Part shown: positions 1 to 36,199 of the stretch, one piece after another
How positions within the stretch are numbered: position 1 is the stretch's first letter
How the letters are laid out: each line of letters opens with the position of its first letter
Virus record (IMG/VR): IMGVR_UViG_2778261083_000005
Reading direction: 5' to 3' (one strand)
Origin: a virus
Lineage: Duplodnaviria; Heunggongvirae; Uroviricota; Caudoviricetes
Length of the DNA stretch: 36,199 nucleotides
The notes under the pieces: generated by a model
Database searches by the model: none
The model's input: only the letters and a program-made list of their open reading frames with translations
Told to the model about the DNA's origin: nothing
Program-made: the position numbers and the translations under genes

Positions 1-258
1 ATGCAAACCGTTATTTTTGGTCGTTCGGGTTGCCCTTACTGTGTGCGTGCAAAAGATCTGGCTGAGAAATTGAGCAATGAACGCGATGATTTTCAGTATC
101 AGTATGTAGATATTCGTGCGGAAGGGATCACTAAAGAAGATCTACAACAAAAGGCAGGTAAACCCGTAGAAACCGTGCCGCAGATTTTTGTCGATCAGCA
201 ACATATCGGCGGCTATACCGATTTTGCTGCATGGGTGAAAGAAAATCTGGACGCCTGA
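1..258 (+). CDS. grxA: Glutaredoxin 1
   Basis: 85-aa ORF with ATG at 1 and TGA at 256-258; CPYC active-site motif (GCPYCVRAK); sequence recognised as E. coli GrxA. Confidence 0.9.
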   Translation: MQTVIFGRSGCPYCVRAKDLAEKLSNERDDFQYQYVDIRAEGITKEDLQQKAGKPVETVPQIFVDQQHIGGYTDFAAWVKENLDA

Positions 259-267
259 TCGTCTGAC

Positions 268-300
268 AAGCCCTCGCGTTGAGGGCTTTACTGATTTTTT
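268..300. terminator. Bidirectional intrinsic terminator between convergent grxA and ybjM
   Basis: Inverted repeat aagccctc(268-275)/gagggctt(281-288) followed by a T-run to ~300; lies between the two convergent stop codons. Confidence 0.5.
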
Positions 301-665
301 CTGTGCTGTGGTTTAAACAAACTACTGATAAATAAGAAACACAGTGCCCCCAGCGCACACCAGAACACCGCGCTTAGTAACCATGCCAGCTCTTGCCAGA
401 ATGAGCGCGTCGGTGAAAAAAACAGCCGCATAATGAGCATTGAACAGGGTGCCGCCAGCATTGCGCCAAATAGAGGTTTCAGGACTTCTCTACGCTGTGA
501 AAAGAAACTGGCAACTGCTCCAGGAAGAATGAAAAATAGCAAGCCGATTTCAGGATGCCCGGCAGCCCGAAAAGCGCCTTTCATGTGCGTCGCCAGAAAA
601 AGGCACACCACAATGAAGAGGACAAAACAGCAGATTGCCCCCGCCCAACGTTGTTTATGTTTCAC
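288..665 (-). CDS. ybjM: Inner membrane protein YbjM
   Basis: 125-aa hydrophobic ORF recognised as YbjM; start codon at 663-665 is GTG. Confidence 0.8.
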   Translation of the reverse strand: MKHKQRWAGAICCFVLFIVVCLFLATHMKGAFRAAGHPEIGLLFFILPGAVASFFSQRREVLKPLFGAMLAAPCSMLIMRLFFSPTRSFWQELAWLLSAVFWCALGALCFLFISSLFKPQHRKNQ

Positions 666-934
666 TCGTTCCTCCTGACACTGCGTCTATCGAACACATT
701 TTTCGCCAGTGTGGCGTTCAGTAAGATAAAGCCGCTTCGCATTCCATGCTAATATAGGCCAACGCAATTCATATAGCCGTTGATACCTAATGTGATTACA
801 CTAGTAAAATATATTGTTACTTTACTATCGTTTAGGTGCGCTGAATGAATCTGCGCCCTGAATTCTGGTAAAAAACATTATCGTAAATTACCATTTCTTT
901 CAACAGCTTACTAGTAAACAAGAAGTTAGCCTCC

Positions 935-2620
935 GTGAATATAAACGTCGCCGAATTGTTAAATGGGAATTACATTCTGTTATTATTTGTGGTCCTCGCG
1001 CTTGGGCTATGTCTCGGAAAGTTACGACTTGGTTCGATCCAACTGGGTAATTCCATTGGCGTTTTAGTCGTATCGCTGTTATTAGGCCAACAACATTTCA
1101 GCATTAACACCGATGCGCTTAATCTTGGCTTTATGCTGTTTATTTTCTGCGTCGGGGTCGAAGCCGGACCGAACTTTTTTTCCATTTTTTTTCGCGATGG
1201 GAAAAATTACCTAATGTTAGCACTGGTGATGGTTGGCAGTGCGCTGGTGATCGCCTTAGGGTTAGGTAAGCTGTTTGGCTGGGATATTGGCCTGACGGCC
1301 GGTATGTTAGCAGGCTCTATGACGTCGACACCGGTTCTGGTCGGTGCTGGCGATACACTGCGTCATTTCGGCATGGAAAGCAGGCAGCTCTCACTGGCAC
1401 TGGATAATCTGAGCCTCGGGTATGCCTTAACCTATTTAATCGGTCTGGTGAGTTTGATTGTTGGTGCGCGTTACTTGCCGAAATTGCAGCATCAGGACTT
1501 ACAGACCAGCGCCCAGCAAATCGCCCGCGAACGTGGCCTGGACACTGATGCCAACCGTAAGGTTTATTTACCGGTGATCCGCGCCTATCGCGTCGGCCCG
1601 GAGCTGGTGGCCTGGACCGACGGCAAAAATCTGCGTGAACTGGGTATTTATCGACAAACCGGCTGCTACATTGAACGTATTCGACGTAACGGGATTCTGG
1701 CAAATCCAGACGGTGATGCCGTGCTACAAATGGGCGATGAAATAGCGTTGGTAGGCTATCCCGACGCCCATGCCCGACTCGATCCCAGCTTCCGTAACGG
1801 TAAAGAAGTTTTCGATCGTGACCTTCTCGACATGCGTATCGTCACTGAAGAAGTGGTCGTTAAAAACCATAACGCTGTAGGTAAACGTCTCGCACAACTG
1901 AAGTTGACCGATCACGGTTGCTTCCTTAACCGCGTCATTCGTAGCCAGATTGAGATGCCGATAGATGACAACGTCGTGCTTAACAAAGGTGACGTTTTAC
2001 AAGTCAGCGGTGATGCCCGTCGCGTAAAAACCATCGCCGATCGCATCGGCTTTATCTCGATTCACAGCCAGGTCACTGACCTGCTGGCATTTTGCGCCTT
2101 CTTTGTTATTGGGCTGATGATCGGGATGATCACCTTCCAGTTCAGCACATTCAGTTTCGGCATGGGGAACGCTGCCGGGTTGTTATTCGCCGGAATTATG
2201 CTGGGCTTTATGCGTGCTAACCACCCGACCTTCGGTTACATTCCGCAAGGTGCATTAAGCATGGTGAAAGAGTTCGGCTTGATGGTGTTTATGGCAGGCG
2301 TTGGTCTGAGCGCCGGTAGCGGTATTAATAACGGCCTGGGCGCGATTGGCGGTCAGATGTTGATTGCCGGATTAATTGTCAGTCTTGTGCCCGTGGTTAT
2401 CTGTTTCTTGTTCGGTGCTTATGTATTGCGAATGAACCGCGCACTGTTGTTCGGCGCAATGATGGGCGCACGCACCTGCGCGCCGGCAATGGAGATCATC
2501 AGTGATACAGCTCGCAGTAACATCCCTGCGCTGGGCTATGCGGGCACCTACGCAATCGCCAACGTCCTGCTGACGCTGGCAGGGACAATCATCGTCATGG
2601 TATGGCCAGGATTAGGATAA
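935..2620 (+). CDS. ybjL: Putative AAE-family transporter YbjL
   Basis: 561-aa ORF beginning [20 protein letters not shown] (GTG start at 935); two membrane domains flanking a soluble central region; recognised as E. coli YbjL. Confidence 0.9.
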
Positions 2621-2742
2621 AACTGAAGTTGCCCTGAAAATGAAATTTTTTTGCACAACCGCAGAACTTTTCCGCAGGGCATCAGTCTTAATTAGTGCCA
2701 CTGCTTTTCTTTGATGTCCCCATTTTGTGGAGCCCATCAACC

Positions 2743-2777
2743 CCGCCATTTCGGTTCAAGGTTGATGGGTTTTTTGT
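2743..2777 (+). terminator. Rho-independent terminator of ybjL
   Basis: Stem cccatcaacc / ggttgatggg followed by TTTTTTGTTG; the last clearly host-like feature before the prophage. Confidence 0.6.
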
Positions 2778-2855
2778 TGTCTGAAATTTATGCCTTTTAA
2801 AATCATGATGTTAGAAGCACTGCTTTTTAACGATGGCGACAAAATGGCGGCAGCG

Positions 2856-3074
2856 TCAAAGAGAGAGCGCCACCTGTCCTGATTTCATTGGATGCGGCTG
2901 AACCGGATTTGACTCTTTTGGCGTTGCAATCGAACGAACAAAAGTTTCATGGGTAACAAAAGTATGGCTGCAGTTAATGTTCTGGCACTGGTTGTAACGC
3001 TCTTTGGTCAATGAAGATACCTGAAAACTGCTGCGAGTATGGGCGGCACTTCCACACAGTGGGCAAATCATCAT
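2856..3074 (-). CDS. ogr: Late-gene transcriptional activator, Ogr/B family zinc finger
   Basis: 72 aa from ATG at 3074 (GGGGAGAG SD upstream); CPLC...C...C motif (MICPLCGSAAH...YNQCQNINCSHTF); sits downstream of gene D as in P2/186. Confidence 0.8.
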   Translation of the reverse strand: MMICPLCGSAAHTRSSFQVSSLTKERYNQCQNINCSHTFVTHETFVRSIATPKESNPVQPHPMKSGQVALSL

Positions 3075-3164
3075 TTTTCGAGCTCTCCCCATTTTTGCTA
3101 AATTCACAATAATGATACCGTATTATTCCATTTTGCAAACTTAAAAGTTCTCCATTGCGAAGAA

Positions 3165-4265
3165 TCATTCCATTTCGAAATCATCAATCTTCACTTCGAG
3201 TTCAATACTGGTTGTAAAACCGTTATCCGGGCTGACAGTATGTGTCAGAGTCGTAATGGTCCATTCCGCATCATCTATCGGCTGTTTAAAGCCACTGACT
3301 TTCACTGGCATTTCCGTGTAGAGATCTGCCCGCCCTTCCGCCAGTTGTAGCGAGAATGACGCAACGCCGCGTTGCAGGCGTTCCCACTGCATTTTTGCCG
3401 CTCGTTCGGCGTTGCTCCGGTTGGCATAAGTGCGATTAAGTACCAGCACGTTTTCATCCGTCCCCACCAGGTAATCGCCCTGCTTCGCTTCCGGCTCTTT
3501 CTTCTGCTTCTTAGTCCTGCGCTTACGCTTCACCGTAGTGCTTTCTTTCTTCGCGGGTTCGCGGGTATGCAACCAGCTGGCAATTACCCCCGTGTAAGCT
3601 CCGCGATCTGCCAGGGTAAAGCGGTGACTGTCGCCGTCCTTACGTGTGATAGTGATCACCGGTAGTGGTTTACCGCTGGCGCTTTTACCCTGTCCCTGTC
3701 GGATGAATAACAGATTGCCATTTTTCACCGACGCAATAGCACCGTACTGGCGCGCCAACCGCATCAGAAAACTGCCGTCACTCTCATTGGTCTGGTCTAT
3801 ATGTTCCACGGGTTTATCTGACAGGTCTTTACCCAATGCCATCTTCAGTTTGTGCCGCGCAGCTATTTCCTTCACCACTTCCCCAACGGTGGTCTTGTGC
3901 CACGACTTTTCACGGCGGGTATTCAGCGTTTCACGAAAATCAGCACTTCGCGCCCGGATAGTCAGGCGATCCGGTGCGCCAGTGTGTTCAATCTCGTCCA
4001 CCGTGAATGCCCCTTTCGGGAAAAGCGGCTGCCCCTTCCAGCCCAGCGCCAGCGTAATAACCGCACCACGACGCGGCAGCACGATTTTTCCATCGGCGTC
4101 GTCCAGTTCCAGATCAAGCTGGTCTGCTTCAAAGCCCCGGTTATCCGTCAGCGTCAGACTCATCAGGCGGTTGTCCAGCACTGTGGTGATATCCTTGCCT
4201 TCAATACTGATGCTGAATGCCGGAGTTTTGTTGCCTTTGTTAAGCAGTTCAGAGCTGAAATTCAC
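3165..4265 (-). CDS. D: Tail protein gpD
   Basis: 366 aa; conserved GKDIT...LTLTDNRGFEADQLDLELDDADG block matching P2 gpD; GTG start overlapping the U stop (GTGA). Confidence 0.85.
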   Translation of the reverse strand: MNFSSELLNKGNKTPAFSISIEGKDITTVLDNRLMSLTLTDNRGFEADQLDLELDDADGKIVLPRRGAVITLALGWKGQPLFPKGAFTVDEIEHTGAPDRLTIRARSADFRETLNTRREKSWHKTTVGEVVKEIAARHKLKMALGKDLSDKPVEHIDQTNESDGSFLMRLARQYGAIASVKNGNLLFIRQGQGKSASGKPLPVITITRKDGDSHRFTLADRGAYTGVIASWLHTREPAKKESTTVKRKRRTKKQKKEPEAKQGDYLVGTDENVLVLNRTYANRSNAERAAKMQWERLQRGVASFSLQLAEGRADLYTEMPVKVSGFKQPIDDAEWTITTLTHTVSPDNGFTTSIELEVKIDDFEME

Positions 4266-4747
4266 GACAGCAGCCCTCCCACCGTTTTACTGATATCGCT
4301 TAATGCAGACGTTGCAGTATCCTGCAGATTATTCAGCTGCGCACTGAGATCACCGAACATATCGGACAGGGATTCATCCACCCGTTTGAGCGACAGGGTG
4401 AACTCAATCCGGCGCGGCATACCATCGCGGAAAAACTCCGTTTTAGTCTGATTCAGTCCCTCAATCACATACATGCCATAAATCGTGCCGCTGCCTTCAA
4501 TCAGGGGCCATGCTTTCCCCTGTTCTGCCATCTGCTCCAGTGCCAGCAACGACAGCCTGCCGCCTGTTATCTCCGGCATAAGAACACCAGAAAGCGTCAG
4601 CATGTCGTTGTCCGGTCCCAGAAACTGCGTGGACGGACGACGATTTACCCGACTGTTTGCCGCATATCGCCAGCTGCGTTGATACTGCAGCTCCTGATAC
4701 GGTACGGTGCGCAGCATAAACACGTACAATCCCAGCACCATCATCAT
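4262..4747 (-). CDS. U: Tail protein gpU
   Basis: 161 aa; ATG at 4745-4747 overlaps the T stop (ATGA); position and size as P2 gpU. Confidence 0.85.
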   Translation of the reverse strand: MMMVLGLYVFMLRTVPYQELQYQRSWRYAANSRVNRRPSTQFLGPDNDMLTLSGVLMPEITGGRLSLLALEQMAEQGKAWPLIEGSGTIYGMYVIEGLNQTKTEFFRDGMPRRIEFTLSLKRVDESLSDMFGDLSAQLNNLQDTATSALSDISKTVGGLLS

Positions 4748-7700
4748 GCGTCGTATCCCCCCTGATCGCTGTAGTTACTCCTGGCCTTTGCCTTCAGTCT
4801 GCGTTCACGTTCATCAAGCTGGCGTGCCACCTCCCGCGCAATATCCTGCGCACTTTGTCCTGGCTGCGTCTGGATGATGATCTGCGTCGGTGCCTCAATC
4901 CGGTGAACGGGCGGCACAGCAGCTGCGCGACTCACCATCGCTTCGCCGCCTTTCGCGGGAAGTGCCAAAGGGTGCAACGGTGGAAGCTCTGCTGGCGCGG
5001 CAGCAACACCCATCATTCCGGCAACAACCGCAGCCAGTGCAGCTGTATTTCTCCGGCTGGTCACGTTTGCCGGACCGTTAACAATTTCAGGCCCGTTTTC
5101 ACCGACAATGCCGAACTGCCCGCGCGGGATATACCCGCCGCTGTCATACATCCCCGCAAAGCCATATCCCCATGACGGAAAACCACCCGATGGCATCATC
5201 ACTTTACCGTCTGCATTCACCGTCGCAGGTTGCTGACGCGTCACGCTTTCCGGCAGTTTCGCTTTTGCAGCCTCTTTACTGACAATGCCGAGTTTCTCCA
5301 GCAACCAGGAAACGCCGGATTTCAGCGAGTCCAGTGGATGCATGACCATATTCAGCCCTTCCGCCAGTGCCTCCCCGAATCGTCGCCCCATTGCCGCTGC
5401 ACTCTGCAGTTCGGCAGAGGTCGACTTAACAGGCATCAGCAGGTCAGTAAACCAGCCCCACAGCGCCTGCACTTTGTCTCCAATCCACTGGAACACAGGC
5501 TTAAGTGGTTCGAATGCGGCACTGATGGGACCAGCCGCTGCTTTGAATCCTTCCACCACGCCACCGAGAAATGCGGTGATGGGTTGCCAGTATTTCCAGA
5601 CAACCAGCGCCACGCCTGCCAGTGTAGTAACCACAAGACCTATCGGACTGAGCAGAGCACCTAACAGACCAGATATGGCATACAGGGCCACGCGCAGCAT
5701 CGCCAGCGGACCGGATGCCAGCACACGAAGCACCGCGCCTGTGGCAGTCAGCCCGCCGCGTAGTGCTGCCAGAGGATTCATAAACATCACAGCAACAGCA
5801 CGTAAACCGGATAATCCAGACCGCAATAGTGCAACCGGCGCACCTGCTACAGTTTTCAGGACATTCCCCGTCAGTGATGCCGTGCGACGCAAAGACGACA
5901 ACGGCGCAGTAAGTAAACCCGCTGCGTTGCCCGATGAAGCAAGCCCGCGTCGCAGCAGTGCCAGTGGTGCGCCAGCCAGCCAGGACAACGCGCTGCTGGT
6001 TCGAGTTACTGCTGCCGTAACGGAAGGTAACGTTTTGATACCCAGCACAGAGAATCCCAGACGGATCACTGCCAGCGGCCCCAGCACTGCAGCCAGCGCC
6101 ACCGCTAAGGTGCCGAGGCCTACGGTAACCGCAGCCACAACAGCCGCTACTTTCATCAGTGTGCCTGTCAGTTCCGGGTTAGCTTCCACCCAGCGGCGCG
6201 ACGCTCCCGTGACGCTTTTCACCATGTACAGAATATCCATCAGCGGCTGGCGCAGCGTTTCGCCCAGGCTGCTGAAGGTGTTCTGCGCTCCGGTTTTGAC
6301 CAGCAACCACTGCGCAGAAAGTGAGTCCTTGTTAATGTCGGATTCTTTCTGCATGGAGCCGAGCGCATCATTGCCCGCTGTCAGCTTTAACTGGCGCTGC
6401 AGTTCCGGCAGGTTGTTTGCCAGTTTCGCTGCGTCATCGCCAAACTCTTTACCAAACAACATGGTCATGGCAGACAGGCGCTTATCCTGCGGCAGAGCAT
6501 TCACCTTCTCCAGCACGCGCTGGATGGTTCCCATCGCATCCTTCGTCATCTGCTTTTCAATCAATTCAGGATTGAGTTTCAGCAGATTCATCCCTTCAAA
6601 GAAGCTCTTGCTTTGCATGGTGGCAATGGACAATTCACGCACCATCGCGTTTGCTGCACTGGCTGCAACCTCCGGCGCAGCGCCCAGTGTCAGGAAGGTG
6701 GAACCCAGCGCCGCCGCTTTACGGTAATCCAAACGATCAGCCACACCGCCCAGGCGTTGCATGACATCAATGATGTCTGCCCCTTTCGACATGGCGTTAT
6801 CATCCAGATAGTTCAGCGCATCACCGAGCTGTTCAATATTGCGGGTAGGGATTTTGTAGAGCTGGGCGATTTTCCCCAGACTTTCTGACAGTTCATCCGC
6901 TGGCAGCTCAAAGGCTGTTGCCGCCTTTGCCGCCGTGCTGGCGAAGGCCAGCAGGTCACGTTTCTGGTCTTCCCAGCTGTCGTCAGGGTTTGCGACGTTC
7001 ATGCGCGCCCCACCTTCAACCAGTGCGGCGAAGTCCACAGCACCGTTTTCCATCGGCAACTGTTCGCTGGCAGCCTTGATGGCATCCTGCATTTCATAAA
7101 AACGCGCAGTGCGGTTGCCATTATCGTCACGCAGACCATTGACCTGCTTTGCCACACCTTTCATGGCATCTTCCATGCTGGTATAGCTTTTTACTGCCGC
7201 CATCACTGGTGCGCCCATTGCCAGCCCTGCAGCCGTGGTGGTGGCTCCGGCACTTGCAATACGATCACGCACCTCCAGCGAACGGGCATAACTGGCACGC
7301 GCTGCATTCATCCTGCGCTGAGCTTCTCCCAGTCGCTTCAGCCGCGCCTCCTGTTTCGAAAGTTCCTGGTTATAACGTGATGTTTCACGGGCTAAACGAG
7401 CGGTTGCTCCCGCATCGTCTTTCGCAGAAATTCCCGCCCGGTACAGCTCTGCACGCACAAGCGCCGTTTGCTTCTGCAAATATTTTTGTTGTTCTTCCAG
7501 GCGTTGGACTGCCAGCGTTTGCCGACCTAAAGCCACAAGGTGCCGTTGTGATGGTTGTTCCATCGCCTCCAGCTCAGAGCTAAGCAAATTAGCCTTCTGT
7601 CTGGCATAGTTCAGCCTGTCGCCTAACTTCTTGTTATCGGCCTGCAGCTTGCGAAATTTTTCCAGGCTGTTACCCGCCTGATTGAGTTGCTTTAATGCGT

Positions 7701-7821
7701 CACGGGAGTTTCTGATTGCGCCAGCCAGCTCTTTCGAACTGGCCTGTGCAGCACGGAATGGGCGGGTGAGTTTGTCAACCGCATTAAGAATGACCTGCAG
7801 GCGCAGGTTGTTATCACTCAT
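4744..7821 (-). CDS. T: Tail tape measure protein gpT
   Basis: 1025 aa, Ala/Leu-rich with coiled-coil N-terminus and Gly/Ala-rich hydrophobic central region; follows E/E' as in P2. Confidence 0.85.
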   Translation of the reverse strand: MSDNNLRLQVILNAVDKLTRPFRAAQASSKELAGAIRNSRDALKQLNQAGNSLEKFRKLQADNKKLGDRLNYARQKANLLSSELEAMEQPSQRHLVALGRQTLAVQRLEEQQKYLQKQTALVRAELYRAGISAKDDAGATARLARETSRYNQELSKQEARLKRLGEAQRRMNAARASYARSLEVRDRIASAGATTTAAGLAMGAPVMAAVKSYTSMEDAMKGVAKQVNGLRDDNGNRTARFYEMQDAIKAASEQLPMENGAVDFAALVEGGARMNVANPDDSWEDQKRDLLAFASTAAKAATAFELPADELSESLGKIAQLYKIPTRNIEQLGDALNYLDDNAMSKGADIIDVMQRLGGVADRLDYRKAAALGSTFLTLGAAPEVAASAANAMVRELSIATMQSKSFFEGMNLLKLNPELIEKQMTKDAMGTIQRVLEKVNALPQDKRLSAMTMLFGKEFGDDAAKLANNLPELQRQLKLTAGNDALGSMQKESDINKDSLSAQWLLVKTGAQNTFSSLGETLRQPLMDILYMVKSVTGASRRWVEANPELTGTLMKVAAVVAAVTVGLGTLAVALAAVLGPLAVIRLGFSVLGIKTLPSVTAAVTRTSSALSWLAGAPLALLRRGLASSGNAAGLLTAPLSSLRRTASLTGNVLKTVAGAPVALLRSGLSGLRAVAVMFMNPLAALRGGLTATGAVLRVLASGPLAMLRVALYAISGLLGALLSPIGLVVTTLAGVALVVWKYWQPITAFLGGVVEGFKAAAGPISAAFEPLKPVFQWIGDKVQALWGWFTDLLMPVKSTSAELQSAAAMGRRFGEALAEGLNMVMHPLDSLKSGVSWLLEKLGIVSKEAAKAKLPESVTRQQPATVNADGKVMMPSGGFPSWGYGFAGMYDSGGYIPRGQFGIVGENGPEIVNGPANVTSRRNTAALAAVVAGMMGVAAAPAELPPLHPLALPAKGGEAMVSRAAAVPPVHRIEAPTQIIIQTQPGQSAQDIAREVARQLDERERRLKAKARSNYSDQGGYDA

Positions 7822-8250
7822 CGTTGGCCCCGCTTCTCTGAATCGCTTTATACCGCCATTCCAGCACTTCGGTCAGCGGCATAACGTCAGTAACGGATGG
7901 CGGCCAGTGAAAGATGGTGGCGATATCTGCCACCAGATCGTCAACCGTCAGGCTGTCGGTAAACCGGCAAGCACCGACTTCTTCAACAAAAAAGTGACAA
8001 CCTCAACCGACATGGCAGTGAGATCTGCCGGGTCCATCTCTGCGATTTCCTGTGCAGTCAGTGCCGGACTGGAGATGCGGGGGATCACGGTCATCATCGC
8101 GTTCACATCCATATCCATAATGGCCTGCAGGCGTGTGCCGCGCAGCGCACCAGACTGCGGTTTACGCAACACAATTTCGGTAATTTCTGTTTTACCGCGC
8201 ATGATAGGAGTATCCAGTTGGATGGTCTTTTCAGTCTGCTTATCGCTCAT
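7814..8250 (-). CDS. gpE+E' fusion produced by programmed -1 ribosomal frameshift
   Basis: Manual translation of the -1 frame after the slippery site T-TTT-TTG (minus strand 7993..7987) gives VEEVGACRFTDSLTVDDLVADIATIFHWPPSVTDVMPLTEVLEWRYKAIQRSGANDE with stop at 7814-7816, overlapping the T start. Confidence 0.6.
7948..8250 (-). CDS. E: Tail assembly chaperone gpE
   Basis: 100-aa ORF, ATG at 8248-8250; contains the TTTTTTG slippery heptamer near its 3' end. Confidence 0.8.
   Translation of the reverse strand: MSDKQTEKTIQLDTPIMRGKTEITEIVLRKPQSGALRGTRLQAIMDMDVNAMMTVIPRISSPALTAQEIAEMDPADLTAMSVEVVTFLLKKSVLAGLPTA
7987..7993 (-). other. Slippery heptamer TTTTTTG for the E/E' -1 frameshift
   Basis: Plus-strand caaaaaa at 7987-7993, in frame as T TTT TTG within E. 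Confidence 0.65.
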
Positions 8251-8304
8251 TTTGTTGTCCTGTAAATTGGGTTCTGGCGCGGAATCCCGCGCCGTTCAGA
8301 TACA

Positions 8305-8820
8305 TCAGAGGCCGAGGGCGTTGCGGTGCGCTTCCATCAGGTCCACACCGTCCACAATTTCCACCATGTTGATAAGGTCCACTTCATAAAGCACCTCACC
8401 ATTGATGGTCAGCTTCGCGTAGCTGTTGGTGCTGGTCACTTTGGTGGTGTTGCTTTCGCCCGTCTTCCACTCGCCGGAATCCACTTCTTTGTGACGTCCA
8501 CGTACCACAAGCTCCACGGCCTGCACTTCCCCGGTATCGTCACGCTGGATAGAGCCGGTAAAGCGCAGCTGGATGCCATCCACAGTGGCTTTGCCCATCT
8601 GTTTAAACAGCAGCAGTTCAGTACCACCAATGGAAAATTCTGTGTCCAGAGCACTGTCATCAAGCCCCAGATCCACATCCACTGCACCAGGCATCCCGCC
8701 GCCGCGATACTTCTCATATTTGCGGGTGAATTTCGGCAGCGTCAGCGACTCTACGATCCCCTGCCAGTTGTTCCCGTCGTTAAACAGGTTCAGGTGTTTT
8801 AATTTACGTGGTAAAGCCAT
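8305..8820 (-). CDS. FII: Tail tube protein gpFII
   Basis: 171 aa, ATG at 8818-8820; immediately downstream of the sheath gene as in P2. Confidence 0.85.
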   Translation of the reverse strand: MALPRKLKHLNLFNDGNNWQGIVESLTLPKFTRKYEKYRGGGMPGAVDVDLGLDDSALDTEFSIGGTELLLFKQMGKATVDGIQLRFTGSIQRDDTGEVQAVELVVRGRHKEVDSGEWKTGESNTTKVTSTNSYAKLTINGEVLYEVDLINMVEIVDGVDLMEAHRNALGL

Positions 8821-8829
8821 GTTGTCCCC

Positions 8830-10002
8830 TTACGCGCTGACCTGGCTGGCGAAATTCACCAGGTACTGATCGGTGATGCGCTGACGCAGCATCAGGTTTT
8901 CAAGTGGCGGCACTGGCGTGTAGTCGTAGTCGATGGTGAGTTTCCCGGCTTTCAGCGTGTCTTTGTCATTCACCGACTCGTCCAGCCAGCAATCACCACC
9001 AATGAGATAGCCCTGACTGACCAGGCTGCGCATTTTGGCGCGGATACCTTCGATAATGTCGCGGGCCAGCGACGGGTTCAGCGGTTTGTCCACCGCCCAC
9101 ATATGCGCTTCTGCCATCGTGTCCATCAGTACCTGCGCCGTGCGGGTGTAGTTTTCGAAGGCAAAGAGCGGGTCATCACTCAGGCAGCGGGAACCCCAGA
9201 AGCGAAAACCGTCTTTGCGGATAAGCGTGGTGACGTCGTTCTGGTTCAGCAGACCTGCATCTGTTGCCGGGTCCTGCAGATCCCAGAACACATCAGCAGA
9301 AATTCCGGTGACACCGTTCACGCCCACGTTGGACAGGCTTTTGTGCCATCCGGTCTGCTCGTCAATTTTGGCGCGCAGACCAAGCGCACGGGCGGTGGCA
9401 TATGCCGTTGCTTCGGCATTCAGCACCGTGTCCCAGCCAGTAAAGTCAGGCCAGATCAGCATCCCTTCGCGCTGGCTGAAGTTTTCACGGTAAGTGATCG
9501 CCTCCTGTACCGTCTTGCAGCCATATGCTGACAGGTAGGCAAACCCACGCAGGCTTTGCGCCACACTCAGCAACTCAGTAGCAACGGCTTTGTTATCGTG
9601 ACCTGGCACGCCGAGAATGCGCGGTTTAACGCCGAGCTGTGCCTGTGCAGATAACAGGGCTTTCATGCCAGTTTTTTTACCTTCAGCGGTCACTGCGCCG
9701 ATGATATTGGTCGTGGTTTCTTCTTCCGTTTCACCCTGCGGCACACGCACAACAACGGTCACGGGTTTTGCCTGGTCAGCGATGGCATCCAGCGAACGGG
9801 CCAGCGTGCCGGACTCACCCGCTTTACCGCTGGCAGTCAGCACATCAGTGATCAGCACGGGTTTATTAAGAGGAAACATTTTTGCATCGGCATCATCGCC
9901 CGTGCAGACCATACCCACGATGGCGGTGCTCACCGTGGTAATGGATCGGGTGCCTTCGTTGACTTCAACAACGCGCACCCCGTGGTGGTAATCCTGAGCC
10001 AT
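8830..10002 (-). CDS. FI: Contractile tail sheath protein gpFI
   Basis: 390 aa, ATG at 10000-10002; sheath-like sequence and synteny. Confidence 0.9.
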
Positions 10003-10078
10003 AGTGGCGAACCTCCTGATTGGATTAGGCTTCGCCCTATGTTGAAGTGATTGTGCCTGACAAACAGCTAAGCGCAGT

Positions 10079-10096
10079 TGTACCGTTATTCACACA
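10079..10096 (-). promoter_or_regulatory. Candidate Ogr/B activator site of late promoter PF (TGT-N12-ACA dyad)
   Basis: TGTaccgttattcacACA centred ~85 nt upstream of the FI ATG. Confidence 0.45.
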
Positions 10097-10144
10097 AAAT
10101 GACGGTATTTGTCTACTTGCAGGGATAATCAAAATAATGCTGAT

Positions 10145-10420
10145 TCAGGGAGATTCATTACTCTTATTTGCCGGAAATTTTCTATAAATTGTGGAAACAC
10201 CCACATCAAAAATCAGTGCAATACGCTGTCTTGATTCTCCGGCCTCGAGTAAGCGTCCAATCTGTGCCCACTGTTCGATGGTCAACTTAGGACGGCGTCC
10301 ACCTACTCTGCCTTTGGCGCGAGCTGCAGCAAGCCCCGCCCTGGTACGTTCAACTATCAGTTCGCGTTCCATTTCAGCCAGGGCACCCATGACATGAAAA
10401 AAGAAACGGCCCATTGGAGT
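10145..10420 (-). pseudogene. 5'-truncated serine DNA invertase (Gin/Pin/Hin family), C-terminal HTH half only
   Basis: ORF MGRFFFHVMGALAEMERELIVERTRAGLAAARAKGRVGGRRPKLT... matches the C-terminal ~90 aa of Gin/Pin-type invertases; the N-terminal catalytic-serine domain is absent and upstream sequence is unrelated AT-rich DNA. Confidence 0.75.
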
Positions 10421-10574
10421 ACATAGCCTATTAGCATTAGCTCTCCTTTTGTTACCTTGATAAATTTCACTTGTAATGTATATTTATTGGCACCGAAACG
10501 AAGTTAAAACTTAAAAACATTTATCGAACATTTATGTAATAATAACCTTCATAGCATCTATAAGGAAAATAAAA

Positions 10575-11447
10575 ATGGAACAGAGAAAACTATATGCTTA
10601 CTTAAATTTAAACAATCCAATTGTTGCCTGGGAGGTTGCAATAGGAAGAATTGAATCAATCTGTTATAAAAGTGAGTTTGGAGTATCTATTTGGTTCTAC
10701 AATCTAGTAAGAAAATACTTATCAGATAATCACAATGAAAAATTACAAAATGAGTTAGCTCTTGAAAAGGTACGCTCAGACAATTTCAGAGATAAAGTTT
10801 CCCGCCTAACCGGAATATATCTATTCAAAACAAAAGAAATGGCTGAAATAGCAATTGACCGTTGGGGTTTAAATCAAAACTATAAAAACACTATTGCAGA
10901 AATTGATTTTCATGGTTTGAACTTTACAGAGGTGGACTCAGAGTGGATCACTGATTATCTCGGCTCTCCGCTTGAGCAAAATGCGCCCTGGATGCACAAC
11001 TATTGGTCTGGAGTAACTCGCGGGGAAAATCCATTAACCGAAGTTTTGGCCAGTGGCATTGGATATATCAACGATAAAAAAATCAGAAGCATGGCTATCA
11101 AAAAACTATATGAAAAATGGGCTACTTCATCTTTGTTATTTAATGCAGCGATTGCCGGTTTTTCTACTGGAGAAATGGATCAGATATGTCGTGTCAAACC
11201 AGCGATACTACGTGAAGATGATGGGACCCTATCTGGAGAAATTTTTATTGACATGAAAGAATTCAGTCAAAATCAGACAAAAATAGTAGCCGCTTTAAAG
11301 AAAATGTATGACAACGGATATGAGCCTCCTATTGTTGTACCGAATGACCAAAATGCTGCCTTTGCATTACCGGACCTTAAAGATATGTTTTTTAGTACTA
11401 AAAACGAAGTAACTAAAAACCTGTTCAACTTATTACACGCTAGTTAA
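10575..11447 (+). CDS. Hypothetical protein, 290 aa, AT-rich cargo gene at the Z/fun hotspot position
   Basis: Clean ORF with AGGA SD 8 nt upstream of ATG at 10575; opposite strand to the flanking tail operon; markedly AT-rich by eye; followed by a hairpin; no family recognised. Confidence 0.7.
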   Translation: MEQRKLYAYLNLNNPIVAWEVAIGRIESICYKSEFGVSIWFYNLVRKYLSDNHNEKLQNELALEKVRSDNFRDKVSRLTGIYLFKTKEMAEIAIDRWGLNQNYKNTIAEIDFHGLNFTEVDSEWITDYLGSPLEQNAPWMHNYWSGVTRGENPLTEVLASGIGYINDKKIRSMAIKKLYEKWATSSLLFNAAIAGFSTGEMDQICRVKPAILREDDGTLSGEIFIDMKEFSQNQTKIVAALKKMYDNGYEPPIVVPNDQNAAFALPDLKDMFFSTKNEVTKNLFNLLHAS

Positions 11448-11454
11448 CTGCGAA

Positions 11455-11477
11455 CCACCATTTATATAAAATGGTGG
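11455..11477 (+). terminator. Candidate terminator hairpin after the 290-aa gene
   Basis: ccaccattt(11455-11463) / aaatggtgg(11469-11477) inverted repeat followed by a moderately T-rich tract. Confidence 0.45.
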
Positions 11478-11569
11478 CATCTATCTTACTTTTAATAAAA
11501 ACTTATTAGTTTAATTTATATGAGATTGTGGTTGCTACCGAAGCAGAGAAACAACTGCGAATAGACTAG

Positions 11570-11719
11570 GCTAACGAGTTTATAAACAGTAAGCAATGGT
11601 CTGATAAAGCAGCTATTTATCGCCTGAAAGGTGGCGAACTGGAACAATATAATTCGTGGGTGAGTTATCTGGATGCACTAGAACTGGTCGATACACCCCG
11701 TGCTCCAGATATTGAATGA
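11570..11719 (+). pseudogene. 3' remnant of an inverted alternative tail-fibre assembly (tfa-like) gene
   Basis: Open frame ...SDKAAIYRLKGGELEQYNSWVSYLDALELVDTPRAPDIE* ending at TGA 11717-11719, with no start codon; C-terminus resembles Tfa/gpG tails (compare gpG here ...VLDYIDAVTTTDTSTAPDVIWPELSEA); converges on the gpG stop. Confidence 0.45.
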
Positions 11720-11720
11720 C

Positions 11721-12323
11721 CTACGCCTCCGACAGTTCAGGCCAGATGACATCCGGCGCAGTGCTGGTATCCGTTGTCGTCACCGCATCGATGTAATCCA
11801 GCACAGTGTTAAGTCGGGTGGTCTCTGCCTGCATCAGCTTCCGCCCGGCCTGCAATTTCAACTGAATCAGACTAATGGAAGCCATTGCAGCATCAATCAG
11901 TGACTGACGCTGTGCTTCTGCTGCGTCTACTGCGGCGCTATGCTGTGCCTCGGTATCCGTCACCCATTTCTCACCATCCCATTTATCGTATGGCGTTAAC
12001 GGGGCGATAGTGGTTGTATTTTCAGGATAATTACCCGGCACCGTGATTTCTTTTGCTTCTCCTGTTTCGGTGCTATAGATAATTTCACCGCGATGGTCTG
12101 GCATATATTCCCATGAGTTTAAATCTACTGAACGGCAGATTGCATAACCAGCCTTATATGTGCCAGGAGCATCTAAACAGGAATATGCCGGGATACCGAC
12201 ACCAACGGCAAGATATTCATTTGAAGTGGAAATATATTCCCGTGTTTCTCCATCATAGTTATAGACAGTAATATTCCCCGCCTTCGTGGCAATAAGCTCG
12301 CTATTTAATACAGCGTTATCCAT
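11721..12323 (-). CDS. G: Tail fibre assembly protein gpG
   Basis: 200 aa; ATG at 12321-12323 overlaps the H stop (TAATG); Tfa-like C-terminus. Confidence 0.8.
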   Translation of the reverse strand: MDNAVLNSELIATKAGNITVYNYDGETREYISTSNEYLAVGVGIPAYSCLDAPGTYKAGYAICRSVDLNSWEYMPDHRGEIIYSTETGEAKEITVPGNYPENTTTIAPLTPYDKWDGEKWVTDTEAQHSAAVDAAEAQRQSLIDAAMASISLIQLKLQAGRKLMQAETTRLNTVLDYIDAVTTTDTSTAPDVIWPELSEA

Positions 12324-13852
12324 TATGCAGCCCTCACGATAAAGTTAAATGCAATATTTCGCGGACGGGTTTCGCTTCCACCTGTGTTACCAATACTCCC
12401 TCGTGTATGTAGCGTTGGTGATGGAATCAGAGTCCCTCCGACATCAGCAGCATCAAGCCCCCGGCCTTGCGTGTATGCTCTTCTGAAGATTGTCGCCAGT
12501 TCCCATTCCTCTTTTGAATCATACCCATCGTTGGCAACAACAATATGGCGATGTTTTTCCAGCATCCCAGTCTGAATGCTCAATAAAGCACGTCCAGCAT
12601 CAACGCCTCGTCCGTCATCCCAGCCACGAATAAACTCACCACGGAGATCAGGTAGTTTCCCTGATGGATATGCTGTAGCAAGACGGGGATATTTAACCTT
12701 ATCAAAGGCAGCGCCATTGCATTTCAACCAGCCTGTCGGCAGAGTGGCTGAAGGCCACGGAACTGGTACTCCTACAGGTAATGCAGAACCTTCTCCCAAA
12801 CCAAGGTATGCGAGAAGACCAGCAACATCCTTTCCACTCAAATTAGTCAGCGTATTGTCCAGCGGTTGTTTACCTGCCAGTGCATTAAGCATTGTCGTGG
12901 CAAAGTTCGGGTCATTCCCCAGCGCCGCCGCCAGTTCGTTCAGTGTATCCAGTGCCGCAGGTGCAGAACCCACCATTGCCGCAATCGCCGATTTCACAAA
13001 TGCCGTGGTGGCAATCTGTGTATTGTTGACCGACTGTGCCGCAGTCGGTGCGGTTGGCGTTCCGGTGAGTGCCGGACTCGACAGCGGCGCTTTCAGTGCC
13101 AGCGCATTGTTAATGGTGGTACTGAATTTCGGGTCATTGTTTATGGCTGCGGCAATTTCTTTCAGCGTGTCCAGCGTGGCTGGCGCACCATTAATAAGAG
13201 CCGTCAGTGCCGCCTGAACAAACGCGGTGGTCGCAACCTGCGTGGTATTATTCCCCGCCGCTGGCGTTGGCGCTTTGGGTGTCCCGGTAAACGTAGGACT
13301 TTCTTTGGGTGCATACTGTGAATGCGGGTCCGGTGCTGCAAGATGTTTTGCCATCTGATCATCCACGTACACCTTCAGCTCCAGTACCTTATCATCCACA
13401 TACTTGCGGGTTGCCAGCACGACGGCAGGGTCGATTTTCAGGGTGATATAGTCCGTGCTGCTGGTAATCAACACCATGCGCACGGTCTGGGTGCGCCCGC
13501 TGCCTTCAGCCAGTTGCGGCTTATAGCTTTCCGGGCAGTTGCCCACGGCAATCAATGCCCCGGATTCATCAAACAGGCCCACTTCACGTATCCACCAACC
13601 GCCCTCGTTTTCAGGGATCACCTGTTCAGCAATAATCTGGCTGCTGTTTTGCGGGTCGATATAGAGCATATTCAGCGCAGCCCGGCGTTTCTCATTTACC
13701 AGTGCCGTCTGCTTTGCGTCCGGCGTTGGTAATGTTCCGCCGCCATCGCCGACCGCCATATGGGTAATTTTTAACGGCACACCGAGCGCGGCGGCGCTGG
13801 CAAGTTTCGCCGCGCCAATATCCGTCAGCAGGGTATAAAATTTTGTGCTCAT
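12323..13852 (-). CDS. H: Tail fibre protein gpH
   Basis: 509 aa; conserved P2 H-like N-terminus (MSTKFYTLLTDIGAAKLA...), Ala/Thr-rich repeats, variable C-terminus. Confidence 0.85.
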   Translation of the reverse strand: MSTKFYTLLTDIGAAKLASAAALGVPLKITHMAVGDGGGTLPTPDAKQTALVNEKRRAALNMLYIDPQNSSQIIAEQVIPENEGGWWIREVGLFDESGALIAVGNCPESYKPQLAEGSGRTQTVRMVLITSSTDYITLKIDPAVVLATRKYVDDKVLELKVYVDDQMAKHLAAPDPHSQYAPKESPTFTGTPKAPTPAAGNNTTQVATTAFVQAALTALINGAPATLDTLKEIAAAINNDPKFSTTINNALALKAPLSSPALTGTPTAPTAAQSVNNTQIATTAFVKSAIAAMVGSAPAALDTLNELAAALGNDPNFATTMLNALAGKQPLDNTLTNLSGKDVAGLLAYLGLGEGSALPVGVPVPWPSATLPTGWLKCNGAAFDKVKYPRLATAYPSGKLPDLRGEFIRGWDDGRGVDAGRALLSIQTGMLEKHRHIVVANDGYDSKEEWELATIFRRAYTQGRGLDAADVGGTLIPSPTLHTRGSIGNTGGSETRPRNIAFNFIVRAA

Positions 13853-14454
13853 GGATTCACTCTCATTGTGTCAATAACATGGACCGCCCCGCCTTCATGC
13901 GCGGTGCCGCCAGAAATAATTGTTTCGTTGATATACGGATAGATCGTGATTTCTTCACCAAGATAGCTGGCGGCCCCTACCCAGTGCGGGCCACTGGTTT
14001 GCAGATTGATGGACATGCCGATCATGTGACGGCTACATGGTTTGGCATCGCTTATCAGCCGCTCAAGTTCCAGATAGGTATCTTCAGTGATGCCCTGGTC
14101 CTGCACGCCGATGTCCAGGCGAAACGTGCCCGGTGTTTCTCCAGTCTGCCACCACTCAATAATGCGTATCAGGAAGCCGAACGGCTCCACCACCCGCCGC
14201 ACGGCACTGGTGGTTCCTTTATGCTGATGAATATAAAAAGCATCCTTCACCACCTGGCGCTTGACGCTTTCTGTCCAGCCCTCGTCCCAGCGATCCACAG
14301 AGAACGCCCAGGCGAGATAAGGCAGGAAACTGATCGGACAGGTTGCCGGATTCCACAAGTCACGCAGCGGCACCTGCAGATCAGAAATCCCGCTACAGGT
14401 CTGCGCCAGTCGGCGCTCCAGTGAAGTTGAACCCGGTGGCAGCAGACTATTCAT
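13849..14454 (-). CDS. I: Baseplate protein gpI
   Basis: 201 aa; ATG at 14452-14454; synteny between J and H. Confidence 0.8.
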   Translation of the reverse strand: MNSLLPPGSTSLERRLAQTCSGISDLQVPLRDLWNPATCPISFLPYLAWAFSVDRWDEGWTESVKRQVVKDAFYIHQHKGTTSAVRRVVEPFGFLIRIIEWWQTGETPGTFRLDIGVQDQGITEDTYLELERLISDAKPCSRHMIGMSINLQTSGPHWVGAASYLGEEITIYPYINETIISGGTAHEGGAVHVIDTMRVNP

Positions 14455-15355
14455 CCGTTCCTCCGTTGGTCACGCTCCACTGCGTACATGATGCCGCCTG
14501 CGTTTTGTTCAGAACCACATCCGCCAGCGGAGAAGCCAGTTCCACACGTTGAACACCTTCAACATGCAGCGCGGCAAAAATAGCACTACGGCGAATATCC
14601 CGACCGAGCCGCGTCTGACTGGCGATGTACCTCTGCAGGCTGACTTTTGCCGCTGCCATTACCGGCTCTGCTTCCGGTCCCGGATAAAGAAAAATGGTGG
14701 CTTCCACACGGTACGGGATGATTTCTGCGCTGCGAACCGTCAGACGGTCAGCCACCGGACGGACGTTCTCACTGTTCAGGGCTTTTTCCACCACATCCAG
14801 CAAGTCTTTTTCTGCTGTTCCGTCGCCTTCGCGGCTAAGGACAGTCAGCACCACCTCTGCAGGTGCCGGACTGGTTGCACTGGCATCCGCCACCCGACCG
14901 TCGGCGCTTCGGGCATGAAATTCATAAGCTGCTGTTGGCCCCGCAACCGAAAGCCCTTCAAAGGCTGCAGGCACACGCAGGCGCAACGCTTCATCGCTTT
15001 CCATCACTGCCGCAACGGGCGGCACAGCGTCATCATCAGCAGGTGTCACCGTCAGGCGTTTCACGTTGTAATTGGCGGCGAGCTGGTCCAGATCGCCCCC
15101 TATGGCATAAGCCACCATCACCGCCTGCGCGGCTTCGTTAATGCGCTGGCGCAGAAGCAACTCACGGTAAGCGTTCTCCTGCAACAATTTGGTAACGGGT
15201 TCAGATTCAAGTTCCAGCGTACGCATCACTGCTTCCTGCTCATCTTTCGGATGAAGTGCCACAAATTCTGCCTTGCGTTCAGCAAGCAGCGTCTCAAAGT
15301 CCGGCACATCCACAATCTGCGGCGCAGGCAACTGCGAAAGGTCAATCACTGCCAT
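14447..15355 (-). CDS. J: Baseplate wedge protein gpJ
   Basis: 302 aa; ATG at 15353-15355; synteny. Confidence 0.85.
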   Translation of the reverse strand: MAVIDLSQLPAPQIVDVPDFETLLAERKAEFVALHPKDEQEAVMRTLELESEPVTKLLQENAYRELLLRQRINEAAQAVMVAYAIGGDLDQLAANYNVKRLTVTPADDDAVPPVAAVMESDEALRLRVPAAFEGLSVAGPTAAYEFHARSADGRVADASATSPAPAEVVLTVLSREGDGTAEKDLLDVVEKALNSENVRPVADRLTVRSAEIIPYRVEATIFLYPGPEAEPVMAAAKVSLQRYIASQTRLGRDIRRSAIFAALHVEGVQRVELASPLADVVLNKTQAASCTQWSVTNGGTDE

Positions 15356-15701
15356 TCTCTGCTCCTGTTAATACGGAAAGGGACACAGGCACACCGTTAT
15401 TCCGCCGCCCGGCCAGCTCCACCACCATAGAACCGTCAAAATTGCTGTTGATGGTTATGGAATCCAGCGTCAGCCGTGGCTCCCAGCGACTCAGCGCCAC
15501 ATACACTGCCGACATGACCTGCAGGCGTAATGCCGGATTTTGTGGCTGGTCTATCAGTGCCGACAGCAGGGAACCATATTCACGACGGGCAATGCGGCTA
15601 CCCTGCGGTGTCAGCAGAATGTCCCGCACCGACTGGCGCAGATGGTCAATATCAGTAATGGCTTTACCGCTGGTATTGTTCATCCCGCTATAAAGCGTCA
15701 T
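15342..15701 (-). CDS. W: Baseplate protein gpW
   Basis: 119 aa; ATG overlaps the V stop (ATGA); synteny. Confidence 0.8.
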   Translation of the reverse strand: MTLYSGMNNTSGKAITDIDHLRQSVRDILLTPQGSRIARREYGSLLSALIDQPQNPALRLQVMSAVYVALSRWEPRLTLDSITINSNFDGSMVVELAGRRNNGVPVSLSVLTGAENGSD

Positions 15702-16276
15702 ACCGGGCCTCCGGTTGTGTCGCCGCCTTTCAGGACGCCAGTATGCTGATGTGCATCAACCACGATCCCGTTAGAACTCATCGCTCCGCCGCCCTGGGTA
15801 ACGCCACCATTGATCACAACTTCGCTGTTAATGCGCGTGCGGTCAGCCTCCAGTACAAACTCACTGGTTTTCATGGTGATGTTGTCAGCGGCCTCAATGA
15901 CCATTGATTTGATGCCCCTGACATACCAGCGCCCGGTGGCGGGTTCGTATTCAAACCAGCCACCGTCAGGATGTTCTGTCACGCAGGCGTCCGCCGACGT
16001 CGACGGTGGTGCGAACTGATTCGAATAGACAGCGGGCAGCGCAAAGGCGGTCTCCAGATTGCCGCCCAGACTCAGCAGCACCACCTGCTCACCTTCCGAT
16101 GGTTTCCACCATGTGCGGGCATTACCCGCGCGCAGCGTCAGCCAGTTAATCCAGTTGGTTTCAAGGTCGCCAGTTTTCACCCGACACAGCCAGTTTGCCC
16201 TGTCCACTTCGGTGACTACACCTGAGCGGATCAGGTTGGTGATAAGGCGCATGATTTCGGTTAATTGTGCGTTCAT
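15698..16276 (-). CDS. V: Baseplate spike protein gpV
   Basis: 192 aa; N-terminus aligns by eye with P2 gpV. Confidence 0.85.
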   Translation of the reverse strand: MNAQLTEIMRLITNLIRSGVVTEVDRANWLCRVKTGDLETNWINWLTLRAGNARTWWKPSEGEQVVLLSLGGNLETAFALPAVYSNQFAPPSTSADACVTEHPDGGWFEYEPATGRWYVRGIKSMVIEAADNITMKTSEFVLEADRTRINSEVVINGGVTQGGGAMSSNGIVVDAHQHTGVLKGGDTTGGPV

Positions 16277-16322
16277 AGGGAAAGGTTGCCATCAGGGGAA
16301 GAAAGGCGGCAGTGCTGCAACT

Positions 16323-16340
16323 TGTATCAGTGCTGATACA
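16323..16340 (-). promoter_or_regulatory. Candidate Ogr/B activator site of late promoter PV (TGT-N12-ACA dyad)
   Basis: TGTatcagtgctgatACA in the S-V intergenic gap, a near-perfect palindrome. Confidence 0.4.
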
Positions 16341-16344
16341 AAGA

Positions 16345-16791
16345 TCACCCCGCCAGCCATTGCAGAATCATGTCGCGGGTCATTGCCTCAACATCATCAT
16401 TTACACCCAGAAGGCGACGCTCTGCGTAACGGACCTCAGGTCCTTTGCGACTGACGCGATCGCGCAAGCCGTAATGGTGAACACGGGCAATGCGCTGCAC
16501 CTTACCTTCAAACTGCACGCTGGCAGAGTCGGCGCTGGCGGCAGTTTTCAGGTATTTTGTGGTGCGCAGCTTTGCAAACATCTGACGTTTGATGCGCCCC
16601 TTTTTACTGCGTGCTGTTACCCGTCGCGGTTCATAGCTGCTGCCGTCAGGGTTGCGCTGCATCCTGATATTCTGCTGCTGTGTCCGGCGCAGTTCCTGCG
16701 CCAGCTGGCGCATCATGCGGCTTCTGGCGGCTGGTTCCAGATTCGCCAACAAAGCACTCAGCCAGTCGTCCACTTTCTGCAGTTCAGCCAC
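16345..16791 (-). CDS. S: Tail completion protein gpS
   Basis: 148 aa; GTG start; synteny with P2 R-S. Confidence 0.75.
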   Translation of the reverse strand: MAELQKVDDWLSALLANLEPAARSRMMRQLAQELRRTQQQNIRMQRNPDGSSYEPRRVTARSKKGRIKRQMFAKLRTTKYLKTAASADSASVQFEGKVQRIARVHHYGLRDRVSRKGPEVRYAERRLLGVNDDVEAMTRDMILQWLAG

Positions 16792-17236
16792 GTTTCACCG
16801 TCCACATTTCTTCAGGTTCATCGGGTTCCGCTACAGCTTCAACGCTCGACACACTGCCGTCAGTGCTGACCAGCACACGTTCCGTCAGTTGCAGGTTCAG
16901 GCTGATATCACAGACATCGTTGCGCAGAATATCCACCTCAAAGGTGAATAGTTTTTCCCGTAACGCCGGGTTATTGATGGCATCGGGCTGGTTATTCCTC
17001 AGCCACAGCAAAACCGGGGCCATCAGCAGATTCTGGTCGCCGCTGAAATCCTCAATCACCGCGTTCAGGGTGTAACGGTACTCCCACGACATGGAGCTGG
17101 CCCCCGTGGCAACCAGCGAACCGTTATCCACAAACAGATGCAGTTTGTCCGGGTTATTGCGGACATAAGGCACCGCTTTATTGAGGGCGTGGCGCAGGGA
17201 TTGTGGTTTGTTCACTGTTTCGCTCCTGACACGCAA
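16784..17236 (-). CDS. R: Tail completion protein gpR (start uncertain: TTG at 17236 or GTG at 17215)
   Basis: 150-aa ORF; conserved KPQSLRHAL...FVDNGSL block resembling P2 gpR. Confidence 0.7.
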   Translation of the reverse strand: MRVRSETVNKPQSLRHALNKAVPYVRNNPDKLHLFVDNGSLVATGASSMSWEYRYTLNAVIEDFSGDQNLLMAPVLLWLRNNQPDAINNPALREKLFTFEVDILRNDVCDISLNLQLTERVLVSTDGSVSSVEAVAEPDEPEEMWTVKRG

Positions 17237-17468
17237 TAATCATGTCCACTTTGTCTGCACAGACCGCCCAGGCGGCCTCCGTTTCATCCAGCAACGCGTC
17301 CAGATCACCGTTAGTGCGTGGCGTTGCCTGCTCCAGCCGACACGGCGTCACTCGCGGACAACCACTGACGGTAAGCTGCACCTCCGGTGAGCGTCGGACG
17401 TTCCCGCAGCCGGATAATGTCAGCAGGCAAAGGAGTATCAGCCCAGCGGCGTAAATCCTCGTTCTCAC
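17178..17468 (-). CDS. lysC: o-spanin (Rz1/LysC-like outer-membrane lipoprotein), overlapping lysB and R
   Basis: 96-aa ORF with signal peptide and lipobox (LLTLSGC), Pro-rich C-terminus; GTG start; out of frame with and overlapping lysB and R. Confidence 0.65.
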   Translation of the reverse strand: MRTRIYAAGLILLCLLTLSGCGNVRRSPEVQLTVSGCPRVTPCRLEQATPRTNGDLDALLDETEAAWAVCADKVDMIIACQERNSEQTTIPAPRPQ

Positions 17469-17739
17469 GTTTCAGTTCCTCGATCCGGTGTTGTCGTTGT
17501 CTCAGCAGCGCGCTGGTCTGTTCTGCTTCGGCATAGAGCCGCGCCTGCTCCCGGTTATTGGTTTCAGTCAGAATGGCCAGGCTGATAAGCTGGCTGTTGC
17601 TCTTTGCCAGTGACTGGCTTTTGCTCTGCAGCTCGTCTGCCTGCGTGCTAATGGTCTGGCTGGCATCAGCCAGCCGCCACGTCTGCCAGCCCAGCGCCGC
17701 CAGTAATAACGCCAGCACAACCAGCAGCAACCGGTTCAT
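17311..17739 (-). CDS. lysB: i-spanin (Rz/LysB-like)
   Basis: 142 aa; N-terminal TM helix followed by a charged coiled-coil region; ATG overlaps the lysA stop. Confidence 0.75.
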   Translation of the reverse strand: MNRLLLVVLALLLAALGWQTWRLADASQTISTQADELQSKSQSLAKSNSQLISLAILTETNNREQARLYAEAEQTSALLRQRQHRIEELKRENEDLRRWADTPLPADIIRLRERPTLTGGAAYRQWLSASDAVSAGAGNATH

Positions 17740-18113
17740 GCTGCTACCTGTTGCGCCATCTGATTACGGGTGATCCAGAAGGCAATAACGGTCAGTAGAT
17801 AAAAGACCAAGGTAATAGCCCACCCCGTCCAGGCGAGACTTACAACAATCAGCAATCGCATCACCCAACTGATAAATACGTTTTCTTTTCGGGTAATTGT
17901 CTTCAGCAAAGATGCCCTTAACTCCTGCCAGAGCAGGCCATTCTTAATTAACGCAGCCAGTGCTACCGGAATTACCGCCCATGTCAGCAAACAGGCTACC
18001 CAAACGCCGGACGCTGCCAGTACCGGAAAAATCCCCTGCGGATACACCATTGCTGCGATTAACAGCGCCATCCATAACATCAGAAACAGTCCGCTGATTA
18101 ATTTCTTTTTCAT
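17736..18113 (-). CDS. lysA: Lysis-timing membrane protein LysA-like
   Basis: Multi-TM ORF; ATG at 18111-18113 (MKKKLISGLF...) chosen over the longer upstream-extended ORF. Confidence 0.65.
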   Translation of the reverse strand: MKKKLISGLFLMLWMALLIAAMVYPQGIFPVLAASGVWVACLLTWAVIPVALAALIKNGLLWQELRASLLKTITRKENVFISWVMRLLIVVSLAWTGWAITLVFYLLTVIAFWITRNQMAQQVAA

Positions 18114-18114
18114 T

Positions 18115-18627
18115 TCAGTTTGCTCCCTGTAAACACCAGGCCATCTCCCGCGCACGGCGGTTATCCAGCCCCTGATTAAACACACCTTTTACATACACCC
18201 AGCGCGGCAACTGTCGGCACGCATCCGCCCAGCGCCGCTGATTGAGCAATTTCACCAGCGTGGAGCTGCAGGCATTGCCTGTCCCCACGTTGAAGGCAAA
18301 TGACACCACCGCGTCATACACTTTCTGCGGTGGCTGTTGCTTCACACACCTTTCCAGTGACCGCTCCACACGCAGCACGTTGGAGATCAGCCCTTCTGCT
18401 GCCTGTCGCTCCGTAATGGTTTTGCCGGGAATGACGCCCGACGTATTACCAATGCCGTCGGTCCAGACACCCGCGCTGCACTGATACGGCTGCAGACGAC
18501 AACCTTCGTAATCGGCAATCAGTTTCAGCCCTTCCACGGAGGTGTGAAGCTGCTGAAAACCCGGCAGCGTGGCAGCAATAGCCAGCACGGCCCCGACAAG
18601 GCAGCGTTTAACGATTGATGGATTCAT
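18115..18627 (-). CDS. K: Endolysin (lysozyme-like, probable SAR type)
   Basis: 170 aa; hydrophobic N-terminal segment (CLVGAVLAIAATLPG) then lysozyme-like YEGCRLQPYQ...GVWTDGIGNT region. Confidence 0.8.
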   Translation of the reverse strand: MNPSIVKRCLVGAVLAIAATLPGFQQLHTSVEGLKLIADYEGCRLQPYQCSAGVWTDGIGNTSGVIPGKTITERQAAEGLISNVLRVERSLERCVKQQPPQKVYDAVVSFAFNVGTGNACSSTLVKLLNQRRWADACRQLPRWVYVKGVFNQGLDNRRAREMAWCLQGAN

Positions 18628-18823
18628 AGTCCTCCCGCGAGATCTGCCCGTCGCGCAGAAGCTGGTAGGCTTTGTGTTTGTAGTACCAGTTGATAGCCAG
18701 CATCAGCACACCAATCATCAGGCCGCCCAGCGTTGAGGCATCCTTGATGGACAAATCGCCCAGCCAGGCCAGCACGACGGCGATGCAATACGTGATAAAG
18801 GCGCTGATTCGCTCCAGCGTCAT
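18608..18823 (-). CDS. Y: Holin (small two-TM, pinholin-like)
   Basis: 71 aa with two hydrophobic helices and a charged C-terminus; directly upstream of the endolysin. Confidence 0.65.
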   Translation of the reverse strand: MTLERISAFITYCIAVVLAWLGDLSIKDASTLGGLMIGVLMLAINWYYKHKAYQLLRDGQISREDYESINR

Positions 18824-18826
18824 AAT

Positions 18827-19030
18827 TCAGTCCCATAGCTGGACGGTCTGCACGGTGGTGGTGGTCGGAATGTCCGGCAGCTCCACCTGCAGCCCGTGAG
18901 GTAAAAAGGGGCCATATTCGGCAAGCCCCGGATTTGCCTTCAGTACCTGCTCCGTGACACCCTGCGTGCGCCCGTAATGACGCCAGCAAAGCGCGTCCAC
19001 CGTGTCATACTGATGCGCACGCACTTTCAT
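18827..19030 (-). CDS. X: Tail protein X
   Basis: 67 aa; ATG at 19028-19030 overlaps the L stop; size and position as P2 gpX. Confidence 0.75.
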   Translation of the reverse strand: MKVRAHQYDTVDALCWRHYGRTQGVTEQVLKANPGLAEYGPFLPHGLQVELPDIPTTTTVQTVQLWD

Positions 19031-19494
19031 CAGATAAGCTCCACTGTGCAGTGCGGCGCGTCCTGTACCCGGCTGATGGCCCAGCGGGCGTCACGCCATA
19101 AATCACCGCTGGCTTCCGCCAGTTCCTCGCCCCGCTTCACACCGGATGCCGTGGCGTCATAGTCCTGGTAACGTTCGTTGAGCATGGCGCGTGCCCAGCA
19201 GTAAACCGCGTTGAAATAGTGCTGAATGCGCTCACTTTTGCCGTCCAGTTGTTCTGCAGGAACCTCTGCCAGCGAGGCATACCCCAGCATCTGCTGGCGT
19301 CTGCGAAACTCATACAGCTCTGCGTTGACCTCCGAAATTGCCGACAGCGCAACCTGCTTTAAACGCGGCTGCGTCACCGTGCCGTCAGTGCGCATGACAC
19401 TGCGAAACTCCGACAGGTCCACATCAGGCCAGAACGGCGTATTTCTGATGATTTCCGCCTGTTCCGGTGCCTGTTCTGGCGCAACAAACTTCAT
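19030..19494 (-). CDS. L: Head completion protein gpL
   Basis: ATG at 19492-19494 (MKFVAPEQ...) with AGGAG SD 9 nt upstream, preferred over the longer ORF start at 19557. Confidence 0.8.
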   Translation of the reverse strand: MKFVAPEQAPEQAEIIRNTPFWPDVDLSEFRSVMRTDGTVTQPRLKQVALSAISEVNAELYEFRRRQQMLGYASLAEVPAEQLDGKSERIQHYFNAVYCWARAMLNERYQDYDATASGVKRGEELAEASGDLWRDARWAISRVQDAPHCTVELI

Positions 19495-19589
19495 GCTGCT
19501 TTCTCCTGAAATAGAGGGCGGTGGACGGGGTTTTGATGTGGCAGTGCCTTTCGCCACCCCGTGCCGCCCGTGCGCGGGGGCACGTTCTG

Positions 19590-20240
19590 TCAGCGGCTGT
19601 CATTGCGCAGTCTGCGCTCCAGCTGCTGTTTGTCTTTTTTCACGCCACAACGGGGATCGAGCTGTAACGCATGGTTGAGATGATTAAGGGCGGAAGCCGG
19701 ATTGCTTTCACTCAGGACAGCGCCAATCGCTTTATGCAGACGCGCCCGTGACTGGTCCGGCATATCCAGACCGTCTGTCAGCTCCAGCGTCTGCAACAAC
19801 AGATCGACATCAAAGCCGGTAGTGGCAAGCATTGCGCTCTGTGCCGCGTCTGCCATTTCCTCTGCCAGCACGGTCTGCACATTGCGGTTACCCAGCGGCA
19901 TCACCCAGCCATGACGCAGGGCATGACGCCCAATCTCCAGCGCCCCGGCATAATCTCCGGCATCAATGCGCCACAGCATCACGTACATCAGCACGTCATC
20001 CTGTTGAGCGCCTCCGGCAGCCAGGACGCCCTCCGCCCAGGCGGCATATTTCGGTAGCAGCTCCACCTTGATTTCCGCTTTTTTGACCGTGGACTGAACG
20101 CCCTTGAGACGGCGGCGGTCTTCCGCCAGTTGCAGCAGCATCAGGTCATAGCCCGACGCGTGGCGAACGCTGCCGCCCTCGCGGGCGGCCTGTTCAGCCT
20201 GAACGCGCAGGCGATGCTGCCGTGCGGGACTCAGGCTCAT
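19590..20240 (-). CDS. M: Terminase small subunit gpM
   Basis: 216 aa; ATG at 20238-20240; synteny N-M-L. Confidence 0.8.
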   Translation of the reverse strand: MSLSPARQHRLRVQAEQAAREGGSVRHASGYDLMLLQLAEDRRRLKGVQSTVKKAEIKVELLPKYAAWAEGVLAAGGAQQDDVLMYVMLWRIDAGDYAGALEIGRHALRHGWVMPLGNRNVQTVLAEEMADAAQSAMLATTGFDVDLLLQTLELTDGLDMPDQSRARLHKAIGAVLSESNPASALNHLNHALQLDPRCGVKKDKQQLERRLRNDSR

Positions 20241-20243
20241 GGG

Positions 20244-21302
20244 TTACGCTCCGACTTCTGCTGCAGCGGCGCTGAAATCGCCAATCTGGATGTTTTCCAC
20301 CAGTGCGGCGCAGCGGTAGTCCTCAACCACGTAGGCTTCGTTAACGGATTCAAAATTTTCAATCCGGTCACGTTTCGGGTTGTCGATAACTGAACGGCGG
20401 CGGGTGTCTTCCTGCCAGTAGATGGACAGGTTATCCAGACGGGTGATTAGCAGCGCATTCGGCGGGAAGAACGGCGCACGCACGGCCTGCAGGCCACCCA
20501 TGCGTTTCTGACTGATGATCATATCGGCAGCCAGTTTTTCACTGTTTTCCTGCTCTTTGTTGACCAGCGGGAAATACTTGTCAGACAGCAGTTCACGCCC
20601 GCAAATAACCACCAGATCGTCATCGTCCTGGTAGACCACGTCGATAAGCTCATTGACGGCATCCATCACCACGGCGTCCAGGTTGGCATATTCGCCACCT
20701 TTCCCGACTTTCACCGTACCCGGTGTGGTTTCACCGCCCGTAGTGGTGCTGCCCATGACGTGATCCGGTGCATCCTCACGGATTTTCTGCAGCCAGCCTT
20801 TGTTCACATCCTGCAGCAGCGGGTTTTCGCTACGGTTGGAGGTTTTCGCACGCTTCACACCGTTAAAGCCGATCATGATGCGGTCCAGTGCCTGACGTTT
20901 CACGATGGCGTCACGGATACGCACCTGGAAATCCTGAAACTTCGCCCATAGGTCCAGCTTCGCGTAGGTCAGCACCGTGTCAAAGTTGGTCTGTTCGCAT
21001 TTGTATTCCACATCGACCATCAGCGTCGGATCGACAGGTTCACGCTCTTTCGCGGTGGTGTCAGTGGTTCCGGCAATGGTGCTGCCAACACCCAGCCCCA
21101 GCAGCTGACCGGACTGCTCAGTCACTGGCGTGACGTTAATCAGCGTCAGGAAAGCGGCGGACTGCTGGATCTGGTCTTCCAGCGTCTGCTGCACAGACGG
21201 CTCCACGGTGAACTTGCTGGACAGTTCTTCAACTGCCACACCGTTCAGACGCGCCAGCTGCTGCAGGTAAGCGTTAAAAGCAAAGCGGGTATTCTTCTTC
21301 AT
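20244..21302 (-). CDS. N: Major capsid protein gpN
   Basis: 352 aa; ATG at 21300-21302; synteny and size. Confidence 0.9.
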   Translation of the reverse strand: MKKNTRFAFNAYLQQLARLNGVAVEELSSKFTVEPSVQQTLEDQIQQSAAFLTLINVTPVTEQSGQLLGLGVGSTIAGTTDTTAKEREPVDPTLMVDVEYKCEQTNFDTVLTYAKLDLWAKFQDFQVRIRDAIVKRQALDRIMIGFNGVKRAKTSNRSENPLLQDVNKGWLQKIREDAPDHVMGSTTTGGETTPGTVKVGKGGEYANLDAVVMDAVNELIDVVYQDDDDLVVICGRELLSDKYFPLVNKEQENSEKLAADMIISQKRMGGLQAVRAPFFPPNALLITRLDNLSIYWQEDTRRRSVIDNPKRDRIENFESVNEAYVVEDYRCAALVENIQIGDFSAAAAEVGA

Positions 21303-21318
21303 CGGGTTTTGTGCTCCA

Positions 21319-22152
21319 TCAGCAATTGGTCAGAGTGTCAGCGGGGGCGTTACCGCCTGTTGCACGCTGGCGGTAGTCCTGGCGGCTGTCTTCATGACTC
21401 AGCTTGTCCACCAGTTCGTTAAAGGCGGTTTGCTGTGCCTGCAGGGCAGTCTCCAGCTCAGACAGGCGTTCTTCCTGCTCAGACAGGGATTTTTCGGTGC
21501 GTGCGCTCAGGTTCTGCTGCTCAGTGGCGACCAGTTCCACGGCCTTATGCACATCAGAGAACCGGGCGTCATCGGACTGCTCTTTTTTGGTAAACAGCGC
21601 CGTGACGCGGGCAAACAGGGACGGTTTGTCGTCCTGGATTTCTTCCAGTTCGATCACCGTTTCCTCTGCAGCGGTAAAGAGATTGGCAGGATTCTGCTTG
21701 CGGTTTGCCAGTGGGTTATGGGCTGCACTGGCGCTGAATGTCAGCATTTCAGTGCCCAGACTGGCAGGGTCATCAGTGGCAGCCAGGCCGACCAGGTAGG
21801 CTTTGCCCGTATCAGCGAACTTCGGGCTGACTTCCATAGAGGTGAATAATTTCTGGCCTTTTTTCACCAGTTCCACCAAGGACTCCGTTGGCTCAACGTC
21901 GGCATACAGCGCCATCTTGCCTGCCAGCGGACCTTCCGTGATTTCTTCAGCAAACAGCGCCGTCACCTTGCCGTAGCGGTTAAAGGTGCTGTCCGGCAGA
22001 TAAGACTTGATGTGCTCAAGGTTAATCAGCGCGGTATACACCGCCGGATTGTAGCTGGCTGCCATCTGTTCCAGCCATTCACGCTGGATTTCGCGTCCGT
22101 CGGTGGTGGCACCTTCCACCCCGATGCGAAAACGCTTTGCTTTCACTGTCAT
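21319..22152 (-). CDS. O: Capsid scaffold protein gpO
   Basis: 277 aa; ATG at 22150-22152; charged coiled-coil C-terminus. Confidence 0.85.
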   Translation of the reverse strand: MTVKAKRFRIGVEGATTDGREIQREWLEQMAASYNPAVYTALINLEHIKSYLPDSTFNRYGKVTALFAEEITEGPLAGKMALYADVEPTESLVELVKKGQKLFTSMEVSPKFADTGKAYLVGLAATDDPASLGTEMLTFSASAAHNPLANRKQNPANLFTAAEETVIELEEIQDDKPSLFARVTALFTKKEQSDDARFSDVHKAVELVATEQQNLSARTEKSLSEQEERLSELETALQAQQTAFNELVDKLSHEDSRQDYRQRATGGNAPADTLTNC

Positions 22153-22230
22153 GAGCCGTGCTCCGTTAGAAAAAACTTACTGGAGCCTTATGGTTGCGGT
22201 GATGGGGGCAGTGAAACAATGCGCGGTATT

Positions 22231-22248
22231 TGTACCGACAACCACACA
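22231..22248. promoter_or_regulatory. Candidate Ogr/B activator site in the divergent O/P late promoter region (TGT-N12-ACA dyad)
   Basis: TGTaccgacaaccacACA, the only such dyad in the 142-bp O-P intergenic region; half-sites nearly identical to the PF site. Confidence 0.45.
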
Positions 22249-22294
22249 AACCGCAGGCGGGGAAAGCCGTCATTCAAGGCTGTAGGTTTATGCC

Positions 22295-24061
22295 ATGAAC
22301 ACCACACTGACACCCGCAGATCTCGATCCCCGTCGGCAGGCCATGCTGCTGTACTTTCAGGGATACCGCGTAGCCCGCATTGCTGAAATGCTGGGCGAGA
22401 AAGTTGCAACCGTTCACAGCTGGAAAAAACGCGACAAGTGGGGTGACTATGGGCCGCTGGATCAGATGCAGCTCACCACTGCCGCACGCTACTGCCAGCT
22501 CATTATGAAGGAGCACAAAGAAGGGAAAGATTTCAAAGAGATTGACCTGCTGGCGCGCCAGTCTGAGCGCCACGCGCGGATCGGCAAGTTTAACAATGGC
22601 GGCAACGAAGCCGACTTAAACCCTAACGTCGCCAACCGCAACAAAGGCCCGCGCCGTCAGCCGGAAAAAAATGTCTTCACCGATGAACAGATTGAGAAGC
22701 TGGAAGAAATCTTCCATTCCTCCATGTTCAACTACCAGCGCCACTGGTGGGAAGCCGGAAAAACCAACCGCATCCGCAACCTGCTGAAGTCACGCCAGAT
22801 CGGCGCGACCTTTTACTTTGCCCGTGAAGCCCTGATTGACGCCCTGCTTACCGGACGTAACCAGATTTTCCTTTCCGCCAGTAAGGCACAGGCCCACGTC
22901 TTTAAACAGTACATCATCGACTTCGCCAAAGAAGTGGAGGTGGAGCTGAAAGGCGATCCGATGGTGCTTCCCAACGGGGCCACGCTTTACTTCCTCGGCA
23001 CCAATGCCCGCACGGCCCAGAGTTACCACGGCAACCTGTATCTGGATGAATATTTCTGGATACCGAAATTCCAGGAACTGCGCAAAGTGGCTTCCGGTAT
23101 GGCTATTCACAAAAAATGGCGACAAACCTATTTTTCCACGCCATCCAGCCTGACACACAGTGCTTATCCGTTCTGGTCCGGTGCGCTGTTTAACCGTGGG
23201 CGCAACAAAGCCGATAAGGTGGACATCGACCTGTCCCACAACAATCTGGCCCCCGGCCTGCTGTGCGCAGACGGGCAATACCGCCAGATAGTCACCGTGG
23301 AAGATGCGGTGCGCGGCGGCTGTAACCTGTTCGACCTCGACCAGCTACGCATGGAGTACAGCCCGGACGAATATCAGAACCTGTTGATGTGCGAGTTCGT
23401 GGACGATCTCGCGTCCGTGTTCCCGCTCAGCGAACTGCAGGCGTGCATGGTGGACAGCTGGGAAGTCTGGACCGACTTTCATGCACTGGCCCTGCGCCCG
23501 TTTGGCTGGCGCGAGGTGTGGATCGGTTATGACCCGGCAAAAGGTACGCAGAACGGCGACAGCGCCGGATGCGTGGTGGTGGCACCGCCAGCCGTGCCAG
23601 GCGGTAAGTTTCGCATTCTTGAGCGTCACCAGTGGCGCGGGATGGACTTCCGCGCCCAGGCTGATGCAATCAAAAAACTGACCGAGCAGTACAACGTGAC
23701 CTATATCGGCATCGACTCGACGGGTGTCGGTCACGGGGTTTATGAGAACGTGAAAGCGTTTTTTCCAGCCGTCCGGGAGTTTGTCTACAACCCCAACGTT
23801 AAAAACGCCCTGGTACTCAAGGCCTACGACATTATCAGCCACCGCCGTCTGGAGTTTGACGCCGGGCACACCGACATTGCGCAGTCATTCATGGCAATCC
23901 GTCGCGCCACCACCGCCAGCGGCAACCGCCCGACCTATGAAGCCAGCCGCAGCGAAGAAGCCAGCCACGCCGATCTGGCCTGGGCAACGATGCACGCATT
24001 GTTTAACGAACCGCTGCAGGGCGAATCCGCCAATACCAGCAATATTGTGGAGATTTTTTGA
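22295..24061 (+). CDS. P: Terminase large subunit gpP
   Basis: 588 aa; ATG at 22295; ATPase/nuclease terminase-like; stop overlaps the Q start (TGATG). Confidence 0.9.
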   Translation: MNTTLTPADLDPRRQAMLLYFQGYRVARIAEMLGEKVATVHSWKKRDKWGDYGPLDQMQLTTAARYCQLIMKEHKEGKDFKEIDLLARQSERHARIGKFNNGGNEADLNPNVANRNKGPRRQPEKNVFTDEQIEKLEEIFHSSMFNYQRHWWEAGKTNRIRNLLKSRQIGATFYFAREALIDALLTGRNQIFLSASKAQAHVFKQYIIDFAKEVEVELKGDPMVLPNGATLYFLGTNARTAQSYHGNLYLDEYFWIPKFQELRKVASGMAIHKKWRQTYFSTPSSLTHSAYPFWSGALFNRGRNKADKVDIDLSHNNLAPGLLCADGQYRQIVTVEDAVRGGCNLFDLDQLRMEYSPDEYQNLLMCEFVDDLASVFPLSELQACMVDSWEVWTDFHALALRPFGWREVWIGYDPAKGTQNGDSAGCVVVAPPAVPGGKFRILERHQWRGMDFRAQADAIKKLTEQYNVTYIGIDSTGVGHGVYENVKAFFPAVREFVYNPNVKNALVLKAYDIISHRRLEFDAGHTDIAQSFMAIRRATTASGNRPTYEASRSEEASHADLAWATMHALFNEPLQGESANTSNIVEIF

Positions 24062-25095
24062 TGGGAAAGAGTAAGAAGAACCGCGCTGCGGCGACGAAAC
24101 AGATCCAGCATAAAAGCCAGACTTCAGCCGAAGCATTCAGCTTCGGTGATCCCGTTCCTGTTCTGGACCGCCGCGAACTGCTGGACTATGTGGAATGCGT
24201 ACAGATGGATCGTTGGTATGAGCCGCCTGTGAGTTTCGACGGACTGGCGCGAACCTTCCGCGCCGCCGTGCATCACAGCTCACCGATTGCAGTGAAGTGC
24301 AACATTCTGACCAGCACCTACATCCCTCACCCGCTGCTCAGCCAGCAGGCTTTTTCGCGTTTTGTACAGGACTATCTGGTTTTTGGTAACGCCTACCTGG
24401 AGAAACGCACGAACCGCTTCGGTGAAGTTATCGCCCTTGAGCCCGCACTGGCAAAATACACCCGACGCGGGTTAGACCTGGATACCTACTGGTTTGTGCA
24501 ATACGGCATGACTACGCAGCCGTATCAGTTCACGCAAGGCAACATTTTTCATCTGATGGAACCGGACATCAACCAGGAGATCTACGGCCTGCCCGGTTAT
24601 CTTTCTGCCATTCCGTCAGCTCTGCTCAACGAGTCCGCCACGCTGTTCCGCCGCAAGTATTACATTAACGGCAGTCATGCAGGCTTCATCATGTACATGA
24701 CCGATGCAGCGCAGAACCAGGAGGATGTGAACAACCTCCGCAATGCGATGAAAAGCGCCAAAGGTCCTGGTAACTTCCGTAACCTGTTTATGTACTCGCC
24801 TAACGGTAAAAAGGACGGGCTTCAGATTATCCCGTTGTCAGAAGTGGCGGCGAAGGATGAGTTCCTGAATATCAAGAACGTGAGCCGGGACGACATGATG
24901 GCGGCCCATCGTGTGCCGCCACAAATGATGGGGATAATGCCTAATAATGTCGGGGGGTTTGGGGATGTGGAGAAGGCCAGTCGCGTATTTGTACGTAATG
25001 AATTAACGCCCTTGCAAAAAAGGCTACAAGAGCTGAACGACTGGCTGGGCGAAGAAGTGATTAAATTTACGCCCTATATTCTTTCAGAAGAATAA
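24061..25095 (+). CDS. Q: Portal protein gpQ
   Basis: 344 aa from ATG at 24061 (the ORF-track start at 24058 is TTG); size matches P2 gpQ. Confidence 0.9.
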   Translation: MGKSKKNRAAATKQIQHKSQTSAEAFSFGDPVPVLDRRELLDYVECVQMDRWYEPPVSFDGLARTFRAAVHHSSPIAVKCNILTSTYIPHPLLSQQAFSRFVQDYLVFGNAYLEKRTNRFGEVIALEPALAKYTRRGLDLDTYWFVQYGMTTQPYQFTQGNIFHLMEPDINQEIYGLPGYLSAIPSALLNESATLFRRKYYINGSHAGFIMYMTDAAQNQEDVNNLRNAMKSAKGPGNFRNLFMYSPNGKKDGLQIIPLSEVAAKDEFLNIKNVSRDDMMAAHRVPPQMMGIMPNNVGGFGDVEKASRVFVRNELTPLQKRLQELNDWLGEEVIKFTPYILSEE

Positions 25096-25103
25096 TTCCG
25101 AAC

Positions 25104-25802
25104 TTATTTGTTTCTTCTTTGTTCACGCCTTGTCTTGGCTTCGATAAGGCGTTGAGGTTCAGTGTAAAGCCGTTCTAAAAAAAGATAGGTAAAATCTTCA
25201 AGATCCTCAGCAGCAGCTTTATCCAAAATACCTTCATGCGCTCCATCATTTCCGTCATCTTTAACGCATTCAGCTAGTTCCCTTAAAGCTTCAGGCAGTA
25301 GATGATTATCAAATAACCACTCCATTCTCAACCCTAGGCTTCTCCTTATTTTTTGCGCAGGCCCTTGCTCCCCATCAGGAAGAAGTCCTTTTGTGGCATA
25401 ATCAAGGCAAAGCCTAAACATGGTTGCTGCTGCATTATAACAACCTATAGCCAAACATTTCGCCCCTTCCTCATATGCACTATTGATATGCTCAGGTAAG
25501 AACTCTGGTGGCTCCTCTACTGCTAAGTCTGCCGGTGATATAGGCCTAACAACCTCTGCAACTTCCTTTAAGCCGAATATTCCACTTTCCCAATTATAGC
25601 TATCTAAAGTTTTATTTTTCGTTAAAGGTCTGCAAAGAAACATTGTCGTTTTATGACACTCTCGGCAAACACAATAGACCTCGTACTCGTATGTTTTACC
25701 CCCGCCCAATGCATTGTAAACCCTAGTGCAATTCAGCCCATTAACATCAAACGCTATTTTTTGTGATCCACATCGTGGACAGTCATCCACTAACATAACC
25801 AT
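25104..25802 (-). CDS. Zinc-ribbon protein with C-terminal DUF4145-like (predicted HEPN-type) domain; candidate abortive-infection/defence protein
   Basis: 232 aa; strong GGGAGGAG SD upstream of ATG at 25800-25802; N-terminal CPRC...CVCRECH zinc ribbon; C-terminal ...ALRELAECVKDDGNDGAHEG... resembling the R...GN.gAH motif of DUF4145; convergent with Q across an 8-bp gap. Confidence 0.7.
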   Translation of the reverse strand: MVMLVDDCPRCGSQKIAFDVNGLNCTRVYNALGGGKTYEYEVYCVCRECHKTTMFLCRPLTKNKTLDSYNWESGIFGLKEVAEVVRPISPADLAVEEPPEFLPEHINSAYEEGAKCLAIGCYNAAATMFRLCLDYATKGLLPDGEQGPAQKIRRSLGLRMEWLFDNHLLPEALRELAECVKDDGNDGAHEGILDKAAAEDLEDFTYLFLERLYTEPQRLIEAKTRREQRRNK

Positions 25803-25912
25803 GTCAATTACTCCTCCCTATGAAAAAAATGAGTTGAAAAATTGAATATTCACGACTTAAAAAGCTAGCCTATTTAACACCATAATTTCATTAATTCAAC
25901 CATGAGCGCGCG

Positions 25913-25931
25913 CTCGTATCCCCGCCACGCC
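25913..25931 (-). other. Candidate cos site (cohesive-end sequence)
   Basis: Minus-strand GGCGTGGCGGGGATACGAG matches the GGCG(A/T)GGCGGGGA core of P2/186 cohesive ends as I recall them (13 of 19 to 186); adjacent 12-bp palindrome gagcgcgcgctc at 25904-25915. Confidence 0.45.
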
Positions 25932-26104
25932 TGCCCGCTTTATGTAGCGGTTTTCATGCAGGCGCATGATCTACGCAAAATCCCACCAGTTCTGGCGTGC
26001 CTTAGCAAAAACGATCCGCAAACGATCATGCGATCTCATGCGGCATAGTCATGCACTTACGGGGGAAGTGAAATCCCGTAACCGAATGACCGCTTGAAAA
26101 ACAA

Positions 26105-26151
26105 AACTCTCGTTTTTATAAAGCACAAAGTCCGCTTTGAGCGAAGCGGAC
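26105..26151 (-). terminator. Candidate intrinsic terminator downstream of the KAP NTPase gene
   Basis: Inverted repeat gtccgctt(26130-26137)/aagcggac(26144-26151); on the minus strand it is followed by TTTGTGCTTTATAAAAAC. Confidence 0.4.
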
Positions 26152-26216
26152 GTTAATAATTTTACTGACTATCCCTAGTACTTCTAATAATATTGCCTAT
26201 GTTAATCAACAAAAAG

Positions 26217-28109
26217 TTAATCAGTTCCCTCAGTAAAGAATTTGATTGCGCTAGTTAGTACATAGTCAATAAAAAACTTTACGTGAAAAACCTGAAAGGA
26301 GTTATTGGCTGCGTTTTGAGTGAAATCTACAGCTATCTCTTTTAGGTTAATCAACCAGTTGTATTCTTCGGTCAGTCTGGTTCTAGCATCCCCATCAGAA
26401 TAACGATTCCGCAAGCTAAATGCCAGTTTCCTCATGAGGACTGGGTCAAGTTTCCTATAGCTTTCAATGAAAACTTCAGGAGGAACCAAGTGTAAAAAAG
26501 GCACGTTATGAAGATTTAACTGCCTATTATTAGAATGACTCAATTCAGATACGAACGATAAGTTTCCCCTTTGCAACTCATCGCTGAACTGCAACGCAAA
26601 TTCCGGAATTGATTCATCAAACCGTTTCTTCTTCGCTATCTCAATATGCTCAATAATGAGTTTGAATTCATCGCTATCCCTGTCAAGAAAACCAAAGCCA
26701 CGCCATGCCCTTAATTCGTTATAATGCGTTTGCGCATATTCCTTATGTATATCTTCAGCTCTAAGTCTATTATAATAATTATTTATATTCTGTTTTGTCT
26801 CATTTATGAGATCATGAACATCATCTGTTGTTAGACCTTCTTTCGCCATGTCCAGCAAAATACTCGCGGTCATCAGGAGTTCACCTAAGGAAGTGATCTT
26901 ACCTGAAAATAGATTATCCTTGGCAATGGCGTACTGCTCATTAAGCATAGTTTCATTAAGTTCTCGATAGTTCCACAAATACTCCCATGCTTGGGCATCG
27001 GTGCTTCTAAAAAATCGCGTAATATCCAACTGAGCGAGAAGTTCACTCGTTACCTTTCCATCACAGATTAGCTCCCTCCAGTACGCACCATCCAGTAACT
27101 TCTCGGTTAATACAGGAGATGAATATTTCTCGGCGATCATGTCATACTTAGTTTTGGTACGCTCTTTACCTAAAAACATACCATAATTAACATTGCTGAT
27201 TGAATCGAAATCCTCGTAGTTAAGGTTCCCTCCCCGGTACTCTATCGAGAAAATTAACAACTGCTGGAAAAATACCCTCATAAAATCGTCGTTGCTGACA
27301 TATTTATTTCCCAAAAGGGAAATGATGCGTTGTACATCAAGAAAGAACTGCCTCAAGTGTCTTAGATTATTATATTTCGCCGACACATAGATGTCTTCTA
27401 TGGCCTGCATATCTTCTTTAAATATATTAGCAACGTGTAAACTGCTAATTACGCCCAAAAAAACATTACAAGCACTATGTAAATCTGACGTTACTTCAAA
27501 TGTTTTACCAACAAGCTTTTCTTTTGTTCTCATATATTCGCTGCTAGATTTCTCATCATCATTATTTATTCGCTTTTCTCTATTGATTATTTCTTCTTCA
27601 TTGGCAACCAAGATCGCTTTGTATCCGTTTACTTCTACAAAGTGGTTTATATATCCAAATAAAATTGGTAAATCTATACCAGCTCTCTCGATATCATCAA
27701 AGACCAGCACAAAACCATCTGGTTTTCTACTAAAATCGTTAAGATTAATGGTGGGAACATTGGTATTGACATCAACGTCAGATTTATTATCGCCATTGAG
27801 ATCGATCTTGAAAGTAGCCTTAAGCGTATTTTTTAGTACATTTGCACCAAAGATAAGGGCTTTGTTTGATAGGACAGGATGAAGTTGACGATAGAACTCA
27901 TCTTCAATCTGCTTAATAGAGTTGACGCCATACAAACTCACTTTTAGAAATTTAAACTCTGAATTCTTCTGCTTATATTCTTCAAGAACTTGTTCAATGA
28001 ACCAAGTTTTACCTGATCCCCAAGCACCTTTAAGCATAATGGCGTATTGAGGTTCAGTTGTAAGGCTAAGGTAATATTCTATATAGTCTTTGATGTACGT
28101 ATTGTTCAT
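26217..28109 (-). CDS. KAP-family P-loop NTPase (PifA-like); candidate phage-exclusion protein
   Basis: ATG at 28107-28109 preferred (ORF-track start at 28160 is TTG); Walker A GAWGSGKT and Walker B-like VLVFDDIER in the N-terminal third; long helical C-terminal region; AT-rich; between tum/DinI module and cos. Confidence 0.75.
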   Translation of the reverse strand: MNNTYIKDYIEYYLSLTTEPQYAIMLKGAWGSGKTWFIEQVLEEYKQKNSEFKFLKVSLYGVNSIKQIEDEFYRQLHPVLSNKALIFGANVLKNTLKATFKIDLNGDNKSDVDVNTNVPTINLNDFSRKPDGFVLVFDDIERAGIDLPILFGYINHFVEVNGYKAILVANEEEIINREKRINNDDEKSSSEYMRTKEKLVGKTFEVTSDLHSACNVFLGVISSLHVANIFKEDMQAIEDIYVSAKYNNLRHLRQFFLDVQRIISLLGNKYVSNDDFMRVFFQQLLIFSIEYRGGNLNYEDFDSISNVNYGMFLGKERTKTKYDMIAEKYSSPVLTEKLLDGAYWRELICDGKVTSELLAQLDITRFFRSTDAQAWEYLWNYRELNETMLNEQYAIAKDNLFSGKITSLGELLMTASILLDMAKEGLTTDDVHDLINETKQNINNYYNRLRAEDIHKEYAQTHYNELRAWRGFGFLDRDSDEFKLIIEHIEIAKKKRFDESIPEFALQFSDELQRGNLSFVSELSHSNNRQLNLHNVPFLHLVPPEVFIESYRKLDPVLMRKLAFSLRNRYSDGDARTRLTEEYNWLINLKEIAVDFTQNAANNSFQVFHVKFFIDYVLTSAIKFFTEGTD

Positions 28110-28423
28110 TTTTAGTCCATTTTGATAAAATACATAAACATAGATGGTAAGTAGAGCCAAAGGCCAACTATGGAAAATTCAATCGGTAGTGTACATTGTA
28201 AGGTTATTATTAGTAAATTTTATAGAAATGCCCATAATCTTACAAAATTCAGATTATCCGTTGCGAATTAGTCTGCCATTCGTTAATTAACAAAAGTTAG
28301 CAGAAGAAACGTTTGCATCTTGCACAAAGCAGACGATCATTTATCAAAATGACCTTACACCTTATTTCACTCGTTGCCCAAACTAGCCCCCATCAGAATG
28401 AATCCTCCTGGGGGCAACGTTTC

Positions 28424-28657
28424 TTAATGCAGCCAGCTGTCGTCTTCCCACACCTTCTGCATAATTTTCATCACTTGTTTTCTTTCTTCGTCCAGTTGCA
28501 GTCCGGTCAGTTCCACACCGTTAGAGCTACCTTTGCGGATACGAATTACCGTTTTGGGATACAGGGGGCGCAGATTGCGGTAAAGCTCGGATTCAAGGGC
28601 GTCCAGTGTAGACTGGCTAATCTTCTGCTCTTTATCGATCATTATTTCAATGCGCAT
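28424..28657 (-). CDS. DinI-family protein (SOS-inducible; Tum/DinI-like)
   Basis: 77 aa from ATG at 28655-28657 with GAGGTGA SD; MRIEIMIDK...LDALESEL...KQVMKIMQKVWEDDSWL aligns by eye with E. coli DinI. Confidence 0.75.
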   Translation of the reverse strand: MRIEIMIDKEQKISQSTLDALESELYRNLRPLYPKTVIRIRKGSSNGVELTGLQLDEERKQVMKIMQKVWEDDSWLH

Positions 28658-28667
28658 AAAAGTCACC

Positions 28668-28856
28668 TCAGCTGATGACATCCATTGAGCGGTTGTATTC
28701 GTGGCTTCTGATTTTTGCCATGAGTTCATCAGTCAATTCAGAAACCCACTGCAGAGCCAGCCCCTTCTCTTCATCACTACACTCACTAGCCGCTACAAGC
28801 TTAAGAAAAAAATCAATGCGCTGGAGCTTCAAAGACTCCAAAAAATAGTCCTGCAT
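28668..28856 (-). CDS. Small hypothetical protein (62 aa), first gene of the LexA-controlled operon; possible antirepressor component
   Basis: ATG at 28854-28856 with AGGAGG SD 6 nt upstream; stop immediately precedes the DinI-like RBS; downstream of the LexA box. Confidence 0.55.
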   Translation of the reverse strand: MQDYFLESLKLQRIDFFLKLVAASECSDEEKGLALQWVSELTDELMAKIRSHEYNRSMDVIS

Positions 28857-28897
28857 CTTTCCTCCTATGACACCACACGCAATGCTGTACGTATAAC

Positions 28898-28917
28898 CAC
28901 TGTTTATATTTACAGTA
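28898..28917 (-). promoter_or_regulatory. LexA box (SOS operator) overlapping the -10 of the promoter for the small ORF/DinI-like operon
   Basis: Minus-strand TACTGTAAATATAAACAGTG = CTGT-N8-ACAG with AT-rich spacer; TTTACA (-35-like) and TATACT (-10-like) around it. Confidence 0.6.
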
Positions 28918-29009
28918 TATAATAATCTTACTGATGTAAAACGTTTTTTTACGTTCATCAGCCTGATATGCCTGGTATTATTAAGAGCACGAATTGTTAA
29001 CCCGCGTAA

Positions 29010-31424
29010 TTAATACAGATCCCGCCACTTATCATCTTCCTGCAAACGCTGGTTCCGATAGAAGATACGCAGGCCTGCTCCTGACGGAATACTGCCACCG
29101 CGAAGGAGTAAATCGACCTCTTTCTCGCTGCCATCAAATCCTCTGGACTTCAGTTCATAGACGAGCTGCTGTCGCTGATGATCTGTAATTCGCTGTTTGT
29201 AGTCTCTACGCCGTTTCGGTTTCACCAGGCGTAACCTTGCAGCCAGTTCCCGGCGCTCCTTTTTGTTCATACTGTGCAGGTAATCGTGCAACTCCTTGTC
29301 ATCCATGCGGGTAAAGTCCGTTCTGGGGTCCCCATCAGCTGATTTATCTTTCTCCTGTTGGTTCAAATTTTCAGCAAGGGGACAGTTATTGCCACGAGTC
29401 CAAGGGGCGCAAGCGCCCTGGTCGGCTGCCGCCTCCTGAACGTCAACGGCTTTACGAACCATTTTCCACTTCACTGCATGAGTGCAGATCTTGCCCTCTG
29501 CAATGGGTGACCAGATGCCATAAATACGAATGCCGTGATCGCCATAGGCGGTCGGCTCTTCGTTGATTTCATAAGCGGTTCTGATGAGGTGATATTTACG
29601 GGGAACCAGTACGCCGCCCTGCTTCATGATGTAGGTGGCAAAACAACCAGCATCAGCAGCAGCCAGAATGGCATCAAGACGCGGGTTATCCAGTACCGGC
29701 GCACCTGCTTTTTTGTCACCCTGTTGCCTTGCCGCCTGACCAGCCAGCAAGCGAAGTTCACGGTAAGCCTGACGCCCCGGAATACCAAAGAAGCGGAATT
29801 GCTGAACACGATGCAGAGACGCCCAGGCATTCACGTATTCAGCGTTATCACGCAGAGATTTACCCGTTTCCTTGCTGATCTCGCCAGCCAGACCACGACC
29901 GTCAATGTTCTTACTGATATATTTCGCGATGTAGCTTGTCGGCGTTCCTTTGCGCGGGTTAATCAACTCAGACTTAAAGCGCGGCCCAGTGTTATTGCCC
30001 AGCTCCTCGCGGTCTTCACGGATGGCAAACTTACGCAGTAATGCAGTGATGGCACGGCGGTCTTTTTTGCGCATGAAACACAACAGGTGCCAGTGAACTG
30101 TGCCATCATGATGCGGCTCAGCCACCCGCACGCCATACCAGCGCAACCCGGCTTTGTGCATCGCCTTACGAAATGCAGCAAACATGCCGACCAGATAATC
30201 GCTGCTTTGTCTTACCGTCGCGTTTGTCCAGGTCGGGTTTGGTCTGCCGTTATTTAGCGTGGAATGGAAACGCGACGGACAGGTGATAGTGTAGAAAACG
30301 GCGCAGTCACCGCGCATTTCCGCGATAAGCTCCAGACCTTTAACACAGGCCATCATCTCATTGCGGCGATGCGCAGGGTTGCTGCTGCTGGCGTTTACCA
30401 CATCCTCCATGTCCAGCGTGTCGCCGTCTTCGTTCACCAGTTCATGAGAACGGAAAAACTCCAGCGACTTACGGCGCTGCTCACGTTTATGCATCACGGC
30501 TTCATAGCTGACATAAGGAGATGCTTTTTTGCTGACCAGGCAAACAGCGCGCAACTGCTCTTCCCGCCATTCGCAACGCATCTTCCATAATTTCCGATAC
30601 CACCAGTCGGCGCACAACATACGCGCCAGCGAACCCGGAATGAGTTCATAGGGCACGGGTTTACGGCGGTTTCTTTTCCGACGGAGTTGCTCAAACGCAG
30701 GTGGGATGACATCCAGACGCAGGGTTTCCGCTGCCACCTTTTCCCATGTCTTGCGGATTTCTTCTGGCTTAACGTCATCGGTGGCATACAAATCACCACA
30801 AGCTGCATCAAGGCACATACTCATATGCGCAGCTACCAGGGTGGACAGGCGTTTCACCTGATCCTGACTCATTTCAGGCAGGATCAGCAGGCCGTCCAGC
30901 CCTTCATGGCTTGCCATAAAGCGAAAAGATGCAGATAGCTGACTGTCGCGTACATGCTCCAGTCGTTCCAGACATGGCTTAATCGTCTCACGTAAATAGC
31001 GGGAATAAGCCTTTGGCCTGCCCAGGCTGCTGAAGTATTCAATACGTTGCATCAGCGGCTTGCTGATATGGGAAGGCTGGGCGTTGACGTCCGCCAGAAT
31101 GACCATGTCTGAATTAAAACGCTGCTGCTCATGCGCCAGCTTTGCCCGGCTAATGAGCTTATCCTGCTCCATTTCGCGCTGGACAGGATCACGTGATTCA
31201 TTAAAGAAATAACGCTCCCAGACCTGATCACTCACTGCCTCGCGGCGCAACTGTTCCTGCTCGTTATCGGCAGCGTACAGAGTGATCAGGTTTGAAAGCG
31301 TAGAAACCGGCGCAACTTCCGCCGGGTCCAGATAAGGGTTAATGGCCTTTTTCGGGCTGTTCCATGAGAATGCTGCGGCAGCCTCGTTAAAGCCGCAGCA
31401 GTTGTTCATATCGGCATGACTCAT
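29010..31424 (-). CDS. A: Replication initiation protein gpA (rolling-circle nickase)
   Basis: 804 aa; conserved [15 protein letters not shown] and [12 protein letters not shown] motifs shared with P2 gpA; ATG overlaps the dam stop. Confidence 0.9.
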
Positions 31425-32278
31425 GCACGTACTCCGTACACGGCAGAACTATCCACGCCACGCGAATAATCAAATCCCACCCAGCAGCGCGGCCCGGAAA
31501 CAGCAATGATTTCTGTTGCTGATTTACCCTCGCCAGCTGCCACACCGATGCTGCGTTTTGCCTTGATGTAGTGGTGAGTAAAATTGCGATACAGCGAACG
31601 GATCAGGGATGTGTCACTGTTAGAAACAATGACCGGATGTCCTTCTGATGACCGATGTTCAAGAACAGATGCCAGGTGATACTGGTCATCTTCAGTGAAG
31701 CCGTCAGTGTGATAGCCGGAAAACGTACCGTCATACGGCGGATCGCAATACACCACATCCCCCGCCTTCAACATCGCCAGCGTTTCATCAAAGCTGGCGC
31801 AGATAAACGTTGCTCGCTGGGCCTTTTCTGCAAATGCGCGAATTTCTTTTTCAGGGAAATACGGATTTTTATAATTACCGTAGGGAATGTTGAAATGCCC
31901 GCTCTTGTTATAGCGACATAAACCACGGTAACCGTGACGATTGAGATACAGGAAATATACCGCTTTCATGAAATCAGTAATTTCAGTGGAGTAATTAAAC
32001 TCCTGCCTTATGTTGTAATAAGCCACCTCCCTGTTTGCGATCTCAAATAAAACTCTGGCGCGAGATATAAACGATTCACAATCAGCGGCAACCTTTTTAT
32101 AGAGGTTGATTAAATCAGGATTAATATCCGCAACCAGATAGCTGGGGTAATCCGTCTCCATCATCACAGCACAGGAACCCGCGAAAGGTTCAACCAGTCG
32201 CGGGCCAGCAGGAAGGTGTTTTTTCAGTTCGGACATAATGGCGGTTTTATTTCCCGCCCATTTCAGGATGGTGCTCAT
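31421..32278 (-). CDS. dam: DNA N6-adenine methyltransferase (Dam family)
   Basis: 285 aa from ATG at 32276-32278 ([11 protein letters not shown]...); FAGSCAV AdoMet motif and DPPY catalytic motif ([10 protein letters not shown]). Confidence 0.85.
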
Positions 32279-32502
32279 ACAGCACCTCCGTTGTAATGTT
32301 TGCCTTTCAGCTCTGCGATTTCCTGGCAGGTAATGCAAAGCTGCACTCCCGGAATGGCGCGGCGTCGTGCTGGCGGAATTGGCGCTTCACATTCAATACA
32401 AAGCACGCGAGACACGCCCGGTGTTTTGGCACGGGCAGCACGAATATGGCGCTGGCGTTCTTCTTCAACGCGCTGCTGTACGAGATCCATTGCATCAGCC
32501 AT
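32275..32502 (-). CDS. TraR/DksA-family C4 zinc-finger protein
   Basis: 75 aa; CIECEAPIP...CITCQ four-cysteine motif; ATG overlaps the upstream stop. Confidence 0.7.
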   Translation of the reverse strand: MADAMDLVQQRVEEERQRHIRAARAKTPGVSRVLCIECEAPIPPARRRAIPGVQLCITCQEIAELKGKHYNGGAV

Positions 32503-32735
32503 TAGTGGATCTCCTGCGCTTCGTTCTGGATTGCTTCAGCAGTTACACGCAGTAGTTCTGCTGCTTCCACGTGGTTTAGCTGACGGGATGAGATATGACA
32601 CGCCAGGCTATCAAGGCGAGCTGCCATTGCTTCAGCCCTTGCCCGGCGTTCTTCCAGACGAGCCACTGTCAGTAAAATATTAAGCCCTGCATCATCCGAT
32701 CCGGTTTTAGTCGTGAGGATCTCAATATTACGCAT
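32502..32735 (-). CDS. Hypothetical early-region protein
   Basis: 77 aa from ATG at 32733-32735 with AGGAG SD; translationally coupled to the zinc-finger gene. Confidence 0.5.
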   Translation of the reverse strand: MRNIEILTTKTGSDDAGLNILLTVARLEERRARAEAMAARLDSLACHISSRQLNHVEAAELLRVTAEAIQNEAQEIH

Positions 32736-32802
32736 AATCAATTCTCCTGAATTTAGATAAAGGGATGCTCGGCGGGTTTACGCCATTAATTTCATTAGTT
32801 GG

Positions 32803-33144
32803 TTAATTCGGCATGGTTAGCCGTCTGGGAAATAAGCTCACCACTGCACGAAAATGATTCATTGCTTTAATCAACTCCCGCTTTTCGTCAGTGGTCAGCT
32901 CATTGATGCTGATGCTATGACGTTCAGCCGGAATTTTTGCCATAAAGAATATGGCTGCCAGTGCTCGTTTATTTTGTTCGTTATTGATATCCCGTGGATC
33001 ACGCATATCTTTAATAAACCGCTCAAGCTCTGACTCAATATTCAGGCCAAAAACTTTTGCCCTTAATTCCGCTATGTGATTAAGTCCATTCAGGCGTTCA
33101 CCGGGGCTTAATGGAACAGTCGCCGCAGCGCCTTCAATAGCCAT
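32803..33144 (-). CDS. Hypothetical early-region protein
   Basis: 113 aa; ATG at 33142-33144 with GGGGGA SD; no family recognised. Confidence 0.5.
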   Translation of the reverse strand: MAIEGAAATVPLSPGERLNGLNHIAELRAKVFGLNIESELERFIKDMRDPRDINNEQNKRALAAIFFMAKIPAERHSISINELTTDEKRELIKAMNHFRAVVSLFPRRLTMPN

Positions 33145-33308
33145 TTGTTCCCCCGTTTTTTCGTAGATAGTTCTGCCAGCAATTCATCTTGTGAACGGCA
33201 CGGATGCCAGCGTTTACCATCCTCACCCATGATCCAGCCGTGACCGTAGTGCATTGCCGGGCTTTGTTTTACCAGCAGCGATGCAAATGATGGTTCTTTC
33301 GTCAGCAT
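33108..33308 (-). CDS. Hypothetical early-region protein
   Basis: 66 aa from internal ATG (MLTKEPSF...); occupies the slot after cII; start uncertain. Confidence 0.4.
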   Translation of the reverse strand: MLTKEPSFASLLVKQSPAMHYGHGWIMGEDGKRWHPCRSQDELLAELSTKKRGNKWLLKALRRLFH

Positions 33309-33315
33309 AAGCACC

Positions 33316-33825
33316 TCACAGCAAACCGAATGAAGCACCGAGGCCAGTCACGGTATCAACTGCACTCGCCATCGCAGGATTAGCCTGTAAACGGGCCTGC
33401 AATGAAACAGCAGCCAGCGCCATCAGTCGTGTTACAGAGTTAATGCTGCTGATAGCATCACGACGACCGGCACTAGTTTTTACATCACCAGATACCGCAC
33501 CTGCTGCAACACGTCCGATCTCTGCAGTTGCGCTCATGACGTAATGCGGCAGTTTCTCTTTTGCAACCTCATTAATCGGTACACATGGCAGGCAGTGAAT
33601 CTGTGCCAGAAAACCATCTACCAGCGTTGAATCTTCAGTCAGATCGGTAAGCAGCCAGATTTCTGGTGCGGTTAATAAATGAGGCTGAGCTGGGTTCAGC
33701 TTGTTCCGCAGAATCTGCACATTCATGCCTGCACGTTCTGCCAGTTGCACCAGATTGTGGCGCAGTGCAAATGCACGACAGGCTTCATCAAAATGTGGAT
33801 GTTTGGAAACTTGGTAATCAAACAT
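33316..33825 (-). CDS. cII: CII-like transcriptional activator (186 CII family)
   Basis: 169 aa from ATG at 33823-33825; [19 protein letters not shown]...[25 protein letters not shown] closely matches 186 CII as recalled. Confidence 0.8.
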
Positions 33826-33857
33826 GGTCAATGCCTCTGATGTATTTCAGAATCGAA

Positions 33858-34079
33858 CTAATTAAGGTTTAGATTGCATTCTGAAAGCGCATCAACGGTC
33901 ATGGCTGCTATGTTGATCATCACTTTTTCGCGTTTTTTATCTTTGCGCAAACGGTGACGGATAAGGCGTCCATCAGCCAACATGTCATTGATGGTATCGA
34001 TGGACAGTCCTGTCAGCTCGCTATAGCGTTCAATAGTCACATGAGGCGTGGTAAGAGTGATTGAAATGTTAGGTCTCAT
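33858..34079 (-). CDS. apl: Apl/Cox-like excisionase and transcriptional repressor
   Basis: 73 aa with HTH ([24 protein letters not shown]); first gene of the lytic operon, divergent from cI. Confidence 0.65.
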
Positions 34080-34204
34080 GATGCAACATTCCTCGTTTAA
34101 TGATGATTAATCAGGACGAATACGGATCGTTTGTATTTTGTGAACACCATAAACATACGATCGCACTATGAAATCGTCAAGATAAAAGTTCACTTGGAGT
34201 GACC
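34080..34204. promoter_or_regulatory. Immunity switch region (lytic and lysogenic promoters plus operators) between apl and cI
   Basis: 125-bp intergenic region between divergent apl and cI; contains inverted repeats (aatac-N8-gtatt; tgtgaac ... gttcac) as candidate operators. Confidence 0.4.
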
Positions 34205-34774
34205 ATGAATTTGGAGAAAGGCGGACGAGGCGCTATAGAGCGCATGGTAGAAGCTTATGGATTCAAAACTCGACAGGCGTTGTGCGATCATTTAGGAATC
34301 TCTAAAAGTACACTCGCTACACGCTACATGCGTGACTCATTCCCAGCAGAATGGGTAATCCAGTGCGCCCTTGAAACGGGCACCTCGCTTAATTGGCTCA
34401 CAACTGGACATGGTTCAAAGCAAACTTCAGGTAATACAAATACGATGGAAGTTGCTAAATATGTATTATCTGATGGTGCCTTGCGTGAAGACGGTTTTTA
34501 TATTTTTGATAAGGGATTTCTACCCTCTACGTTTAAAAAACCTTTTGTCATCACAGATAACAATTCTGAATTTATTTGTGATAAAGAATTTGATGATATA
34601 CGTGATGGTAAATGGGTAATAAGTATTGATGGCGAAATAACAATCCGCGACATTACTCGTTTACCCGGTGGAAGAATCTTCGTTGAAGGTGGAAACAGAT
34701 CCTTCGAGTGCAAGATAGAAGATGTTGAAATAATTGGAAAAATTATAAGTTTAACAATTAAGTACGTTAGGTAA
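34205..34774 (+). CDS. cI: CI-like immunity repressor (186 CI family)
   Basis: 189 aa from ATG at 34205 with GGAG SD; ...EAYGF...CALETGTSLNWLTTGHG... aligns by eye with 186 CI. Confidence 0.8.
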   Translation: MNLEKGGRGAIERMVEAYGFKTRQALCDHLGISKSTLATRYMRDSFPAEWVIQCALETGTSLNWLTTGHGSKQTSGNTNTMEVAKYVLSDGALREDGFYIFDKGFLPSTFKKPFVITDNNSEFICDKEFDDIRDGKWVISIDGEITIRDITRLPGGRIFVEGGNRSFECKIEDVEIIGKIISLTIKYVR

Positions 34775-34789
34775 TACCGGGAGGAAACT

Positions 34790-34981
34790 ATGCTTGGTAA
34801 GGTATTTTTTGTGGTTTTATCATGCTCTTTGTTATTAAACCCACTAACTACCTATGCTAAAAATTATCCTTGTTCTGGGAAAAAGGGAGGTGTCTCTCAC
34901 TGTACCTCCGATGGAAAGTTCGTTTGCAATGATGGAACTATTAGTAAATCAAAAAAAATCTGTACTAAAAACTCGCGATAA
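34790..34981 (+). CDS. Small secreted Cys-rich, Lys-rich peptide (63 aa), probable moron
   Basis: GGAGG SD 7 nt upstream of ATG; N-terminal signal peptide ([23 protein letters not shown]) and a mature part with four Cys; co-oriented with cI and int. Confidence 0.55.
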
Positions 34982-35167
34982 TTTTTGCTTTTATATCTGC
35001 GCCTAATATAACAATGAGCCGCAGGCTAACCGCAAAAGTCACATACTCACATAGCAAAAAATAGCCAACTTCATTATGGCTTCAGTGAGATGTATGGTCG
35101 CAAGATTTCATACATTGACACTGGTTATACATACAGTAAAAATGCTCTCTATTGGAGGGCATTTTTT

Positions 35168-36199
35168 ATGGCAGTACGAAAACTCACCACAGGAAAATGG
35201 CTTTGCGAATGTTACCCCGCCGGACGTAGTGGGCGTCGTGTGCGTAAACAATTCGCCACCAAAGGCGAAGCACTGGCTTTTGAGCGTCACACGATGGAAG
35301 AAACCGAAGCAAAGCCCTGGCTGGGCGAATCAGTAGATCGTCGAACCCTGAAAGACGTGGTTGAGCTATGGTTCAAACTACATGGTAAATCTCTGACTGC
35401 TGGGCAGCATGTCTATGACAAATTGCTGCTGATGGTTGACGCTCTGGGCAATCCCCTTGCAACCGATCTCACATCTAAAATGTTTGCCCATTATCGAGAT
35501 AAACGACTGACAGGTGAGATCTACTTCAGCGAGAAATGGAAGAAAGGGGCCAGCCCGGTCACCATTAACCTGGAGCAAAGCTATCTAAGTAGTGTTTTTA
35601 GCGAACTATCCCGCCTGGGCGAATGGTCGTATCCAAACCCACTGGAGAACATGCGAAAATTCACCATCGCAGAAAAAGAGATGGCATGGCTTACCCATGA
35701 GCAGATTGTTGAACTGCTGGATGATTGCAAACGTCAGGACCCAATTCTGGCACTGGTAGTCAAGATATGCTTAAGCACAGGCGCACGCTGGCGAGAAGCA
35801 ATAAACCTTACCCGCTCACAGGTGACCAAATACCGAATTACCTTTGTCAGAACGAAGGGGAAGAAAAACAGAAGCATCCCTATCAGTAAAGAGCTTTACG
35901 AAGAGATCATGGCGCTCGATGGGTTCAATTTCTTCACAGACTGCTATTTTCAATTTTTATCCGTGATGGAAAAAACGTCTATCGTGCTCCCTCGCGGTCA
36001 ACTGACACACGTTCTGCGCCATACGTTTGCGGCGCATTTTATGATGTCGGGTGGAAATATCCTTGCTTTGCAAAAAATCCTCGGACATCACGACATAAAA
36101 ATGACTATGCGTTACGCACATCTAGCACCGGATCACCTGGAAACTGCATTACGGTTTAATCCGCTGGCAACACTACCAACATCAATAGCAAGTTTTTGA
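35168..36199 (+). CDS. int: Tyrosine integrase (P2 Int family)
   Basis: 343 aa from ATG at 35168 with GGAGG SD; catalytic R...HxLRH...Y residues in the C-terminal domain (LTHVLRHTFAAH...MRYAHL); stop codon is the last three bases of the window. Confidence 0.9.
   Translation: MAVRKLTTGKWLCECYPAGRSGRRVRKQFATKGEALAFERHTMEETEAKPWLGESVDRRTLKDVVELWFKLHGKSLTAGQHVYDKLLLMVDALGNPLATDLTSKMFAHYRDKRLTGEIYFSEKWKKGASPVTINLEQSYLSSVFSELSRLGEWSYPNPLENMRKFTIAEKEMAWLTHEQIVELLDDCKRQDPILALVVKICLSTGARWREAINLTRSQVTKYRITFVRTKGKKNRSIPISKELYEEIMALDGFNFFTDCYFQFLSVMEKTSIVLPRGQLTHVLRHTFAAHFMMSGGNILALQKILGHHDIKMTMRYAHLAPDHLETALRFNPLATLPTSIASF

Follow-up and report, generated by a model that had tools for sequence, protein, structure and literature searches.

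A Din-family invertase remnant, very probably part of a dead tail-fibre inversion switch, beside an intact cargo gene in a 186/P2-like prophage

Gin, Cin and Pin belong to the Din family of Fis-dependent serine invertases, which switch alternative tail-fibre tips. The locus described here raises the question of what an 89-aa ORF resembling only one half of such an enzyme represents, and whether the tail-fibre genes next to it can still be switched. It lies in a 36,199-nucleotide stretch of viral DNA (hereafter, the window; Table 1) in which the host genes ybjM and ybjL (288-2620) precede a 186/P2-like prophage that looks complete, with genes including those for gpD, the tape measure, tube and sheath (FI) proteins, the tail fibre (H), baseplate, capsid, terminase, gpA, Dam, CII, CI and the integrase. 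The ORF is located between the sheath gene and the tail-fibre assembly gene, in a region where the GC content falls from ~0.55 to 0.28-0.40 across ~10400-11600. The observations presented below indicate that the locus very probably holds an inactivated Din-family serine invertase gene of this prophage, part of a dead tail-fibre switch that was killed by two deletions flanking a cargo gene.

The prophage has another P2-type variable locus, beside the portal gene Q (25104-28160), with two cargo genes on the minus strand. One of these encodes a 647-aa KAP-family P-loop NTPase matching the PADLOC candidate system PDC-S49 (E 2e-160), and the other a 232-aa DUF4145 protein with a weak match to PD-T7-4 (E 1.2e-6); the two genes probably form a defence cassette. 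A D12-class N6-adenine DNA methyltransferase (Dam-like, Pfam E 1.2e-76) is encoded at 31421-32338, adjoining replication gene A.

Table 1. Features of the sheath/tail-fibre locus in the window (positions on the 36,199-nucleotide stretch).
Feature	Position	Strand	Basis or remark
Sheath FI gene	8830-10002	-	
89-aa ORF, residues 100-188 of a 188-aa Din-family serine invertase	10145..10414	-	Pfam, PHROG, Gin alignment
Invertase start codon and codons 1-7 (MLIGYVL)	10417..10437	-	alignment to intact relatives
AT-rich divergent intergenic region, invertase start to cargo start	10438..10574		
Shine-Dalgarno AAGGAG of the former invertase gene	10443..10448	-	reverse-complement read
290-aa cargo (moron) gene, intact	10575..11447	+	
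Terminator-like hairpin CCACCATTTATATAAAATGGTGG just after the cargo gene	11455..11477	+	conserved in C4, L004, L009, L005
Second deletion junction	11519..11522		cargo-lineage intergenic DNA left, mid-tfa' right
C-terminal remnant of tfa'/U' (alternative assembly gene)	11522..11719	+	alignment; ORF part 11570..11719
Tail-fibre assembly gene tfa (P2 G / Mu U equivalent), intact, 200 aa	11721..12323	-	
Tail-fibre gene H, intact, 509 aa	12323..13852	-	one variable C-terminus, Sv = 12323-12790
Crossover site, Din-type, 26 bp, TTCTCCCAAACCAAGGTATGCGAGAA	12791-12816	+	inside H, constant/variable boundary

The 89-aa ORF comprises the end of helix E, the arm and the HTH_7 DNA-binding domain. The Pfam Resolvase profile matches it only over the last 36 positions (109-144 of 145, E 2.9e-10), and HTH_7 matches over positions 1-44 of 45 (E 1.3e-15), that is, the C-terminal DNA-binding domain is present. 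The ORF also matches PHROG 125 'DNA invertase' (E 3.9e-37) and the DNA-binding domain of Hin (E 2.3e-9), and aligns with residues 100-184 of the 193 residues of Mu Gin (E 1.9e-34). Compared with residues 100-188 of the intact 188-aa invertase of E. coli UMNK88, it shows a single amino acid difference (T146I); the two alleles differ by 8 synonymous changes and 1 non-synonymous change. The preliminary description had identified the ORF as the C-terminal DNA-binding half of a Gin/Pin/Hin-type invertase, and these matches bear this out: it is not a small HTH protein unrelated to invertases. A tblastn search of the 36-kb window with the UMNK88 invertase recovers residues 98-188 at 10420..10148, so that the pseudogene remnant reaches 10420, past the end of the ORF; the same search detects no other invertase, intact or partial, in the 36 kb. 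At the protein level, residues 1-99 are gone, and with them the Ser9 nucleophile motif YVRVSTNDQ and the catalytic domain of the Din family; MLIGYVRVSTN(D/E)Q is present in the invertases of all intact relatives.

The 5' end of the gene has, in part, been retained. Upstream of 10420, the minus strand reads AAGGAG-N5-ATG CTA ATA GGC TAT GTA CTC | CA ATG GGC, with the ATG of the invertase at 10435-10437 and codons 1-7 fused in a shifted frame to codon 99 at its second base. Relative to the 188-codon gene of UMNK88, 274 nt are missing inside the window gene. Codon 7 is CTC (Leu) in the window and Arg in all five intact invertases compared. The catalytic N-terminal domain had been thought to be replaced by unrelated AT-rich DNA from ~10420 on; this has to be revised on both counts, because 10417/10418 is an internal deletion junction beyond which codons 1-7, the start codon and the Shine-Dalgarno sequence follow, and because the 290-aa gene in the AT-rich DNA is a regular neighbour of intact invertases (see below). 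Judging from its 5' context, the 89-aa ORF is most likely an unexpressed pseudogene fragment, since it starts at the internal Met100 without a Shine-Dalgarno sequence, and the reading frame of the remnant 5' end crosses this ATG out of frame. The same arrangement, at 99.3% identity, is present in strain ET350, where PGAP calls both intervals, invertase and tfa', pseudogenes ('incomplete; missing N-terminus').

Two kinds of intact relatives clarify the layout from which this locus derives. In UMNK88 (L002), the invertase gene (3246-3812) is followed by a crossover site (3868-3894), an Sv' fragment with a gp53-like annotation, tfa', an oppositely oriented tfa and H, with a second, inverted site (5758-5784) inside H. 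Of 5426 complete E. coli genomes, 987 have this invertase-plus-site type. Collinearity between the window and UMNK88 is limited to 9801-10417 (98% identity) and 11536-13900 (91%); in place of UMNK88 3519-4503, the window has 1118 bp of dissimilar, AT-rich DNA. The second kind of relatives encodes homologues of the window cargo protein (60-89% identity) directly beside, and divergent from, intact 183-192-aa invertases: L004, L005, L006-8 (Citrobacter sedlakii) and L009, tail modules of four other P2-like lineages. L004, the sole contig with cargo and intact invertase that extends past the cargo gene, shows the order invertase, cargo, crossover site (2521-2546), Gp53-like Sv', tfa', tfa and H with a second site (4190-4215). 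Thus, both UMNK88 and L004 carry the complete switch. The window and L004 are homologous from the ATG of the invertase across the cargo gene as far as L004 position 2511, 10 bp before the crossover site. This end point and the gene order of L004 imply that the cargo gene is a resident neighbour outside the segment, between the invertase and the proximal site. A phase-variable location of the cargo gene inside the invertible segment was considered and rejected, the L004 crossover site being downstream of the cargo and directly before Sv'. The nearest intact states are ~84% identical to the window across the cargo region and ~73% across the 3' half of the invertase. In the window, the intergenic region between the invertase and cargo starts is 66-68% identical to those of L004 and L009 and unrelated (32%) to the UMNK88 interval, which lacks a cargo gene.

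Several assemblies with an intact invertase and cargo (L005, L006-L008, L009) break 90-190 bp after the cargo gene, and L009 ends exactly in the crossover-site core (6948-6960; ...TCTACAAAACCTT). Such breaks would be what mixed orientations of an actively inverting segment do to short-read assembly.

At the tail-fibre end of the window locus, the remains of a switch are equally apparent. Only one 26-bp crossover site with up to 3 mismatches is present in the 36 kb (1 match vs 0.00 expected in shuffles), and no second or degenerate site was detected in the window, including 10420-11720, with the 26-mer at 3 mismatches or the 12-bp core at 1 mismatch. The interval 10420..11720, where residual sites might have been sought according to the preliminary description, therefore contains none, the single site being the one in H. 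Inverted-repeat matches within 10000-14000 were discarded as candidate crossover sites because they are short and chance-like. The window thus has one site in place of the two inverted sites characteristic of the Din family, and the partner site seen in UMNK88 and L004 falls in the interval deleted from the window. The ORF at 11570..11719(+) matches positions 79-125 of 131 of Caudo_TAP (E 2.1e-6), and by alignment the tfa' homology actually starts at ~11522, in frame with the annotated remnant, and covers the C-terminal third of tfa'. A TAG interrupts this frame at 11567-11569, where strain C4 has TGG and UMNK88 has CAG, and a TGA is found at 11717-11719, where both have TGG. The cargo-lineage DNA ends at ~11519, ~10 bp short of the crossover-site position of L004. 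Accordingly, in place of two alternative tips with their chaperones, the window has an intact Sv and tfa, no Sv', and a tfa' that is reduced and interrupted by two stops. A genuine tfa' fragment and the existence of intact relatives with the full switch agree with the earlier view of the locus as a relic of an invertible segment resembling Mu G or e14 P.

The decay can be followed through several related loci. The window state is shared by four complete E. coli genomes and the draft genome of Escherichia sp. MOD1-EC7003. Strain C4 (L001), two other complete genomes and the metagenomic contig L010 share both the cargo gene and the right junction with the window. The invertase lesion of C4 is smaller: codons 1-17 are kept, TAA stands at codon 18, an in-frame deletion has removed codons 19-72 and the rest of the gene is present. 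The Arg7Leu change (CTC) is common to C4 and the window. The window lacks 112 bp more than C4, between the imperfect repeats GGGTAC and GAGTAC, and since this deletion spans the C4 junction, there were at least two steps on the invertase side. The tfa' remnants of C4 (228 bp) and the window (150 bp) might appear to have different deletion endpoints; they share the same junction, and the TGG-to-TAG mutation explains the difference in length. L011 has decayed independently and retains only invertase residues 133-185 (857-1015), with a cargo homologue (1183-2073, 77% identity) between the sheath gene and tfa and no alternative fibre segment. Thus, at least two independent decayed lineages keep the cargo gene intact, in addition to the nested step in the window lineage. 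The H gene of C4 is annotated as two incomplete pseudogene pieces (5527-7032), so the C4 prophage has decayed further than that of the window, in which H is intact.

Comparison of the window with ET350 (L003) shows a 2.45-kb block (10394-12844) with only 2 differences, spanning the invertase junction, cargo, tfa', tfa and the Sv part of H, whereas the flanking DNA differs by 3-6%, both on the left (invertase 3' remnant and tail genes) and on the right (constant part of H). In particular, the invertase remnant differs by 4% from that of ET350 next to 2.45 kb that are nearly identical. From this distribution of differences, the block was evidently exchanged by recombination. Its right end is within ~30 bp of the residual crossover site.

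Under the reading that we prefer and consider very probable, the ancestral order would have been sheath, invertase, the divergent AT-rich 290-aa cargo gene, a crossover site, Sv', tfa', tfa, Sv and a second site in H, as relatives still show. A deletion within the invertase gene would have fused the Shine-Dalgarno sequence, the ATG and codons 1-7 out of frame to codon 99, with the loss of the Ser9 catalytic domain. Another deletion, of ~0.6 kb and extending from ~10 bp before the proximal crossover site to the middle of tfa', would have removed this site, Sv' and the 5' part of tfa'. Both deletions would have left the cargo gene untouched, and later point decay would account for the Arg7-to-Leu change and for the TAG and TGA stops in tfa'. 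In gin, hin and cin, the coding sequence contains the Fis-dependent enhancer in its 5' region; by analogy, the enhancer is presumed to be gone from the window gene together with codons 8-98. A segment that has lost its recombinase, one of its two sites and its alternative tip cannot invert, even with an invertase provided in trans, and the intact H and tfa genes leave the phage with a single, fixed fibre type.

How the cargo came to lie next to this particular invertase is a separate issue. Similarity to the intact lineages switches at both junctions: the 3' half of the invertase and tfa'/tfa/H are UMNK88-like, whereas the 5' end of the invertase, the intergenic region and the cargo gene are L004/L009-like. 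In the route that we favour, with somewhat better than even confidence, homologous exchange yielded an intact hybrid switch that was subsequently hit by the deletions; the exchange sites would be the nearly invariant first 17 invertase codons and a position at or near the crossover site. No direct ancestor combining a UMNK88-type intact invertase with the window cargo at >90% identity was found among the 5426 E. coli genomes or the species-representative genomes, so we infer the order in which the intact hybrid came first and the deletions followed.

The failure to find an intact intermediate in these genomes is also what would be expected if a cargo-bearing P2-like donor had replaced a patch from mid-invertase to mid-tfa' by a single illegitimate event, creating both junctions at once. 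Such an event, which would concern the older, C4-type state, is posited to have brought in a fragment running from the 5' end of the donor invertase through the cargo to just before the donor crossover site, and it would likewise account for the lineage change at both junctions (UMNK88-like, 98% and 91%, outside; L004/L009-like, 84%, inside) and for the intergenic region being closer to L004/L009 than to UMNK88. However, it requires two simultaneous non-homologous joins, the left lineage switch could equally have arisen by homologous recombination within codons 1-17 and the right one at the 26-bp site, and L011 shows that a switch can decay around the cargo independently. Moreover, the left junction of the window is itself secondary, resulting from the 112-bp deletion around the C4 junction, and hence at least two steps are needed in any case. 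We therefore consider a single patch replacement fairly unlikely. By either route, the sequence around the junction indicates that the donor DNA carried the 5' end of the invertase and that the 10417/10418 junction is a secondary deletion.

Two further possibilities concern the present state of the locus rather than its origin, and both appear much less probable than patch replacement. The 89-aa fragment might have been domesticated as an HTH protein that binds the residual site in H, or sites of a co-resident prophage, and acts as a regulator or inversion inhibitor: the ORF runs uninterrupted from Met100 as far as the native stop, contains a complete HTH_7 domain and differs from the intact allele mostly by synonymous changes, and the isolated C-terminal peptide of Hin reportedly binds hix half-sites. 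Against this stand the internal start codon without a Shine-Dalgarno sequence, crossed out of frame by the upstream invertase frame, and the PGAP pseudogene call. The 8:1 synonymous bias is attributable to divergence among functional alleles before the truncation and to recombinational import rather than to selection on the fragment, and the 4% divergence of the remnant from ET350 beside a nearly identical block also argues against domestication. Furthermore, no fixed truncated form is conserved, the C4 remnant being different and L011 retaining residues 133-185 only. Domestication is accordingly very improbable. Din-family invertases (Gin, Cin, Pin, Hin) cross-complement, and one good crossover site is left, so that inversion of the segment by an enzyme acting in trans, such as e14 Pin, might be envisaged; but two inverted sites are needed in cis, the 36 kb contain one, and with Sv' gone and tfa' truncated and interrupted by stops there would be nothing to express. 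We regard this as scarcely conceivable, and retain the reading of a switch killed by deletions on both sides of the cargo.

The cargo gene is found in only 7 of the 5426 complete E. coli genomes, always at the sheath/tail-fibre locus. It is preceded by a promoter-like TTGATA-16-TATATT at 10457-10484(+), which is a consensus match only. The protein has no match in Pfam or NCBIfam and none to any family in the PADLOC-DB v2 defence models at E up to 1, and in PHROGs it matches two families of unknown function only. A search of PDB profiles yields a marginal match to 2AUA only. The Pfam DUF2441 profile (PF10386) does not match the window protein at E up to 10 and thus falls short of the gathering score; the homologues P0009 and P0020 reach 15.2 and 13.3 bits with a cut-off of 25, and the precomputed database annotation lists PF10386.17 (DUF2441) for many cargo homologues. 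An AlphaFold model built from the homologue alignment (pLDDT 94.3, pTM 0.90) retrieves, in Foldseek searches of PDB and BFVD, 2AUA and two uncharacterised phage proteins, with no functional match beyond these. As modelled, the cargo protein shares the DUF2441 fold with BC2332 (PDB 2AUA). Pfam places DUF2441 (PF10386) in the ADP-ribosyltransferase (ART) clan (PMC7955679), and this listing is all that we found in the literature on DUF2441/PF10386.

Homologues of the cargo protein, 104 in total with 29-97% identity, occur across Proteobacteria and beyond, and 17 residues are invariant in an alignment of 69 sequences, R25, S38, E60, E64, R67, R77, D121, S122 and E156 being among them. Several of the more distant ones (46-49% identity) are encoded by solitary genes, namely in Vibrio cincinnatiensis (L014, 7001-7861) in an IS-rich region with ParE/Phd, in Pantoea sp. 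BL1 (L015, 7001-7870) near a CdiI-like gene, a Ser/Thr kinase gene, P2 portal/Ogr remnants and AAA_15/21 genes, and in Yersinia enterocolitica (L012, 7001-7873) at the edge of a prophage tail-fibre module. In the betaproteobacterium Candidimonas humi (L020), a partial serine recombinase (~5299-5637; 38% identity to invertase residues 64-175) is encoded ~440 bp downstream of a distant cargo homologue, which may be another recombinase-cargo association outside P2-like phages.

The cargo protein behaves like the product of a mobile accessory gene, for which a role in defence or an NAD-dependent role can be hypothesized. Specifically, we tentatively propose, as a possibility that falls short of even likelihood, that the DUF2441-fold cargo is an unrecognised single-gene accessory of P2-like phages, which would function in anti-phage defence or in the modification of the host or competitors, possibly through NAD-dependent chemistry of the ART superfamily, and which would habitually reside beside the invertase and be kept by selection as the switch decays. 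Small serine recombinases have been linked to defence genes (PMC13552941), and by analogy this linkage fits a defence function of the cargo.

What the locus shows is a well-known system decaying in the way that is usual for prophages. Pin/Gin-type invertases are commonly found in a decayed state next to prophage tail-fibre genes, and both remnants had already been annotated as pseudogenes by PGAP in near-identical genomes. The interest of the locus is that it offers a clean stepwise example of an inversion switch dying, by nested deletions and then nonsense mutations, with the fibre locked in one host-range state, and that the decay spares a rare, self-contained DUF2441-fold gene that is a recurrent neighbour of invertases. 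The intact cargo, its recurrent invertase neighbourhood and the shared 2.45-kb block with a locked tip make it a reasonable and cheap candidate for a phage-defence/moron screen.

Among known systems, the cargo gene resembles P2 morons in having its own promoter-like site and terminator hairpin and in its location between the tail-fibre and sheath genes. In P2, the G-FI junction is the position of the non-essential Z/fun; the cargo gene is not P2 Z/fun. Like the moron genes of P2-like phages there and at the Q-side old/tin hotspot (Rousset et al., 2022; PMC9122126), it is low-GC, self-contained, rare and patchily distributed; neither that study nor the 2026 NAR follow-up discusses invertases or tail-fibre loci at G-FI.

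With respect to the switch itself, the intact relatives share the layout of Mu Gin/G, P1 Cin/C and e14 Pin/P, with an invertase beside a segment bounded by inverted 26-bp sites. The sites have the Mu/P1/e14-like form TTCTC..AAACC..GGTTT..GAGAA, and within the segment lie Sv/U and Sv'/U', which share a constant fibre N-terminus. Compared with these switches, the window lacks the catalytic domain, one site, Sv' and half of tfa' and is non-functional, and its sub-lineage has the 290-aa cargo between the invertase and the proximal site, where UMNK88 has none; Mu, P1 and e14 presumably also lack a cargo gene there. [quoted passage not shown] For EPEC, experiments have shown that tail-fibre loci of P2-like prophages do invert (PMC4272514). 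Compared with these intact loci, the window is a decayed form, in which the 3' half of the invertase is still 98% identical to that of UMNK88.

Follow-up and report, generated by a model that had tools for sequence, protein, structure and literature searches.

A cargo gene at the fun(Z) slot of a P2-type prophage encodes a two-domain protein with a predicted BC2332/DUF2441-like fold and is a candidate solo anti-phage effector

What is the function of a short, AT-rich gene that lies antisense within the tail region of a P2-type prophage, and how did it come to occupy that position? The window, that is, the whole stretch of 36,199 nucleotides analyzed here (IMG/VR record IMGVR_UViG_2778261083_000005), contains a complete P2-type prophage with the genes D, U, T, E, FII, FI, G, H, I, J, W, V, S and R, together with capsid genes, terminase, portal, gpA, CI and integrase. 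The gene in question (10575..11447, + strand; hereafter the cargo gene) is located between the sheath gene FI (8830-10002, -) and the tail-fibre assembly gene G (11721-12323, -), antisense to the late tail operon; this position is the fun(Z) slot, or P2 hotspot #2. Vassallo et al. described this slot as a second defence-enriched locus of P2-like prophages (PMC9519451), and single-gene occupants of the P2 hotspots are cassettes expressed from the lysogen (PMC9519451; PMC9122126). Identical and near-identical copies of the product (WP_059331867.1, WP_021513022.1) are labelled "hypothetical protein" in RefSeq.

The open reading frame is a genuine, acquired gene under selection. It starts with ATG and encodes 290 amino acids, with the stop codon included in the coordinates; at 36% GC, where stops make up about 7% per codon, a simple calculation places the chance of a 290-codon frame at about 1e-9. 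A large protein collection contains 104 homologues of the protein, and dN/dS over the whole gene is 0.15-0.18 in comparisons with close Escherichia alleles and 0.10 in that with a 60%-identical Citrobacter copy. The gene has a GC content of 0.36 and the block 10423-11560 one of 0.34, compared with 0.56 in the flanking T-to-FI tail module and 0.54 from G to J. The AT-rich cargo block, of approximate extent 10438..11529 (GC 0.34), runs from the start codon of an invertase pseudogene to the remnant of an inverted tail-fibre assembly gene, and homology to the invertase region of E. coli W and C4-type genomes stops at its edge. A Shine-Dalgarno sequence read from the DNA (AAGGA, 10562..10566, +) precedes the ATG by 8 nt, and a terminator-like hairpin (11455..11477, +) with a 9-bp stem and a 5-nt loop begins 8 nt 3′ of the stop codon (dG -11.8 kcal/mol, z -2.7), followed by a tail that is T-rich but imperfect. 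The promoter candidate TTGATA-16-TATATT (10457..10484, +) matches the sigma-70 pattern at 10 of 12 positions and is weakly supported, sigma-70-like sites being no commoner in the region than in shuffled sequence. No Rfam match was obtained near the gene, and no meaningful inverted repeats surround it. The first-pass annotation, which was made from the letters of the sequence, had described a well-formed frame with a good ribosome-binding site and its own hairpin, as well as AT-rich acquired cargo on the strand opposite to FI and G in the fun(Z) slot; it proves exact in its coordinates and sound on each of these points.

To define what occupied the slot before, E. coli W served as the reference. 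In about 890 of the 5,426 complete E. coli genomes, the match to the query is confined to its first 423 bases, corresponding to the sheath end and the 3′ part of the invertase; in the listed genomes of this set, as in E. coli W, the sheath gene is followed by an intact serine invertase of 189 aa. In E. coli W, the order continues with an inverted fibre tip (Sv′), an inverted assembly gene (tfa′), tfa and H, an arrangement that constitutes a Mu-G-like fibre inversion cassette. The window has lost Sv′ and the N-terminal part of tfa′, and the cargo gene occupies their place. The C-terminal part of tfa′ persists as a remnant (11530..11719, +), recognized by translation, which carries an in-frame stop and is annotated as a pseudogene by RefSeq in locus L001. 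The serine invertase is likewise a pseudogene (10145..10437, -), comprising the start codon and six codons (10420-10437), an internal deletion, a frameshift and an 89-aa C-terminal remnant that represents the end of the Resolvase domain and HTH_7. What destroyed it were internal deletions; the insert did not truncate it. C4-type E. coli genomes, which carry the same cargo gene and about 106 bp more of the invertase, are an intermediate stage of its loss, and the extra deletion of the window relative to them is flanked by GTAC microhomology. A single crossover site (TTCTCGCATACCTTGGTTTGGGAGAA, 12791..12816, -), compared with the sites of E. coli W and Citrobacter, survives inside the fibre gene H. 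Since its partner is gone and the invertase is a pseudogene, the fibre is locked to one tip. The reference cassette of E. coli W (L003, 7068-8245) is itself interrupted by an IS3-family element, so the slot is evidently prone to several kinds of insertion.

The cargo gene is carried by 7 of 5,426 complete E. coli genomes, in every case at the fun(Z) slot, and a 100%-identical copy is present in Escherichia sp. MOD1-EC7003. In Citrobacter sedlakii, the gene has an intact invertase on one side and, on the other, an intact crossover site that precedes a fibre-tip reading frame. Because this lineage retains the gene together with both elements of the switch, the likely history, as judged from the sequence comparison, is an insertion beside the invertase followed by switch-destroying deletions in the Escherichia lineage. 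The first-pass annotation had proposed that the gene replaced the inverted half of a tail-fibre shufflon and had called for a survey of the slot in related prophages. That survey finds the invertase and fibre cassette in E. coli W, and the same gene beside an intact shufflon in Citrobacter; replacement thus describes the window itself, but not the death of the invertase, which came through internal deletions, nor the Citrobacter arrangement. All three Citrobacter contigs with the cargo gene end approximately 90-190 bp past it, just inside the fibre-tip frame (L004, 8873-9061), which is the pattern expected if an invertible segment present in both orientations broke the assembly.

The family to which the protein belongs is rare and patchy. 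An exhaustive profile search recovered 512 representatives at 50% identity, 340 of them at E<=1e-10, nearly all of 270-310 aa and matching over both domains of the protein. A pattern scan of about 100,000 species genomes found members in 13, which belong to Gamma-, Beta- and Deltaproteobacteria, Campylobacteraceae and a cyanobacterium; five IMG/VR contigs also carry the pattern. The GC content is about 36% in all five enterobacterial copies measured. By tblastn against 50,697 phage genomes, no match to the protein was obtained at E<=0.01. Members occupy P2 hotspot #2 in Escherichia and Citrobacter and hotspot #1 (portal/ogr to gpA) in Aeromonas, with two unknown genes, and in Moritella, adjoining a PLD/NgoFVII-type nuclease. 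Others lie in degraded P2 elements, namely in Pantoea, in locus L016, where the member adjoins PDC-M38A/B, and in locus L018, whose remnant also holds an ApeA-like gene. Further copies are found at the edge of an HP1-like prophage in Yersinia, in small chromosomal islets, and in Vibrio cincinnatiensis as an integron cassette among ParE/Phd cassettes, where attC-type repeats (7838-7908 and 8867-8912) flank this open reading frame only.

Across the loci examined, the cargo gene has no conserved neighbour, and its flanks are not conserved between Escherichia and Citrobacter. No conserved antitoxin gene or RNA was found beside it, so the gene does not qualify as part of a toxin-antitoxin pair. With no shared neighbour, no Rfam RNA, unconserved flanks and a Vibrio cassette of one open reading frame, it is a self-sufficient mobile unit. 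The family recurs in the defence hotspots #1 and #2, beside PDC-M38 and in one P2 remnant together with an ApeA-like gene, a recurrence that is anecdotal. The window itself holds three genes of GC 0.36-0.42 in hotspot #1, between portal and gpA (25104-28958): a 647-aa KAP-family NTPase (26217-28160, -) that matches the PADLOC candidate PDC-S49 (E 2e-160), a 232-aa DUF4145 protein (25104-25802, -) with weak similarity to PD-T7-4 (E 1e-6), and a DinI-like gene (28424-28729, -).

Several further observations came from the surrounding loci. In locus L037 (5782-6582, -), a gene for a 266-aa TIR_2-domain protein is inserted between the tail genes S and V, and in locus L018 (3213-4964, +) the same junction holds an ApeA-like protein (PADLOC E 1.7e-9), which suggests a third cargo slot of P2-like prophages; the S/V junction of the window, with V at 15698-16276 and S at 16345-16791, carries no insert. 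On chromosome 2 of Vibrio cincinnatiensis, inside the attC-cassette region, seven 28-nt repeats (TTTCTAAGCTGCCTATGCGGCAGTGAAC) with an exact 60-nt period (L010, 834-1248) look like a type I-F-like CRISPR array. In the Aeromonas P2-like prophage (L032, 14246-14861), a SNIPE/T5orf172/MUG113-domain protein directly follows the CI-like repressor and is possibly another defence or nuclease cargo gene. Some PADLOC neighbours were set aside: the ClpB-like match in L030 reflects generic ATPase similarity; the mad3-like match in L021, with its two-stretch alignment and aggregated ABC_tran matches, looks like an ordinary ABC ATPase; and the Hachiman match of the pooled neighbour scan could be assigned to no locus, L031 having been guessed from gene sizes only.

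Sequence searches gave little information on the protein itself. It has no match in Pfam or NCBIfam, no family of PADLOC-DB v2.0.0 (known and candidate defence proteins) matches it at E<=1, and PHROGs returned two weak matches only, to the uncharacterized families phrog_5663 and phrog_9842 over residues 40-160. Using the family alignment, AlphaFold2 predicts a compact two-domain globule (pLDDT 94.1, pTM 0.90). In this model, the N-terminal domain (aa 1-166; 10575..11072, +) adopts a BC2332/DUF2441-like fold, putatively of the ADP-ribosyltransferase (ART) superfamily, and its core resembles the BC2332 structure in three dimensions, while the variable C-terminal alpha/beta domain (aa 167-290; 11073..11444, +) matches neither fold nor family. 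Conservation, as read from a 58-sequence family alignment, is very uneven. The N-domain of about 165 aa is strongly conserved and carries almost all invariant residues, many of them charged; 17 are invariant (W19, E20, G24, R25, S38, E60, E64, R67, R77, F84, D121, S122, W139, Y143, E156, G161 and G163). The majority-residue fraction is 0.62 in the N-domain versus 0.44 in the C-domain, and dN/dS among close alleles is 0.02-0.04 versus 0.5-0.57, the latter range derived from only 9-11 non-synonymous changes. The N-domain is therefore nearly frozen and the C-domain relaxed or diversifying; the latter is retained in nearly all family members. Neither a secretion signal nor a toxin-delivery domain is present. 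The first-pass annotation had recognized no family in the protein and had suggested a fold search on an AlphaFold model; that search leads to the BC2332-like fold, and the protein is in fact one member of a conserved family with about 500 representatives. The same annotation had allowed for homology to a structural or tail-fibre protein, of which none was found among fibre and chaperone families, or to a characterized family, which does not apply since BC2332/DUF2441 is without known function.

DUF2441 (PF10386), which Pfam places in the ART clan (PMC7955679), is represented structurally by BC2332 of Bacillus cereus (PDB 2aua); SCOP classifies BC2332-like proteins as family d.166.1.6 of the ADP-ribosylation superfamily (PMC3000352). 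In a profile search of PDB sequences, 2aua was the sole match (E=0.2). The window protein has no match to PF10386 at E<=1, and 28 of 58 relatives match DUF2441 weakly, the best at 3.2e-5, mostly over profile positions 48-91 of 141, which correspond to the E..LE..R...P..SRL..hY segment. Ten relatives scanned singly against PF10386 gave 13.6-19.4 bits or no match. As all scores fall below the 25-bit gathering threshold, the cargo family is, on profile comparison, a sister family of DUF2441, not a member; the two differ further in that identity is 14-19% and that proteins of the cargo family continue into an additional conserved C-terminal domain of about 125 aa. The BC2332 match provides a fold and no activity. 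By eye, Y82 (in G-[VI]-Y-F-F, followed by a helix) and E156 (at a strand start) look like the Tyr and Glu of H-Y-E ARTs; the position of the ART His would fall on the near-invariant Ala8. A mapping of the H-Y-E residues on PARP1 ("LWHGS...GLRI...GKGIYFA" against "LYAYL...GRI...G[VI]YFF") found no support: hhalign, when given the family's profile and the PARP1 catalytic domain, whose sequence was verified as exact, produced no alignment (probability 0.2%). The assignment of Y82 and E156 as catalytic residues is thus an unverified visual lead only; the canonical His seems to be absent, and NAD+ or ADP-ribose chemistry is putative. None of the names DUF2441, PF10386, BC2332, WP_059331867.1 or WP_021513022.1 is mentioned in the defence papers searched, including the Rousset and Vassallo supplements.

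The reading we favour, tentatively and at somewhat less than even probability, is that of a solo anti-phage effector expressed in the lysogen, which would combine an ART-like catalytic module with a variable specificity or regulatory domain. The P2-type prophage would express a stand-alone "moron" from its own promoter, and the product would most likely shield the lysogen from other phages. The cytoplasmic, two-domain protein would use NAD+ through its N-terminal ART-superfamily module, either for the ADP-ribosylation of a macromolecule of phage or host origin or in a reaction that consumes the cofactor, while the fast-evolving C-domain may set specificity or keep the enzyme inactive until an infection cue arrives. 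An anti-phage or superinfection-exclusion function, as proposed in the first-pass annotation, is plausible because the family occurs in both P2 hotspots, moves as an integron cassette, and neighbours the PDC-M38, PLD-nuclease and KAP-NTPase candidates. This reading is further favoured by the frozen N-domain and variable C-domain, a combination typical of effector-plus-recognition immune proteins, by the moron layout antisense to the late tail operon with a ribosome-binding site and hairpin, and by the defence candidates in hotspot #1 of the same prophage, among them the KAP NTPase that matches PDC-S49 (2e-160). A bolder version, in which an uncatalogued, antitoxin-less, one-protein effector uses a divergent ART scaffold lacking the canonical His, is restrained by its own fast-evolving C-domain and blocks heterologous phages through a modification chemistry or a target new to bacterial immunity, is rather unlikely.

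Comparison with known systems places the protein among several partial parallels. DarT, of the DarTG toxin-antitoxin defence system, is a single-stranded-DNA thymidine ADP-ribosyltransferase with canonical catalytic residues. It depends on the macrodomain antitoxin DarG, whereas the cargo gene is solo; the two proteins share no sequence similarity and no PADLOC match, and the likeness consists in an ART-fold anti-phage effector, a role that is putative for the cargo protein. CmdT of CmdTAC is an mRNA ADP-ribosyltransferase (PMC11618068, PMC9519451). Here the likeness would be that of an ART-like anti-phage effector in E. coli mobile elements; CmdT, however, acts in a three-part toxin-antitoxin-chaperone system, while the cargo gene has neither partner genes nor a PADLOC match. 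By analogy, the cargo protein may work like DarT or CmdT. P2 fun(Z), old, tin, Rst_DUF4238 and the PD-T4/PD-T7 systems have their slot or slots and the moron logic in common with the cargo gene, but no detectable sequence relationship or PADLOC match; for P2 Fun(Z), no homology was found by tblastn at E<=0.01 in 50,697 phage records presumed to include P2. T4 Alt, ModA and ModB are phage-borne ARTs modifying host targets; they are of the R-S-E class, serve the lytic programme of a virulent phage and show no similarity to the cargo protein, whose genomic context points to expression in the lysogen. In the predicted model, BC2332/DUF2441 is structurally the closest known system.

Competing explanations concern either the chemistry or the purpose of the gene. 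The protein could act in defence or exclusion while its ART-like domain does not use NAD+, in which case it would be a pseudo-enzyme with a phage protein or nucleic acid as its binding partner, or would catalyse another reaction that arose on the ART scaffold. We regard this as distinctly unlikely, given that the 17 invariant residues and the N-domain dN/dS of 0.02-0.04 fit an active site better than a binding surface, since such surfaces usually change along with their targets, and that E156 and Y82 resemble, as a visual lead only, the Glu and Tyr of ARTs. Phage-encoded ARTs that reprogram the host are well known, and N-domain-only relatives exist in virulent or temperate phages (phrog_5663, phrog_9842 and two BFVD matches), which would suit a role in the lytic cycle, such as host takeover or anti-defence modification of host proteins in the manner of T4 Alt, ModA and ModB. 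Such a role is nonetheless improbable for a gene that runs antisense to the late operon with its own signals, occurs outside phages in an integron cassette and chromosomal islets, has no tblastn copy in the 50,697 phage genomes, and occupies slots known for lysogen-expressed exclusion genes (PMC9519451).

If the gene were a selfish or addictive toxin, or cargo that hitch-hikes neutrally, it would bring no anti-phage benefit; the Vibrio copy among ParE/Phd cassettes and the rarity of the family (7 of 5,426 E. coli genomes, 13 of about 100,000 species) are in keeping with such a role. ART-fold toxins are, moreover, common in toxin-antitoxin and polymorphic-toxin systems. Against this stand the absence of an antitoxin-sized conserved partner or RNA, purifying selection across Escherichia and Citrobacter that is strong, unlike that on neutral cargo, and a compact two-domain model free of secretion signal or toxin-delivery domain, so that we consider this role quite improbable. 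The ART fold also includes enzymes outside conflict, e.g. Tpt1/KptA, and some loci have housekeeping neighbours only; an accessory metabolic or nucleic-acid-repair enzyme, such as a Tpt1-like phosphotransferase or one of NAD-related salvage, is nevertheless very improbable, because the patchy phyletic spread, the GC content of about 36% in the hosts examined and the repeated placement in prophage hotspots and integrons mark a mobile accessory gene. Least credible is a structural or assembly factor of the tail fibre, which the adjoining fibre and fibre-assembly genes might suggest: the protein is similar to no fibre or chaperone family, its gene lies on the opposite strand, and the family recurs in the portal-to-gpA hotspot, integron cassettes and non-phage islets. 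The context survey effectively refutes a fibre-related role.

P2 hotspots are already known for many uncharacterized genes, and ART-fold conflict effectors are a known kind of protein. The structure of BC2332 has been available since 2005; if the protein is defensive, the BC2332/DUF2441 branch of the ART superfamily, so far an orphan, would gain a first function. At the level of the locus, hotspot cargo can lock a phage host-range switch, and variability of the tail fibre is here traded for a gene of presumed benefit to the lysogen. A solo ART-fold effector without an antitoxin also raises the question of how an enzyme that may be toxic is kept silent and then triggered; the contrast of a frozen N-domain with a variable C-domain offers a testable answer. 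If defensive, the gene would be a compact, one-gene addition to the immune repertoire of E. coli and the Enterobacterales.

Follow-up and report, generated by a model that had tools for sequence, protein, structure and literature searches.

Among described defence systems the closest to the gene considered here is PD-T7-4, which came from a functional selection in E. coli and was described as a 'Zn finger-HEPN' protein (PMC9519451); it has since been renamed RAZR and solved for the protein of E. coli UMB1727 (Zhang et al., Nature 2026, PMC13017515; PDB 9Y9C, 9Y6U). RAZR possesses an N-terminal Cys4 zinc finger and a C-terminal DUF4145/HEPN RNase domain with the catalytic residues R146 and H154, alanine substitutions of which abolish defence (PMC13017515). 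On its own the protein is non-toxic and forms linear oligomers, but it assembles into a 24-mer ring around the portal rings of phages T7, T3 and SECphi18, and likewise around the 24-mer Erf-like Gp77 of SECphi27, the phage rings that it binds measuring about 170 Å; once assembled, it cleaves ssRNA non-specifically, which results in abortive infection (PMC13017515). The zinc-finger domain sets which phages are sensed (PMC13017515), with a trigger-binding surface formed by R29, Y31, R35, T41 and E43, and the linker that follows it is functionally important. Homologues of PD-T7-4 are reported to overlap an integrase gene in many cases (PMC9519451).

Several other defence proteins share parts of this layout. 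DS-38, which is described as a validated E. coli defence protein, also combines a HEPN domain and a zinc finger, of which only the HEPN domain aligns structurally with PD-T7-4 (doi 10.1101/2025.01.08.631726). BxaP (PMC10799925), Ishtar (doi 10.64898/2026.07.06.735840) and the HEPN-MNT pairs resemble the protein described below in having a DUF4145 or HEPN effector in a defence context, but differ from it in their other partner domains (HEAT-like, or a C-terminal beta/alpha domain) or in a separate MNT antitoxin gene. As for the HEPN domain itself, an Arg...His catalytic motif is kept in about 80% of DUF4145 members (PMC3710099), and it is not obligatory for membership in DUF4145.

The window analysed here, a stretch of DNA of 36,199 nucleotides, is by its gene map an E. 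coli P2-like prophage of the Fels-2/186 type. On its plus strand it carries the capsid scaffold gene, terminase P (22295..24061) and portal Q (24061..25095); after the portal gene the minus strand carries an open reading frame at 25104..25802, the cos region, a KAP NTPase, DinI and the replication gene A. The features that delimit this open reading frame are the following.

25104..25802, minus strand: complete coding sequence of the RAZR-like zinc-ribbon plus DUF4145/HEPN protein; an open reading frame of 232 aa with an ATG start.
24061..25095, plus strand: portal gene (gpQ homologue), the convergent neighbour that defines the slot and lies outside the system; an open reading frame labelled portal in homologous loci.
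25811..25819, minus strand: ribosome-binding site AGGGAGGAG, read from the sequence, with the ATG 8 nt downstream.
About 25913..25931, minus strand: cos cohesive-end homologue GGCGTGGCGGGGATACGAG, recognised by its sequence and invariant in six prophages.

The product of the portal gene is 61% identical to P2 gpQ, and its stop at 25095 leaves a convergent gap of only 8 bp (25096..25103), in which a consensus scan found no terminator-like site; the scan likewise found none from the portal gene up to the cos region. The cos homologue lies about 110 bp upstream of the ATG, and both this ORF-free stretch and the gap on the portal side leave the gene with no partner open reading frame at its flanks. 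The same interval of P2 comprises cosL (1..19; GGCGAGGCGGGGAAAGCAC, to be compared with GGCGTGGCGGGGATACGAG in the window), the annotated rho-independent terminator tQ (160..181) and Q (187..1221). An annotated counterpart is gene 1 of the Escherichia phage Cartapus, whose product shows 99.6% protein identity and which immediately follows the annotated cos and precedes the portal gene. The GC content of the gene is 41.8%, whereas the portal gene has 52%, the range for portal and terminase being 52-57%. An Rfam search returned the host RybB as its sole match, far from the locus. The ORF map and the scan confirm that 25104..25802 is a real gene and that the original prediction was correct in all its structural statements, namely a 232-aa gene with a strong ribosome-binding site, convergent with Q across 8 bp with no terminator between them; its further remark that P2 has no gene between Q and cos also holds, as tQ alone is found there.

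The gpA-gpQ interval next to cos is a published anti-phage hotspot (PMC9122126, PMC9519451, PMC13586616), and Table S5A of Rousset et al. 2022 lists 'DUF4145' proteins in it, including WP_000245245 (PMC9122126), which is the LF82/Cartapus allele of the window protein. With replication gene A on one side and portal gene Q on the other, the gene is a neighbour of cos in a stretch whose content varies across related prophages, and it shares this interval and its variability with the P2 hotspot cargo old and tin (PMC9122126, PMC9519451). Unlike old, tin and most other cargo, which are on the A side, it is on the portal side of cos; it is a low-GC 'moron' inserted there within a known hotspot. Across 5426 complete E. 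coli genomes it was recovered in 46, always as a single copy and always on the chromosome; a related portal end or cos region is present in about 1280 of them, a distribution like that of cargo. Eight E. coli loci were inspected, and in each the gene is convergent with the portal gene at 3-8 bp from its stop, a spacing that is kept across alleles only 69-88% identical in protein, and a Serratia P2-like prophage has a homologue in the same slot with a gap of 32 bp. A literature search found no experimental report of an anti-phage test of this family.

The protein divides into three segments, whose boundaries on the DNA are given below together with the predicted active-site motif.

25626..25802, minus strand: Cys4 zinc ribbon, residues 1-59 (C8-x2-C11...C46-x2-C49), the presumed sensor; defined by invariant cysteines and AlphaFold2 beta-strands.
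25515..25625, minus strand: hypervariable linker or insert, residues 60-96, with 22% mean pairwise identity and ending in a conserved ...PAD...PPE.LP.
25158..25514, minus strand: DUF4145-type HEPN domain, residues 97-215, which includes the Pfam DUF4145 match.
25236..25262, minus strand: motif K181-D-D-G-N185-D-G-A-H189, the predicted active-site loop, aligned on RAZR R146-IVGN-QAV-H154.

Profile searches recovered Pfam DUF4145 (PF13643; HEPN superfamily, clan CL0291) with 30.3 bits against a gathering cut-off of 23.1, residues 114-203 being matched to positions 4-82 of the 88 of the model, and an end-to-end match to PHROG 1305 (phrog_1305; E 9e-53), which bears the label 'DNA binding protein'; RefSeq names a 99% identical gene 'DUF4145 domain-containing protein'. 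The NCBIfam search with the protein gave no match, and a search of a viral structure library gave nothing informative. In the AlphaFold2 model (overall pLDDT 83) residues 3-59 form four beta-strands (pLDDT 76-92), an additional strand is formed by residues 82-88, and residues 104-231 make up a helical domain with the all-alpha fold of the HEPN superfamily; the sole low-confidence segment is the motif-bearing loop 184-190 (pLDDT <50). Across the broad family as well as in an alignment of 26 homologues no substitution is seen at the four cysteines C8, C11, C46 and C49, and R130, R159, K181, N185 and H189 are likewise invariant in that alignment. The mean pairwise identity is highest in the HEPN part, at 68%, against 41% for the zinc ribbon and 22% for residues 60-96, and the size of this family amounts to 1,817 clusters at 50% identity with E <= 1e-3, 220 of them with E <= 1e-30.

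The N-terminal Cys4 zinc ribbon and the C-terminal DUF4145/HEPN region that the original prediction had read from the sequence are accordingly borne out, the former by the invariant cysteines and the latter by the profile score above the gathering cut-off and the helical domain of the model, and the profile and fold searches that it had proposed as a check gave the support sought. Its candidate R...H residues need to be corrected to K181 and H189: the arginine of 'LRELAE', R174, is not conserved among homologues, and the conserved catalytic-type motif takes the form K181-x3-N185-x3-H189. In the close subfamily the first residue of this motif is a lysine in 118 of 120 proteins; the more distant phage homologues have an arginine there, and 132 distant cluster representatives with the motif show R in 75, K in 46 and Q in 5. 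The exchange between arginine and lysine with retention of a basic residue makes this look like a predicted active site that has been maintained rather than one that has decayed.

The relationship to RAZR emerged from comparisons of differing depth. PADLOC returned a single weak match, to PD-T7-4 (E 1.2e-6), in which the window protein scores 26.1 bits as against 337-339 for RAZR-family proteins, that is, remote homology rather than a match at the level of a family member; with BLASTP it is 24% identical over 201 residues to a representative that is itself 96% identical to RAZR. Searches of PDB sequences with the single protein and with the close-family profile found no match, and a broad profile of its distant relatives matched the RAZR chain 9y9c_OA (E 7.9e-6) with K181 placed on R146 and H189 on H154. 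For profile-profile comparison the RAZR family was retrieved with the aligned RAZR fragment and then itself aligned. With the broad alignment hhalign gave a probability of 97.5% (E 5.6e-12) over window residues 101-224 only, which comprise the end of the linker and the HEPN domain, while the close-family profile gave 7% against the RAZR profile because the close-family alignment is low in diversity. No alignment of the zinc ribbon with that of RAZR was obtained, the profile-profile match covering linker and HEPN alone, and a zinc finger homologous to that of RAZR and bearing its trigger-binding surface was not found. Residues 89-103, which straddle the C-terminal end of the linker, align with the RAZR linker IPAAGNVELPNPDMP, and the order of secondary structure elements is the same in the models of both proteins, the RAZR model, built from 20 close homologues, being of low confidence (pLDDT 65) and used for the order of elements alone.

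These comparisons argue that the HEPN domain is robustly homologous to that of RAZR. Both proteins consist of one chain of about 220-230 aa in which a Cys4 zinc ribbon precedes a DUF4145-type HEPN domain, both have a basic-x3-N-x3-H motif at the same aligned position, and both are carried on mobile elements. In both, too, variation is greatest in the zinc ribbon (for the RAZR family the pairwise identity is 46% for the zinc finger and 88% for the HEPN domain), a pattern of variable sensor and conserved effector that has been tied to specificity in RAZR (PMC13017515). The differences are as follows: the window protein has Lys181 where RAZR has the catalytic Arg146, with the equivalent of H154 present as H189; in its family about 20 additional hypervariable residues separate the last strand of the zinc ribbon from the conserved '...PAD....PPE.LP', the segment that matches the RAZR linker; its C-terminal tail is shorter and basic; and, unlike PD-T7-4 with its reported integrase overlap, its gene adjoins the portal gene of a P2-like prophage. 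Judged from sequence, then, it is a protein of the same architecture as RAZR that belongs to a different family, because the HEPN domains are homologous, the zinc ribbons cannot be aligned, and the scores against the PD-T7-4 model are so far apart.

We consider it fairly likely that this prophage gene specifies a RAZR-type anti-phage protein made up of a single polypeptide and predicted to be an abortive-infection RNase. By analogy with RAZR, the variable N-terminal Cys4 zinc ribbon would be the sensor and the conserved DUF4145-type HEPN domain the RNase effector, with K181, N185 and H189 at the positions of the R146/H154 motif of RAZR. The protein would stay inactive until its zinc ribbons are bound by a protein of an infecting phage and the HEPN dimers are thereby positioned; the likeliest trigger would be a large ring, for example a foreign portal or an Erf-like recombinase, and the activated protein would cut RNA non-specifically, stopping translation and aborting the infection. 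That it is an RNase, what triggers it, that a ring templates its activation and that the infection aborts are all predictions by this analogy. Weighing on the other side are the 24% identity to RAZR, the score of 26 bits, the unaligned zinc ribbons, the lysine in place of arginine, the low-confidence loop and the prophage's own portal ring, to which a portal sensor would have to be blind.

As the sensor domains cannot be aligned, the trigger could differ from those of RAZR. It is conceivable, although we consider it rather unlikely, that the same HEPN RNase defence effector is activated without a ring as template, either by another trigger (for example nucleic acid, or a phage protein that forms no ring) or as a simple dimer. 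The restriction of the profile-level alignment to the HEPN part would suit such a difference in activation, as would the extra stretch of about 20 residues, hypervariable at 22% identity. A parallel is offered by DS-38, which, compared by description alone, has the same HEPN-only relation to PD-T7-4 as the window protein, differs from PD-T7-4 in its zinc finger and has been suggested to act by a distinct mechanism (doi 10.1101/2025.01.08.631726). Nevertheless, the order of secondary structure elements and the linker preceding the HEPN domain resemble those of RAZR, the variable-sensor and conserved-effector pattern is common to both, and no positive pointer to another trigger was found.

The PHROG label raises the alternative that this is no nuclease toxin but a HEPN protein without catalysis, which would regulate by binding DNA or RNA or would serve the phage as an accessory factor near cos. 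We regard this as improbable: no test behind the label 'DNA binding protein' was found, N185 and H189 are invariant, and a basic residue opens the motif in almost all cases (R in 75 and K in 46 of 132), which looks like a retained active site. The absence of the gene from P2 and from most related prophages implies that it is not needed for packaging, and it has homologues outside phages as well as a low GC content as in cargo.

Expression in a lysogen could be followed in the published RNA-seq values for the LF82 prophages (supplementary table of the LF82 prophage study), in which the gene is CARTA_1/LF82_788 (2758544..2759242), an allele that differs from the window protein by one residue. 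The values, as log2(fpkm+5), are these.

CARTA_1, LB, stationary phase: 4.65 and 4.71.
CARTA_1, bacteria alone (B1, B6): 7.0-7.6.
CARTA_1, inside macrophages (MB1, MB6): 9.2-9.6.
Adjacent LF82 portal gene, all conditions: 2.45-3.07, the floor being 2.32.

Because CARTA_1 is expressed while the portal gene remains near background, transcription of this near-identical allele in the lysogen does not depend on the late operon, which is what a moron would be expected to show. Neighbouring genes of the early strand, including DinI, are also up in macrophages in the same table, and part of the macrophage rise of CARTA_1 may be read-through from the early operon across cos. From the LF82 values we infer that a promoter of its own drives the gene in the lysogen, for which the region upstream of the ribosome-binding site would be the place.

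25820..25912, minus strand: putative promoter-bearing intergenic region, which includes the palindrome TGAATATTCA; tentative -35-like TTGAAT at 25894..25899 and -10-like TTAAAT at 25872..25877.

The proposed -35 and -10 elements are tentative, since no site on the strand of the gene passed the consensus scan for promoters; a TTGAAT...TGGT.T.AA block is partly kept in diverged alleles. The 10-bp perfect palindrome in this region, which had been put forward as a possible operator, is indeed present at 25843..25852, but that role was rejected on its frequency and missing conservation: the window has 37 perfect 10-bp palindromes versus 34 expected from shuffles, such a palindrome arises in 13% of shuffled copies of the AT-rich intergenic region of 111 bp, and this one is lost in the diverged alleles.

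The same expression values bear on the reading that the RNase serves the lytic cycle of the phage itself or counter-defence, for instance in shutting off host mRNA, rather than the protection of the lysogen. That the gene is phage-encoded, lies on the strand of the early operon and belongs to a cos-proximal block, DinI included, that is up in macrophages would fit such a use. It is transcribed, however, in LB-grown lysogens while the structural genes are silent, it is dispensable in most relatives, and it has homologues in non-phage contexts; moreover it is convergent with late P-Q transcription, which would oppose it. We therefore hold a lytic role to be very improbable.

Beyond the window the gene is combined with a variety of neighbours. 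The cargo on the A side of cos is as follows in the prophages with the gene.

Window and strain H22: the KAP NTPase.
LF82 and TW10598: two small hypothetical genes.
E6: a 433-aa hypothetical protein.
L3_E36: a DUF2971 protein.
E7476: two hypothetical genes.
E41: nothing.
Serratia: HicAB.

The reverse is seen in strain LR-50, where the same KAP gene is accompanied by another gene, of 98 aa, in the portal-side slot, and in strain 22-250 this slot is empty. Relatives in Pseudomonas adjoin an integrase at the edge of another element, and one relative stands alone in a Nitrospira chromosome. As the A-side cargo varies, the KAP gene occurs without it and the slot can be empty, the gene is an autonomous single-gene module and not a partner of the KAP NTPase. 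In the window and in H22 the two genes share a strand and are separated by about 400 bp, with cos in between, and the KAP protein matches the PADLOC candidate PDC-S49. The cooperation with that P-loop NTPase (26217..28109) which the original prediction had considered possible, as two components of one system, is nevertheless scarcely credible any longer and was rejected on comparative context, which largely refutes it: the gene is found with at least six other sets of neighbours and alone, and KAP is found also without the gene. A type II toxin-antitoxin pair of the HEPN-MNT kind finds no counterpart either, there being no adjacent minimal nucleotidyltransferase gene at the locus.

The fixed position next to the portal gene deserves a separate consideration under the preferred reading of a RAZR-type RNase. 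A sensor of portals would have to ignore the portal ring of its own prophage. One could speculate, doubtful as we hold it to be, that a sensor of portal or other phage rings is kept joined to the phage's own portal gene and that the junction is a built-in solution to self/non-self discrimination for a Lys-type HEPN RNase. The junction of 3-8 bp and the loss of tQ could then keep a 'safe' pair of sensor and portal linked, and late P-Q transcription could run antisense through the sensor gene at the time when the phage's own portal rings are made. Since tQ is replaced and no terminator-like site precedes the cos region, antisense P-Q transcripts would be expected through the whole gene. Separately, co-variation of portal and sensor was considered and dropped: the portals of the carriers differ mainly in the N-terminal 40 residues, and these differences do not track the sensor in any interpretable manner.

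Thus, in conclusion, the gene at 25104..25802 is a probable RAZR-like single-gene abortive-infection RNase, and it is largely explained by what is already known, namely the hotspot, the architecture of its domains and a relative whose mechanism has been solved. The novelty is modest, and consists in a distinct, very large sister family with a different zinc ribbon and a Lys-type motif, and in its fixed portal-adjacent position in P2-like prophages. If active, it would place next to RAZR another large group of defence proteins that join a zinc ribbon to HEPN, with about 1,800 clusters at 50% identity. With its different sensor domain and its lysine in place of the catalytic arginine, the family would help to find out which traits of RAZR-type activation hold in general, and its position raises the question of how a prophage with a possible portal sensor avoids triggering itself. 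For the defence annotation of P2-like prophages it is a gene to be added, which current models report as 'DUF4145' or as a weak match to PD-T7-4.

The narrow slot on the portal side of cos, which in the window holds the DUF4145 gene, is variable in its own right, as was observed on comparing E. coli LR-50, E. coli 22-250 and P2. It is occupied by a 98-aa hypothetical gene in LR-50 (WP_000859244, positions 2930..3226 of locus L020), lacks a gene in 22-250, and in P2 contains no gene but only the terminator tQ. The other features of the window considered here are:

2700..2778, +: RybB sRNA gene (Rfam RF00110, 105 bits)
25125..25152: 10-bp inverted repeat, ACGCCTTGTC / GATAAGGCGT, with an 8-nt loop, within the DUF4145 coding sequence at its 3' end
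26130..26151: terminator-like hairpin, next after the KAP NTPase gene
26217..28109, -: KAP-family P-loop NTPase gene (Pfam KAP_NTPase, E 4e-22)
28424..28729, -: DinI-family gene (Pfam DinI, E 1e-22)
28668..28958, -: small hypothetical ORF

The inverted repeat lies near the convergent junction of the DUF4145 and portal genes and is without a T-run. On the A side of cos, the KAP NTPase matched the PADLOC candidate system PDC-S49 (E 2e-160), and its gene is a separate candidate defense gene; LR-50 possesses this KAP NTPase gene without the DUF4145 gene. The DinI-family gene, whose RefSeq version is shorter (77 aa), and the small ORF occupy the interval that separates the cargo from replication gene A, and were retained in nearly all related prophages inspected. 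The RybB gene is a marker of host chromosome next to one end of the prophage.

When the window was compared with other prophages carrying the DUF4145 gene (L007-L010), the first ~40 residues of the portal (window 24061..24180) showed only 45-55% identity among portals that are otherwise 90-98% identical; the terminases of the carriers show 95-97% identity throughout.

Further proteins combining a zinc ribbon with DUF4145 were recovered in other phages:

L012, 94..783: gene 1 of the actinophage Gordonia phage Meyran, a distant homologue (27% identity)
L002, 3040..3714: gp20 of Shigella phage POCJ13, a third such protein (25% identity)

Meyran gene 1, too, is the first gene past the cohesive end, and the terminase and portal genes follow immediately downstream, a parallel position in an unrelated phage. 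The gp20-type protein, annotated as a 'DNA binding protein', is carried by lambdoid/Stx phages (POCJ13, Stx phage 75/02 and PhiR5_2 / PhiR12_3) and displays the canonical R-x3-N-x3-H motif; its gene is flanked by a RelE/ParE-type TA pair on one side and a Ren-like exclusion gene on the other.

In the LF82 prophage Cartapus, transcripts of the DUF4145 gene rise by ~5 log2 units inside macrophages (S1 Table, PMC9928086), as do those of the adjoining genes near cos and on the early strand (DinI, small ORFs; PMC9928086), and the portal and terminase transcripts stay at background (S1 Table, PMC9928086). This pattern suggests that in macrophages the early operon of Cartapus is partially activated without expression of the late genes.

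What the first reader, a model, noticed from the sequence alone, without database searches (positions are those of the whole stretch)
26217..28109. PifA-like KAP-family P-loop NTPase in the cos-proximal hotspot
This ~630-aa AT-rich cargo gene has a Walker A box (GAWGSGKT) and a Walker B-like hhhhDD motif (VLVFDDIER), the KAP NTPase signature. The family is named in part after PifA, the F-plasmid protein that aborts T7 infection. The gene lies where P2 carries old/tin, has its own terminator, and is flanked by the SOS-regulated tum/DinI module. That makes it a strong candidate for a phage-exclusion ATPase, possibly membrane-associated like PifA.
Basis: partly seen in the sequence, partly recalled or inferred. 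Interest (0 to 1): 0.7.

Follow-up and report, generated by a model that had tools for sequence, protein, structure and literature searches.

The report
Prophage KAP ATPase, candidate phage defence
A P2/186-like E. coli prophage carries, in its known variable "defence hotspot" next to cos, a stand-alone 630-residue KAP-family ATPase. The gene is already catalogued as an untested anti-phage candidate (PADLOC PDC-S49), so it is a plausible but unsurprising defence gene and not a close relative of PifA.

Summary
An intact 630-aa ORF lies at 26217-28109 on the minus strand. It has 36.9% GC against 50.8% for the window, a Walker A box GAWGSGKT, a Walker B box VLVFDDIER and its own terminator hairpin. 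It sits between the LexA-box/DinI module and cos of a P2/186-like prophage.

- **Family:** It matches Pfam KAP_NTPase (E 3.8e-22). It matches the PADLOC candidate family PDC-S49 over its full length (E 2.5e-160).
- **Relation to PifA:** Similarity is limited to about 48 residues around the P-loop. The gene is therefore KAP-family, not PifA-family. No transmembrane helix is predicted.
- **C-terminal half:** This is an all-alpha, solenoid-like domain with no enzymatic fold. It occurs only in this fixed architecture (658 representative clusters).
- **Distribution:** The gene is solitary and mobile. It is found in P2-like and lambdoid prophages, integrative islands and single-gene insertions. It is under purifying selection and present in 46 of 5426 complete E. 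coli genomes.
- **Prior record:** Rousset et al. 2022 already listed this gene in P2 hotspots.
- **Experimental precedent:** A remote relative from P4 satellites (Reve) and other single-gene KAP NTPases confer phage resistance.

Best reading: a self-contained, ATP-dependent anti-phage sensor ATPase. It is a new member of a known kind, untested, and of moderate interest.

The parts
26217..28109 (-). CDS of the 630-aa KAP-family P-loop NTPase (PADLOC PDC-S49 family); the stop codon is 26217-26219
   Evidence: ORF; Pfam KAP_NTPase E 3.8e-22; PDC-S49 E 2.5e-160 over the full length; PHROG 4740; dN/dS 0.21-0.30 against 92-94% alleles
27315..28109 (-). N-terminal NTPase module, aa 1-265: an ORC/Cdc6/STAND-like AAA+-type core plus helical lid
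28005..28028 (-). Walker A box GAWGSGKT (aa 28-35)
   Evidence: W30, G31, G33 and K34 are invariant in 43 homologues
27684..27710 (-). Walker B box VLVFDDIER (aa 134-142)
   Evidence: D138, D139, E141 and R142 are invariant
27744..27875 (-). Conserved insert between Walker A and Walker B (aa 79-122). It is non-hydrophobic and carries a DxDxDG-like acidic loop, at the position where other KAP NTPases carry transmembrane helices.
   Evidence: pLDDT below 50 in the model; D103 in 43/43, [ND]105 in 40/43, D107 in 40/43, P119 in 43/43; no hydrophobic window
26220..27314 (-). Family-specific all-alpha C-terminal domain (aa 266-630); presumed sensor or scaffold
26130..26151 (-). Intrinsic terminator hairpin downstream of the gene
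   Evidence: dG -12.9 kcal/mol, z -3.3
28217..28245 (-). Possible own sigma-70 promoter (TTGTAA-17-TAAAAT); weak and unverified
   Evidence: the number of promoter-like sites in the region is not above the shuffle expectation
25912..25931 (-). 186-like cos core (GGCGTGGCGGGGA...); it bounds the cargo slot on the downstream side
   Evidence: Sequence; the Cartapus record annotates a P2-like cos here, and the homology breakpoint falls at about 25906
28424..28657 (-). DinI-family gene (77 aa) upstream of the KAP gene
   Evidence: Pfam DinI E 1.2e-22; RefSeq annotation of the same locus
28900..28915 (.). LexA-box palindrome CTGTTTATATTTACAG upstream of the 62-aa ORF (28668-28856) and DinI
   Evidence: Only match in the window

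Best explanation
The gene is a self-contained, single-gene anti-phage (superinfection-exclusion) module carried as variable cargo in the cos-proximal hotspot of a P2/186-like prophage.

**Shown**
- The protein has an N-terminal KAP-family, ORC/Cdc6/STAND-like P-loop NTPase with intact Walker A and Walker B motifs and invariant downstream polar and arginine residues.
- The C-terminal alpha-solenoid domain is found only in this family.
- No transmembrane helix and no recognisable enzymatic effector domain are present.
- No neighbouring gene is conserved across contexts.
- The gene has its own terminator.
- It belongs over its full length to the PADLOC candidate family PDC-S49.

**Inferred mechanism**
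- The lysogen expresses the protein as a soluble NTPase switch.
- The C-terminal helical domain, and possibly the conserved acidic insert loop, recognises a component of an infecting phage.
- Recognition triggers nucleotide-dependent assembly into a ring, probably heptameric as in RdrA and QatA.
- ATP binding and hydrolysis then sequester or remodel a phage protein or phage DNA. This blocks replication or maturation of the invader.
- Walker A and Walker B mutants should be inactive.
- Whether the cell survives (direct immunity) or dies (abortive infection) is not decided by the data. I lean towards direct, ATPase-dependent interference, as reported for the E. faecalis KAP protein.
For: - **Family and motifs:**
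- **Hotspot location and variability:** the flanks are in 1282 genomes and the gene in 46 of 5426, all chromosomal and all in the same slot where examined.
- **Prior catalogue:** the same slot is listed as a defence hotspot, with KAP_NTPase WP_000552033 among its contents, in PMC9122126 Table S.
- **Independent genomic prediction:** PDC families were defined by embedding in BREX, DISARM and type I RM loci (10.1101/2024.01.29.577857).
- **Mobile, partner-free contexts:** homologues at about 30-78% identity occur at a lambdoid prophage edge in Serratia, inside a lambdoid prophage in Edwardsiella, in integrase or recombinase islands, and as single-gene insertions.
- **Selection:** dN/dS is 0.21-0.30.
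- **Experimental precedent:** EF_KAP and three other single-gene KAP NTPases with unknown C-terminal regions protect E. faecalis. That protection depends on Walker B and is independent of MOI (PMC12632615).
- **Reve:** this 586-aa single-gene KAP-like protein from P4 hotspots protects E. coli from Drexlerviridae. It aligns collinearly with this family's profile (hhalign probability 94.4%, E 8.9e-8, 499 columns).
- **Structural neighbours:** ring-forming immune or initiator ATPases including RdrA, BrxC and NLRs. Per, QatA (KAP NTPase plus unknown C-terminal domain) binds DNA and forms a heptameric or octameric complex.
Against: - No experiment exists for this protein or for PDC-S49. PDCs are explicitly 'untested', and no paper mentions PDC-S49 or WP_000552033.
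- No effector domain is recognisable, so the killing or blocking step is conjecture.
- Similarity to validated KAP defence proteins is remote. For Reve, most of the score comes from the P-loop.
- Several homologues sit among housekeeping genes rather than in defence islands.
- Oligomerisation and the sensor role of the C-terminal domain are inferred from analogy only.
Confidence: 0.7

Rival explanations
1. PifA-type abortive infection at the membrane. The protein associates peripherally with the inner membrane. On sensing specific phage proteins it permeabilises the membrane or shuts down macromolecular synthesis, killing the infected cell.
For: It shares the KAP NTPase domain and an identical Walker A box (GAWGSGKT) with PifA. 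Like this protein, PifA has no strong hydrophobic segment, so the lack of transmembrane helices does not exclude the model. The conserved insert lies where other KAP proteins carry membrane helices (Tmn description).
Against: Outside about 48 residues at the P-loop there is no detectable similarity to PifA. No amphipathic or hydrophobic membrane segment is predicted. The one mechanistically tested single-gene KAP defence protein did not behave as abortive infection.
Confidence: 0.15
2. An inter-element competition or other accessory function rather than defence against lytic phages. Examples are exclusion of P4-like satellites, plasmids or other prophages, or a lysogenic-conversion function unrelated to phages.
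For: The gene is carried by mobile elements of several kinds. Hotspots of P2 and P4 are arenas of phage-satellite conflict (PMC9122126). Several homologues are not in defence islands.
Against: Independent defence-context prediction (PDC-S49). A remote relative (Reve) and other KAP NTPases protect against lytic phages.
Confidence: 0.1
3. A component of the prophage's own life cycle, such as a replication-initiation, packaging or induction accessory ATPase. This is suggested by the ORC/Cdc6/DnaA/TnsC-like fold and the neighbouring gpA, DinI and cos.
For: The best structural matches are initiator and loader ATPases. The gene lies between the replication gene and cos.
Against: It is absent from the great majority of related prophages that share the flanks (46 versus 1282 genomes). 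It is absent from all 50,697 phage records at more than 33% identity. It also occurs in lambdoid prophages and as a solitary chromosomal gene. It has foreign base composition.
Confidence: 0.03
4. A decaying or non-functional passenger gene.
For: None specific. It is AT-rich cargo without a demonstrated promoter.
Against: The 1893-nt ORF is intact in all 46 genomes. dN/dS is 0.21-0.30. Catalytic motifs are invariant across phyla.
Confidence: 0.02

Closest known systems
PADLOC phage defence candidate PDC-S49 (Payne et al., guilt-by-embedding candidates)
   Same: Full-length HMM match (aa 2-623 against profile 5-614 of 624, E 2.5e-160). Single-gene organisation.
   Different: Nothing structural. 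The family is only a prediction and had not been tested when it was defined. The P2-hotspot context is a different line of evidence from the BREX/DISARM/RM embedding used to define it.
Reve, a single-gene KAP-like system from P4-satellite hotspots (bioRxiv 10.64898/2026.02.27.708500)
   Same: Similar size (586 against 630 aa). N-terminal GxWGxGKT and hhhhDDxER motifs. No second gene. Carried in the hotspot of the P2/P4 phage-satellite pair. Collinear profile alignment over 499 columns (probability 94.4%). Reve is experimentally protective against Drexlerviridae.
   Different: Pairwise similarity is significant only for aa 24-72 (33% identity). The C-terminal relationship is weak. Reve sits in P4, not P2. 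Reve has not been shown to belong to PDC-S49.
EF_KAP and related single-gene KAP NTPases (PMC12632615 / PMC13552941)
   Same: KAP NTPase followed by a roughly 320-aa C-terminal region of unknown fold. Single gene on a mobile element. In EF_KAP, Walker B is required for defence.
   Different: EF_KAP has two N-terminal transmembrane helices and this protein has none. The hosts are Firmicutes.
PifA of the F plasmid (T7 exclusion)
   Same: Pfam KAP_NTPase domain, identical Walker A box, no strong hydrophobic segment. Carried by a mobile element. Single polypeptide effector.
   Different: Only 48 residues align and the PifA HMM hit is not significant beyond the P-loop. PifA is 741 aa with an unrelated C-terminal part. 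It lies in a pifC-regulated operon on a plasmid.
RdrA (RADAR), QatA (QatABCD) and Tmn: KAP or KAP-like NTPases of multi-gene or membrane-bound defence systems
   Different: No RdrB or QatBCD partner genes are adjacent. No PADLOC hit to those models at E <= 0.1. Tmn has two transmembrane helices inserted in the NTPase domain and this protein has none.
P2 tin and old (occupants of the same slot in P2)
   Same: Same genomic slot between gpA and cos. Single-gene exclusion functions of a P2-type prophage (own knowledge; hotspot described in PMC9122126).
   Different: Unrelated proteins. Old is an ABC-ATPase/TOPRIM nuclease and Tin targets the T-even ssDNA-binding protein. No homology was detected (one search shows no Old or Tin hit).

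Membership tests
Pfam KAP_NTPase (PF07693) | Profile match above the curated gathering score | tested here: met
   79.3 bits against a cut-off of 20, E 3.8e-22, aa 3-263 covering profile positions 2-290 of 293
Pfam KAP_NTPase (PF07693) | Walker A GxxxxGK[ST] and Walker B hhhhDD motifs | tested here: met
   GAWGSGKT at aa 28-35 and VLVFDD at aa 134-139; both invariant in 43 homologues
Pfam KAP_NTPase (PF07693) | Transmembrane helices inserted within the P-loop domain (typical of many members, not all; Aravind et al. 2004, own knowledge; Tmn) | tested here: not met
   An insert is present at the right place (aa 79-122) but it is charged and non-hydrophobic. The highest 19-residue Kyte-Doolittle window is 1.47, below 1.6.
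PADLOC PDC-S49 | Full-length match to the family HMMs | tested here: met
   PDLC05031 E 2.5e-160, PDLC05029 E 6.9e-153, PDLC05030 E 1e-88
PADLOC PDC-S49 | Single-gene system with no conserved partner | tested here: met
   Neighbours differ in all contexts examined
PADLOC PDC-S49 | Demonstrated anti-phage activity | not testable with these tools
   PDCs are described as untested. No paper mentions PDC-S49.
PifA (F-plasmid T7 exclusion protein) | Full-length homology to PifA | tested here: not met
   The PADLOC PifA HMM matches only aa 19-52 at E 0.0028. BLASTP gives 31% identity over 48 aa at E 6e-4 and nothing else.
PifA (F-plasmid T7 exclusion protein) | pifC-pifA operon on an F-like plasmid | tested here: not met
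   All 46 E. coli copies are chromosomal and prophage-borne. No pifC-like gene is adjacent. The F locus is shown.
PifA (F-plasmid T7 exclusion protein) | Abortive exclusion of T7 triggered by gp1.2 or gp10 | not testable with these tools
   Requires infection assays
P2-like prophage defence hotspot cargo (Rousset et al. 2022) | Located between the replication gene A / DinI and cos / portal gene Q | tested here: met
   Gene order gpA, 62-aa ORF, DinI, KAP, cos, (DUF4145), Q, P
P2-like prophage defence hotspot cargo (Rousset et al. 2022) | Variable content between otherwise homologous prophages | tested here: met
   Flanks in 1282 of 5426 genomes and the KAP gene in 46. KAP_NTPase WP_000552033 is listed in the paper's hotspot table and is the NC101 allele.
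Reve (P4 hotspot KAP-like system) | Homology over the whole protein | tested here: inconclusive
   hhalign probability 94.4%, E 8.9e-8, 499 collinear columns. However, BLAST and HMM significance is confined to aa 24-72, plus a weak C-terminal motif.
RADAR (RdrA) / QatABCD (QatA) / Tmn | Match to the family HMM and presence of partner genes (RdrB; QatBCD) or inserted transmembrane helices (Tmn) | tested here: not met
   No PADLOC hit at E <= 0.1 apart from PDC-S49 and PifA. No partner genes. No transmembrane helix. Only fold-level similarity to RdrA.

The most novel reading that the evidence does not exclude
The PDC-S49 family could be a mechanistically new kind of single-protein immunity. It would be a soluble KAP NTPase whose ancestral transmembrane insert has been replaced by a conserved DxDxDG-like acidic, possibly Ca2+/Mg2+-binding, loop. 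Its private alpha-solenoid C-terminal domain would sense a phage component. The assembled ATPase ring would itself be the effector, for example by clamping or loading onto phage DNA in the manner of ORC/Cdc6/TnsC or by sequestering a phage protein. No nuclease, NADase, protease or pore domain would be involved.
Probability: 0.2. Interest if true: 0.6.

Novelty: new member of a known kind. Interest (0 to 1): 0.35.

Why it matters
If the gene is confirmed as a defence gene, three things follow.
- It would turn one of PADLOC's 145 untested candidates (PDC-S49) into a validated system.
- It would add a second, P2-borne representative to the emerging class of single-gene KAP NTPase defences (EF_KAP, Reve).
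- It would give a tractable E. coli model, present in strains such as NC101, NGF1 and ML35, for asking how a KAP/AAA+-type ATPase with no recognisable effector domain stops a phage.

It also illustrates how the two sides of cos in P2-like prophages assort their cargo independently. The finding is not surprising. The hotspot, the domain family and the prediction are all already in the literature and databases.

Tried and rejected
- **Sequence search of solved structures:** a 43-sequence profile against all PDB chains found nothing meaningful (best E 0.54).
- **Foldseek against PDB, full model:** only weak hits (E >= 1e-3) to RdrA, ORC and NLR ATPase domains.
- **tblastn against 50,697 phage records:** only two distant partial hits (<= 33% identity). 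The gene is not in any deposited phage genome.
- **NCBIfam:** no family.
- **Literature:** searches for 'PDC-S49' and 'WP_000552033' gave no papers. The DefensePredictor supplements are not held. The held PDC supplements do not list PDC-S49.
- **Conserved partner gene:** considered and rejected, because neighbours differ in every context.
- **C-terminal domain as a swappable effector:** considered and rejected. It occurs only fused to this NTPase, at a fixed position, in 658 representative clusters.
- **Promoter:** the consensus scan gave no more sites than shuffled sequence, so no promoter claim is made.
Full report

Yes. The six-frame scan shows one long ORF at 26217..28160 on the minus strand. 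The ATG at 28109 gives a 630-aa protein, MNNTYIKDY...TEGTD. All 42 aligned homologues begin at the equivalent position, so 26217-28109 is the right gene model. RefSeq annotates the same 1893-nt CDS in other E. coli genomes.

The gene has 36.9% GC against 50.8% for the window. It lies in a low-GC island at about 25000-29000.

A hairpin at 26151..26130 is followed by TTTGTGCTTT and sits 66 nt after the stop. Its dG is -12.9 kcal/mol with a z-score of -3.3 against shuffles. A sigma-70-like site exists upstream (28245..28217). Such sites are no more frequent here than in shuffled sequence, so I make no promoter claim.

**2. Surroundings**

The window is a P2/186-like prophage inserted next to the host genes ybjM and ybjL. 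On the plus strand it carries terminase P (22295-24061) and portal Q (24058-25095). On the minus strand it carries gpA (29010-31424) preceded by a Dam-type methylase (31421-32338). A 186-type CI repressor and an integrase lie at the right end.

Reading the minus strand downstream of gpA, the order is:
- a LexA-box palindrome at 28900-28915, the only CTGT-N8-ACAG in the window;
- a 62-aa ORF at 28668-28856 (PHROG 698);
- a 77-aa DinI-family gene at 28424-28657 (Pfam E 1.2e-22);
- a hairpin with a poor U-tract;
- 315 nt of spacer, then the KAP gene and its terminator;
- a 186-like cos core, GGCGTGGCGGGGA..., at about 25912-25931.

On the far side of cos lies a 232-aa DUF4145 gene (25104-25802), followed by Q. 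So the gene occupies the gpA-to-cos slot where P2 carries tin and old. The SOS/DinI module flanks it on one side only.

**3. Variability of the slot**

The 4.1-kb region finds partial matches in 1282 of 5426 complete E. coli genomes, but only one genome carries the whole arrangement. Homology breaks at window position 25906, which is at cos.
- The left part (DUF4145 plus portal) is 99.7% identical to phage Cartapus.
- The right part (KAP, DinI, gpA) recurs in other genomes.

The KAP gene alone is in 46 of 5426 genomes, always chromosomal. There are two main allele groups, at >= 99% and 92-95% identity.

In strains NC101 and NRZ14408 the gene sits in the same slot, but the gene across cos differs. 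It is a hypothetical protein in NC101 and a RES-family NAD+ phosphorylase in NRZ14408. The two sides of cos therefore assort independently, and the KAP gene is a self-contained module.

No deposited phage genome carries it.

**4. What the protein is**

*Family assignment.*
- Pfam assigns residues 3-263 to KAP_NTPase (79 bits, cut-off 20).
- PADLOC gives a full-length match to the three PDC-S49 models (E 2.5e-160).
- The only other PADLOC hit is PifA, at E 0.0028 over residues 19-52.
- PHROG 4740 (unknown function) matches over the full length.
- NCBIfam has nothing.

*Distribution of homologues.* The big-database search returned 377 homologues. Most are 600-660 aa and cover 93-100% of the query at about 30% identity. 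They come from Proteobacteria, Bacteroidota, Cyanobacteria and CPR bacteria.

*Invariant residues in a 43-sequence alignment:*
- Walker A: W30, G31, G33, K34;
- Walker B: D138, D139, E141, R142;
- G152, Y153, N155, E159;
- E171, with A169 and N170 nearly invariant (the ANE motif);
- Y192, E197, K198, G201;
- N248, L249, R250, a candidate arginine finger or sensor;
- in the C-terminal half, E290, W375, R569, Y570 and E582.

*Structure.* An AlphaFold2 model has pLDDT 82.4. It shows an alpha/beta NTPase core plus lid, followed by an all-helical C-terminal half.
- Foldseek ranks RdrA first, but weakly.

*Architecture.* A phmmer scan with residues 266-630 against 1.84 billion representatives found 658 clusters. 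In these the domain is always at about 260-600 of a roughly 620-aa protein. The architecture is fixed, not modular.

*Membrane question.* The highest 19-residue Kyte-Doolittle window is 1.47, below the usual 1.6 threshold. No transmembrane helix is therefore predicted.

*The insert.* The insert between Walker A and Walker B (aa 79-122) is where Tmn-type KAP proteins carry membrane helices. Here it is conserved, charged and modelled with low confidence. It contains D103-x-[ND]-x-D107-[GN]-K-x-D111 in 36 of 43 sequences. This resembles the DxDxDG calcium-binding loop motif. That resemblance is my own recollection and is untested.

**5. Relationship to PifA**

I took PifA from the F plasmid record (NC_002483 42445-44670, downstream of pifC). 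It is 741 aa and matches Pfam KAP_NTPase at E 3.2e-43. It shares the exact Walker A box GAWGSGKT.

BLASTP aligns only 48 residues around the P-loop (31% identity, E 6e-4) and nothing else. The window protein is therefore a member of the KAP superfamily but not of the PifA family.

PifA also lacks a strongly hydrophobic segment (maximum 1.27). The absence of transmembrane helices thus does not separate the two proteins, and peripheral membrane association cannot be judged by sequence.

**6. Evidence bearing on function**

(a) *Location.* Rousset et al. 2022 (PMC9122126) defined this slot of P2-like prophages as a hotspot of anti-phage systems. Their supplementary table lists 'hypothetical + KAP_NTPase + hypothetical + DinI' with WP_000552033. 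I found WP_000552033 to be the NC101 allele of this gene. The main text does not discuss or test it.

(b) *Independent prediction.* PDC families were derived from genes embedded in BREX, DISARM and type I RM loci and are described as '145 untested phage defence candidates'.

(c) *Mobility without a partner.* Homologues occur in several contexts:
- at the integrase edge of a lambdoid prophage in Serratia;
- inside a lambdoid prophage in Edwardsiella;
- in islands with a serine recombinase or integrase/AlpA/RadC;
- as single-gene insertions between housekeeping genes in Burkholderia, Flavobacterium, Psychrobacter and Methylophilus.

No neighbour is conserved across these contexts.

(d) *Selection.* dN/dS against the 92-94% alleles is 0.21-0.30. 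Substitutions are spread along the protein, and family-wide conservation is lower in the C-terminal half.

(e) *Experimental precedent in E. faecalis.* Four single-gene KAP NTPases with uncharacterised C-terminal regions protect E. faecalis. For EF_KAP, the one that was tested mechanistically, protection needs Walker B and holds equally at MOI 1 and 10 (PMC12632615, now PMC13552941).

(f) *Experimental precedent in E. coli.* 'Reve' is a single-gene KAP-like protein from P4-satellite hotspots. It reduces plaquing of Drexlerviridae by up to about 10^5-10^6-fold. I translated Reve from the paper's Dataset E1. It is 586 aa, with GEWGVGKT and VFIIDDLER motifs and no hydrophobic segment.
- BLAST similarity to the window protein is confined to aa 24-72.
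- The family profile aligns collinearly over 499 columns (hhalign probability 94.4%, E 8.9e-8). The alignment includes the C-terminal RY...E..WL motif region.
- Reve is thus a remote relative with probably the same architecture, but not a member of the same family.

(g) *Related soluble KAP-type ATPases.* These form large rings in immune systems. RdrA forms heptamers (PDB titles). QatA forms heptamers or octamers and binds DNA.

**7. Most likely mechanism**

*Shown:* an intact, conserved P-loop NTPase of the KAP/ORC-STAND type; a fixed fusion to a private helical domain; a stand-alone gene; mobile-element cargo in a defence hotspot.

*Inferred:*
- The protein is a nucleotide-driven switch.
- Its helical C-terminal domain, perhaps with the acidic insert loop, recognises a phage-derived protein or nucleic acid.
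- It then oligomerises and uses ATP to sequester or remodel that target or phage DNA, arresting the infection.

Because no effector domain is recognisable, the terminal step is the weakest link. I give about 0.7 to 'anti-phage defence gene'. Within that, I give roughly equal but slightly greater weight to direct ATPase-dependent interference than to PifA-like abortive infection.

Expression control is open. The hairpin after DinI has a weak U-tract, so SOS-dependent read-through cannot be excluded.

**8. Novelty and verdict**

The ORF, its KAP annotation ('NTPase KAP' in NCBI, found on 81 contigs), its presence in P2 hotspots and its candidate-defence status (PDC-S49) are all already on record. 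What is missing is any experiment.

It is best filed as a new, untested member of a known kind, namely single-gene KAP NTPase defence candidates in prophage hotspots.

Interest is moderate (0.35). The gene is a sensible cloning target, and the family's lack of an obvious effector is mechanistically intriguing. A specialist would not be surprised by the finding.

Noticed in passing
window 25104-25802 (-): A 232-aa protein with an N-terminal CxxC...CxxC zinc-ribbon-like segment and a DUF4145 domain (Pfam E 4.5e-7). It gives a weak PADLOC PD-T7-4 hit (E 1.2e-6) and a full-length PHROG 1305 hit. It lies between cos and the portal gene, on the other side of cos from the KAP gene. DUF4145 genes are also listed in the P2-hotspot table of Rousset et al.. 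It is probably a second, independent defence candidate.
   Followed up: partly
window ~25906 (cos, 25912-25931): DNA homology to other genomes breaks at cos. The Q-side cargo is DUF4145 here, a RES-family NAD+ phosphorylase in NRZ14408 and a hypothetical protein in NC101. It assorts independently of the A-side cargo (KAP). Only 1 of 5426 genomes has the same pair. This suggests that cos, or packaging-related recombination, acts as a shuffling boundary.
   Followed up: partly
window 10575-11447 (+): A 290-aa ORF in a second low-GC island (GC 0.33-0.36), between the tail sheath and tail fibre genes. This corresponds to the P2 Z/fun hotspot position. It has no Pfam or PADLOC hit and only weak PHROG hits of unknown function. 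It is an unannotated cargo gene worth testing.
   Followed up: partly
window 27744-27875 (-), aa 79-122 of the KAP protein: The insert between Walker A and Walker B is strongly conserved but modelled with pLDDT below 50. It contains D103-x-[ND]-x-D107-[GN]-K-x-D111 in 36 of 43 homologues, reminiscent of DxDxDG calcium-binding loops. It lies where other KAP NTPases have transmembrane helices.
   Followed up: partly
window 28900-28915: A single perfect LexA-box palindrome (CTGTTTATATTTACAG) lies upstream of a 62-aa ORF (28668-28856, PHROG 698) and the DinI-family gene (28424-28657). Together with the 186-type CI repressor at 34199-34774, this points to an SOS-inducible 186-like prophage.
   Followed up: partly
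window 28375-28416 (-): A hairpin after the DinI stop (dG -20.4 kcal/mol, z -2.1) is followed by only a weak U-tract. Read-through from the LexA-controlled promoter into the KAP gene cannot be excluded.
   Followed up: no
window 31421-32338 (-): A Dam-type N6-adenine methyltransferase lies immediately upstream of gpA. It matches PADLOC 'orphan methyltransferase' at E 3e-111. It is probably an anti-restriction or self-protection function of the prophage.
   Followed up: no
L001/L002 6794-7693 and L004 10558-11424: In other hosts the KAP homologue sits beside other small cargo genes. In Serratia this is an HNH_2 nuclease at the prophage edge. In Edwardsiella it is a DUF2971 protein. DUF2971 also appears in the P2 hotspot table.
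   Followed up: no

Follow-up and report, generated by a model that had tools for sequence, protein, structure and literature searches.

The window analysed here, a 36,199-nucleotide stretch of viral DNA, holds, by its sequence, a 186-like (Peduoviridae) prophage. Between its cI repressor gene and its integrase gene lies a short open reading frame (ORF), which raises a question in several parts: whether it is a gene at all, to which family its product belongs, whether it travels with the repressor or with the mobile cargo of such prophages, and what a peptide made from this position could do for the lysogen.

The window begins in the chromosome: positions 935-2620 (+ strand) hold a host gene for a 561-residue Asp-Al_Ex/TrkA_C permease. 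As in E. coli C, the insertion site of the prophage is in the neighbourhood of ybjJ/rcdA. Two other regions of the window stand out. At 10575-11447 (+), a 290-residue ORF runs against the late-region ORFs around it, which are on the minus strand; neither Pfam nor PADLOC has a match for it, and it may represent cargo at the Z/fun-type variable position of P2. Two further ORFs (25104-28160, - strand), flanked by the portal-side genes and the replication gene, encode a 647-residue KAP-family NTPase that matches the PADLOC candidate defence system PDC-S49 (E=2e-160) and a DUF4145 protein of 232 residues whose PD-T7-4 match is weak; this pair probably serves defence, as cargo in a variable region known from P2.

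The ORF of interest occupies positions 34790-34981 of the + strand, with 63 codons and a stop. Read directly, its ATG is at 34790 and its TAA at 34979-34981, so the placement and length given by an earlier, sequence-only reading of this DNA agree with both the sequence and the ORF list. The same reading had credited the ORF with a strong ribosome-binding site, and a Shine-Dalgarno sequence, GGGAGG, is indeed found at 34779-34784, 5 nt before the ATG. The gene is assigned to the YdcA family from the ORF list, the NCBIfam model NF007463, the phage protein group PHROG 6000 and identical annotated E. coli DNA.

Residues 1-23 (34790-34858) form a predicted Sec signal peptide, as judged from hydrophobicity and the -3/-1 rule. 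It has a single lysine (K4), a hydrophobic core at residues 5-16, with a 9-residue Kyte-Doolittle maximum of 2.7, and a proline at position 18. The residues T-Y-A stand at -3 to -1, and signal peptidase I is predicted to cut after A23, between TYA and K. By sequence rules the classical signal peptide proposed earlier is thus present in all its parts: the n-region lysine, the hydrophobic core and the -3/-1 site.

What would remain after cleavage is a 40-residue peptide (34859-34978) with four cysteines and a net charge of about +7, a part of the protein marked by the nearly invariant core, by selection and by the similarity to Dis2 described below. Its predicted mass is 4265 Da and its pI 9.6, with a charge of +6.8 at pH 7. 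The composition (8 K, 1 R, 2 D, 1 H and 4 C) bears out the Lys-rich, four-cysteine mature peptide of about 40 residues that had been described; there is also a fifth cysteine, C12, but it belongs to the signal peptide and shows no conservation among homologues.

The homologues divide the protein in the same way. A small-residue -3/-1 site precedes the conserved core in 78 of the 79 species-level homologues, and the sequence of the signal peptide varies freely while its n/h/c architecture is kept. In the core, C28, C38, C46 and C58 are invariant or nearly so, and K32, F44, G49, S52, S54 and K55 are invariant.

Purifying selection on this core is very strong. Over 32 codons of the core, synonymous sites are saturated (pS 0.86-0.95) and pN is 0.03-0.16. 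Between the window and the copy in the sister prophage L009, the same 32 codons hold 18 synonymous and 2 non-synonymous differences; against the copy in L007, dN/dS is 0.025. A non-coding RNA reading of the locus is unsupported, Rfam giving no RNA family over 33800-36199. Taken together, the sequence evidence supports a genuine gene for a putatively exported, Lys-rich, four-cysteine peptide. In the sample, a single broken copy of the YdcA gene was seen: in E. coli O19:H7 730V1 (L006:3092-4374) an IS5-like element of the ISKpn26 family truncates the gene near its 3' end.

The product is not an orphan. An unknown-orphan reading is ruled out by membership of NF007463, PF27300 and PHROG 6000. The window protein scores 116.1 bits against NF007463, above the cut-off of 93, with residues 5-63 aligned on profile positions 1-58 of 58. 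PHROG 6000, a group without known function, is matched at E=4.6e-34. The PF27300 'YdcA' label is precomputed on 57 of the 64 close database homologues. A Pfam scan of the ORF itself gave a single match, to GULLO2-like_3rd at E=0.068, which we take as chance.

The YdcA family is represented in NCBIfam by three models, NF007462, NF007463 and NF007464. Like the window protein, its members, including K-12 YdcA (b1419), have a signal peptide followed by a four-cysteine core, PCSG(K/S)KGG(V/I)SHC...GKFVCNDG(T/S)IS.SKK.C, and the total lengths are similar, at 57-63 residues. The NF007462 model, the equivalog of K-12 YdcA, gives the window protein 68 bits, under its cut-off of 118: the protein belongs to a paralogous prophage-borne subgroup and is not the K-12 orthologue. 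The genetic settings differ as well: K-12 ydcA adjoins rydC/cybB (bioRxiv 10.1101/2024.02.12.579971), whereas the window copy is linked to cI.

The identical RefSeq protein, WP_001321204.1, is annotated either as 'hypothetical protein' or as 'YdcA family protein'; with this entry and the curated family models, the gene is already catalogued. The UniRef name of the identical protein is 'Conjugal transfer protein', a label that is unsupported, since the plasmid homologues examined lie outside transfer regions. The literature found under the family names offers only statements that the function is unknown. Chromosomal YdcA of K-12 is described as a predicted periplasmic protein of unknown function (bioRxiv 10.1101/2024.02.12.579971), and a 2026 paper calls the family poorly characterised (PMC13541209).

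The family is also widespread. Identical DNA is carried by 654 of 5426 complete E. coli genomes, among them those of the laboratory strains B, BLR(DE3) and C and of ATCC 8739, and the exact protein is encoded on at least 1000 contigs. Relatives are encoded on at least 535 IMG/VR viral contigs. A HMMER search of 1.84 billion proteins returned 458 cluster representatives at E<=1e-3, and a GTDB scan with one genome per species found 121 loci in alpha-, beta- and gammaproteobacteria. The homologue search named as a check by the sequence-only reading has thus found relatives in prophages of several genera and well beyond phages. To judge from these matches, the prophage gene is a conserved passenger of the known YdcA family and not a new kind of gene.

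How the gene sits in the prophage bears on when it would be expressed. The upstream cistron is the cI repressor gene (34205-34774, +; Pfam Phage_CI_repr 2.8e-33, Phage_CI_C 1.1e-28). In the RefSeq annotation of the identical locus, cI starts at an ATG that corresponds to 34205 here; the gene ends with a stop codon at 34772-34774, and 15 nt separate this codon from the ATG of the ORF. Downstream, after a spacer of 186 nt (34982-35167), follows the tyrosine integrase gene int (35168-36199, +; Pfam Int_N 2.8e-32, Phage_integrase 4.3e-22). All three genes are on the + strand, as the sequence-only reading had noted. The neighbours on the minus strand are cII (PF06892) and an apl-like gene.

We scanned this region, the spacer included, for promoters and terminators. 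The scan found no + strand terminator between cI and int, and no + strand promoter/terminator pair bracketing the ORF. In P2-like phages, the pR and pL promoters stand face to face across the switch region (PMC7498355). On the minus strand of the window, a promoter-like TTGACG-17-TATGTT (34152-34180), the presumed lytic pR, faces the apl-like gene; the lysogenic promoter (pL) was not located by the consensus scan. A promoter-like TTGACA-17-AAAAAT (10/12) lies at 35115-35143 (+), 25 nt before the int start, within a segment (from about 35108) common to the int regions of other P2-like prophages, so int may have its own promoter besides read-through from cI.

From this arrangement we infer that cI and the ORF form an operon with the ORF as its second cistron, a position that suggests expression in the lysogen. 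The distribution among E. coli genomes is consistent with such a linkage. The genes cI, ORF and int occur together in 592 E. coli genomes, and among 40 matches sampled across the E. coli hits, each one with the cI also has the ORF. Some 500 further genomes have in common with the window only the int-proximal part, from about 35108 onward, and homology to other P2-like int regions likewise begins at about 35108-35110. Base composition adds to this: the ORF has a GC content of 33-34%, compared with about 50% in the phage, and the low-GC block (32-37%, 34400-35100) also spans the C-terminal half of cI. The low GC common to the ORF and the cI C-terminal domain suggests that the two have travelled jointly.

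The gene is not a core P2/186 gene, as had been claimed: it is absent from P2, from 186 and from all deposited enterobacterial phage genomes. When the ORF region was compared by blastn with 50,697 phage records, the match was confined to the 90 nt nearest int. The accompanying proposal of a lysogenic-conversion moron holds in part. Low GC, absence from close relatives and the adjacent variable-cargo slot described below speak for it; the gene's position in the cI operon and the absence of a promoter and terminator of its own speak against it. It is better called an operon passenger of one immunity-module lineage than a free-standing moron.

The same arrangement recurs with other repressors. 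A 61-residue allele, 70% identical, lies directly after a different cI in E. coli, and a 60-residue allele directly after cI in a Hafnia prophage; the diverged alleles after cI in these two hosts have 63-70% identity. Alleles follow cI in Yersinia, Buttiauxella and Pasteurellaceae as well. In two Haemophilus phages, HP2 and S2, cI is directly followed by a homologue of 60 codons that lacks annotation, and in HP2 the start of this homologue overlaps the cI stop codon (ATGA). HP2 is a distantly related peduovirus, and its ORF, like that of S2, shares with the window gene both the place directly after cI and the orientation. The two loci differ downstream: HP2 has, between YdcA and int, the exported OB-fold protein orf1(S) (Pfam tRNA_anti-like), whereas the window has only the 186-nt spacer.

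In sister 186-like prophages, the slot between YdcA and int holds variable cargo, while it is empty in the window. The cargo includes a 443-residue KAP NTPase with a PADLOC PDC-S20 match (E=1e-171) and a 347-residue protein without a family. Where a sister prophage has another cI, YdcA is missing and the slot is taken by a gene for 323 residues whose DUF2207_C match is sub-threshold. The cargo coordinates in these sister prophages are L009:4198-5529, L007:3252-4583, L016:4247-5290 and L008:1502-2473.

We also considered a conserved two-gene module of YdcA with its downstream gene, and rejected it. Exported OB-fold proteins are encoded just downstream of YdcA in HP2 and in Moraxella caviae, and this neighbour is common to those two only; HP2 orf1(S) is unrelated to the 232-residue protein that follows YdcA in Moraxella bovoculi.

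Outside the peduoviruses the settings are diverse. YdcA copies are found on chromosomes, on Acinetobacter and Rhizobium plasmids, among the structural genes of Moraxella phages and beside a tail gene in a Kluyvera prophage, this last neighbour being judged by eye from the sequence. In a type VI secretion cluster on a Citrobacter plasmid, a YdcA-domain gene (L180:3926-4327) comes after tssF-tssG-tssJ-tssE and before a GIY-YIG nuclease gene. Of all neighbour classes at 80 species-level loci, cI alone recurs from genus to genus (7 loci). A peduovirus cI or int is nearby in only 12 of the 80, which indicates that the YdcA family is not intrinsically a phage function.

For the fold of the peptide we turned to prediction. 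An AlphaFold2 model built from a 45-sequence alignment has pLDDT 91-93 over residues 31-50, modelled as a short helix and a β-hairpin; another helix is modelled at residues 4-15. The top PDB match, both by profile search and by Foldseek, is chain AN of 7MUC/7MUD, that is Dis2 (Lpg0823), whose structure and contacts in the Legionella Dot/Icm system have been described (PMC8486379, PMC12716638). The profile search reaches Dis2 at E=1.8e-4 with the whole alignment and at E=0.059 with the mature region only; with Foldseek the probability is 0.97 and the identity 39% over 38 columns. The PF27300 label is precomputed on a Dis2-like database protein (P0065 and P0066 among the Dis2-related records). 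BLASTP aligns the mature peptide to both lobes of the Dis2-like protein (E=3e-5 and 2e-4), and hhalign gives E=1.2e-4 with a probability of 55%.

Dis2 is a structural subunit of Dot/Icm type IVB secretion (PMC8486379). It has been called Legionella-specific and without structural relatives (PMC8486379, PMC12716638), and its deletion is almost without phenotype in Legionella (PMC12716638). This outer-membrane-cap subunit has a disulfide-stabilised, YdcA-like motif in each lobe (CC.K.GG.NYC..AGRLVCNNG.YS and CC...GGV......G.V.CNDGSIS..C), and on the sequence comparison it looks like a YdcA domain duplicated in tandem. The differences are clear nonetheless: Dis2 has two tandem lobes and five disulfides and works within a secretion machine, whereas the window peptide is a single free domain and much more basic. 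Nor is the window gene of the Dis2 type by its setting: its prophage neighbours (apl-like, cII, cI and int) are ordinary and include no secretion-system genes. The comparisons support homology at the level of the domain only, and the similarity is remote.

Further hints come from larger proteins, in which the YdcA domain always stands directly after the signal peptide. It is fused to Endonuclease_NS (L054, 4989-5936; P0183, P0151 and P0185), to a staphylococcal nuclease domain, SNase (P0107), to the PLD-like, Nuc-type domain PLDc_2 (P0172) and to a VasL fragment of type VI secretion (P0104). Fusions to PBCV_basic_adap occur at about a dozen loci, and some proteins have one or two further YdcA domains in tandem. 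One N-terminal module on three unrelated nuclease folds points to a role in binding or localisation. Candidate targets of the fused module are the cell envelope and the substrate DNA, the latter in keeping with the conserved lysines. These fusions show the companions of the module, not the ligand of the free peptide.

We therefore have a reading of the whole locus that we consider somewhat more probable than not in its entirety: a YdcA gene in the lysogenic cI operon, encoding an exported cationic binding or adaptor peptide that alters the envelope of the lysogen. The peptide would be co-transcribed with cI, and hence made in lysogens. It would be exported by Sec and cleaved after Ala23, and oxidation in the periplasm would then close two disulfides in a mini-protein of some 4.3 kDa. 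Dis2, the fusion proteins and the occurrence of the domain in periplasmic accessory proteins of type VI secretion suggest for the free copy the part of a small extracytoplasmic binding or adaptor module. Most likely it would act by binding a conserved anionic ligand, such as DNA, LPS or phospholipid head groups, or else a protein close to the outer membrane, and this would change an envelope property of the lysogen, perhaps the entry of phage or DNA, or stress tolerance. By the same analogies, action as an enzyme or a toxin is unlikely.

The strongest alternative, which we nevertheless rate as improbable, is a block to superinfection or DNA entry: a cationic peptide in the periplasm would hinder incoming phage DNA, the injection machinery or DNA uptake. 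T4 Sp, phi80 Cor and T5 Llp are phage-encoded, exported superinfection-exclusion proteins. Like them, the window peptide is small, phage-encoded and targeted to the envelope, as far as its predicted signal peptide tells; it has no sequence similarity to the group, and it is not a lipoprotein. A lipoprotein reading, after the model of Cor and Llp, fails for want of a valid conserved lipobox, [LVI][ASTVI][GAS]C. The only candidate, C12 (VVLSC), stands 11 residues from the N-terminus and 8 after K4 and is not conserved; the conserved processing site of the family is of the A-x-A type, just before the core.

Several observations speak for exclusion. The gene lies directly after cI in several peduovirus lineages, and the adjacent slot holds a candidate defence gene in sister prophages, the KAP NTPase with the PDC-S20 match. 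The strongly cationic character of the peptide and the fusion of its domain to three kinds of secreted nuclease are compatible with DNA binding, and relatives occur in phages or prophages of naturally competent Haemophilus, Moraxella and Acinetobacter. Against this, the ORF has no match among the PADLOC-DB defence and exclusion models at E<=0.01 and no homology to known exclusion proteins. Moreover, hosts whose phages differ widely have almost the same mature peptide, and the family is for the most part chromosomal: both facts argue for a ligand on the host side and a housekeeping-type role.

Another alternative we hold to be a little less probable still: the phage gene would duplicate chromosomal YdcA as a host-fitness factor, the extra dose aiding tolerance of acid, organic acids or stationary phase. 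E. coli W becomes sensitive to 3-hydroxypropionate when its chromosomal ydcA is deleted, and acid induction of the gene has been reported (PMC7642389). Its promoter is constitutive and of the RpoS type (PMC5493296), and the gene was up-regulated as cultures approached persister formation (bioRxiv 10.1101/310961). The phage copy keeps the same core motif, but it falls in a different equivalog group (the 68 against 118 bits for NF007462). The published phenotypes, moreover, are single observations on the paralogue, and they do not indicate a mechanism.

That the peptide is secreted to act against competitors, as a toxin, a bacteriocin or an antimicrobial, is very improbable. The peptide is small, cationic and cysteine-stabilised, superficially like a defensin, but its only export feature is a Sec signal, which would bring it to the periplasm, and no immunity, export or processing gene is nearby. 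The gene is also widespread as a single chromosomal gene, and the homologous Dis2 domain belongs to a structural subunit (PMC8486379). For the toxin-like factor put forward by the sequence-only reading we found nothing in support, the PADLOC defence and exclusion models having given no match.

That the ORF is a chance or decayed frame, or a translated spacer that couples cI and int expression and yields a functionless peptide, might be suspected from its shortness, its AT-rich surroundings and the IS5 insertion in one genome, but is refuted by the conservation pattern, with saturated synonymous sites in a nearly invariant protein, as well as by the curated family models and the hundreds of homologues outside phages.

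As such the gene is no novelty: about one in eight complete E. coli genomes has it. The interest lies at the level of the family. A near-invariant, predicted periplasmic mini-protein stands first after the repressor in several peduovirus lineages, and one and the same domain appears to be found in the 'Legionella-specific' Dis2 and at the head of three unrelated secreted nuclease families. These links yield concrete hypotheses for the family, namely binding of DNA or another polyanion, or anchoring near the outer membrane. We regard it as an unlikely but attractive extension that the cI-linked YdcA proteins form an unrecognised class of prophage envelope factors, free copies of the module that occurs in the Dot/Icm outer-membrane cap and that would target the secreted nucleases. 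Made along with the repressor, they would bind DNA or a component near the outer membrane while in the periplasm, and would block the entry of foreign DNA or phage or remodel the envelope of the lysogen. If this were true, the conservation of the gene in the same position, from the 186-like phages of E. coli to HP2, would reflect a shared function in lysogeny.
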